Positions 1 through 64,000 of a stretch of DNA of 64,000 nucleotides are shown here, piece after piece. Within the stretch, counting starts at the first letter, position 1; each line of letters begins with the position of its first letter. The translations under genes and the position numbers were made by a program. The DNA comes from the human T2T-CHM13v2.0 reference genome, Homo sapiens. Where the stretch lies: NCBI RefSeq assembly GCF_009914755.1, contig NC_060929.1. One strand, given 5' to 3'. Under the pieces are notes generated by a model. It had not been told where the DNA came from and did not search any database. It worked only from the letters and a program-made list of their open reading frames with translations.

Positions 1-260
1 AATATAAAGCATGCAGGCCAAGGTAGGAATGAATGAAGTTCAGTCATTCTATCAGTCAGTCCACAAGGATTGACCAGCTGTGGCCTGCATGTGCTAACTG
101 CTATGGCAGGTGCCGAAGAAGAAAATGTCACAGTCCTAGCTAACCCTAGCAGAGTATTGGTAAACAAAGCTACCACCTCTGGAATAACTAAGATGAAGCC
201 CCAAGGTTAAAGCATAAGGTGAAACATGAGGCTTGGAATAGCCAAGAAATAATAGTGATA

Positions 261-299
<39 letters not shown>
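261..299 (+). repeat. (ATG)13 microsatellite
   Basis: Perfect trinucleotide run read directly. Confidence 0.97.
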
Positions 300-807
300 G
301 CTAACAATTTGTAAGCATTTACCTAGTTCTAAGCATGGTACATGGACCATTTCATTTAGCCCCACAACAACTGTATGAGATTGATGTTATTATCATTCCC
401 ATTTCAAAGAAGAGACTGGGCCAAGGTCAGCAGCTTTAAGTGGAAAAGCTGGGATGTGAATCCAGATCTTTTTCTCTTCAAAAAATATGCTTCTTGGAAT
501 GCAGAACAAATATAGTTTGTTCAAATCCGTACTGTACTACTCACTATCTGATAATCTTAGGCATGTTATTTAACTTAACAGCATTAATTCATCTGGAAAA
601 TAAAATAAATCTTTGATAAAAAATTGAAAAAAAAATTAAAGAAAGAAAAGGAAGGTCATGCCCTTAACTACAATAGGTGAAGAGGATGGGGAATATTCCA
701 GCATCCCATCAGAATAGCAAAGGCTCTGTTTCTACTCTTCAGAACAGATGGGTTTGCCACCTCCTAAGGGAGCAAGTGCAGAAGCAAAGGCATTTGAAGA
801 ATGTGCT

Positions 808-871
808 CCACCACTACCGTCACCACCAGAACTGCTAACACCACCACCACTACCACCACCACCACCACCCA
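808..871 (+). repeat. Degenerate (CCA)n low-complexity tract
   Basis: ccaccactaccgtcaccacc...ccaccaccactaccaccaccaccaccacc. Confidence 0.85.
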
Positions 872-2284
872 CTTGCCCACTCGTAGTACTTGCTCTGCTC
901 CCCATAGATCAGGCTCCAGGGTGCCATTCACACGGCAATCATCAGTGACGGCCCAGAGCCAGAGGAGAGGCAATGGGCTAGATGTGATATCTCCTCTTAA
1001 ACTGAACACTGACTCAAGAGTTGAGTGTCACAGGAAGAGCAAGTGTCTGCTGGGCCCATCACCCCAGAGGTGATTGCTCCTTTATCCTTTATGCCTTTCC
1101 AGGAGATACAGAGTCTGCATAAATTATCTTTAATCCTAATGATTTGGCATCATGGAAAGTCATATGGCTTATTTGGTAAAAGGACCTTGAGGGTAAATAG
1201 GGCCTTGTAGAGCTGGGCTGGCAGCGTGCAATACCCTGATCCTAGTTTGAGCTCCATGAGGGAAGTACTTTGTTCTATTTGCTGTTGCAGTCACAGTACC
1301 AGGCCCACAAGTAGATAATAGAGCTACAAGAAGAACCAAGGTATGAACCTTGCCTTTAAGGTCTACTGGAGTGAGACAGACATGTAAACAGTCAATTTAA
1401 ATGCAGTGTAATGAAGCCTACGACTGGGGAAAGAAAGGGAAAGACACCTGACCCGTGCTTGGGACTCAGGAAAGGCATTCTAGAGTAAATGACACCTCAA
1501 CTGGGACTTTAAATGATTAAGAATTAGCCAGTTGAAAAAATAAAAGTGGTTTCAGAGCAGAGGAACAGCATGTGCAAAGGCTCTAAGGTAAGACAGAACT
1601 CAGAAATCAGAGGCAGAAAGGGAAACAATGAATCTGAAGAAGTTGGCAATGACCCTTAAGCCAAATTAAGGGATCTGGACTTTATCTTGGGGACAGTAGG
1701 GAGACTGCTAAAGAGTTCTGTATGGGAAAATGATATGATCATTTCAGAACTGGGCATTTTCAACGGTATCTTCCACACCACCCAAGAAAAACAGTGGGTC
1801 AGAAACCAATTGAACTTCTCTCAAAATTAAGTCTTTTGAGGCTCTTTCACTCTTTCAAGTTCTGAGTCATTTATGCAGTGGATATTGAAATGTCCCAAAA
1901 CAGGTTTATCCTTTTAAGAAGGATGAGAAGTCATTGAATTCTCTGTTGGCCCATATAGGAAGAAAGAGATAGTGCTTCTATTATGCCATAAAAATGACTG
2001 CAGCTTCCCTATGTCTTTCTCCAAGGATTCTTGAGCCCATTCAACCAAACTCAATTCTGTTCTTTGTGGTTTTTTTGTTTATTTTTGTTTTTGACCTTAA
2101 GACAAAATCATTTTCTCCTAAATAATTCAGTAAGCAATATATGGAAGTCGTTCTACTGCATTTTCTACTTAGACATATAATTTGATTATGGAATTAGTGA
2201 ATTAGTTGAAAGGGGTGAGGAAGAATTATGAAAGTTGTGAATGAGTAAAAAGGGGTGAGGGAGAATTGGAAAAGAAGGGACATT

Positions 2285-2828
2285 CATTTTCTATGCTGTG
2301 TAACAAATCATCACAAATTTAGAGGCATAAAACAACACACACTTATTATCTCACAGGTTCTGTGGGTCAGGAGTCTGACACAGCCCAGCTGAATCCTCTG
2401 CCATCAAGAGGTTGGTCAGGGTAGGATTCTTATCAGGAGGCTCGACTGAGGAAGGGTTCACTTCCAGGCTTGCTCAGGTTGTAGTCAGAACATTTCCTTG
2501 TGGCTGTAAAACTGAGAACCCAGGCTTCTTGCCTGCTGTTGGCTGGAAGCTTCCTTCAGCTCCTAGAGATTGTCCTCAGCTCTTTGCCATATGACCTCCT
2601 AACACAGCCACTTCTTCAAAGCCAGCAAGGGAGAGAGTGTCGAGCAAGACGGAATCTTATATAACATGAATTAATCATAGGGTAGTGATATCTCATCACC
2701 TTTTTTATGTTCCATTGATTAGAAACAAGCCACAGATCCCACCTATATTCAAGGAGAAGGAATTTCATGGGGGTAGGAGCACCTTTGGTCATGGTAGGAA
2801 TCATGGGGGCCACCTTAGAGTCTGTGTT
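2285..2828. mobile_element. MLT1-type MaLR solo LTR
   Basis: gctgtgtaacaaatcatcacaaatttagaggcataaaacaacac...ttattatctcacaggttctgtgggtcaggagt is typical of MLT1; ends approximate. Confidence 0.75.
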
Positions 2829-5800
2829 CCAAAGATGGATAGGAAAGGAAGGAAAAGAAGAGAGCAAGAAGAAAAGAAAAATGGAGGAGAAGAATGTATC
2901 TATGTATATATAGCATTTATTAACCATATATTATGAGCAAGGTACTGTGCCAGTTATCTTCACATGCATTTTATTATGTAATCTTTCTCCAAACCCCATG
3001 TGGTAGGTGTTAACTATTGTAACGACTTACAAAAGAAAACTAGAATTCAGAGACGTGAAGCAAGTTTCCTGAGGTCGTACAGTGCAAAAAGTAAAACTAG
3101 GAGTCACACTTGTTTCTGCTACACTCTATAGCCCAAGCTTTACCTACTACCCTGTAGTTTAAGAGAGGTGGGAGAAGGAGGAGAAAAGGAAAGAGATGGA
3201 GAAATGAGAGATAACAGAGCTTCCAAACATATGCAAAGTTGTTCCTAAAAGAGATGACAATCAATAAGGAAATCTGTAGGTCTACAATATATTGAATCGG
3301 TTTTCCCAAGAACCACCCAATTAAAAAAATAGAATCTAGAACTGAAGCCTGTGGGATCACAGATGAGTCTCATGTGTCTGAACTCTTTTCTGGCCCACCT
3401 GAGTTTCAGAACCTGGAACCAAACACTACAGCCAAGCTATGTCCAGAACCTTGGAGACACCTGGCTCATCCAGGCAGTGCCCTACACGCATGTTCTGCCA
3501 AGCTTCTGTGGGAGAACATCTGGGCCCAGGCAGCCAGGCCAGGGCCTGAGTTTGTTTTTCATGGCTCGTTTGCAATGTCCTGTTCTATTTCTGGACACTC
3601 CGTCCTTCCCAACTGACACTGGAGCTCAGTTTCCCAATAGCCAGTTTAACAAAATGGCTCCAAAAGTGCCACTCAGCACTAGTCATTGGAAACCAGAATT
3701 TTCCATCATTTACTCTAAGAAGGCTGGCTGAACATGGCACATCCCTGACTCCTGTCTTAGTTGGCCAAGTCTCTCATCTTAGAGGGGCAGCTGCAGACAT
3801 CACAGGAAGCCTCCTCATGCAGACACAAGGTGACTCACAGCAGTGAGAGGAAAGAAAGGTATTTGGATATCAGATCCCCCTTCCACCAAGTGAGGGAAGG
3901 CAGGTGTGCTAGTCCTAGCTCCCACCCCAGCTGTCTGCACTCTTTGACTTGATAACAGCCCCAGCTGGTTCCCTCTGTGCACTTCTGTCCATCTTTCCAG
4001 AGTGGGAGATGAGCAAGAATATCTGTGATCTTGGTGGTTCACAGTCAGCCCTGCTAGAGTCTAACCAAGCAATGAACCGTGTTGAGTTCAAACTTAACAC
4101 AGGACCACTGGACCCTTGGCAGAGAGCCAAAGGAAACAGAAGATGTTGAATCATTCCCCTACTGGGGCAGTGCCTAGCTGTGGAGCTGTAGGGCTGCAGA
4201 CAAATCCCTGCTCTGTGCCTCACATCCCTTATCTGTAAACTGGAGATAATTAGAGGCCCTGCCTCGTGGATTGTTGTAAGGCTTAGATGAGATAGTACAT
4301 TAAGACATGGTATCAATTGACCAATAAATGTTACTTACAGTAGGCACTCAATAAGAGATCAATGGTGTTGCCTCAAATACATCATTATACAGCTTGCATA
4401 AGATAATGACAGGTCACATACACACCAGTGAAGAACCTTCTTTTGTAACGAGGTGGGTTTTTAGTAAATATTTGTGGAACATTAATCGACTTAGAATATT
4501 GAACAACTACAATAGAGAAGCCACTTCACATAATGCTACATAAAGAGGAATAATTAACAAATGCAGGATATTGCAGGGGAAAGAGGCCAGGATTCGCCCT
4601 CAGACCCCACCACTTACATATCAGCTGTGTGACCTTAGGCAGGTTAGTTCACCTCCCTGAGCTTCCAGTTCTTCACCTGTAAAATGGTTGTAATACCTGC
4701 CTCATCAGCTGGTTGTAAGGATTGAGTGAGATACTGTATCTAAATGCACTTTAGCCCAGTTCTGGACCCACAACAAACTCAATAAATGATGACTTTTATT
4801 AGCTATTTTGCAGACTAATGGAATTAAGAAGGAAAAAAAAAAAAAGGTGGGGGGCGGGTTTTGGAAACGCACTTGCCTAAAGGCTAAAACACTGACTGCT
4901 TGGAAACCACCACGTAGTTTCACTCCCTAAATTGAAAGAAAGAATGCCTCATTCAAGTGCCTGATTAGGAATTTGAATAATCTAGTTCTAACTAGAAAAG
5001 TCAAGAAAAACGGAAGGTATTAGTCATTGACTGATAGAATATCTGAGCTGGATAGAATCCTAGACCATATTGACCAGAAGTGACTTAGCCACTGTCACAT
5101 AGTTAGCCCAGGCAAGACTAAAACATGATACAAAATCTTGCATGCCTAAGCCATCGATTAATAGCTGGGCTTACTAGCCAGTTATCCCCATGGTTCTCAG
5201 TTAAAGGTCATTTGACACCATATAGAGGTCACCCACTGTGTGGGCAAGTCCTGTTGTTTCGGTTAGAGCCTGTATAATAAGGCATGTTGGAAGAGGAAGT
5301 CCTTCTAAGACTTACTCATAAAGTACCCCCTTCCCAGAGTCTGGCTCATGCCCTTATTTGTCTATACACACTCTAGGCAAAGTAAGAAATTGTTGCAGTG
5401 AAATGCACTCATGTGCTCATGCCAGCTCATGACCTCAGCCAGTCCACACCTTCATCTCATTTACAGATGGGAAAACTGAAGCTTGGAGAAGGTTGCCTCG
5501 GCAGAGGCCAAGCAAGGGGAAACTGGGGCAAGAGCAATATCTTCTGATTCCTAGTCCAGGGCTCTTTTTCTTAGGCCCGACTACCTCCTGCACATGCTAA
5601 AACAAAAGACAAGACAAGGTAAGCTATTGTCGCTTATCATCTACACTTTGTTCTGACATATATGGTTACTATTTTTCCACAGACCATGAGGAAGGGAACT
5701 AACAGTCACTGAACACCAATCATATACTATTGATGCCTTGCTTACATTAATTCTCATCACATACAGTAATAAAAGCTAGTACCTATTGAGTACTTACTGT

Positions 5801-7529
5801 ATGCCAGGCACAGTTCTAGGGGCTTTACATATATCTGTACAAGGTACCCAGCCAAGGAGATACTCTGTAGGCTGAATTCAGCCTCTGCTTACCAAGCTCT
5901 GAAATGGGACCACATTAGCCCCATGGTAAGAGTGCCTTTTCATGTAACTCCTGTGCCCAAAAAGATGCCCTTTCCAAATGTACACAAAGACAGGTATGGA
6001 CATGTGGTGGGGGTCTTACAGTATCCCCATATGGCTGGTCCTATTACTATCAGCTTGCTGAGATGTCACAGCTAGTTTGTGGTAGAGGCAGGACTTGAAC
6101 CCAGGATTTGGCCCTTAGCTCACATTTAGCCTTCCCAAGAAGCAGCTTGAGATAGGCTCTAATGCTACATACACATATACCTCAAGAACAGACATTCTGA
6201 CTGCCTTGTTCCCTAACGTAGCTCCTGTATCTAGAACAGTTTTGGCACACACAGGCACTCAGTAAATTTTGTGGACTGATTGACCCCTGTTTCACAGATG
6301 CAGAAACTATGTGTCAAAGAAGTTAAATGACTTGCTTAAGGTCACACAGATAGAAAGTTTAGATGGGATTTGAAAGCAAATCACTGACTCTAAAACCCTT
6401 ATTCTTTCCAAATTAACATCCTGTCATTCATAAGCATTTATTGAGATTCTTACACACTAATTCTGTGCTCTGGAACATAGGGCCAGAAAGATTTGTAAGA
6501 TTTGGTTCCTACTCTCAAGAAACTGGGATTCCGATTATCTGCAAAAAATCATATTCCTGAAATCAGATTCCCTAAATGAAAGCAAGTCCATATGGTATAA
6601 GCCCTTGGTACATTTTAAGCCGAGGATACCTTTCCTACCTCCCAAACCTAAGATTATAAGAGTGGCCACCAGAGCCCTCACCCTGGTCTATTTCCTTCTA
6701 CAACACTGGCCAGCACATTCATAGAACCTGGTTGCAGAGATAAGTCAAATCACTGCAAACTTGGGATGGCCAACGCCCCATCCTAGCTTCTCTAGATTCC
6801 TTTGCAGGGATGTCCACAGGGTGCTTTTATATATGTCTTCATGCCCTCCTGCTTCGTCTACTCTTCATGCCCCATCTAAGTGTTTTTGAAAAATGAAATA
6901 CTTAAGTTAGAAAACCAGACTTAGCAAGTTGTACTTCCAAAAGCAGCAATCATTTCAGTAAATAAACATTTTCTGATTGAGAACATTAATTCAGGGTTTA
7001 CCTCATTTTCCTTCCTGGTTTTGTTTTCTACAATATTTAGGAGGCAGGAGTTAGTTAGGAGGGTGGTTTTAAGGAAAAAAAAAAAAAGAAAAAAAACACC
7101 TCTAAATTCATTAGTTGAATTCCACCAGACTGTGTGAACAATCTCATAATAATCCTACATCAATACGAGAGAAGTTGTAACTAGTTCACTTAGGGTAATT
7201 ATAGGGCAGGTTTCTGCCAGGTTTTAAAGATAGACTTTGAAATCTTCCTTTTTTTCATTTGCCTCCTGCTGTGTGTGGGGAGAGGCCCTGGCTCCTGGGA
7301 TATCTGCCAGAGCTAAATGGGGGCCAACTGGAGAAACAGGCACCAAGATTGGGTTCCTGTTTTCCTGTGCTCATACTTCTGGGAACACAGATATCCTACC
7401 AAATGGTCACCTGTGAAAAACTCAGGGCCTAGAATCTAAATTCTGTTGGAAAAGAACTGATTAAAGTCCTGGCCCTAAGTAAGATTATGGCAAGGTTTAT
7501 AGCACAAAATTTCTGATTTTGCGCTAGAA

Positions 7530-7719
7530 CAATAGTTCCCAAAGTGTGGTCCCCAGACCAGCAGGATTACCATCACCTGGGGGAACTGGCTAGAAACACA
7601 AATTCTTGGGCCCCACCCCAGACCTACTACAGAAGAAACTCTTGGGGTAGGGCCCAGCAATTTATTGCAACAAGCCCTCCAAGTGATTCCAATGCACCCT
7701 AAAAATCTGAGAATCAGTG
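7530..7719. mobile_element. MER5A-like hAT-Charlie MITE
   Basis: ttcccaaagtgtggtccccagaccagcag...gggccccaccccagacctact...tgagaatcagtg. Confidence 0.85.
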
Positions 7720-7895
7720 TCAAGGGACATGATGTTAAACAGCCTTTCCAGGAGATAAGAGTTACTTTTAAAGAGGGATTTGTTCAAACAAAGCATATCT
7801 ACAAATATCCAAACAAGACCTTTGGAATTAGCTAGAACTAGGCTCTGCCACTCACCAGCCATGGGGCCTCAGATAAGTTATCTTACTGCTCTAAG

Positions 7896-8085
7896 TAGTG
7901 GTGTGCTGGTAAATGTTTAACAAGCAGCTCTGTGGGGGAAATGGGTTCGCTCATTTTCATGGCAGAAATACCCCATCATGGCTACTTTCAAACTATCAAC
8001 ATGATGTCGGCCAACTCAAAAAACTTTTGAAAATTTAACAATTGGCTTTCACAAGCCCATGGAAGCTGGCTCCAGCACACCATTG
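7896..8085. mobile_element. MER63-like hAT MITE inserted into a MIR
   Basis: TIRs tagtggtgtgctgg / ccagcacaccattg; 8-bp TSD gctctaag / tctctaag; MIR-like sequence continues on both sides. Confidence 0.8.
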
Positions 8086-9478
8086 TCTCTAAGACTCAAT
8101 TTCCTTATCTGTCAAATGGATGAATAATAGCGTTTACCTCATAGGGATTGTTGGAAGGTTGAAGTGAGAAAATGATAGTGGACTTTTATTGAGTATTTAT
8201 ATCTATCCACCAGGCACTTACTATGCATTATTCACTGACTTCTCAAAACCATACAATAGGTACTGATATTCCTTCCATTTTATACATGAGGAAGTTGAGC
8301 TGAAGTAACTAGTCCAAAGTGATACAGTAGCAAGTGGGAGAACCTGAATTTATTCCAGAGCCCGTGAGGTGACAGAGACATTAGCCCAATGCTCAGCACG
8401 GGGCAATGCTCAGTAATTGGGAGCTATTATCATAAGATAAATAAACTTCTGAAACGTGCCCTACTTTGGAAGTAGGGATGAACAGTTTGTGTTGGATGAA
8501 ACCTCTCAGCCCCAGAAGACACATACATTTTCTTCTAGGAGAAAGGCCAGGGTACCTGATGGGAGGACCAGCTGTTGATTATTCATAGTAACAAACGACA
8601 AGAGTTGAAGCTAATTGACACCCACACGTAACGAGGCAGTTGTAAGTTCCTCCCCTCCCCAAATTAATTAGGTGTATGTTTTTCCAGGCTTTATCTTTGT
8701 GTACACATACACATATGTATTTTGTATTAGATCAGGGTGTACATATTTTTTTGCAAATTGCTTTTCTTTTTAACCTGAGACTAGATCATGAATCTTTCCC
8801 ATGACAGTCCACCCCAATCTATCTCATTCTCTCTAAAGCTGCTTAGCATTCCACAGTAGTTACTTGCTATCATTTATTTAATCCACAACAGAAGGATACT
8901 TAGGCTATTTCTAATTCTTCACTATTATAAATGATCCTGCACTTCACAATCTTTTACATAGATTCTAGCATATGTCTATGGGAGAAATTCCTAAAACTAG
9001 GATTTTTAGGATTTGTAAGGCAAAGAAAACACGTAATGTAAATCTTGACCAATGTACCTAGTTACTCCTCACTGTGAAATTTTAAGCTCCCAATATTCAA
9101 GGAAGGTGCCTTTTTGCCCATACTCTTACACCAACATTAGGATTACTCTGATGATTTGATTTTTCAAACTTATTATAAGTATTTCTAAATATAAAAATAG
9201 AGAAAATAATAATAATGAATGCTTATATACCTATCGCCCAGCCTCCACAATTATCAACATAAGGTCAATCTTATTGCATCTATATCCCATTCACTTCCTC
9301 CCCCTACTGGATGAAACTGAGGCAAAGTCCACACATCATACTCTTTCATTGGTAAATATGTCAGGAGCTGCCTCTAGAAAATGAAGATTCTATTTTTTAG
9401 CATAACCTCAACATCATTATCACATCTAAACATTTCTTGATGTCATCGCATATGCAGTCAGTGTCTAAATTTCCTCAA

Positions 9479-9787
9479 TTTTTTTTCTTTTTTCTTTTTT
9501 TGAGGCAGGGTCTTGCTTTGTCACCCAGGCTGGAGTGCAGTGGCATGATTATAGCTCACTGCAGCCTTGACTTCCTGAGCTCAGGTGATCCTCCCACCTC
9601 AGCCTCCCAATTAGCTAACACTACAAGCATATGCCACTACACCCAGCTAATTTTTTTGGCTATTTTTTGTAGAGACAGGGTCTCACCATGTTGCCCAGGC
9701 TGGTCTTGAATTCCTGGGTTTAAGTGATCCTCCCACCTGAGTCTCCCAAAGTACTGGAATTGCAGGCATGAGCCACTGCACCCAGAC
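9479..9787 (-). mobile_element. Alu (old, AluJ-like)
   Basis: Poly-T followed by reverse-complement Alu dimer. Confidence 0.95.
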
Positions 9788-10061
9788 AGTCTCATAATTT
9801 TTTGATGGTTTGTTTGAATCAGGATTCACCAAGATCCACACATTGCAGTTGGCTGATAAACTTCCTAAATCTCTTAAGCTCTAGGTTCCCCCACACGCAC
9901 ACCTCCTCTTCCTTTTTCCCATGCAGTTTATTTATTAGAGAGATTGGGTCATTTGCCTCGTAGTTTCCCACTTTCTGAGTTTTTCCTATTGCATCCCTGT
10001 GTTGTCATTTAACATGTTCACCAGTCTCTGTGTTTCTTGTAAGTGATAGTTAGATCTTGAA

Positions 10062-10268
10062 CTATGCTGTCTAACACAGTAGACACTAGCCACATGCAGC
10101 TCTTCAAATTTAAATAATTAAAAGTAAATAGAATTTGAAATTCAGTTCCTCAGTCACACTAGCACATGGCACATGTTCAATAACCACAGATGGGCAGTGG
10201 CTGCTGTATTGGACAGCATAGAATAGCACATTTCCACCATGGCAGATAGTTTTATTGAGCAGCAGTGC
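10062..10268. mobile_element. MER3-like hAT-Charlie element
   Basis: gctgtctaacacagtagacactagccacatg...ttcagttcctcagtcacactagc...gtattggacagc. Confidence 0.75.
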
Positions 10269-11490
10269 TTCTAGAGGCATCACAGGATCCTCTGATAATT
10301 GTTAAATTATTTTTTCTCATATGCACTCAAGAACAAAGCTGAACACCCTGAAATCTGCATTACTAGTCTATATTGCAGGCTTACATAATGTAAGGGAAGT
10401 AACTAATGTGTGGTAGACTCTACTTCTGCCTGTTTTAAGTGGCAGTGGCTGTGTTTACAGAAGATGATTAAGTATTTGCATGAGTGCCTCAGGTATGTAT
10501 GACATTCTGTGGTGACAAAAGGTCAGCAGCTCCCCAGCATGCAAAGCAGCCCGACCCTTTCCTAGCCTCCTAGGAGGAAAATTGAGGGAATTCATGCTAA
10601 TCCATAAGGCTCAGTCCTGCAGTGATTATAGGACATGCTGGTTCCAGGATATTCATAAACATTCATCCTCTCATCAAGATGCAGGTGCTCCTGGAGGCTT
10701 CTTCCTGACTATGTCTTTGTCTTGGCATGCATGTAATGAGCACATTTCATAGCACACCAAACAGGTTTCTCAGCTTGCTTCTGTGACACTTGGCAAAGCC
10801 GAGGATCCATGTCGAGAGGAGGCAAGCACTTGCACCCAGCCCACAGAGAAGTCTGGCTGACCATGCACTCTAGCAGGAGCCTCCCCTGGTTCTTGAAAAC
10901 CTTAACCAATCTATGAAGAAATTGATATTTGGGGGTTCTGGTAGGACATATTTGGAAACTTTGAAATTAGGAGACTATCATTCATGGATTCATTCCTTCT
11001 CACAATACTTATTGGGCCAGACACTGCACTAGGCACTGAGATCAGTGGTGGGCTGGGTAGAAGTTTCTGTCCTCACAAAGTTTACAGTCAGTGAAGGAGG
11101 CAGATAAATAAGCAAGCCACTTCAACACCACTGGTCAAATTCCACCATGAGAGCATGTGAGAGCATCATAAAAGCACATGGAAACCTGACCCTGACATGG
11201 ACATTCAGGAATGTGATATTTAAGCTGAGACCTAAAAGATAAGTAGCGATTGGGCAGGAGAGGGAGAGGGTGGAGTGTAGAAAGAATATTCTTAAGACCT
11301 ATTCTAGATCTTAAGAATTCTAGATCCACCAAATAGGCATAATAATACCCCGCAATGTCATGATTAGAGCCCAGTGACATAGCAGATGCAAAAGAATACA
11401 CTGTATCCTAAAATCCCAGTTGTAGAAAGGCAATGGTGCTAGCCAGAAGCAGTCTTTCACTCTGGAGCAAGTGTGAATTAGAGAGCTATG

Positions 11491-11679
11491 TAGTGGTGTT
11501 TTGGAGCCAGCTTCTACCAGCTCTTAGCAGGCAATAGGGCACATCTCTTCCCAACTTCACATTCAGCAATGTCTGTTGGTAGCCAAAATAGGAGTATTTA
11601 TACCAGGGAAATTGGCAAATGCTACAAACCAGAGCCTTTTTTTTTTTTTTTTTGAGAGCTGACTTACCAGCATTTACTG
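11491..11679. mobile_element. MER63-like hAT MITE
   Basis: Termini tagtggtgttttggagccagc / ttaccagcatttactg resemble the copy at 7896. Confidence 0.65.
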
Positions 11680-13263
11680 AGTGAGGGCGAAAACCAGCAT
11701 TTACTGAGTGAGGGTGAAAGCAATGAGAAGAGTAGAACCCCCCAGGCAGTAGTTATTAAGGAATGTCCACCCACAACAAAAACAAGAAAGTCTTTGGCAT
11801 TATTTTCAAAAGAGTGACCATATAACTCTTTCTGCCATTTGTAACAGGCCCACCCAAATCCTCAGGGATGAAAAGAGGAAGACTCCTTCATGCCAATTCA
11901 TTCCCAGACAAGCCAGATGAGTGTCAATGACACCCAGCTCATGGAAATGAGATTGGAGCCTCTCAGATCAACAGCTGCTGAGAGCTGCTTTCTTTGGCTC
12001 ATGAGGCCAGCGATAAATTGGGTTTCAATGTTCTGAATAGGCAGAAAAAGATACCTCCTTGCTCTCTCCTGTTCCCTTTGCTGGAGCTGCCAGCTGGCAC
12101 TTTTTGTCACTCATCATGGTTGCCTGCAGTGGTGATTATACACTCAGTACAGAGGGCATGTTGGAAAGAAAAAGTCTTCAATAAGCGAGAGTCTCCAAGG
12201 CAAGTACCCACTGGAAAAACTGGGATGTAGATATAGCTCAAGGCATGTTTTAAATAATGGAGCCTTTTTAAAGGATGGCCTAGAAAAATACTATATTTAT
12301 CTTTGGCTAGCATGCTTGGATACTCCCCAATCTTGGGGAAATAACTAGTTGGGTATGTTGGAGTTCTTTTGTTAAGAGTAGCATTGACTAAATACCAAAG
12401 TTTGGGTTGGGTTTAACTGGCATAGTGTGATTTAATATTCATTTATTGATTTACTCTTCCATTTGTTTGTTTAACAAATAAATGAGTGCTTACTAGATGC
12501 TACTAGAATATAAGTCCCATAAAGGCAGGTATTGTGTATGTCTCATTTATTGTAGGCACTCAGTACTTTTTTGTTGAATGAATGAGTAGACGTAGCAAGT
12601 ATAAAGATGAATAAGTCATACAGCCTGCTGCTACAGAGCTCACAATCTGGTGTGCAGACAGACAAGTAAAACAGCAGTTGCAACACAGGGTGATGAGTGT
12701 TATGATAGGGGAAGTATAGGGTGCAATGGCTTACAAAAGAGGAAGACCCAACCCAGGCTTTGGGGAAGGAGATAGGAAAGGCTTTCTGAAGATAAAGATA
12801 CAAAAGACTCAGCGAACAATGCCAAAGATATTGGCACCTATGTGGATAAAACCTTATGGAAAAGAGAACTGTCACTTATTCCGCCATATCTCATATTCCT
12901 AAGGAAGACTTTTGGCTCTATCTCAGAGTGAAAAATGATTGCAAATAACTTCTATAACTTACCCATCAGTGATCTTTCCCATTTCTTGGAGACTTTCAGG
13001 AGGTTTCCCTAAGTTCAGACTTTTTGTTGAAAGAAATGACCTTATGTCCAGTGGACAAATGGTGTGTGAGTCTTTAGCACCCCTCTGATGCACAGCCACT
13101 CGCTCCTTCCATGAAGTTCAGCTCTATAGGCAGGCAGGGCACTTCTTCTCCAAGGTCATGTCTATTTCACTTGGTATAAATGAGAAGAATGCTCTGAATT
13201 TTTATTTGAAAGAGGCAAACTTCAGATTTGCAGAAGGTCTTGGTGATTAAAAATCTTGGCTTC

Positions 13264-13631
<368 letters not shown>

Positions 13632-14059
13632 TCATGCTAGGCTTTTTCTTTTGGTATCACAAAATTAAACTGCAAATAAGTATAAATACGCACACACACA
13701 AACTTGTAAATCTTAAAAGATGGAGATTAATTAAGTAAACCACTTGAAATCAAGATGTAACTTTTTGACAATTGAGGACAAGCCCAGCTCCTTCAGATCT
13801 TCTCTTCAAGGTCATTCTCCCCAAGGGCCTGGGAGTATTTACAGTCACTTCATTCCTCACACGACAGCCTATCAGCTTGTGGCACCTTTACCTCACTGGC
13901 AATTTTGAGGAGGACCACATACACAAAAGTGGAGAGAATAATCAACTCTATAGAATAATGAAAAGCAGAGAATGTAATGAACTGCCTTCTACCCATGACT
14001 AAAGTTTCAACAGTTATTACCATTTTGCCAATTTGGTTTCATCTCACCTGTCACCTCTA

Positions 14060-14443
<384 letters not shown>

Positions 14444-15580
14444 GTCTGTTATCGTTAGAGTTGGGAAGAATGGTAAAAATCATCTTCTTCACTTTGCAGT
14501 TGAGGAAACAGGCCCAGAGAGGTTCAGTACCTCATTCAAGGACACAGTGTATAAGTTGTAAATCACGTTCAGGGGCCACCTCCAGCCCCCAGGCCAGCTG
14601 GTTGCATTAGGAGAAACCTCCACGTCATTAGTCATTCCTCCTTCAGCTCCAAAAACCTCTCCGAGGAGAAAGCCGGGGTAGAGCAACCAGAGCTTTGCTT
14701 TTCCTCTAAGCCAGGGGAGAAGTAGTGGTGGGAGGGTTGTTTGACTCATTTTTTTCTCACTCTGCATGGTGTATTTGGCTCAGTTTCTCAAACCATATGG
14801 AAAAAGACTCACCCACCACGTGCCACACCTATTGGAAAAGCTCAATCTGGAAAGGGGGATAATTAAAGAGGGCAGAATTGCCTCCCAGGCCGAATGAGAT
14901 GGCGCTTTCCCTCATCCTTCAGGCTCCCACGTACCCCTTGCCCTTCTCCACAGGTGCCCTGTGCCCTGGTGGAGAAGAGATGGTGACGGAAATCTTTTGC
15001 TTCCCTGGGGAGTTCAGTCCTATCCCATTGAACAGCTCTGGGCATTGGCATCTAGCCCATTTCAAAAACAATCCCAAGCTATTTATTGAGAACCAGCTTA
15101 TGTTTGGAGCCAGGGATATGGCTCTAGACATATCTTGGATTACCTCCTAGGATAGGGAAATGAGATCACCTCAAAGAAATCTCAGGGAAATGTTTGGAGG
15201 AAAAAATGAAAATACGCCAATGGCAGCCCTGAAAAGGCACTACTGACTATAAGCAGCTCTTTCTCTGCCCAGGTGATGTAAACTCCTACTTCCTTCCCTT
15301 TTCCCTGCTGCAGAACCCTGGAACTGATGAAGGAGGGACCAGGAGATAAAGGCTGGCATATTCTGAGTGTTTGATAAATATTGGCTTGAAGAAGGAAGGA
15401 AGGGATGTCATGCCCACAGACTCAAAGTGGCAGGAGTTAGGTAAAGAAGGAAAAGGGAGCCTATGATGTCTTAGCATTCTACCAAAGACTGGAAGAAGAG
15501 AGGCCAAAGCAAAAGACTGAGGGGAGAGAAAGAGAGAGACACTTGCTAATATAGTCCAGGAATGAGAAAACAGGAAAATA

Positions 15581-15830
15581 TTTTTTCTCTGTTTTACATT
15601 TTTTTCCATAAGTTATTGGGGTACAGGTGGTGTTTGGTTACATGCGTAAGTTCTTTAGGGGTGATTTGTGAGATTTGGGTGCACCCATCACCTGAGCAAT
15701 ATATACTGCACCTTATTTGAGTTCTTTTATCCCTCGCACCCTTCCCCCGAAGCCCCCAAAGTCTATTGTATCATTCTCATGCCTTTGCATCTTCATAGCT
15801 TAGCTCCCACATATCAGTGAGAACATACAA
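15581..15830 (-). mobile_element. L1 (older primate L1PA/L1PB) 3'-end fragment
   Basis: ttattggggtacaggtggtgtttggttacatg...cttagctcccacatatcagtgagaacatac is the antisense L1 3' UTR. Confidence 0.85.
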
Positions 15831-16323
15831 CGGAGAAAACATTAAAATAAATAAAGAGAGAAACACATAACAAAAGTCACACGACATAACAGAATTTCAG
15901 ATATAAATAAGCAGCTAATAAAGAGAATCTTCCCTACGTTGGGTTCCTTTCCATCCCTCAAGTCTCTGACCTCCCATGAGGTCATAACATAATTCTTTTC
16001 CTTCATCACGTTTACTCCAGCTTGCAATTATATATTTATGTGTGTTTATAAGTCTGATCTTTGTTTCCTCAACTAGATTGTAAGCTCCATGAAGGGTCTT
16101 GACCATACCTAGCATGGTCGGCACTCAAAAAAATATTTGTTGAAAGCAAAAAAGGAATGAATGATGACTAGAGCTGGGAAGTCAGACCAGAAGCTATAAC
16201 AGCAGGCCTATTACCCCTCTCTCCTAAGCTTCCTTATTTATTGAGCACTTATTATTTTCCAGGCATTCCACTAAGTATTCTACATTGTTTATCACATTAA
16301 TCGTCTCCAAAACCATGAGGAAG

Positions 16324-16862
16324 TGTGCTCAGGGGTCCCAAGATCACCTTCACTTTCAGTTATTCACTAGAAGGACTCACACAACTCAGCAAAGCCATTA
16401 TACTCATGGTTATAGTTTATTCCAGTGAAAGAAAATAAGTTAGTCAGCAGTGGAAAAAGGCACATTAGGGCAGAGTCCAGGAGCTTCCATAAAGCTTCCA
16501 GTTGTCCTCTCCCAGTGGAGTCATGCAGACAGCATTTCTTTTTACCAGAGACTTGCTGTCCAGGATTTTACTGGAGATTTCATTGTGTGATGACATTTAC
16601 CATCTCAGACCACCCATGTGGCTGCCCTCAGTCTCCAGCCCCTCCAGAGGTCAAGCTTCTACCGTTTGGCCCAGAGCCCCCACCATAAGTCACATTGTTA
16701 GCTTAGACTATCTCGTGTGACCCAAGGCCTCCAGGTAGACAAAATCTCTCTGATCAGCCAAAATATTCTAAGGACTTAGAGGTTATCTCCCAGGCAAGAG
16801 CCAAAACTTTTGTCAGAATATGCAGGGTTTGGATAACCCAGACTTGCTGAGTTTGCTGCACA
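16324..16862. mobile_element. MER21-like LTR
   Basis: caggggtccccaagatcaccttcac...actagaaggactcacacaactcagcaaagccattatactcatggttatagtttatt; ends approximate. Confidence 0.65.
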
Positions 16863-19800
16863 GGGAAATAACAGTATTAGCCCCAATTTGTGGATGGTCC
16901 AAACTAAGGATCAGGGATGCTAAATGTTTTGGCCAAAGTTACAAAAGCCAGAATGCAAACCAACATCCCACTTGATTCTAACATGAGTTCTTAACTATTG
17001 CATCCTAGTACCTCTCCTGAAGTAAAGTTTTCTATGAAAAAAAACAAAAACAAAAAACTCACGCAGAGTGTCTTATAAAACTGGTCTCAAATCTGAATGT
17101 CGGATTTAGGGATTTCCACTTGGTAAGATCACTGTGAGCTTTCTGCTGATCTCAAGCACCCAGAAGTGGATCATCTGGGATTTGCCAAGGCCAGGTGGAT
17201 CTGATCCTCCTGTTGGGTGAGCACTGGGGTTTGCATAGTGTCTCCCTCCTTATCAGAGAAGAGAAAACATACACAAGGGCTAACCAGCCCTTTCTAATAT
17301 TTACTCTATTTCCCCCAACAAATCTGCTCCAAAAAGATTATCACTATGAGCGAAGGAGGCACAGTGGCTTCGTTGGTTAAGCAGCAACTACAAAGTTAGG
17401 GTACAGTACAATTTTTGACCCCTTACCTTATCAGTGGAGTGAACCCACAGGGAAAGTTACATTTCCCTTGCCCAGCATTCCCAAGACACGTGGGCTCTTC
17501 CAGCAAAGTGCCCCAGATGCAATTATGCAAATCATGTTCACAAAATAAAACTTCTGAAAAGCGAGTCAGCAAAGAAACCTGTGTGATTTTGCTGATTCAG
17601 TGATGCCTAACTTTTTGAGTATGGAACCTTTGTGTAAGTGTGTATAACACCAAATCATTAAAATTGGGGGATGTTTAGAAAACATGATGAAAACAATCCT
17701 TCTTTTCCCTAGCTCATCCAATAGATCTGCACTTGAGTAATTCTTATCAGCCATTTGTATTAACCTTGCATGCATTCTATGTATCTGAGAACAGTAATTC
17801 CTGAATGTTTTCAGAGCAATTCACTCATTCATTCATCAAGCGTTTCTTAAACACCTACTTGTGTACAGTGTTCAAAGATAGAGAGGCAGAGATGCTTCAG
17901 ACACAAATCCTGAATTCTCCAGCAGCAGATAACTTAGCCTGGGAAATGATACATAACTTGAGTCAAAGGCCAGGATGGTTTTGGTTTTGGGCTGCATTCT
18001 CCAGTGATGGGCAATCTCATGACCAGCTCAGGGAAGTAAACCATTGATAAGCCATTAGCTCAGCATATTGATGTTGGTCCCACCTGATGCGAGGAGTAGA
18101 GAGAACCAGGCCAACCTTTCTAAATTGGTGGGAAGCATTGCCAGGGTGTGTCAAAGAGCTTATTACACAGTAGCAGGTTGAGTTCTCATCTCAGCTCTGC
18201 TTTTTCCCTTGTATGTGTCACTGTGGTTGATTCTACTCCACTTACATTCCTTTTCTTTTACCCTGTTATCAGCCTTTACCTCCCTTTATTTTTAAAATTG
18301 GAAATAAACTCAGGGCTCACTGGCAGCTGAACGTCCTGCTGTTTCTGAATTTTGCTATTTGGATATTACATTTTTATGAAGTTGGTTGTTTCTGGGTTTC
18401 AAATATGTGCTGGTTAGGACTGGTCCAGTTTCAAGTGTCAAAAAATAACTCCAAGTAATTTAAGTAATCAACAGTAAATTGGGGATATAGAGAATTGGAG
18501 ATCTCATCTAACTGAATAACCAGGCACCATTTAATCTAGGAGTTCAGATTTTATTGTCAGGGCTCTAGCTATCTAGTTACCTATCTAGCTTGCTATATCT
18601 AGTTCTGCTGCCTTCTACAGCTTCTTTCAGGAAAGTGCGTCTACTGGTTGGGAAATATCACCAATATAATAGCCAACATTGAACTACACTATATTGCACT
18701 GGTGGTCCAAAGTCCACAACCTGAAGGCTCATAATTCAAAAGCAATAGAGATTATTTCTCAGTATCTGTATATCAAATCTCAGAGAAAATACTAATTATC
18801 CCTGATTGAGGCACATGCCTCATCACTGTGCTGAGGGTTTGGGATATTCTAACTGGCTAGCCTGGCCCACGTACCCTTGTGTGTATGATGTGGCCAGGGT
18901 GAATAACCTGCCTATCAGAAGGTAAGGAGAGAACAGGTGGTTCCTCACAGAAGGGGATGCTTGGCAAAGCAACAACATAATTTTATTGCTAAAGTGCCTG
19001 CAAGCTCTTGTCTCTGAAGCCTATGCATTATCTTTCTATCAAAATGATTCCTCTTGTGGCTTCCAGACCCTACTGAGGAGACAAATGAATAGGTGAATTA
19101 CAAAAGCATAGAGTCTTGAGCTTTTTAAATATCAGAAAAGGAAAGCATTTTAGGTATACACAAGGAAAAAGAGTTTGGTGATGACCTGACTGTGAGATCT
19201 CCACACAAACTTTATTCCTGTGCCTTCTCGCCCCTGCATCTGTAGAGACAGAAAACAATGATGGGTGAGAAAAGCTAGTGCCAACAATACAACAGGTGAG
19301 AGCTAATGTTGAACTTGGAATCTTTTTCCCTTGAGAGAGCAGTGGGAGACTGGATAGAATCAACCAGCTGAGTCTCTTCAGATGCTTAACTTTTATGTGA
19401 GAGCTCTAGAGTTCAATAATTCATGCTATTACAACCAGCAGCAAGCAAATTGCATTCACATTCGATTCAGATTTTGATTACAAAACAGAGCCCCAAATGA
19501 GTTTTATGATGGAAAAACATGCTAGGTGACTTCAGGTGGATGGCAGACAATAAGAATGGTAAAAACACCCAGGCTTTCAGGTCAAACGAGCCTCAGCCAA
19601 TCTTGGATCTGCCAATACACTGGCTGTGTGACCTTGTTTGGTGACATTTCCCATATCAGAACTTCTGTTTCCTCATCATAAAATAGGATAATACTATCTA
19701 CTTCATAGGGTTTTGAGAGCATATGAATGAGATAATACATGGAAAGTGCAGTAGTGCAATAATGTAAGAAAAATGTCTGTGGCCTGGCAGAACCCCAATA

Positions 19801-20486
19801 AATGTTAATTTCCTTTCCTCTTCAGAGTCATTCACTCTCTCCCTCTCTCTTCCCCTTGCTCCACTGCTTCCTGCTTCCCTCTGCCCTGCTTTGCACTATG
19901 GAAGCCAATGTTTTCTGTGAGTATGAACATAGAAATGAGACTACCAGAGGAGGGATTATCCAAAACGGAGAAAAAGAAGAAAGAGGGTCTTCTTGTTAAC
20001 AATAGAATCTATATATAATTCATTTGCACAATATTTATTTATGTTGAGGGGAGATGGAGAAAAGATGAAAATAGGCAATTAGTACTATTTTAGGGTTTCA
20101 AGGTTGAGGCACCTTCAAAGCAATTTGAGCATTTTGTGCAATTTTAGTTTAATATGCTCTCTCAGTAAGTCATTAAAATATGTAAGCTACTTGCACTGCA
20201 AATATCTTTCAGAAAAAAGAAAAGAAAGAAAGAAAGCTAGCAATTTACAAAGCCTATAGCCTATGTCAAAACTCCATTCATTGCCCCCATTTGAGTTAGA
20301 ATAAGATATAGCTTAGACCTACAGTAGCATCAAACTTGGTGAGGGAGCTTGATAAAAATGCAGCTACTTGAATCCTACTCCAGGAGATTCTGATCAAATC
20401 AGTCAGGGGTGGGATCAAGGCATTCACATTTTTAACACCTCCCAGATTCTCATAGGGGGAAACCACAGATTATATTTTAAGAAACA

Positions 20487-20786
20487 GGCCTGGTGCAATG
20501 CCTCACGCCTATAATCCTAGCACTTTGGGAGGCCGAGGCAGGTGGATCACTTGACCTTAGGAGTTTGAGACCAGCCTGAACAACATGGTGAAACCCCGTC
20601 TCTGCAAAAAATACAAAAAAAATTAGCCAGGCGTGGTGGTGCACACCTGTAGTCACAGCTACTTGGGGGGCTGAGGCAGGAAGATCACTTAACCTGGGAG
20701 GTTGAGGCTACAGAGGCCAAGACCATGACACTGCACTCCAGCTTGGGTGACAAAGTGAGACCCTGTCTCAAAAAAAGAAAAAGAGA
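20487..20786 (+). mobile_element. Alu
   Basis: Alu dimer with A-rich tail. Confidence 0.95.
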
Positions 20787-20874
20787 ATTGCAGGCTTGGG
20801 CTTGGGGATACTGAGTTCAAATCCTAAATTCATTATTTTCTAGCTTTGTGAACTTGGGCAACTTTTAAATTTTT

Positions 20875-23144
20875 TGTATTAGTCTGTTTTCACACTGCTG
20901 ATAAAGACATACCCAAGACTGGGCAATTTACAAAAGAAAAAGGTTTAATTGGACTTATAGTTCCACATGGCTGGGGAAGCCTCACAATCATGGCAGAAGG
21001 CAAGGAGGAGCATGTCACATCTTACATGGATGACAGCAGGGAGAGAGAGCTTGTGCAGGGGAACTCCTCTTTTTAAAACCATCAGATCTCATGAGACTTA
21101 TTCACTATCATAAGAACAGCACAGGAAAGACTTGCCCCTGTGATTCAATTACCTCCCACTGGGTCCCTCCCACAACATGTGGGAATTCAAGATGAGATCT
21201 GGGCGGGGACAGAGCCAAATCATATCATTCTGCCCCTGGCCCCTCCCAAATCTCACGGCCTCACATTTCAAAACCAATCATGCCTTCACAACAGTCCCCC
21301 AAAGTCTTAACTCATTTCAGCATTAACTCAAAAGTCCATAGTCCAAAGTCTCATCCAAGACAAGGCAAGTCCCTTTCACCTACGAGCCTGTAAAATCAAA
21401 AGCAGGTTAGTAACTTACTAGATACAGTGGGGGTACAGGCATTGGGTGAATACAGCCATTTCAAATGGGAGAAATAGGCCAGAACAAAGGAGCTACAGGC
21501 CCCATGCAAGTCCAAAATCAAGTGGGGCAGTCAAATCTTAAAGCTTCCAAAATTATCTCCTTTGACTCTATGTCTCACATCCAGATCACGCTAATGCAAG
21601 AGGTAGGTTCCCATGGTCTTGGGCAGCTTGGGTACAGCCTTCCTCCCAGCTGCTTTACACAGGCTGATGTTGAGTGTCTGCAGCTTTTCCAGCACACAGT
21701 GAAAGCTGTCAGTGGATCTACCATTCTGTGGTCTGGAGGATGGTGGCCGTCTTCTCACAGCTCCACTAGGCAGTGCCCTAGTAGGGACTCTGTGGGGGGG
21801 CTCTGACCTCACATTTTCCTTCTGCATTGCCCTAGCAGAGGTTCTCCATGACAGCCCTGCCACTGCAGCAAAATTCTGCCTGGACATCCAGGTGTTTCCA
21901 TACATCTTCTGAAATCTAGGCAGAGGTTCCCAAACCTCAATTCTTGACTTCTGTGTACTTGCAGGCTCAACACCAAGTGGAAGCTGCCAAGGCTTGAGGC
22001 TTGCACCCTTTGAAGTCATGGCCCAAACTCTATATTGGCTCCTTTCAGCCACAGCTGTAGCAGCTGAGACACAGGGCACCAAGTCCCTAGGCTGAACACA
22101 GCACGGGGACCCTGGGCCCGGCCCATGAAACCACTTTTTCCTCCTAGGCCTCCAGGCCTGTGATGGGAGGGGCTGCCATGAAGACCTCTGACATGCCCTG
22201 GAGACATGTTCCCACCACCCCCCTGTCGTCTTGGGGATTAACACTCAGCTTATTACTTATGCAAATATCTGCAGCCTGCAGCGGGCTTCAATTTCTCCTC
22301 AGAAAATGGGATTTTCTTTTCTATCACATTGTCAGACTGCAAATTTTCCCAACTTTTATGCTTAGTTTCCCTTATAAAACTGAATGCCTTTAACAGCACC
22401 CAAGTCACCTCTTGAATGCTTTGCTGCTTAGAAATTTCTTCCACCAGATACGCTAAATCAACTCTCTCAACTTCGAAGTTCTACAAATCTCTAGGGCAGG
22501 TGCAAAATGCTGCCAGTCTCTTTGCTGAAACATAACAAGAGTCACCTTTGCTCCAGTTCCCAACAAGTTTCTCATCTCCATCTGAGACCACCTCAGCCTG
22601 GACCTTATTGTTCATATCACTATCAGCATTTTTGTCAATGTCATTCAACAAGTCTCTAGGAAGTTCCAAACTTTCCCACATTTTGCTGTCTTCTTCTGAG
22701 CCCTCCAAATTTTTCCAACCTCTGCCTGTTACCCAGTTCCAAAGCTGCTTCCATATTTTCAGGTATCTTTTCAGCAACACCCCACTCTACTTGTACCAAT
22801 TTATTGTATTAGTCCATTTTCATGTTACTGATAAAGACATGCCTGAGCCTGGGAAGAAAAGGAGGTTTAATTGGACTTACAGTTCCACATGGATGGGGAG
22901 GCCTCAGAATCATGGCAGGAGGTGAAAGGCAATTCTTACATGGCAGCAGCCAGAGAAAATGAGGAAGAAACAAAAGCGGAAACCCTTGATACACCCATCA
23001 GATCTCATGAGACTTTTATTCACAATCATGAGAACAGCACAGGAAAGATTTGCCCCCATGATTCAATTACCTCCCACCAGGCCCTTCCCAAACACGTGGG
23101 AATTCAAGTTGAGATTTGGGTGGGGACACAGCCAAACCATATCA
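20875..23144 (-). mobile_element. Complete THE1 (THE1A-like) MaLR element: LTR 20875-21227, internal region 21228-22804, LTR 22805-23144
   Basis: Both LTRs run tgtattagtc...catatca; about 1.6-kb THE1-int between them; flanks ttttt / ttttc; interrupts a MIR. Confidence 0.93.
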
Positions 23145-25400
23145 TTTTCTGATCCCCAGTTTTTTAATCTAAAAATTGACATTTGAAATAATACACACCT
23201 CAAAGATTGTTGTGAGAATTAGAGAGTGCTTAGCAAAGAGAATTAGAGCACTTAGCAAAGAATCTGGCACAAGAAAGAAGCACTCAGTAAAGGTTAGCTA
23301 TTGATATTATCATTATGCAAATCTAAAGGGGCTTAGATCTTTTCTTCTTTATCTTCTCATTCTCCCTTTCTTTCCTTTTCTCTTTTCTGTTTTTCATAAA
23401 TAATAAAAAAAAAGCCTCACAGTTCATTCAGCAAGGTGGAAGTTTATTTAGCTCTCCACCAAAAGTCTGGATGTGAAGTAATCCAGGATGGGTGTGGAAG
23501 CTCTGAAACCCAGGCCCCTTCCCTATTAGGTGTGGCCCTCGTCCTCAGTATTCAAGATGGCAGCTAGAGCTCTAGGGATCATGTCTGCATTCCACATAGC
23601 AAGATGGAGGAGAGGAAAAGAAAACTCCGGACGGATGCTTCCTAAAGGTTGCTTACTCCCACACTGGCCTGGACTTAATCACCAGAAAGGCTAAAAATGT
23701 GACCAATATTCCAGGTAGTCATGTACCCAGAAAAATGTGATATTACAATGGAAAATTGAGAGGAAGAAGTATGGAGGAACAATTATTGTTCCCTGATGTA
23801 CCCAACCCCGGGGGTCTAACAGATTTGGGTCATTCCCCAGAAACCCATTCTCATCCAGCTTTTACGTGCTTATTTCTCAGGTAGGGAACACCTTCCCCAA
23901 AAAAGTTAGTTGCATAGTTTGCTTATCCTACTCAGCTTGGCTTACTTTCTAAATTCCTCTCATACCTTTTACCTCTCATCCACCAACTTCATTCATTTTC
24001 TAACTGTCCAATTTTAATAAGCAATACAATTATTTTATTATAGAAAAGTTAGAGAACACAGCTAAGCACTTAGAAAAAAAGCGTTTTTTCAATATTCAAA
24101 AATCTCACCACTTAGAGATAACCACTTCTAAAATATTGGCATATAGTCATCTAACATTTTCCCTAGATAAAAAACATACATATGTATTTATAATGAAAAT
24201 CTAGTCTACATAATTATTCTTAACCTCTTCTGTTACACTTAATGGTATATTATCAGTAACGCTCAATATTATTAATTATAGAAAAACATCAATTTTAATG
24301 ACTGCAAAGTTTTTCATTGTATGGGTATGGGTGTATAATAATTTATTCAACCAATTCCCTGTTTATTCCACAGCATTATGTTAAACCCCCTAGCACATAT
24401 ATCTTTGCTCATTTGTCCACCAGTTTCCTGGGGATGAGCTGTGTTCCTGTGGTTTTTTCACCCCTGGGGTCTCCTTACTTATCTGGGGACCAGCAGAAAA
24501 GGACACCTCCACCATTCCATCAGCAAAGTAATGTTGGGTCTTATCTCTACCACTAAGCTGCTCGGAATTCTTCTTTCAAATGATCATTGCGGATTCAGGA
24601 GATCCATGAAGACCTAAATTAATGCCTCTCTATACCCCACTGCATGAATAGCAAGATTATGAACAGCAAGACTGCTACAATGCGAGGTGATTACATAATC
24701 CCACTGCTTGGAAAAGCACAAAATAAAATACGACCTTAGGTGACTGAAGCACTTCCTCTTAGTCTGTTAGAACTTGCAGTTTACCCAGCAGACTTCGAGC
24801 AAGACTGGAGTGAGGCCATTTCTATGTGAAAAAAACAATTTCAATTAGTAAAAATGCATTTGACTGAAATAATTATTTAGACAACTGATTTGACAAACGA
24901 TTATGCTTGAGCTGATTTTTTTTAAAAAACTGACGATTGATCTCTGACTAATTGTTTCTTTGTCTCAGCTGAGCTTCCTAATGATCCAAATGCTCATTTT
25001 ATAAATGAATACAGTTTAAGAAAGATTAAGTAACTTAGCCATGATTACACAAAAGGAAAGAAGTAGAGCCAGAATTCAAAATCAGTATTCAGACCCAGAA
25101 AGAGTCACTGACTCCCATCTCATAGACGTAGAGTCAAGTTCACAGCCCTGTTCCTTGGGTAGTGATTAAGAAAAGGGGTTCCAGCATCAGGTAATCTGAG
25201 TTCATGTCCCATATCTGCCATTTCCCAGTTGTGTCATCTTATGCAAGTTAATAAACCACTCTGTGTCTCTGTCACCCTATCTTATAAATGGGGATGATGC
25301 GTGTCTATCTCCAAGGGCTGCCTAGATTAAATGAGATGATCCACATACACACTTAGCACATAGGAAGTGCTCGGTAATTAGTTATTAATGTTATGTAGGT

Positions 25401-26904
25401 GTCGTCTGAAAACCTTGGCCAAAAGGGTCATAGACATGGCGGTCATCAGGGTTCAGGTGTACATGTGAAGGTTTGTTACACAGGTAAACTCGTATCACGG
25501 GCATTTGTTGTGCAGGTTATTTCATCACCCAGCAATGAATGAGACTTCCTGTTGCTCCTCATTCTCCCCAGCATTTACCATTGTCAATGTCTCAGATTTT
25601 CACCCTGCTAGTAGATGGGAAAACTGACAACCATGCCTGCAAGTCTGATACATGCATCTGTAAATGTACATGGAACCAAAGAAGAGGAATCCAAAAAGCA
25701 GCTAGTGAAACCAGAGCAGCTCCCCGTATATACTGCACCACCGCTCCAGTCTAAATATGTTGAAGAGCAGCCTGGTCATTTATAAATGGGCTTTGCTTCC
25801 ATCTACACTGCAACTGGTCATTATACTGGCTGGTGCAAGGATGTTTATGTCTTTGTGAAAAATGGGATAATGGATACAGTACAATTTGGGAAAGATGCTT
25901 ATGTCTATCTGAAGAATCCTCCTCGAGATTTTCTTCCGAAAATGGGAGTTATTACGGTTTCAGGATTGGTGGGCTTGGTTTCAGCGAGAAAAGGTTTTAA
26001 GTTTAAGAAAATTACTTATCCTCTGGGACTGGCCACTTTATGAGCAACTGTTTGCTACCCAGTTCAGTCAGTAATAATTGCTAAGGTAACAGGGAAAAAG
26101 GTATATGCTACAAGCCAGCAAATTTTTGAAGCAGTTAAATCATTGTGGACAAAAAGCAGCAAAAAAAGAGTCACTCCCTAAACCTAAAGAAAAAAAATTA
26201 AGCTAGGATCCCCCGCCGAAATAGAAGTACCTGCAAAAACAACTCACATCTTGAAATGCTCAGTGCCCTTGCCAACAGAACTCAGCTCTGAAGCAAACAC
26301 CAAATCAGAATCCACCTCAGGTGCTACACAGTTTATGCCTGACCCCAAGTTCATGGATCACAGGTGGTCCCACCCAGAACATATAGACAAGTATAGCACT
26401 GGAACCTGAAGCAGACTGCATAGAGAGACTACATAGAAAACTACAAGATGTATGAAGTTGCAAATAATGATGAAAAAAATCATGTAATGGGTAACTGATA
26501 CATAGAGTATTATTTAAACCAAGTTTTTCCCTTACCTCTCCAAATGTGCAATTTGATAAATTGCATAAGTGGTTAACACACAAACTGTGAATGCAATGCA
26601 AACAATATTAAATGATTGATGAGGAGACTTAGGTAGAAGTATTAGCTTGAATTTAATGAGCTTTAGGGGCCCATAGTTAAAAAAAAAAAAAAAAAGACAT
26701 GAACTCCAGTGAGACTAAAATCTGAAAATGCATATATGTATGTATAAAGACATACATATTTATATGTATAATCATATATTTCTGCTCTAGCTTTCCCTAA
26801 TTAATGTCAGTTAAATTAGAATGGTGTGTAGAAAGATGTGTTTCCCTCTTTTTTTCCATTTCCTAGAGCTGGAATAAAATATCCATGTTTTATGGGAAAA
26901 AAAA
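25401..26904 (+). pseudogene. Processed pseudogene of APOOL (MIC27, MICOS subunit)
   Basis: Intronless translation MAVIR / MGKLTTMPASLIHASVNVHGTKEEESKKQLVKPEQLP...MGFASIYTATGHY...FMPDPKFMDH...YSTGT* resembles APOOL. ATG at 25436, premature stops at 25783-25785 and 26041-26043, frameshifts in A-runs near 26161-26200, native stop at 26407-26409, AATAAA at 26873-26878, A8 at 26897-26904. Candidate TSD aatgttatgtaggt (25387-25400) / agtattatgcaggt (26904-26917), 11 of 14 identical. Confidence 0.93.
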
Positions 26905-26912
26905 GTATTATG

Positions 26913-28393
<1,481 letters not shown>

Positions 28394-28454
28394 TATCTTC
28401 TGTTCCTCTAGACTCTAAGCTAAGTACATATCTTATTGGTCTGTGCCATTGCAG

Positions 28455-28724
28455 GTGCCTCGAGCAAAGGCCTTATGCAACTACAGAGGGCAGAATCCCG
28501 GTGACCTAAGGTTTAATAAGGGAGATATCATCCTTCTCCGGAGACAGCTTGATGAGAATTGGTACCAGGGGGAAATCAATGGCATCAGCGGGAACTTCCC
28601 AGCCAGCTCCGTGGAAGTCATCAAGCAGCTGCCCCAGCCGCCCCCGCTCTGCAGGGCCCTCTACAACTTCGACCTACGAGGCAAGGACAAGAGTGAGAAC
28701 CAGGATTGCCTGACCTTCCTCAAG
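28455..28724 (+). CDS. SH3RF2: SH3RF2 internal coding exon: first SH3 domain and start of second SH3 ([24 protein letters not shown]...QDCLTFLK)
   Basis: Acceptor ttgcag|GTG at 28454/28455 and donor AAG|gtagga at 28724/28725; 270 nt = 90 codons, open; SH3 motifs ALCNY, WYQG, GNFP, ALYNF; peptide matches my recollection of human SH3RF2. Confidence 0.97.
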
Positions 28725-30567
28725 GTAGGATTCTGGGTGGCCACCAGAGTCACCTGGGACCACGTAGAGACCATAGCAGAACAGAGTTCCTTGTTTAATA
28801 TTTGCTGATTTTAAAAAATTGTATTTTAAATATATTATATTATTGTTAATATTTTATTCATAAAAATATATTTTGTGCATAAATTACGTATGTATATATG
28901 TAGTGCATATATATGTAATATGTGTGTACAATTCAAACTACATGCACGTGAAATCTCTAGAGAAATCTACGAATAAGTGATAGAAGTCTGTAAGCCTTTT
29001 TTATTGTAATTACAAAAGTATTCACTCATTCATTCATTCATTTATCCTGAAACCATTGTAGAAACATTTGAAAATACAGATAAGCAAAACAAGGAAAATA
29101 TTACACCACAATATAGATACAATCACTGTCAACAGCTTGAATAACACATTTGATTTATTCATTCTATCACTTTTGAGCATTTACTCCTTGAAGGCCCTGG
29201 GAATAGGACGTGAATAAGTCACAGTCTCTGCTCTCCTGGCAGAGTAATGGGAAGCACCGATACATGGACAGAAAATTAGAAACAATTTGATAACATGCTA
29301 TGTAAAACTACAGCCTCTACCTCTTTATCATGTATGTGGCAGGGTATTCTTGCAACCAAGTTATGGTTACCTAATTCTACTCATTTACATTCTATCTTGT
29401 TGTAAACATCTCATTCAAAACACTCCAGACACACACAATAACATAATCGTGCCTTTCTACATAAATAACCTCTTACAAGATATATTTTTCAAACATTAAT
29501 TACCCTAAGATTTCTTGTGCCTCTCTTTTTCATTAGATGATTCCCCACCATTTGCAATTAATGACAGTTGTACTAAAGTCTACACTACTTTAACTATCTG
29601 TATTCAGTATTTGTTATTCCATAAACATTCACATCTCTCATAGAAACCACAGTTGGAGTTATTTTCATTCTTGACTACTCGTGATAAGTAGATCAAATGT
29701 AAGTATAAAAAGTGGCACTGCTACAATAGCTTAGGCAAGGTGTTTCGTTTTACAAAATGTTTTTATTCCACCACTACCAGAAAGGAGATTTACTTCAGGT
29801 TTTCTCAAACTAGACAACCTCTCTGCCCTCCATATTTTGAGATAATGATCTTTATTATTGCCGTGGAACCTCAGAGCGAGACTCCTAAGGAAGGTCATTC
29901 TACAGCCCAAACAGCAAAGTGTAGACCTAGACTACAGCTAGAGGAAAGTCAGTTCAATTCCACAAATATTTATTATTTACTTTGTGCCAGGCATTAGACA
30001 CACAGCTGGAGGAAGACATAAGGAAGTATCATCGTCTGCCTCTCTCACCCTTTCTGGGAATTTGTAAACTGGGGCACTTACTTCACACACTCATTCATTT
30101 CTTGAGCCCATCCATGTGCCAAGCTGGCCATTGGAGATAAAGTGATGAGTCATTGTTCTTACCTACACTGAGCTGGCAATCTAGTGGAAGAAACAGACAT
30201 ATAAATGGGAAATTATGACAAAGAAACCAAAAGAGAGGATTTGACCCATTCTGGAAGGCTGTGAAATACACAGACTTCTAGGAAATCTCATGGTCTAAAC
30301 TCAGCATATCCAAATTAAACTCAAGATCTTCCTTCCCAAAGCTGTTCTTTTCCTAGTGCTTTCTAGCTCAGTAAATTGTGTAATTTATTCAACGTCATGT
30401 ATTTATTCATGCATGCATGCATTCAATAAACTTATTGGCTGACTACTAAAAGGGAGCCACTGTGTTAGGTGCTAGGGAAAACAAAGATTAACAAAACAGA
30501 CATAGGCCCTGCACACATGAAGTTTATAGTCAGATAGGGTAGACCGACATTAAAGAAATAATAACCT

Positions 30568-30868
<301 letters not shown>

Positions 30869-30940
30869 GGAAGGAAGGAAGGAAGGAAGGAAGGAAGGAA
30901 GGAAGGAAGGAAGGAAGGAAGGAAGGAAGGAAGGAAGGAA
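30869..30940 (+). repeat. (GGAA)18 microsatellite
   Basis: 18 perfect GGAA units counted. Confidence 0.97.
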
Positions 30941-30978
30941 GGATAACCTATAAATGCATAATTGCACATGTGTAAGAG

Positions 30979-31384
30979 CAGGGGCCCCCAACCCCAGGAC
31001 CACCGACCAGTACCAGTCCGTGGCCTGTGAGGAAACGGGCCGCACAGCAGGAGGTGAGAGGTGGGCAAGTGAGCAAACCTTCATCTGTATTTATAGCTGC
31101 TCCCCATGGGTCGCATTACTGCCTGAGCTCCACCTTCTGTCAGATTAGTGGCAGCATTAGATTCTCATAGGAGCGTGAAACCTATTGTGAACTGCGCATG
31201 CAAGGGATCTAAATTAGGTGCTCCTTATGAGAATCTAATGCCTGATAATGTGAGGTGGAGCAGTTTTATCTTGAAACCATTCCCTATCCTCTACCCTCTA
31301 TCCCCACCTCCTACCCCCTGCATCTGAGGAAAAATTGTCTTCCACAAAACCAGTCCCTGGTGCCAAAAAGGTTGGGTACCGCTG
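30979..31384. mobile_element. MER1 (hAT-Charlie) element
   Basis: TIRs caggggcccccaacc / ggttgggtaccgctg; perfect 8-bp TSD tgtaagag at 30971-30978 and 31385-31392. Confidence 0.9.
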
Positions 31385-32462
31385 TGTAAGAGGAAGCTAA
31401 GAAAGGGTATAATGCAGTAACAGATTTAAATTTAAATCAATCCTAATTCCTGAGGAGCATGGAACAGAATGTCAGAGAGATCAGAAGGTCTTTAGTGGAT
31501 GAATATACAGGTTGAACTTGATGAATGGTTTATGGACAAGGAAAGGTGTTTCTAAAATGGCATTAAATTAAAAAAATCACTGTGTCCCATATGGCTTCAT
31601 CTGTGTGAGGTACAGGAACAAAATAATGACAAAATAAATGTATAGTAGTAGAAGTCAGAGTAGTGGTTGCCTCTTAACAGGTGGTGGGAAAGGGCACAAA
31701 GGAACCTTCTGGGTGCTGGGAGGATTCTATACCTTCATCTGAACAGGGATTTCATGGATATATTCAAATGTAAAATTTCTCAAGATTTGTGCACTTTATT
31801 CTATGCATGTGTGTATGTTTTTGGAAAAGTTTTTTAAAAATATGTATGTTTATATGTATGTATGTTTTGTCTTGATAGAAAAGAATCTGGAAAAAATGTG
31901 TTATTCAAGCTGTTGACAGTGATTGTATCTTTATTGTGGTAAAATATTTTCCTTGTTTTGCTTATCTGTATTTTCAAATGTTTCTACAAATTTACATATA
32001 ACCTTTTATAGTAAGAAAAATCTGAACAAAAAGTTGCTTTATGTTTGATGCATTAAAAATTGAATAGGTTCTGAAAGTCTTCAAAATGAGCATAAAATTC
32101 ATTTTTCTTTTTGCAAAGCTAAAAGTGCTTCTCCCTATGGCTTCCATCTTGATTTCTCCATCAGATAAATTTAAATGAAAAGCTTGGACCCTGCTGGTGA
32201 TTAAAAATTAGAAACATTTCAAAGTTTTCCTATTGGATTCCATTGATTCTCCAAATTATGTCTACCCCTCTATGGTCTCAGTGACACAAACACTGCCCTT
32301 TATGGAGAAAGTTCATTTTAGCAAAAAGACTTCCCAAATAAATCAAGCACAAGCTACATTCCTAACACTTTACACCATCTGAGACTCCAAACTGATCTCT
32401 GCTGAGAGCTTTTACTGCCTGAAAATGAGAGTAAATGCTGACCATGAGACTTTCTCTTTCAG

Positions 32463-32558
32463 GACGATATCATCACTGTGATCAGCCGAGTGGATGAGAA
32501 CTGGGCAGAAGGCAAGTTAGGAGATAAAGTAGGCATCTTCCCTATCTTGTTTGTAGAG
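32463..32558 (+). CDS. SH3RF2: SH3RF2 internal coding exon: remainder of second SH3 ([32 protein letters not shown])
   Basis: Acceptor tttctctttcag|GAC and donor GAG|gtacgt; 96 nt = 32 codons; continues the previous exon in frame; too short for the ORF track. Confidence 0.97.
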
Positions 32559-33061
32559 GTACGTGAGTATCAAGTCTACATCTGATTTACGCATACACAG
32601 AAATATTCATGTGCTACAGTGATGCCTGAGAGCAATTCCTATTTGCTATGAGGCTTATTTCAGAACTAACTAAAATCTCTAAAGAAAAGATGCCAGACAA
32701 TAATACCCAATTCTGGCAAGAGTCTGGGGAAATGAGCCTTTTCTATTCTCCTGATGGGAATGTAAATTAGTGAAATCTCTCATATGCAAACTCAAATAAA
32801 CTTATACCAAAAATATTAAAAATGTATGCCTCCTTTGAGTCAATAAGTCCATCTGGGAGTTTATTGTAAGAAAATATTTAAATAAGTATGCAAAGATAGA
32901 TGTACAAAATATTCAAAAATGTTCACCATAATGTTAGGCGATGGTATATAATTATGAAAAAACAGAAATACTCTAAATATTCAACAATAAGGAGTTCATT
33001 TTTTTTAAATTGTGGTGATGAAAAAAGTGTCTCTCTATGGATAATACTATATTATCCATAT

Positions 33062-33137
33062 ATGGAGAATAATATTTATGGAGAATAATATGGAGAATAA
33101 TATTTATGGAGAATAAATAAATGGAGAATAATATTTA
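33062..33137 (+). repeat. Local tandem array of five ATGGAGAATAA(TA) units inside an old L1M fragment
   Basis: Motif read five times with variable spacers. Confidence 0.85.
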
Positions 33138-34547
33138 ATATCATAAAATGTTCAATATTATGGAAAGATTTATGATTCATTGTTAAGTTTTTTAAAAGTT
33201 TAATAGGTATAGAGTTCCAGATTTGCTGGATAAAAGAGTTCTAAAGATCTGTTTCATAACAGTGTGAATATACTTAACACTACTGAACTGTACACTTAAA
33301 AGTGGTTCAGAAGGTAAATTTCATGTTACATGTCTTTTATCACAATAAAAAATAAGTTGGACCATGTGGAACTAGCTTTATAAATATATATGTGTTTATA
33401 TAAATGGATAAAGGACTAGAGAAGGATATGTACCAAAATGTTAACATTTTGTGATAACTAGATGATGAGATTCTAGATGCTTTTCATTTTCTTCTGCCAA
33501 CTTGTATTTCCTAAATCTTCTGAAATTAGCATATATTTATTACTTCTGTTTTTTAAAGAAAAATCTTCTTTAAAAAAAAAAGAAAGAAAACATGCTAGGC
33601 TATGTATAGCTCCAGTATAATATAACCTGTCAGTGCCTAACCTCATTAGCCATGAGCCTCACTTTAGCTTGAAGCAAGTCATTACATATTTAAAAGAGAG
33701 GTTTCATTGTTTAGCTGCATTTACTGGGTGCTTAACATGCATAAAGCATTAAAAATGAGTAGTAGAAAGCTATGAAAGAAGTAAAAGGCGTGCTGTCCAC
33801 CCTGGGGATTGGAGGGTTTGAAACAGAACAGACCACAGTTGAGGAGAAGCAACCAATTCTTCTAGTCATAAGAGCTAAAGCAGGTTCTGAAATGAATGGT
33901 GTACCCAGAGCATTGCACAGCTTTCAGGGTTCTCTGTACCTCCTCTACTCCATCAGTGTTGAAGGAAGGGATGGAGGAAGGGTCCAGAGAGGCTGATCTT
34001 CTTATTGTCTCTACTAAACTCATTCCTAATTCTCATTCCTAATGCCTTTTCTCTTGCTGGGACCCCTTTCAGATACACCACCCAATTCTCTTTACCTGTT
34101 CAAATTTCACTTATTTTATAAGGCTCAGATAGAAACCTACTTTGTCCATAAAATTTCAGCAAGTAGTTAAACCCTCAATGGCCTCTTTCCTCTGAATATC
34201 TGATGAGTGTGTTAGTTGTACTTCACAGGCTAGCCTAACACAGAACAAGCACTCTGTTTAAAAAAAAAAAAAAAAAGCTTAGCAAGTGAATGAATGGAAA
34301 ATAATTGAGAAGGTAGTCAGAGCTCCCAGGGGAAAAAAAAATTTTTAAAGAGCAAACCATTCACTGTGACCCTGTCCTAAACATATGTTTAATTATTCAC
34401 TAATTTTTCATTGAGTGCCTGCTATGCCAGGACCTGTGCCTAGTTCTAAAGACACAAGACAAACATGGGTCCCTACTCTCAGAGACTATAAATTCAGAAA
34501 GTATTCCAGTAATTGCAAGTGTGTTGAATCATGTAAAGACTGAAGTA

Positions 34548-34840
34548 GCCAAGTGTAGTGGCTCATGGCTGTAATCCCAACACATTGGGGGCCAAGGCAG
34601 AAGGATTACTTGAGCCCGAGAGATTGAGACCAGCTTGGGCAACATAGTGAGACTCCCATCTCTACAGAAAATTTAAAAACTAGCCAGGCATGGTGGCCCA
34701 CAATGTTCCCAGCTACTCCGGAGGCTGAGGCAGGAGAATGATTTGAGCCTAGGAGGTCGTGGCTACAGTGAGCCGTGATTGTGCCACTATACTCTAGACT
34801 AGACAACAGAGCAAGACCCTATCTCAAAAAAGAAAAAAAA
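34548..34840 (+). mobile_element. Alu (AluJ-like) inserted into an L2
   Basis: Alu dimer; TSD aaagactgaagtag on both sides. Confidence 0.95.
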
Positions 34841-35113
34841 GACTGAAGTAGTGGAAACTATTAGGGAGTTATGATATGCAACTTACCAGGGCAGAAGGTC
34901 AACAAATGCCACTTATGCCAAGATCTGACAGATAGACAGCATTTTAGATAATGGAGGTAGAATGTGCAAAAGTCCTGCATGATGAGGAAATGTGGTGTAG
35001 CCAGGGGAAAAAGGAAGTACCAGAGCTGGAGCTTAGAGAGTGAAAGAGGAACAAAAAATGAAGCCAGGGAAGTAAATGGAAGACAGATCACAGAGGACTT
35101 CATAAACCATCCT

Positions 35114-35510
35114 GTATAGTCAGGATAGGCTAGGTTATGCCGTGGCAATAAACGGCACCAAAGTCTCAGTGGCTTAACAAAGAAAATGTTATTCCTCACC
35201 TAAATTCCATGTTCAGTGCAGAGTGATGAGGGGCTCTGCTCACATAGTCACTCAGGAACCCAAACTAATAGGGCTGGGCCATCTGGTAGCTGCATCATCT
35301 GGAACATGTGGGCTTCCTAGTTTCCACAGTAGGGACGCATGAAAAAGAGTGAGTTGTATCACCAACTAAATGCCTCGTTTCAGAAGTGACACTTGTCACT
35401 CCCACTCACAGCCCATTAGCCTGAACCAGTCACATAGCCTGATGTGATGTCAAGTCAGCTGAGAAGTATAAGGGAACACGTGAAACACTGGGTATCATTG
35501 CCTCTGCCAT
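35114..35510. mobile_element. MLT1-type MaLR LTR within L2 sequence
   Basis: tgtatagtcaggataggctaggttatgc...aagtctcagtggcttaacaa...ctctgccata. Confidence 0.7.
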
Positions 35511-37027
35511 ATCATAAGAAGTGTGGATTCGACCCAAAAGCCAACAGAAGCCATTGAAAGGTTTTTAAGTGACCAGGTTTGGATTTCTTAAAGACTGCCC
35601 TGGCTGCAGTGGGAGGAACGATTTGAAGAGGAGGGAGAAAAAAGCAGAAAGTAGAGTTAGGAGGCCTCTGCATTGCCCAGTTAGATGACTGTGGATTCGA
35701 CCCATAGGTTCATGGACCTTTCAGGAGGTAGAATCCACAGGACTTTGGGATTGACAGAGGCAGGCGTAGAGGAGAGAAGTGTTCAAGGACAGCCCCACTT
35801 CTTGATTTATAGACATAGGTCAGTGGCAGAGCCATCTGCTGGGTAGGAGTGGAAGTTAGGATGATTCAGTCAGTGGTTGACTCTCCAAGGACAGACGTCA
35901 GCTGCAATTAGTACCTCATTGGACCCATATGAGGTGCTTAAGTATTTATGGAAATGGTTGCCTGGTCTCCTGCATTATCTTGAGATTCTTCTTCATAAGT
36001 CTGGGCTGGGGGGGAAGGCACCAGTCATCTTATTACCCATTTCTGAAACCCATTTCCCAAAACTTCTCCATTTAATGATTATTCATTTGGATACAGTTTC
36101 CTGACACTTCACCTCTAAAATTAGCGAGTACAAGAACCATCAAGATTATCATTAAACTAGCCAGTGCTTCATTTGTTCTCCTAATTGCTCAGAGGGGAAA
36201 AAGATAATTAAGTGGTTGCTCTAATCTGGAAACCTGATTTTCAAAAATTACCTGAAATCTAAATTGTGCTTTTTAAAGCAGCACTTAAATTTTGACTCCA
36301 GTCATTTCATTAAGACTAGCACTTGCTGAGAACTCTTTAAATAAACTTTGAATTACCAGTGCCATGGAAAGCAATTGGAAGGAAGGGAGGCTTTCTTATG
36401 AGCATGATGTGTGTATGTGTGCATGTTTGTGTGTGTTTGGCATAAACAGGATTTTTCTTGTTAATGTATCATTTCACTTATTGAATTGCACCCGCATTAA
36501 AAGGTGATAAAACAAAGGCTGAGCCTATGCTCATTCTTATCAGGACTCCTCCAATGGAGCCTGCCTGGGTTATATGAACTTTGCTCAGCCCAGTGAGCCT
36601 CAACAATATTGTTTCAAATGAGTGGGTGCAAATCTAAGAGACCTGCAATTCTTCCCCAGCAGAGCTATTAATCATGTTGGCAGAGGACAGGGCAGACGCA
36701 GAGTCTCCCGGAGCCCTGTGTCAGTGTTAATGTTAGAAAAGCTGACGGTGGTACTCACCTGGGGACAGAACAATTAGGTGGAAGCAGAAAAAATTAACTT
36801 ATTTCATTATAGCCAAGAATGGCTATATAAAGAACTTTACTCATTCAATTCAGAGTGTATATTGCCCTTTTACTGGGTGAACAATGGAGGGGCAGGTGTC
36901 CTGGGGCCTCTAAGTCATTGTTCCTAGTTCAAGCTGCCATCAGAGCTTGCCTAAACAATTTCAATAACTTCCTAATTGGTCCCCCTATTTCTGTTCTGGC
37001 ACTTCGAAATAGCAGCTGAAACGAGCT

Positions 37028-37612
37028 TTTTATTTCTTTTTTATTTACATACAGTAAAATTTACTCTTTTTAACATCCAGTTCTATAAATTTTAATAAGT
37101 ATGTAAAATTGTTTAACCACACCACAATCAAGACATAGGAGAGTTCCAATAGTCTGCCCTGAAATTTCTCATGCTTCCCCTTTATAGTCAATTTCTTCCC
37201 CAACTCATAAGTGCTGGCAACCACCAATCTGTTTTCTGTTCCTGTAGTTTTCTTTTTCCAGAATGTCATATAAATGGAATCATACAGAATGTAGCTTTTT
37301 GAGTCGGGCTTCTTTCATTTTGCATAAAGCATTTGGGATTACCCATGCTGTTTCATGTATCAGTAGTTCATTCCTTTTTGATGCAGAGTAGTATTCCATT
37401 GTATAGATGTGCCAGAGCTTGTTCATTCACCTCGTGAAAGACACTGGAGTTGTTTTCCAGTTGTTGGCAACTATGCATAAAACTGTTATAAACATTTGCA
37501 TACTGGTTTTTGAGTGGGCACAAGTTTTCATTTCTCTTAGGTGATTACTTAGGAGTGGAATTGATGGGTCAGATGCTAAGTATGTGTTTAACTTTCTAAG
37601 ACACTGCCAAAC
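37028..37612 (-). mobile_element. Old L1M (L1MB-like) 3' fragment
   Basis: ccagaatgtcatataaatggaatcatacag...gtagtattccattgtatagatg; degenerate ORF2 C-terminal peptide in ORF 37427..37636. Confidence 0.8.
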
Positions 37613-38283
37613 AGTAGCATGAGCTTTTAAAAGCATAAATCAGATCTTATCACTCCTCTACCTAAGTCCTGCCAAAGACTTCCTATTATATGTAGAATAA
37701 AATGGAAGCTTCCCAGGCTCTTGTGATCTGGCCCCTGCCTGTCTCTGTGGCCTCTTTTATCACCTTCTCCTTACATGCTCTGTTCCAGCCTTCTCTCTGT
37801 TTCTTTCTTCTGTCTTTTTCTCAAGCAAGCTGAGCTCTTTCCCTCTTTAGGACTTTCAGAGTAGCTTATGGTGCCTCTTCTGGGCATATTCTTACCTCCA
37901 TTTTCACATAGCTAGCTCCTTCTTGACATTTGTTGTTTCAGCTTAAATGCCACCTTCTCGGCAGATCTTCCTCGACCCCCTAATTTAAAGTGGCTGCCTC
38001 CCCCAGTCACTCTCTATCATGTCAGAGCACTTATAACTATATGATGTTTTCTTGTCTAGTTGTTTACATGCTGGCTCTGTAATTTATAAGTCACCCCTTC
38101 CAGGCCTTGGCCTCCTGATTTTTAAAATGGACATAATAATGCTCATTCCCCTACTTAATGAGTTTTTCACAATACTATAAGCTTCTTGAAGCAAGAACCA
38201 TATCTTCTTTAAAATTTTCTTTTTAAGAACTTTATTTATTCCTCAACAAAAGCGACATTCAATAAAATTTTCTATCTCAGCTA

Positions 38284-41077
<2,794 letters not shown>

Positions 41078-41238
41078 CTAAAATTTAAGAGTTATTGCAC
41101 TAACTCTTGTTTGTCAACATGTTTCAGATTTCCAAAGGAAATGAACCCACAGGGGCTGTCAGTGAGTAGGGTACTCAAAATATTATGACATATTGCTTGT
41201 GAGAATGGACCTATACGGTGGGGAAGACAGACATAACA

Positions 41239-41417
41239 CAGTGGTGTACTGGAGTTGGCTGGAACTAGATCACAAGAGCTGGTTGTTATATTTTCAGAAA
41301 TTTTCCCAGCCAGTTGTTTAACCATTGGTGGCTTGAAAAACTCCACAAATCAGGGATCTGTTTTCTTTCTTTCTTGTTACTTTTTTTTTTGACAGCTGAT
41401 TTACCAATACATCACTG
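41239..41417. mobile_element. MER63-like hAT MITE
   Basis: TIRs cagtggtgtactgg / ccaatacatcactg. Confidence 0.7.
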
Positions 41418-42151
41418 ACTAAGAGATATAGAACAAGGAAGAATGGTGATTACATGAACATATTTAAAGGAAGTAGTAAAAGTCAGTCTTAGCATAAGGA
41501 TTCAGGGTCCTGAATGCACTACATTCTGGCTCAAACACTTATGAAATGTATAAACTTGAGCAACTTCATTCACTCACTATTCCACAAACACTAAGCATCT
41601 ACTCTGGGGTACAGGAGAGAATCATGTGTAGAAGGTCCCTGCAACCCAGATAGCTAACGGACTAGTGGGGGAAAGGCAAGTAAAGGATTGCAGTTTGGAG
41701 TGGAAAAATACAATGATTGGGAAGCACAGGGGCTGCTGGGAGCACCAGGAAGGACAAGTGGCCAACCCAGCAGGGGATTCCAGGATGGCTAAAGGAAGAG
41801 GGGAGAAGTCCACTAGGTGAAAACAGCCAGAAATGACTGGGGAAAATGGGTAAAGGAAGAATACTCTCAGCCAGGGAAGAGCATCATGGCTTATTTTTAT
41901 CCCCTTTGGACCTCAGTAAAAGAGTAATACTTACTTTGCAGGAAAGTTATGAGAATGCATTAATAGAGCAAAGTCATGAGGATGCATCGATAAAAGATGG
42001 AAGCTGTTACTGTGCTCACCAAGGAATGAGCATCTGAGCCAGTGACTGAGGAGGTGGCACCTGACCTGGCTTCAGATGTACATGGGTAGGAACTGGCTAC
42101 TCACATTAGATCAGGAAGACAAACTTCTCATTGGACCTTTTGTCTTTTCAG

Positions 42152-42466
42152 CCAAACCTCACCGCAAGACACCTTTTAGAGAAGAACAAAGGTCGCCAGT
42201 CATCCCGCACAAAAAACCTGTCCCTGGTGTCCTCGTCCTCCAGAGGCAACACGTCTACCCTCCGTAGGGGCCCAGGGTCCAGGAGGAAGGTGCCTGGGCA
42301 GTTTTCCATCACAACAGCCTTGAACACTCTCAACCGGATGGTCCATTCTCCTTCAGGGCGCCATATGGTAGAGATCAGCACCCCAGTGCTCATCAGCTCC
42401 AGCAACCCCTCTGTGATCACCCAGCCCATGGAGAAAGCAGACGTTCCTTCCAGCTGTGTGGGACAG
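42152..42466 (+). CDS. SH3RF2: SH3RF2 internal coding exon: Ser-rich linker after SH3-2 ([13 protein letters not shown]...VPSSCVGQ)
   Basis: Acceptor tttgtcttttcag|CCA and donor CAG|gtaggg; 315 nt = 105 codons within ORF 42131..42490; in frame with the preceding exon. Confidence 0.95.
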
Positions 42467-42944
42467 GTAGGGAAGAAACGCCTGGGATGAGGGCACTTTG
42501 GAGTTGGGCAAGTGATTCATACCATGTCACAACCAATATTTGATGTTTAGTACTTGCTAAGCACCCAGAATGCCCTACTAGTAACTAATGCCATATGTAT
42601 TCCATGTTAGAATTGTATAAACCTTTTATTTCATCCTTGAACAGCCTGTGAGTTAGGTGTTATTACTATTATCCCCATTTTACAGTTGAGCGAACTTAGG
42701 TTTAGAGGGGTTAAACAACTTATCCAAATTCTCACAGATACTTTTCTTTCCCTTGCTGAGTGCCATGATATCGTTCCTGTCCCTTAGAGAACTTCCCTCT
42801 AAGGAGATGATGGCACCTATTTTCTCGAGAGTGTTTTGGCATCACAATCTGAGATTCAATATCCCATCCTCTGGCAATGTATTAGACATCAGATGGAAAG
42901 AAAGCAAAAGAAACAAAAAGAAACTATGGGTTATTGAATGTTCT

Positions 42945-43105
42945 CAGGACTGGTTACCTACATTTATAGGACCCAGTCCAAAATGAAAATACAAGTCCTA
43001 TGCTCAAAAATGATCAAGAATTTGAAGATGGGAACAGCAGAGCATTAAACCAAGCAAAGAGCCCTGTGTGGCTATGCAAGGCACAAACCGGTGAAGCCAG
43101 CCCTG
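42945..43105. mobile_element. MER45A-like hAT-Tip100 MITE
   Basis: TIRs caggactggtt / agccagccctg; core cagcagagcattaaaccaagc. Confidence 0.75.
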
Positions 43106-44730
43106 GGTGTTTCCAGATGGAGTACCTAATAAGATAATGCATGTAAAGTGACTAGCACCATGATGCCCACCATATACTAAGCATCCAATAAGTGTTGCCT
43201 CTTAATACTATTGTTAACCCTGGTCACTGTGTTGCCAACTGAAGACGCGTAGGGGTGGTCGTGGCAATCCAGAAGCTGAAGTATTTCTAGCAGCATGTGG
43301 CTATTTAGGTTGAAGGGTACTTTAAAAGATGAAGGAGTGGAGGTATGAGGCAAAGTAATTAAGAAGAGCTGCATGTTGGGTATTCAGCTGAAAACACTCT
43401 TTGGGACCATGCAGGTGGCAACTTGAAAGGACAAAACTCAACTTGTGCTGATGTGTTTTTTCTTTTTTTTAAGGAGCTGTAAATTTTGTTTTTAAACATG
43501 AATTTCTACCTTGGGATTAAAAGGCTTAATTGGACTCTAATCCCTTTTTAACAAGACAAGGAGGAAAGAGAAAGTCAAGGGCTCCTCAAAGACCTGTGTG
43601 CTATTCTGAAAGGAAAACAATCACCTCCTACAACACTTCATATCTTATACCACTGTCTGGGTTGCTAAGAAGTTGGCTGCTCATGTAATTCTGCCCACCA
43701 ACTGCACCACATGCACACGCACACACATACACACTTTCTCTTTCTCCTCCATTTCACTCCCCTTGCTTTAACAGAAACTATAAAACTTTCTACATACACA
43801 CTGCACTTCTTTACAAGTACATATTAATAGATGCTTTATGCCCAAAGTTCTCCTTCACACACACACACACAAACACACACACTCTAAAATGGGAGCCTTG
43901 TGACTCACAATTAAGCCAAAGAGTCACAGAATTTTTTGAAACGATTCTTTATATATAGTCATAGATATATAAAGTGCAGCCCACACTCAGTGGAAATAAG
44001 CTAGCTCACTCAGCTCTAAGTTGGCTTCGCAAAAGATTTAACCAAGAGTCATTTTCTGTGTGCTTTTAAAATTCTTATTCTGGGCATTTATGTCATCTAC
44101 GGAGGCTGGACTAGAGTGGGAGAAGCTTAGTAGGATTCAAAACAAGTATTATTACTTCGTAGTTTTCACAAATAGTGAGAATTCCACAGTATGGCACTGC
44201 ATTCACACAACCGATGACCAGGGAACTACTTCACAGCAGCCTTTTCTCCATTCAGATGGCTGTGGATTATAAGTATTTCTACATGTTTGTCCAAAGGTTG
44301 TAAAAACACACTCGAAATGGCCCACTTATGACATATCTAATGATGAGCAGAAAGTTGAACAAATGGCAAGTTCTTCCCTTTTCTCTAACATTCTTGAGAG
44401 CTGTGGTTGGGTCTGGCTCATCACACTCCCCCTACCTTCCCCACTCCAGCAACCCACATGGTGCCTAGACCCTAGCAGGTGCTCAATAAATCAAGGAATC
44501 AAGACTTTTAACGTAAATATCTGGGCAGGTGGTGGTGACATATACTTAGGGAAGACTTGAGAAAGAATTAATTTCCTAAAGAAAGATTACAGATTAGTGT
44601 AAATCTTCCAGCCAATAAACATCTGTTGAATGCTTGCAATGTGCTAGTAACCATAGTGAGTACTGGAGATTCTACTACCAAAACAAGAAGAGTAATATAA
44701 CCTCAAACTTTACTGAAACTAATATGAGAC

Positions 44731-44858
44731 GGATGGATCTATAGGTAGGTAGGTAAGTAGATGGATGGATGGATGGATGGATGGATGGATGGATGGATGG
44801 ATGGATGGATGGATAGATGATTGATACATAGATAAATAGATAGATAGATAAATAGATA
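44731..44858 (+). repeat. Compound tetranucleotide STR: (GGTA)n, (ATGG)13 at 44761-44812, degenerate (GATA)n
   Basis: Read directly. Confidence 0.93.
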
Positions 44859-46494
44859 CAGTGATATCCTCTGATAGAAAAGTCTCCTTTTACTCTCAGT
44901 CTCCTAAGCCTCCCCTCCATTCTAAAACTGTAATAAGAACCTTTGTAGGGGAGGTATTATCAACACTTTATAGCAAGGTAATTAAGGCCCCAAAAGAAAA
45001 ATGATTAAGCCAAGTTCGTGTAATTTAGTAAAGAGTCTGGATTGAATTTAGAATTGTCTAATTCTAGAACATAAGCTCTTGTCACTACACTATGCTGTCA
45101 ACCAAGACCACACTAGGCAACATTCTGCCAATGTAGTTTATCCTGGATGTCTGCAGCCTCCCTTTTCTTGGTTGTCTTCACTTGGCTCCTTTTGAATGCT
45201 AAGGCCTTCCAGCATTTTCTTCTCCACCCACCCCCTCAGTAAAGAATTTGTCCTAAGTCTTTTGCACCTGAAAAAGGCTTCCATTTACTATCACTTTGTT
45301 TCTTTATGAACTACCAGTTGTGTCCAAACATTGTGTATGGTGCTGATGGCACCAAGAATAAGCTGCTGCCTCATTCTCCTCCTGTGGTAGAGACAAGTCT
45401 TGGATTGTCCCTCAAGTCTCAAACCCCAAGAGGTAGCATTTTCTTCCTTTTCATAATGAGAAGCCAGAGCCAGGAATATTTTTTCCCCTTTGTCATTGTG
45501 TCTTTCTACCTGTGGGAAACCACTTGAAACTTCTGGGTAGAGCATCAGGAAATGACCTCACAGATGAACTGCAACTACGGACTAAAAACAATGGCACTCG
45601 AAAACAATTCAGGATTAGACCTGAAGATACTGAGTAAGTTCGGTGGAAAACTGCAGTGGAGGAAGTTAAGTGGGTGGATTGAAACCAATGCAGCTGGCCT
45701 CTGGGAGAGTCCTGGAGACAAAGAAAATCAACTGCACATGACACAAGTTAGAAAGAAGTCCTTCAGAAATGCCTCTTTGGGGAAAGTCACATGTGCAGGG
45801 CCCTCCCTGGAGATTCTAAAATTGACTTGGTTCAGGATGTGGAGCCTGCTCGCCCTCTGCCTCCCACACTCACAGAGCAGTGAAGCATTCTTGTTTTCCT
45901 AAGAGGTTCTGCTCCTCAATATGCCTTCTTTCTCCCCTTCCCCTCCTCCTCCCCATCCCTGTCCCACTGCCAATCCTTCATCCCTACTCCTTAAGCCTCC
46001 CTCCTTCTGTATCACAGATCCAGGGTAGCAGAACTGCTATGCAACTAGAAAGCTCTTTTTCCCTCACCTCCTACATTCAGCTAATCAGTAAGCTCATTGT
46101 GCCACCTAAATAGTTATTGCTATTGCCCATTCCATTTCACTGCCTTAGTTTGGGTCCTCATCTCTTGCCTAGACTATTGCTCCAGCCTCCTCACTGGCCT
46201 CCTAGAGCCCACACTCAATCATTTCGCCTCACCCCGCCCAATCCCTCCCAACCCCATCCATACTTCCAGTCTTGGCTTCATAATGACCTCTTGCAAACCC
46301 AAATCCCTTCAGCCACTTCTCTTCCCCAAACCATTAATGGATCCCATTATTGAGTGATCACAAAAAGCCAGAAACTATAATAAGTGATTTACAAACATAT
46401 GACTGTCCTCAAAACTGTTCAGAGTAGGTATTGGTATGCTCATTTTACCAAACGGGAAAACTCTGGGAGTGAAAGATTAGGTATTTTTCTTAGT

Positions 46495-48540
46495 CTTTTT
46501 TTAATTTTAATTTTTTCATTTCAGTAGCTTTAGGGGTACAAGTGGTTTTTGGTTACATGGATGAATTGTATAGTGGTGAAGTCTGAGATTTTAATGTACC
46601 CATCACCAGAGTAGCCTCCATTGTATCCAATAGATAATTTTTCTTCCCTTAACCACCCTCACCCTCCCTCTCTCCTTTGAGTCTCCCATTTCCATTATAC
46701 CACTCTGTATGCCTTTTCATACCCATAGTTTATCTCCCACTTAGTGAGAACATGCAATATTGGTTTTCCATTCCTGAGTTATTTCACTTAGGATTATAGC
46801 CTCCAGTTCCATCCAAGTTGTTGCACAAGACATTATTTTATTCTTTTTTATGGCTGAGTAGTATTCCATGGTATATATATGTATGTATGTATATCTATAT
46901 ATCTATATATAGATATATACACACCCACACACACACACACCACATTTTCTTTATCCATTCAACAGTTGATTCCGTATCTTTGCAATTGTGAATTGTGTTG
47001 TGATAAACATATGCACGCAGTTGTCTTTTTGTTATAATGACTTCTTGTCCTTTGGGTAGATGCCCAGTAGTGGGATCAAATGGTAGATCTATTTTTAGTT
47101 CTTTGAGAGAGCTCCATACTGTTTTCCATAGAGGTTAAACTAATTTAAATTTCCACCAGCAGTGTTTAAGCGCTCCCTTTTCACCACATCCATGCCAACA
47201 TCGACTGTTTTTTTACTGTTTAATAACAGTCATTCTGACTTGGATAAGGGTGGTATCTTATTGTGGTTTTAACTTGCATTTCCCTGATAATTAGTGATAT
47301 TGAGCATTTTTTATATGTTTGTTGGCTGCTTATATATCTTGTGTATCTTCTTTAGCCCACTTTTTAATGGGATTGTTTGCTTTTTTCTTACTGATTTGAG
47401 TTCCTTGTAGATTCTGGATATCAGTCCTTTGTCAAATGCATAGTTTGCAAATATTTTCTTCTATTCTTAGGTTTCTGTTTACTCTGATGATTATTTCTTC
47501 TGCTGTGCAGAAGCTTTTTATTTTACTTAGGTTTCATTTATTTATTTTTGTCTTTGTTGCATTTGCTTTTGTGGTCTTAGTCATAAATTCTTTGCCTAGG
47601 CCCATGTCCAGAAGAGTTTTTCTAGGTTTTCTTCTAGATTTTTTATGGTTTCGGGTCTTAGATTTAAGTCTTTAATCCATCTTGAGTTAACTTTGGTATA
47701 TGGTGAGAGGTAAGGATTCAGTTTCATTCTTCTGCATGTGGCTATTCAGTTTTCCCAACACCATTTATTAAATAGGATGTCCTTTCCTCAGTTTAGGTTT
47801 TTGGGTGCTTTGTCAAAAATCATTTGTTTAAAAGTGTTTGGCTTTATTTCTGGGTTCTCTATTCTATTCCATTGGTCTATGTGCCTACTTTTATACCAGT
47901 ACCATGCTATTGTGGTTACTATAGCCTTATAATATAATCTGAAGTCAGGTAATGTGATGCCTCCAGATTTTTTCTTTTTGTTTAGAATTGCTTTGACTAT
48001 TTGGGCTCTTTTTTGGTTCTATATGAATTTTAGGATTGCTTCTGTGAAAAATGATGTTAGTATTTTGATAGAAATTGTATTGAATCTGTAGATTACTTTG
48101 AGCGGTATGGTCATTTCACGATATTGTTTCTTCCAATCTATGAACATGGGACGTATTTCCATTTGTTTGTGTCATTTATTATTTCTTTCAACAGTGTTTT
48201 GTAGTTCTCCTTGTAGAGATCTTTCACCTCCTTGGTTAAGTATATTTTTGTAAATATTTTTAAATTATTTTTTTAATAGCTATTGTAAAAGGGATTGAGT
48301 TCTTTATTTGATTCTCAGCTTGTTTGTTGTTGGTGTATAGCGATGCTGCTGATTTGTGTACATCGATTTTGTGACCTGAGACTACTGAATTCATTGATAC
48401 ATCTAGGAGTCTTTTGGAGGAGTCTTTAGGGTTTTCTAGGTATAAGATCATCAGCAAACAGAGATGGTTTGACTTCTTCTTTTCTAATTTGGATGCCCTT
48501 TATTTCTTTCTCTTGCCTGACTGTGCTGGCTAGGAATTCC
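46495..48540 (-). mobile_element. 5'-truncated older primate L1 (L1PB-like) inserted into a MIR
   Basis: Antisense L1 3' UTR and degenerate ORF2 (ORF 48260..48457, [15 protein letters not shown]); candidate TSD aaagattaggtattt / aaagattaagtaattt. Confidence 0.9.
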
Positions 48541-49515
48541 CAAAAAGATTAAGTAATTTGCACAACGTCTCTAGGGTAGAAACAGGGTCCAGACTTGAGG
48601 GCAGACCTGTGCTCCCTTCCCTAAGTGAGATTTTAGTATGATATTCTAGACTCTCCATGATCTGGCTACAGTTCACTTCCTGGTCTCCCAGGTCTGCTGA
48701 CACACACACGTGCATACACATAAAAGTACAGTGTGTGTGTACATTCCTATATGCACACCATGTACTAGGCCACCTCTTTGCTTTTTGTCCTTGTACCCAG
48801 CACAATGCCTGCATTATTCTGGGCAATGAACAAATGTTTTTTGAATAAATAATTGCTGTTCCTTCTGGAATTTATTTTTGTTGCATTCACCTGTTGCCCT
48901 CATATCCATACCCCAAGGCCCTGTAAGCATATTATTTTTCAAGGAAGCTCTTGCCACTGCTCCTCCACAGAATTATTTCTCTCATATATATCTCTCTTGT
49001 ATTCACAGCACATTGTTTATACTTGTGTTGTAACATATATATTAGAACATATAACACCCTCTTTACACTATAAATACCACATATATATCTTACCAACATG
49101 CGTAAGATTGAAAAACTTTTAAGAGCAAGCTTGATGTTTTGTTCACTTATGTGCTCTTGAGTTTCCAAACCCCTCTTCTGATTACCTAGAACAAAAAAGA
49201 CAAGAGAGAGAGAGAAAAAGGTGGGGGTCACTTAAGTCAGTGTAAGGAATGTAATTCCTTCCTCCACTGTCCTGCATCCTATGCCAGGATGATAATGACA
49301 AGTCCAAGCGTCTTTCCTGGGCTCCTCATCTGGGAAGATGAGCTGTCACGAGCCTTGGGGAATTCTGAGGTCTATAAAGCTGACTGTCCTTTTAACCCCA
49401 TATTTGAAATAGTCTGAATAAAGTAGTTTCTGGGAGCTTGAACTATTATAAGTCCAGATCTTCTCCCAGGGTGCTCCTTCATCACTGTCTTTCATAGGAG
49501 TCACAACCCAACTTT

Positions 49516-49645
49516 ATGGTTCTCAGGGCTGCCATGAGAAATGGTTTACTTAGCACTAATATATATATTTTTTCCTTTGGATGGTTCTCAGGGCTGCCAT
49601 GAGAAATGGTTTACTTAGCACTAATATATATATTTTTTCCTTTGG
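49516..49645 (+). repeat. Perfect 65-bp tandem duplication
   Basis: 49516-49580 is identical to 49581-49645 by direct comparison. Confidence 0.95.
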
Positions 49646-50618
49646 ACACCCTCCCAGTTCAAATTTATATTTAAGATTCTTAGCTAATCTTCCTTCTTGA
49701 GGTAATTTACAGAGATAAATTAACCCTATGTTTATAGTCTTATGATGATATCTCCCAAGATAAATATTTCTTTTATTTTACAATTTTCACTCAACAAATT
49801 CATACTCATAAGTGATGTTGTCAGAGCACTCCAGAACTCACTGAGCATTCCCAAAGAGTTGTGGGTAGAAAAGAGAGGAGGCACCATTAGATGAACACCT
49901 ATCCCCTCCAATTGCTCTGTCCCATATTATCATTATCTGCCCCCATAGTGCCTTTTATAGGGCCTACTGAGTGTCTGAAATGTGTTTGTTAAATTTTTGA
50001 AAATGTACCCACTGGGTAAATATAACCCCTTAAACTTTCTCTTAAATTACCAGTTAAGGCCTTAGCAGGGTTTCACAGGCAGGTGGCTGAAAGCAAGAAA
50101 GGACCAGAAGGCCTCCCACCTCTCTCTCTATTTTGCCAGAGCCCCCTGGGTAAAGAACTGTCATGAGCCACCCAGAGATACAGTGTTGTACAGGAGAAAC
50201 CATGGCAGCCTTAGACCCAGGTACCTCTTCCCCAGCCCATGGTGGGATGTAGGACCAATCAATACTGAGCTTGTTTCCCACCAAAAAATGAGAATTAACC
50301 TCTGACTCACAAGGTTATTGGGAAAATCAAAAATAAAAAGTGAATATAAAGTGCTTGGCTACCACTTTTGTTATTGTTGTTATTTTAAAACTTTTTAGCA
50401 GTCAAAATGTCTTAGCAATCAGTTGCTGGATTGCTCTTCAATCCCTATCCTGTTATTTTTTGGACTTTTTATAAAAGAAAATTTCAAACGTATTTGAAAG
50501 TTGAAAGAATAGTATAATGAACCCTCATGTACACATCACCTAGTCTCAGCAATTATCCACTAATGGGCCAATCTTATTTCAGATATATCTCCTTTCATTC
50601 ACCTGCTCCCCTCTTCGG

Positions 50619-50875
<257 letters not shown>

Positions 50876-51003
50876 TTGGATTATTTTAAAGCAAAGTCCA
50901 GACATCATATCATTTCGTCCAGAAAAATGTCAGCAAGTGTCTCTTTAAAAATATTTTTAACATAACCATGATTCCATTATCACACACTAAAAAATGAACA
51001 ACA

Positions 51004-51284
51004 GGCCAGGCACGGTGGCTCATGCCTGTAATCCCAGCACTTTGGGTGGCTGAGGCAGGCAGATACTTGAGGTCAGGAGTTCAAGACCAGCCTGGCCAAC
51101 ATGGAGAAACCCCGTCTCTACTAAAAATACAAAAATTAGCCAGGTGTGGTGGCGCATGCCTGTAGTCCCAGCTACTTGGGAAGCTGAGGCAGGAGAATGG
51201 CTTGAACCAGGAGGCAGAGGTTGCAGTGAGCCGAGATCTTGCCGGTGCACTGCAGCCTGAGTGACACAGAGCAAGGCTCCATCT

Positions 51285-51326
<42 letters not shown>
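51004..51326 (+). mobile_element. Alu (AluS-like) with tail replaced by (AC)20 at 51287-51326
   Basis: Alu dimer directly followed by AC repeat. Confidence 0.95.
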
Positions 51327-51329
<3 letters not shown>

Positions 51330-51601
51330 TCCTTAAAAACATTAAATATTCAGTGTTCAAATTTTTATATTTGCCTTATGAATGTTCTTAGTGTTTGTTC
51401 AAATGGGAACAAAATGAATTAAACACATTGCATTGAGTTAATATGGCTCTTAAATTTCTTTATTCTACACATCCCTCCTTCTCCCTTAACCATCTATACA
51501 TTAAAAAAACAAAGTCACTTGCCCTTTTGAATTTTCCAAATTCTGGATATTACTGGTTGCATTTTTGCAGTGATAATACATTCCTCTCTAGCCCATACAT
51601 T

Positions 51602-51912
51602 CTTTTTTTCTTTTTTCTTTTTTCTTTTTTTAAACAGAGTCTCACTCTGCCACCCAGGCTGGAGTGTAGTGGCATGATCTTGGCTCACTGCGACCTCCGC
51701 CTCCCAGGTTCAAGTGGTCCTCCCACCTCAGCCATCCAAGAAGGTGGGATTAAAGGCATGCACCACCACACCTGCCTAATTTTTGTATTGTTAGTAGAAA
51801 CAGGGTTTCACCATGTTGGCCAGGCTGTTCTCAAACTCCTGGACTCAAGTAATCCACCCGCCTCGGCCTCCCAAAGTACTGGGATTACAGGTGTGAGCCA
51901 CTGAGGCTGGCC
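51602..51912 (-). mobile_element. Alu (AluJ-like)
   Basis: T-rich tail and reverse-complement Alu; TSD cccatacattct / cccatactttct. Confidence 0.95.
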
Positions 51913-52019
51913 TCCCCCATACTTTCTGTAAGCTGATAGAACTAGAGGCTTGAAAGCTTCGGGCTCAATTTTTTGTCAAGAATACTTCATAGGCAGTACT
52001 AAGTACTTGTTTTTTAGTT

Positions 52020-53255
52020 TGGTTTGAGTTTTTTTAAGTGTACAATTCAATGGCTTTTAATATATTCACACAGTTGAGCATTCATCACCATAGTCAATTT
52101 TAAACATTTCCTTTACTCCAAAAAGAAATCCCACACCTCTTAGCCATCACCTCCCAAACTACCATTTCCTTTAACCCCAGCCCTAGGAAACCATTAAGTT
52201 ACTTTCTGTCTTTATAGATTTGCCTATTCTGGATGTTTTCTATAAGTGGAAGCACACAGTATTCGAATATTTGGATCTTTGTGGCTGGTTTCTTTCGCTG
52301 AATATGTTTTTAGGTTTACTCATGTTGCGGTATGTATTAGTACTCATTCCTTTTTATGGCAAATAACATTCTATTGTATGAATATACCACATTTTGTTTA
52401 TCCACTCATCAATGAATGAGCGTTTGGGTTGTTTTTACTTTTTGGCTATTTTGAATAATGCTGCTATGGAACATTTGTAGACATATGCTTTCATCTGATT
52501 ATATACCTAGAAGTGGAACTGTTAGATCATATAGTAACTCTGTGTTTAAGGAACTGCCAATGATTTTCAAAAGTGATTGCACCATTGTACATTCCCAGGC
52601 TTGGTGTATGCAGGTTCCAATTTCCCCACATCTTCGCCAACACTTGTTTTATTATCAATCTTTTTTATTGCAGCCATCCAATTGGGTGTGAATGTTATCC
52701 TATTGTGGTTTTGATTTGCATTTCCCTCATGGCTAATAAGAGCATCTGTTCATGCGTTTATAGTGCATGTGTTCTTTGGAGAACTGTTTTTTTATATCCT
52801 TTGCCCATTTTATCATCGGGTTTTCTTATTATTATTGAGTTGTAAGAGTTCTTTACATATTCTAGATTCAAGTCCCGTATCAGTTATATGACTTGCAATT
52901 TTTTCTTTCATTCTGCGTGTTGCCTTTTCACTTTCTAGGTGTGTCCTTTGAAGCACAAAAGCTTTTCATCACATCTACTCTTTCCTTTGTTGCTTGTGCT
53001 TTTGTTGTCATATCTAAAAACCAGTGTCTAATTCAAATTCATAAGTATTTATCACTGCATTTTTTTCTAAGAGCTTACAGTTTTTACTCTAATGTTTAGA
53101 TTTTATGATCCAGCTGGAGTTAATTTCTATGTATGTTGTGAGATAGGGATCCAGATGCATTCTTCTACCTGTAGATATGAAGTTGTTCCAGCATCATTTA
53201 CTGAAAAAGACTATTTTTTCCCATTTTGTTATATTTACACTCATGTTAAAAATTA
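52020..53255 (-). mobile_element. Old L1M (L1MB-like) 3' fragment
   Basis: aagtgtacaattcaatggcttttaatatattcaca...ttgtggttttgatttgcatttccct...ttccagcatcattt. Confidence 0.85.
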
Positions 53256-56200
53256 AGTACTTTTTATAGCAACACATCAGGAAGCACATAATGCCTAACT
53301 GCCTCCCTTTTTGTATTAAAATTGATTCTATTCAAGTGTCAGCCTGCTCCATCCATTAAATGGGTCCCCATTAGCCTTTTACCGGGTGGTTTGAACATTA
53401 TTTCATTAGGGGTTGCAAAATGATGGTGTTCCAAATCTGTCACTCCTGAATTTTTTTATGCCACAATTCTTCCATAATATTGAGCTATTTGTAAGACACA
53501 GCACTGTGAGCTTTATCTCACTATTGATCTCCACACCTACACATCATAATCCCTCAGCATATATTGGGGAGTCCAAAGTTCATATTCTTAACCTCTCTCT
53601 CTGTCTCTCTCATTTGTTCCTGGGCATTCCCCTAGCTCAAAGACAAGATTCATTTCTCACCACCTTCCCGCATGGCATGTTTGCCATCACTGAACAGCCA
53701 CCCCTTTTTCCACTGGCCACTGCCAGCTGGGCTAATCTTACTGCCTGCCTGTGCAGTCGCCTTGTTTACATCCTTGCCACTGCCGTAGGCTGGCCCCCAG
53801 TCCAGGCCTCCTTGGCCCACATGTTCCCTCCCTTGCCTTCCTGAGGTCTGGTTTCCACACTTGAGCCAAGATCAGGAGAAAGAGGCCCAAGTTTGTTCAG
53901 CTTGGAGAAGAAAAGATTGATGTGGGGTTGAATGATGACTTTGTTTTTCCAAACTTGCATTTCTATACCAGTTTTATTTTCCTGTGTTCTGAAGAGAAAA
54001 GGAACATAAATCAAAACATGAAGGATTTAAGGAAGTACAATGAGAAATCTCTCCTACCGCATAGACTGCTGGAAACTAAATACTGCCAATGCTGAAGTGG
54101 AATCTATGGATTCTGTTGTTGTTATTGTGTTTGGTTTGGTTTGTATTTATTCTACAGAGGAAGGTAGCTTAGTACAAACAAAAAGGTTTTGAGTCAGGCA
54201 AAGCTTCTTGTCATGGCTTTGCCATCTGGTAACTAAATGACATTGAAATTAAGTATCTAACCCCAATGAGCCTCAGTGTACTCATCTGCAAACTGGGATA
54301 ACTCCTTCCATGCAGGGTCTTGGCAATGGTAGCAATAACTCAAGCTGCAGCCATTGCTATTATCTTCCCCCTCTTTCCTCCAAGGGGAGCTTTTAGAATC
54401 TGTCATTTGTGTGACTGGGGAGAACCCTGAATTAACACAGGGAATGGGCCAAACGTTTTAAAATCTAAATGATCATTCCAATCTGAATGTTTTAAGGTAT
54501 AGTTTTTCACAACTACTAACAGATATGGAGGAGGGGGTGATCTTGCCTCTTATATGTAAAACACTGGCAGGAAAAGGTACTTCCTTAACAGACTCAAGGT
54601 CTTCCCCCAAAAATTAAATAAACACATGAATTATAATTTAAAATATAACTAATAGTCCCTACAATATATAACATCTTTGAGCCACATAGTCCCAGGTGGC
54701 AGTAACCGATATTTGCACAAGAAAGGTGATAGATACATCACGAGCGAGGCCTCAAAGAATGTGATCCTAGCACTCCCACAGTTAACTGTATAGCCCTGGA
54801 CAAAGGGTTTTGCCTGTCTGGGTCCCAGTTTTCTCATTGGAATGACAAAAGTGGCTTGGCAGAGTATTATGTGCCTTAATTGGCTAACAGAACACTCTGA
54901 AGATAGGTAACACAGGGAAAGAGCTGTTTCTATTATTTAATGAATCATGGTTATTGTTGTGATTCTTCCTGTCTTCTGCGGGAGCACACATTTACACAAG
55001 AGACCTGTTTTCTTTCTGGCTGGTGCAAAGTTTTGTCAGGCCCCGCAGGTATTGGGTAGAGCTATTCTCTGAGGCAAAGAGCTTCTCAGCACAGGCAGTA
55101 TAGTAAGGAAATAAAAATATGGGCTTTGGGGTCAGCTAGATCTAGGACGGAACTCACACTGCTTCTTACCAAACAGTATAACCTTGGGCAAGATACTTTA
55201 CTCCGTCTGAGCCTCAGTTTTTATATCTGTAAAATGGGACTAATGATGGTAATTTTCATAAGATGGCTGCGAGGATAAAACAAGGCAATGCTTATACATG
55301 AGATAATGGCCAGGGTTTAGGAGTGGTAAATGGCTCAATAAATGTTCACTCTGTTGTTATTATTATCATTGGGTCAAGCCAGGAAGCTAAAACCATCTCC
55401 CATCCCCACTGCCCCAGGGCCAGCCTATACAAACAGGCCCTACTGAGAATGAGCTTGATCAGCCACATGCTTCAGAGATGATCTGTTGGAGCCTGCTTTG
55501 AAGTGCAAAGGCTTCCAAAAGCCCCTTTGCTTTCTTGATAAGCAGTGACAATTCCAGAATTAGGGAAGGAGTGTGACTCTTGGGACAATTGCACTTGCTT
55601 AGTTCATACTGTAATTCCGTGTGAACCCATGTGAGAGAAGCCAAAAATGAATGCAGGAAAAAAAAGACTTTGGATAAAAAAGTCAAAGATAGAGACTGAG
55701 GCAGAGCCAGTCATCTGTCCACCATTTCCTATACACACCTCGCAGTTTTTTCTGTGAATGCTGTCCTCACCTGGCAAGCGTCCAAAGCCCATTGTGAATC
55801 CTAGTTGCCAAAGCCCCTCACAGCCTGTCAGTGAACCAGTCAACAGAGTTGTCGAATGCCCACCAGGCACTGAGCTGGGCACAGGTGATACAGTGAACAA
55901 GACAGACATGGTTGCTACAGCCGTGGAACCTCCAAGCTAGCAGGGAAGACAAAAACTAAACAAATTATTAACATACTTGATTACAAGGTATTAAGCGTGC
56001 AAAGTGCTAGTGAGGTTCAATTATGGGAGATGAAGGGAGTATGTAACGGAGGGTCCACCTAGTCTAGAAAGTCAGAGAAGCCTGCCTGGAAGAAGTGATC
56101 TTCAGGTGGAAACCTGGAAGCTGATAGCAGTCAGCCAGGTGAAAAAAGGAAGCGAGCTGAGGTTCTGCACACACCTCTCCTTAGCGCTGCAGCCCAGTTG

Positions 56201-56838
56201 CCTTTCTACTGAGGTCACTCCAGAAAGCGCCAGTACTCCTGGGGCACAGTGACTTCTGCAGTACTTAGATCCTCAGCCCTGCCCAACCTCCCCGAGGTCC
56301 TCGGTCTGGTTTCTGGTGACTAAAGCAGGTTCGATAATTAACATTGCTTACTTCCTTGATTCAGCATTTCTCCAGCAAGAGGTTAAACTTTACATCATCG
56401 TTTTGCCCAATTAATCCTGGCAGGTGAGTCACTGAGACGACCCAACCCTGCCCGGGTGGAAAAGGGAGCGGCCCAGCCTGTACCTCAGACATTTTAACGT
56501 AGACACTATAGCTCTGGGAGCTGGGAGCAGGGGACATTGATATCCAAGGCCAATGGGGCCTGCAACACACACACACAGAGAGAGATAATTCAACAAGAAA
56601 GGAAGACAAGAGAAGCAAAATAAAACAGAAGGGCTGAAAGGGAAAAGCAATGTAACAGGGTGGCATTCTGGGAACAAAGAGGGTAGTATAGACATGTGGG
56701 CACAGACAGACCTTGATGGTGCAGTGGCCTCAGCCAAGTGGCTCAACCTTGCAAGACCTCAGTTTCACCATCTCAAATGGGAAAATTAATAGCGTCTTCC
56801 ACACAGACCTGTTAGGAGATGAATGAGATACTCGCATA

Positions 56839-57045
56839 CAGAAGGCTTTCTCAGCCTCAGCACTATTGGCATTTTGAGCAAGATCATTGTTGTGGCGGCC
56901 GCCCTGGGCATTGTGGGGTTTTTAGCGGCATCCCCGGCCCCTACCCACTGATGCCCATAGCACCCACCACCCACCCACCTGTGGCAACAACAGACATTAC
57001 CAAATGTTCCGCAGGGTCAAAGTTGCCTCCCGCTGAGAACAGCTG
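56839..57045. mobile_element. MER20-like hAT-Charlie element inserted into a MIR
   Basis: ttctcagcctcagcactattggcattttg...cagacattaccaaatgtt...tgagaacagctg. Confidence 0.85.
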
Positions 57046-59013
57046 ATGTGCAGAATGTAGCACAGGGTCTGGCTTGTAGTAAATGCAGAATAAAGGGCAG
57101 TTAAGTCAAGGGCTGTGTGAAAAAGATGCCCTTTCTGAATAGCCCCAGCAGACTACTCTTCTCAAACACATGGGAGAATAGAAGGGCTTTGGGGAAACCT
57201 GACACTTCCCACAGGTAGGATGGGGAGACTTGCCTGTGCCCTGTCCCTGGAAATGCGCCAAAACACGAACGCGCTCCTAGCTGGAGAAGCTGAAAGGACC
57301 TGTGCGTTGAGTGGATTGTTGGAAAAACATATTGTGCAGAGAAACATACATATGTAGTGAAAAGAAAAACAAATTGTGCAGAGAAACATACCCCCACGAC
57401 AATAAACAAAGGCACAATAAATACATAATTCAGGCCCACTTTCCATTCCCACTCAGCTCCAAGAAAAAAAGGAACTCATTTTGTGACAGACCCAGTGCCA
57501 CAGTCTTACATCCTCTGTGAGTATTGTTAATCGTTGTTACTTCTTTCCATTTTAGATGGAGGAACTGAGACTCAGAGAGGCTAAGTATCTAGTTCAGTTA
57601 GCAAGTGCATTTCAGAGTTTTTGTCAGAACCCAGGTCTGGCTGTCTTCCGGGCCCATGCTCTTTCCCTGCCCAAGCAGTGGGAGTAGTGGGGCATCTCAC
57701 ATGCTAACTCAATTGTCCCCAGAGATGATTGAGGAGAGATTCTGGGACAGCAACCAGACTCAGTGGGAAGGAATAAAGGGATCAATTATCCATGTCTGTT
57801 GCGGGCCCAGGAGTAGGAAATGGGTGCATGTGCCGTGTGTTTGCCATCCCCACATAGGCCCATCATCTAAGACTCGGTGATTCCATATCATTCTATTGGT
57901 CACTCCCTGGGGGCCATGCTGGGCTCGGGGTACATCTGGATTTGTTCAGCAAACAAGCTTCTGTGCTATTTGCTTTCTCTGCACATAAGCTGAAAATCAG
58001 GCCTTCTTCCTAAGGAAGAGTTTCTACAGAGGGCACAAAAGGGGCATGTTCTTCCATTGTTTTCATAGAAAAACAAGATATGGGCCCCTATATCACAACC
58101 CTCTGTGAATGCCTCAGGAACTTTATTTTTGATAAATGACAGTGTGTTAAGAAAAGAAAACAAAAGAAAGATAAAGAGAAAACTCCAAGAAAATTGACCA
58201 TTTTCTTTCATCAGAGAAAAAAACCATTTATTGTATCTCAATGCACAAGCTTTGGGATATGTAATATCCATTCTTCTCCCTCTCTTCCCATCCCAAAACA
58301 ATCAAGCCCTGATGGAAAATTGCACAACTAAATGCGAAATAAAAACTGGTTACGTATGCAAAGAATATTGCAAGCACCAGTTTGTCTGTTTCCAAGACAC
58401 TTCAGCTAGGGAAGCCCTGTTTTCTCACGCTGAGTATAGGGCAACTCTGAGGACAAAAAGGGCAGAGTCAGAAATGAGAACAAATCTTTCCTACTCTCTG
58501 GGCTGCTCAAGCTGCCTAACTGAGCCCTTGTGCCTTCCCCCACTGCCTTTGACTTGACCTGAGCCAGTACTGATGAGAGAAATCTTGCTGCTTCCTTGCT
58601 TCTGCTCACAAATATGGTGTGTCTACCATGTGCCCATGTGCCCATGTCCTTTCATTCAGTGAAGATTTACTGAGGCCCTATTCTTTGCTAGGCCTGGAGC
58701 ATATACTCAGGTGACAAACCCTAAACAGATTTGAACCAGACACACTGGAGCACGGAGAGAGTTTACTACTTTAATCATTTGTCTGCATTCGTTTCAAGGA
58801 GGCAGGACACTGATGAGGTCAGAGAACACCTATCCTGTATTTTCAAAATCCAATTGATTCCCTGTGCCCGGGATTAGGCGCTTGCTGGGCCCTCATCTGT
58901 CTACGTCTGTAGAGAAAGCAGTAACCAGGTCACTAGGAGGACTAACCCCTAAACTATTTCTGCTATTGGCATCTGGAAATTATCCACTGTTCATTCATTT
59001 CTTTGAGCTATAA

Positions 59014-59359
59014 CAGAATTAGCAAATTACAGCCTATGGTCCAAATGCACCTGCTGCCTGTTTTCATATGGCCAGCAAGTTAAGAATGGTTTTTACAGAT
59101 GTGATTTTGAATTTATTGGGGGGCAGGGGTGGGGGGTGAAAATCAAAAGAATAAAACTCCATGCTGTGAAAATTATATAAAATTGTATTTTCATTGTCCA
59201 AAAATAAAGTTTTATTGGTACTCAGCCAGGCTCACTCTTTACATACCATCAATGGCTGCTTTCACACTAGAAGGAAACAGTTAGGCAGTAGTGACAGAGA
59301 CCTTGCACAAAGCCTGAAAGATTTACTTTCTAGCCCTTTAGAGAGTTTGCAGATCCCTG
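59014..59359. mobile_element. MER58-like hAT-Charlie element
   Basis: gcaaattacagcctatggtccaaat...aataaagttttattgg...gtttgcagatccctg. Confidence 0.8.
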
Positions 59360-61812
59360 GGCTAAAAGATTGGCCTCTTCCTTTAAAAAGCAAACACCCT
59401 CCTCTGGTCTAGCCACTTCTGAGGTCCCTAATGCCTTTGTGAGAATGTGTGTGCCTGGTCACTTTGGGCCCTGTAGGGAAGAAGGAGCACTGGATGCCTG
59501 GGAGGACACCATCCCATCTGCACTTCCAAACAATTGACATATGCCCCCAGGTTGGAATTCTGTCACTTCCCACCTTGTTTTGGAATTTACCTAAGCGTAC
59601 CTTAATGCCCTCAACTCCTTAAAGACAGGGTAACTGATGTCCCCCTGCTCCCTCCAGGGTTAAGCCCAGTTGAGCCTGGCATGAAGAGATGGTTAGTAAA
59701 TGTTTGTTGAATGAATGCGTGGTGAAGCAAGTGAAATCCAGTGAACATATACATAGCTATGTACATAAGCCAATAAACAGAAGAGACTGAACGAATGATT
59801 AAGTGATGGAGGAATCTGATGAAAGAAAGAAGATGTGAATGAGTGTGTGAGGGAATTCTTATAATAATGAGGAATTTAATAAAGAAATAAGTATGTAAGT
59901 GAATGACGGAGGGAGGGATCAACAGGGTGGGTGAGTGAGAAGTGAATGCAGGCCGTGGGTTCTCTGCAAGCCCACAAAGGGTATAAGGGGCAGCAATGCC
60001 AAGCTCTGCTGTGTCATCATTTTGCTTTGCTTGCTCTTGTCCTGCCAGCCCTGGGGATTTTGAGAGTAATCAATACCCTTCCCCATGGAGTGTGTGTCCA
60101 TGCTTTAGTGCTTTGATAGCTGGATTCTCTCAGCAGGACAAAATCAACTGCACCCCTAAGCTTGAGGCCAGGCAGCCACCGTCCAAGACTGTAGCCTCCC
60201 ATATATGGAAAAATACACATTTGGCTGGTGCATCCCCAGCCCCATCCCTTCCATGTGCCCCAGGTATATAAGACCCACCCCAAAGCTAAGCACCTCACAA
60301 TGATGCATGCTCCAGGGGTAAGAGACAAGCAGCATGTTGGGTTTGGATGAACTTCATAGCCAAGGTCCCCCAGCCAGGTAGGAGGGCATGGAATGGAAAA
60401 CACTTTATCCAAAGTAGGTCTCCCATCATCTATCTCTGCTTCCTTTATGGTGTATATTTTATTCGTCTGTTTTCTTGGTTTTTGTTTTGTATATGAGTAT
60501 CTTGTTTTACCTGCCATCTCCCTAGAATATAAGCTCCATAAGGACAGAATGAGGCACATGGAAAGCCTAATAAATATTTGTTGAAAATTAGTGAAACATA
60601 GTCTGGAAAGCAAGTCAAGCAAACCAACCTCTTGAACCGGCTACCAAGACATGGTACCCTCTCCCAGTGGTGGACTTAGGTCTGACTCTGTGGCCAAGCC
60701 CCATGGGTGATGACCTTCAGCATGCCACTTCCCCTCAGAGGATTAAATTGGGTGGTCTTGAAGCTCTTATGGCTTCAAGATCTTCAGCTCTTACATACTA
60801 GGATCCTAAAGCCAGGGGAAGGGGCTTCAGATTTTTCCAAGATTCATATAGGTAATATGAACCTGAGTTCCCTGACCAAAACTCTTGAAAAAAAATGTTG
60901 TCTATTACATAGGAGGCAGCAATTTCATCTGGCCAGTGACCGAGGGGTGAGGTGACACTAGGTGTGGTGACAGAGACAATCCAGATGCTATCTTGGCTCT
61001 CCTTCAGGCTTTACCAAACCTCAGCTCAGGGCCAAAGCCCAGCCTGACATCCTACTGCCTATGCCTTGGGAAAGTTAGACAAGTGTGCCCATAAATCACA
61101 TTTCTCTCTGGTAACACAGAAATGACTGGGAAATCTCTTCTCAGGCGTCTTTGCAGAGTTCCAGAAATGGGGCAAACCCTTCCTGGCTTAGCCTAGCAAA
61201 TGAGGCACAGGGAGCTAAAGAAGCCCTTCTCTGAGAATCCCAGCCCTCACCGACTCCTGCCCTCTAGAACCTTCCAGACCTTGGAGCCAGCACCACCTGA
61301 TTCTCCCTCCAAAATATACACACGGACTTGTGTGCTGTAGTTAGGGCTGAGAGGACAGGCTCTGAAGTCACAGTCACATCGTGTAGGTTCGAATCCCAGC
61401 TCAGCTTCCTTGCTGGCTCTGTGGCCTTGGGCAAGTTACTAATCATATGTTTTTGCCTTGACATTCTCAACGCCAGATGGGAAAAATGATGATAATGGTA
61501 TTTAGCCCTTTGGTTTGTTGTGAGGATTATATGAGATAATAGAGTGTTTAGGAATGTGTGGCCTCTGACAAGTATTCTGTAAACATTAGCTCTTGATTTT
61601 GGAACTCTGTTTTCATTTTTCCCATCTTATCTCAGTGAGATTACACACTCCTTAAGGGCAAGGACTATGCTTTCTTTTCAACCTTTTTTGTCTTTCACAT
61701 TGTCTTACCTAGGAGCATTTGTCAATTGGAGGAGACCAGATATTCCCAAATCATGTCTCTCCAGAAGTTACAGGAATTTCCTTAGTGAAAATCTATGAGC
61801 ACTAGCCCTTAG

Positions 61813-62112
<300 letters not shown>

Positions 62113-63167
62113 ATGCCCTAAGCCTTTTTGTGGGAAAAATGACACCCACGTTTTGTGGAAAAAGACGCTGAGTTAGGGAATATCAAGAAAAAGTAAAGAA
62201 CAAAAGTAACACTCCTCCCCCACAAATATATCCCCATTGTTTGTTGTTACGAAAGTCTTATTACCAACAGAAGAGACAATTGGAAGGATGGTTTTCTCAC
62301 ATCCATCCCAGATGGTGTAGACACTGATCTTCCTAAAAGCAGACTCAACAAACATTTACTGACTGCTTAGGTATTGTTCTAAAAGGTGGGGATACAAATA
62401 AAAATTATGTTTGTTGTAAGGATGGGCCAAAATTAGGGATTCTCCCCTTCTTAATGCAAATGCATATTTTCTTTCCTTTTTAGCACAATGAGATAAAAAT
62501 ATCAGGACATCTGGAAACAAAGATTATCTGAAGGGTTTTATTCTCCCTTTATTTCCCATCAAATGCAGTGCTCTGAAGAGTGAGCTGCATTAATTGCCCA
62601 AACAGCCTGGGTCCTGAGCTTGTGTGGCTCACGCAGTGATGGGAGAGGACAGCAGAGGGCTTGCTTGCAGGGTAGCCGAACCTCTCCAGGCACCACAGGC
62701 TGGGACCTCGGGGCAGGGATGGTGAGTCTCTGGGGACAGCCAATTAAAACTGTTTAAATCTCATTTGAGACCATGAAGGACAACTTCTGATTTCCGCAGA
62801 ACCACACAGAGCCAGCAAGCATGCCATCCAGAAGGAGCTTTAAGTGATGGCTTTGGAAACACATGCCCTTTTCACTTGCTGAGATCACTGAGCCTGTCTC
62901 ACTGGGACCCTCGTGGACTTTGTGGCCACATTCTAATAATCCTATGAGAAGGAAAAATTGTCCTATGACCAACCAAGGTCTCAGCCTCAGTATGAGGTGT
63001 CTTCCCAAGGAAATCCAGTGATAATAATTCAGAAGATGAAGTCAGACACGCCAACAAGAAGGTATCAGGGAGTGTTTCAAGGAACCATGAGAGCATTGGA
63101 GCCTAGGTTTCCAAGAATGTAAATCCTTCATTTATCGAGGGCACTCAGTTACTCAAAAAAGAACAGA

Positions 63168-63460
<293 letters not shown>

Positions 63461-64000
63461 GAACAGAGACAACTGCTTTGATAATGGGTGGTGGTGGTAG
63501 GCGATTTTTTTTTCTCTTTTTTAAAATAAAAATGTTCGTTGTTGTCGCTGTAATATCATTTGAGAAAATTTTAAAATAAGAGACAACAAACACATGGCAG
63601 AAAGTAAATTTTCTGAAGATGCTGAGATGAACTTGACATTGCTAAATTATTTCTGGGCTCACTAAATTCCTTAGAAGGGATTTTTTTTAATTAACTTTTT
63701 TTTTTAACTTTTTTTCATTCTGACTTCAGTTTGCTTCACCAGCCATCTCCCCTGAAGTGACACCTTAGATTTTAAAAAATTGACAAGTCCTTAGGAAAAA
63801 AGCTATTAAAGCGTCCCTAAACCAGATGAAGGAATTTAGGGCCAGGCAGGTTAAATAACTTGCCCAGGGTTACACGGTCGGTGAAAGCATAGCAAAGTGG
63901 GGACCCGTACCCAGGGACATCTGAATTCAGAACCCAAGTTCCTAACAGTTATGCTCCCATGTCTCCTGTTTTGGTCTGCTGCTTTCCCTCATCCACCTCT

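What the first reader, a model, noticed from the sequence alone, without database searches (positions are those of the whole stretch)
25451..25614. APOOL retrocopy appears to preserve two cryptic L1-derived exons: a fossil of an alternatively spliced mRNA
Seen: 164 foreign nt lie between ATG GCG GTC ATC AGG (MAVIR, 25436-25450) and ATG GGA AAA CTG (MGKL, from 25615). No APOOL base is lost or duplicated, and there is no poly-A or TSD. The insert splits into two 82-nt blocks, 25451-25532 and 25533-25614, both ending in AG. Knowledge (recalled consensus): block 1 resembles the antisense 3' end of an older L1PA, which continues ...catcacccag|gtatt, a donor site. Block 2 resembles antisense L1M ORF2-end sequence, preceded in consensus by ...cccaccag| (acceptor) and followed by ...tag|gtgtg (donor). 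I recall that APOOL exon 1 ends after 15 coding nt. Inference: these are not insertions into the pseudogene but exonised L1 pieces from APOOL intron 1, spliced in before retrotransposition. Inclusion gives an early stop (MAVIRVQVYM*), so the source was a poison-exon or uORF isoform present in the ancestral germline. Re-initiation at the MGKLTT Met would be possible.
Basis: partly seen in the sequence, partly recalled or inferred. Interest (0 to 1): 0.85.

Follow-up and report, generated by a model that had tools for sequence, protein, structure and literature searches.

The report
Pseudogene preserving two L1-derived APOOL exons
An old processed copy of the APOOL gene on chromosome 5 carries two extra 82-base exons made from an antisense L1 repeat in APOOL's first intron, so it records a non-productive splice form from tens of millions of years ago; this kind of record is already known.

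Summary
At window 25451-25614, 164 nt sit between the last base of APOOL exon 1 and the first base of exon 2, inside an otherwise perfectly spliced full-length retrocopy (about 25403-26904).

The two 82-nt blocks have their best genome-wide matches in intron 1 of the parent gene on contig 23. They lie in the same order and on the same strand, 399 nt apart. They are 5.7 kb downstream of exon 1 and 36 kb upstream of exon 2. Identity is 79/82 and 75/82, similar to the rest of the retrocopy.

In the parent, block 1 follows a poly-T tract and ...TAG. Block 2 follows ...CTAG and is followed by GTATAC. The one exception is the donor after block 1, which reads CT in this assembly. At that site 16 of 27 L1 paralogues read GT and 22 of 27 have G at +1.

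Both blocks are antisense L1. Block 1 is the 3'-UTR end next to the tail. Block 2 covers ORF2 codons of about 1117-1143. The two pieces are colinear, so they probably come from one element.

The isoform stops after 10 codons and has a second upstream ORF that overlaps the exon-2 Met, so it was most likely non-productive.

This is a clean new example of a known phenomenon and is of modest interest.

The parts
25391..25400 (+). Candidate 5' target-site duplication (TTATGTAGGT). Support is weak.
   Evidence: 9 of 10 identical to 26908-26917. 5.4% of 2000 random window segments scored as well, so this is only suggestive.
25403..25450 (+). Copy of APOOL exon 1 (33 nt of 5'UTR plus 15 coding nt, MAVIR). 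It lies outside the RefSeq pseudogene span, which starts at 25614.
   Evidence: 92% identity to C23:83432348-83432395; the parent continues with gtaagc.
25451..25532 (+). Cryptic exon A, 82 nt: the antisense 3'-terminal L1 sequence that lies next to the L1 tail.
   Evidence: 79 of 82 identical to C23:83438131-83438212; over the 83 alignment columns, the parent matches 80 and the 27 paralogues match 72-75; preceded in the parent by a T-rich tract and ...ttttag.
25533..25614 (+). Cryptic exon B, 82 nt: antisense to L1 ORF2 codons of about 1117-1143.
   Evidence: 75 of 82 identical to C23:83438614-83438695. The next best hit is 87% over 68 nt, or 78-80% over the full length; the parent flanks are cctactag| and |gtatac; the antisense translation matches LINE-1 ORF2p residues 1092-1154, E 7.7e-12.
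25615..26322 (+). APOOL exons 2-8, joined exactly at the parental junctions. The frame is broken by stops.
   Evidence: seven segments at 93-98% identity to C23 exons, each parental segment flanked by ag and gt; 22 differences in 475 ungapped nt of exons 2-6.
26323..26896 (+). APOOL exon 9 with the 3'UTR, ending at the parental cleavage site. AATAAA is at 26873-26878.
   Evidence: 87% and 80% identity to C23:83516055-83516510 and 83517159-83517347; both copies read ggaataaaatatccatgttttatggga. After that the retrocopy has A8 and the parent has cttgag.
26897..26904 (+). Remnant poly(A) tail, 8 A.
   Evidence: It is absent at the same point in the parent.
26908..26917 (+). Candidate 3' target-site duplication (TTATGCAGGT). 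Support is weak.

Best explanation
Window 25403-26904 is a full-length processed pseudogene of the X-linked gene APOOL. It was reverse-transcribed from an alternatively spliced mRNA. In that mRNA, two 82-nt cassette exons from an antisense L1 lying 5.7-6.3 kb into intron 1 were spliced between exon 1 and exon 2.

Exon A used the antisense L1 tail (a poly-T run) as its polypyrimidine tract and ...TTTTAG as its acceptor. Its donor was the site that most L1 paralogues still carry as CAG|GT. Exon B used ...CCTACTAG| as acceptor and TAG|GTATAC as donor.

The 164 nt shift the frame and stop the APOOL ORF after 10 codons, so the isoform was most likely a non-productive (NMD-type) by-product. It must have been present in germline or early embryonic cells when L1 machinery copied it, roughly 25-45 million years ago.

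Shown: the anatomy, the intronic source, the L1 origin and the stop codon. Inferred: that splicing joined the blocks, that the first donor was once GT, the age, and the NMD fate.
For: (1) Source. For each block the best non-self match lies in parental intron 1, on the same strand and in order: C23:83438130-83438212 at 96% and 83438612-83438695 at 91-92%. Exon 1 ends at 83432395 and exon 2 starts at 83474915.

(2) Specificity. Block 1 matches the parent at 80 of 83 alignment columns, against 72-75 of 83 for 27 other L1 copies. At six positions parent and retrocopy agree with each other against the paralogue majority. For block 2, the next best match is 87% over 68 nt.

(3) Boundaries. Homology stops exactly at ag| before both blocks and at |gt after block 2 and after exon 1. 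All eight canonical junctions in the same retrocopy are exact and have gt/ag in the parent, which serves as an internal control.

(4) Same age. The blocks have K2P 0.064 (10 of 164 differences) and exons 2-6 have K2P 0.048 (22 of 475).

(5) Donor A. Of 27 paralogues, 16 have GT after the homologous CAG and 22 have G at +1.

(6) The whole unit is a retrocopy. It runs from 33 nt upstream of the ATG to the parental poly(A) site and ends in an A8 tail.

(7) Antisense L1 pieces in long introns are a documented source of cryptic exons (PMC6108849, passages seen).
Against: The donor after block 1 reads CT in the parent of this assembly. The exact isoform therefore cannot be produced by canonical splicing from this haplotype, and an earlier GT rests on paralogues only.

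The block 1/block 2 joint shares 3 nt (AGC) between the two parental sites. A microhomology-mediated deletion is therefore not excluded, although overlaps of 2-6 nt also occur at the canonical junctions.

The target-site duplication is weak.

No transcript evidence and no other primate genome could be consulted. APOOL did not occur in the 3 held supplementary files of PMC6108849; its table of LINE-derived exons may not be among them or may be cut.
Confidence: 0.88

Rival explanations
1. The source mRNA had one long cryptic exon (C23:83438131-83438695, 565 nt). A later 399-nt deletion in the retrocopy, or a jump by the reverse transcriptase, removed its middle at a 3-nt microhomology.
For: The parent has CT, not GT, after block 1. 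AGC is shared at both breakpoints.
Against: The right breakpoint falls exactly after an AG preceded by a pyrimidine-rich stretch. The left breakpoint falls exactly at the site where 16 of 27 L1 paralogues have CAG|GT. The same few-nt overlaps are seen at all canonical junctions. From general knowledge, not tested here: internal exons above 500 nt are rare in human genes.
Confidence: 0.08
2. The 164 nt entered the pseudogene after its insertion, by L1 retrotransposition, gene conversion or a repair patch.
For: Both blocks are L1 sequence.
Against: There is no tail, no duplication and no loss of APOOL bases. The insert consists of two non-adjacent L1 segments. The best matches are the intron-1 copy of the parent gene rather than any other L1. 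The insertion point coincides exactly with the exon 1/2 junction.
Confidence: 0.01
3. Template switching by the L1 reverse transcriptase from APOOL mRNA to an unrelated L1-containing RNA and back produced a chimeric retrocopy.
For: Chimeric retrocopies are known (general knowledge, not tested here).
Against: This would need three switches, all landing on splice-site positions, and a donor RNA that happens to be APOOL intron 1.
Confidence: 0.01

Closest known systems
[quoted passage not shown]
   Same: A retrocopy keeps an exon arrangement that differs from the main transcript, so it documents an alternative isoform of the parent gene.
   Different: I could not read that paper (not held). I saw only its citation in the reference lists of PMC5470649 and PMC7290577, so its content is recalled. 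I do not know whether it lists this APOOL case. In the present case the extra exons are repeat-derived and one of their splice sites is no longer intact in the parent.
Cryptic exons from antisense L1 in long introns, repressed by MATR3/PTBP1 (Attig et al. 2018, PMC6108849)
   Same: The source is a deep-intronic antisense L1 in a long (42.5 kb) intron. The exons are short cassettes that break the reading frame.
   Different: That work detects such exons in present-day RNA. Here the evidence is a DNA copy of an old mRNA. APOOL did not occur in the 3 held supplementary files. Passages only were read.
Poison (NMD-targeting) cassette exons
   Same: Inclusion creates a stop codon after 10 codons, far upstream of eight further exon junctions.
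   Different: There is no evidence of regulation, conservation or NMD sensitivity. The broken donor in the parent argues against a maintained regulatory exon.

Membership tests
Processed pseudogene (L1-mediated retrocopy) | All parental introns are removed exactly at the exon junctions | tested here: met
   exons 1-9 are contiguous, and each parental segment is flanked by ag/gt.
Processed pseudogene (L1-mediated retrocopy) | Ends at the parental polyadenylation site with a poly(A) tail | tested here: met
   AATAAA at 26873-26878, identical sequence up to ...tatggga, then A8 in the retrocopy only.
Processed pseudogene (L1-mediated retrocopy) | Target-site duplications flank the copy | tested here: inconclusive
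   a 9 of 10 match next to both ends, but 5.4% of random segments score as well.
Processed pseudogene (L1-mediated retrocopy) | Disabled reading frame | tested here: met
   stops occur after 10 codons and further on. One search shows in-frame stops within the exon copies.
Exonised transposable element (antisense L1 cassette exon) | The exon sequence derives from a repeat lying in an intron of the gene | tested here: met
   the L1 lies in intron 1. Its antisense translation matches ORF2p residues 1092-1154 and 1221-1274.
Exonised transposable element (antisense L1 cassette exon) | Functional acceptor and donor at both ends of each exon | tested here: inconclusive
   three of the four sites are AG/GT. 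The donor of exon A is CT in this assembly, while 16 of 27 paralogues have GT. Splice-site strength was not scored.
Exonised transposable element (antisense L1 cassette exon) | Transcripts containing the exon are observed | not testable with these tools
   No transcript or junction database was available. The retrocopy itself is the only indirect record.
Poison exon / NMD isoform | Premature stop more than about 50 nt upstream of a downstream exon junction | tested here: met
   the stop is at 25466-25468; nine further junctions follow in the source mRNA.
Poison exon / NMD isoform | Isoform stabilised when NMD is blocked; regulated or conserved inclusion | not testable with these tools
   Needs RNA-seq and other genomes.

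The most novel reading that the evidence does not exclude
The chr5 retrocopy may be the only surviving record of an APOOL 5' isoform that the human gene can no longer make. The donor of the first L1-derived exon has since changed from GT to CT in the parent. The pair of loci would then date both the birth and the death of a two-exon L1-derived poison cassette, and would show that such a non-productive transcript was abundant enough in the ancestral germline to be retrocopied.
Probability: 0.45. Interest if true: 0.45.

Novelty: new member of a known kind. Interest (0 to 1): 0.35.

Why it matters
This is a tidy, fully resolved example of a retrocopy acting as a time-stamped record of an alternative, repeat-derived splice form.

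It extends the RefSeq pseudogene LOC100431175 by about 211 nt at its 5' end (25403-25613). It also marks two cryptic exons in APOOL intron 1, one of which still has intact AG and GT sites.

If primate comparison confirms that the first donor was lost after the retrocopy formed, the locus gives a dated case of gain and loss of L1-derived poison exons. It does not change how either process is understood.

Tried and rejected

(2) The Shemesh 2006 paper is not held.

(3) Literature searches found nothing on this locus, judging from listings only. 'APOOL' plus 'pseudogene' gave 16 papers, 10 listed. 'APOOL' plus 'cryptic exon' gave 2 papers. Passages of PMC2584115, PMC5408686 and PMC3192792 added nothing relevant.

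(4) I looked for a second APOOL retrocopy that might show the exon 1/2 junction without the blocks. One search found only the window itself and the seven parental exons (7 candidates). The contig-16 fragment starts in exon 8, so it says nothing about the 5' end.

(5) The target-site duplication test was only borderline.

(6) I tried to assign the two blocks to L1 subfamilies. No repeat library was available. Paralogue matching was ambiguous, and ORF2 colinearity favours a single element.

(7) Splice-site strength was not scored because no scoring matrix was available.

(8) I considered a recursive-splice-site reading: the exon 1-block 1 joint recreates AGG|GTTCAG. I set it aside because that reconstituted donor departs from the consensus at most positions. 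This was judged by eye and not tested.

Full report
**1. Observation**

The window reads ATG GCG GTC ATC AGG at 25436-25450. It then has 164 nt (25451-25614), followed by ATG GGA AAA CTG from 25615. Block 1 (25451-25532) ends in CAG and block 2 (25533-25614) ends in TAG. No A-run or flanking duplication borders the insert. Translation from 25436 gives MAVIRVQVYM followed by a stop.

**2. The surrounding unit**

A search of the window's own genome with 25380-26900 and a local BLAST against the fetched parental loci show that 25403-26897 copies a nine-exon gene on contig 23, + strand.
- Exon 1 ends at 83432395.
- Exons 2-8 lie at 83474915-83502862.
- Exon 9 with the 3'UTR reaches 83517347.

Every canonical junction is exact, and each parental segment is flanked by ag and gt. 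Parent and retrocopy share AATAAA and the following sequence up to ...tatggga. After that the retrocopy has eight A while the parent continues with unrelated sequence.

A possible target-site duplication (25391-25400 and 26908-26917, 9 of 10 identical) is only suggestive, because 5.4% of 2000 random segments score as well.

The unit is therefore a full-length processed pseudogene. The RefSeq span given by the hub starts at 25614, so it misses the first 211 nt or so. No other copy of exons 2-8 exists in this genome (7 candidates, all the window itself or the parental exons).

**3. Where the 164 nt come from**

With the whole insert as query, the two best non-self matches are on contig 23 (40 scored of 2105 candidates):
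- C23:83438130-83438212 (+, 96%, query 1-83)
- C23:83438612-83438695 (+, 92%, query 81-164)

All other listed hits cover block 1 only, at 86-91%. With block 2 alone as query, the contig-23 site is 91% over all 82 nt. The next best is 87% over 68 nt, and full-length matches are 78-80% (40 scored of 217).

Both sites lie between exon 1 (ends 83432395) and exon 2 (starts 83474915). They are on the same strand, in the same order as in the retrocopy, and 399 nt apart.

I aligned block 1 with 27 other L1 copies, namely the 7 non-parental loci plus the next 20 places of that list, fetched. The parent matches 80 of 83 columns and the others 72-75. At six positions parent and retrocopy agree with each other against the paralogue majority. 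Those 27 copies were chosen because they resemble the retrocopy block, which makes the comparison conservative.

Divergence of the blocks from the intron is 10 of 164 (K2P 0.064). Divergence of exons 2-6 is 22 of 475 (K2P 0.048). The blocks are therefore about as old as the rest of the retrocopy.

**4. Splice sites in the parent**

- Exon 1: ...ATCAGG|gtaagc.
- Block 1: preceded by a long T-rich tract and ...ctattttag|. It is followed by ctgttaag, which is CT rather than GT.
- Block 2: preceded by ...ttttgcattcctactag| and followed by |gtatacag.
- Exon 2: preceded by ...tatctttcttag|.

Three of the four new sites are canonical. At the fourth site the 27 paralogues read as follows:

| Dinucleotide after the homologous CAG | Paralogues |
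|---|---|
| GT | 16 |
| GA | 6 |
| CT | 2 |
| AA | 1 |
| AT | 1 |
| 1-nt gap at this site | 1 |

G is at +1 in 22 of 27. The simplest reading is that the intronic L1 once carried CAG|GT and the parent later changed G to C. That step is inferred. It needs other primate genomes, which were not available here.

**5. What the blocks are**

The antisense translation of the parental segment was read with X at stops and compared with solved structures.
- L023:2322-2573 matches LINE-1 ORF2p residues 1221-1274, which is the C-terminus (E 5e-18).
- L023:2572-2811, which contains block 2, matches ORF2p residues 1092-1154 (E 7.7e-12). By my arithmetic on that alignment, block 2 covers codons of about 1117-1143.
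- Block 1 lies between the ORF2 end and the T-rich tract. It is therefore the antisense 3'-UTR end beside the L1 tail, and the reversed tail supplies the polypyrimidine tract.

The two pieces are colinear in L1 coordinates, with about 110-130 nt missing between them. Without a repeat library I cannot settle this.

A separate antisense L1 fragment (ORF2p residues 564-745, E about 1e-61) lies just upstream of the T-tract.

**6. Mechanism and fate**

The best explanation is an mRNA spliced exon 1 - A - B - exon 2 ... exon 9, polyadenylated at the normal site, and copied by L1 machinery into an intron of SH3RF2 on chromosome 5.

The insert is 164 nt, so it is not a multiple of three. The APOOL ORF stops after 10 codons. 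A second ORF (MNETSCC..., 30 codons, in the frame shown) starts in block 2 and runs across the exon-2 ATG in another frame. Re-initiation at the MGKL Met therefore looks unlikely, and the isoform was probably a non-productive NMD substrate. This is inference.

I dated the event with a recalled primate neutral rate of about 1e-9 per site per year. The block divergence suggests about 30 million years. The exon divergence, if mostly on the pseudogene lineage, suggests up to about 45 million years. This is a rough inference.

**7. Rivals**

- A single 565-nt cryptic exon followed by a 399-nt deletion would explain the CT. It would need both breakpoints to land by chance on a paralogue-supported CAG|GT site and directly after an AG. 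The shared AGC at the joint is no larger than the 2-6-nt overlaps seen at the canonical junctions. I give this about 0.08.
- Later insertion into the pseudogene, or template switching, would need the intron-1 copy of the parent gene to be the donor and all joints to coincide with splice positions. I give each about 0.01.

**8. Comparison with what is known**

That processed pseudogenes preserve splice variants is an established idea: Shemesh et al. 2006. I saw only the citation. The paper is not held, so its content is recalled.

Antisense L1 in long introns is a documented, normally repressed source of cryptic exons that break reading frames, and testis is rich in such exons (PMC6108849, passages). 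APOOL did not occur in the 3 supplementary files held for that paper. Its table of LINE-derived exons may not be among them.

Searches for 'APOOL' with 'pseudogene' and with 'cryptic exon' listed nothing on this locus. I saw listings only.

**9. Verdict**

This is a new, clean member of a known kind.

Interest is modest at 0.35. It would rise somewhat if primate data show that the donor was lost after the retrocopy formed, which would make the retrocopy the only record of an extinct isoform.

Noticed in passing
window 26734-26771; parent L012:1900-2640 (C23:83516454-83517194): The parental 3'UTR holds about 700 nt of an AT-rich tandem repeat (units like tatacatatatgtataaatacgtaca). The retrocopy has only one or two units there. 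The array either expanded in the parent after the retrocopy formed or contracted in the copy.
   Followed up: partly
G000:C16:74735868-74736267 (-), loci L013 and L017: This is a second, 5'-truncated APOOL-like processed fragment on contig 16. It is 88% identical to window 26299-26488 (crossing the exon 8/9 junction) and 79% identical to 26694-26900. It does not reach the 5' end, so it says nothing about the cryptic exons.
   Followed up: partly
window 25403-25613: The RefSeq pseudogene LOC100431175 is annotated from 25614. The retrocopy actually begins about 211 nt earlier, with the exon 1 copy and the two L1-derived exons.
   Followed up: yes
window 26680-26697: An A17 run lies inside the retrocopy's 3'UTR where the parent has A9 (L012, about 1862-1870). 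It is a simple expansion and not the retrocopy's tail.
   Followed up: partly
L023:1503-2066 (C23:83437502-83438065), minus strand: A separate antisense L1 fragment with an open 188-codon stretch matching ORF2p residues 564-745 (the reverse-transcriptase region) lies immediately upstream of the T-tract that precedes block 1. It is not colinear with the L1 that supplies the blocks.
   Followed up: partly
window 25450-25456: The exon 1-block 1 joint recreates AGG|GTTCAG, which has the form of a recursive splice site. The reconstituted donor looks weak by eye, and this was not pursued.
   Followed up: no
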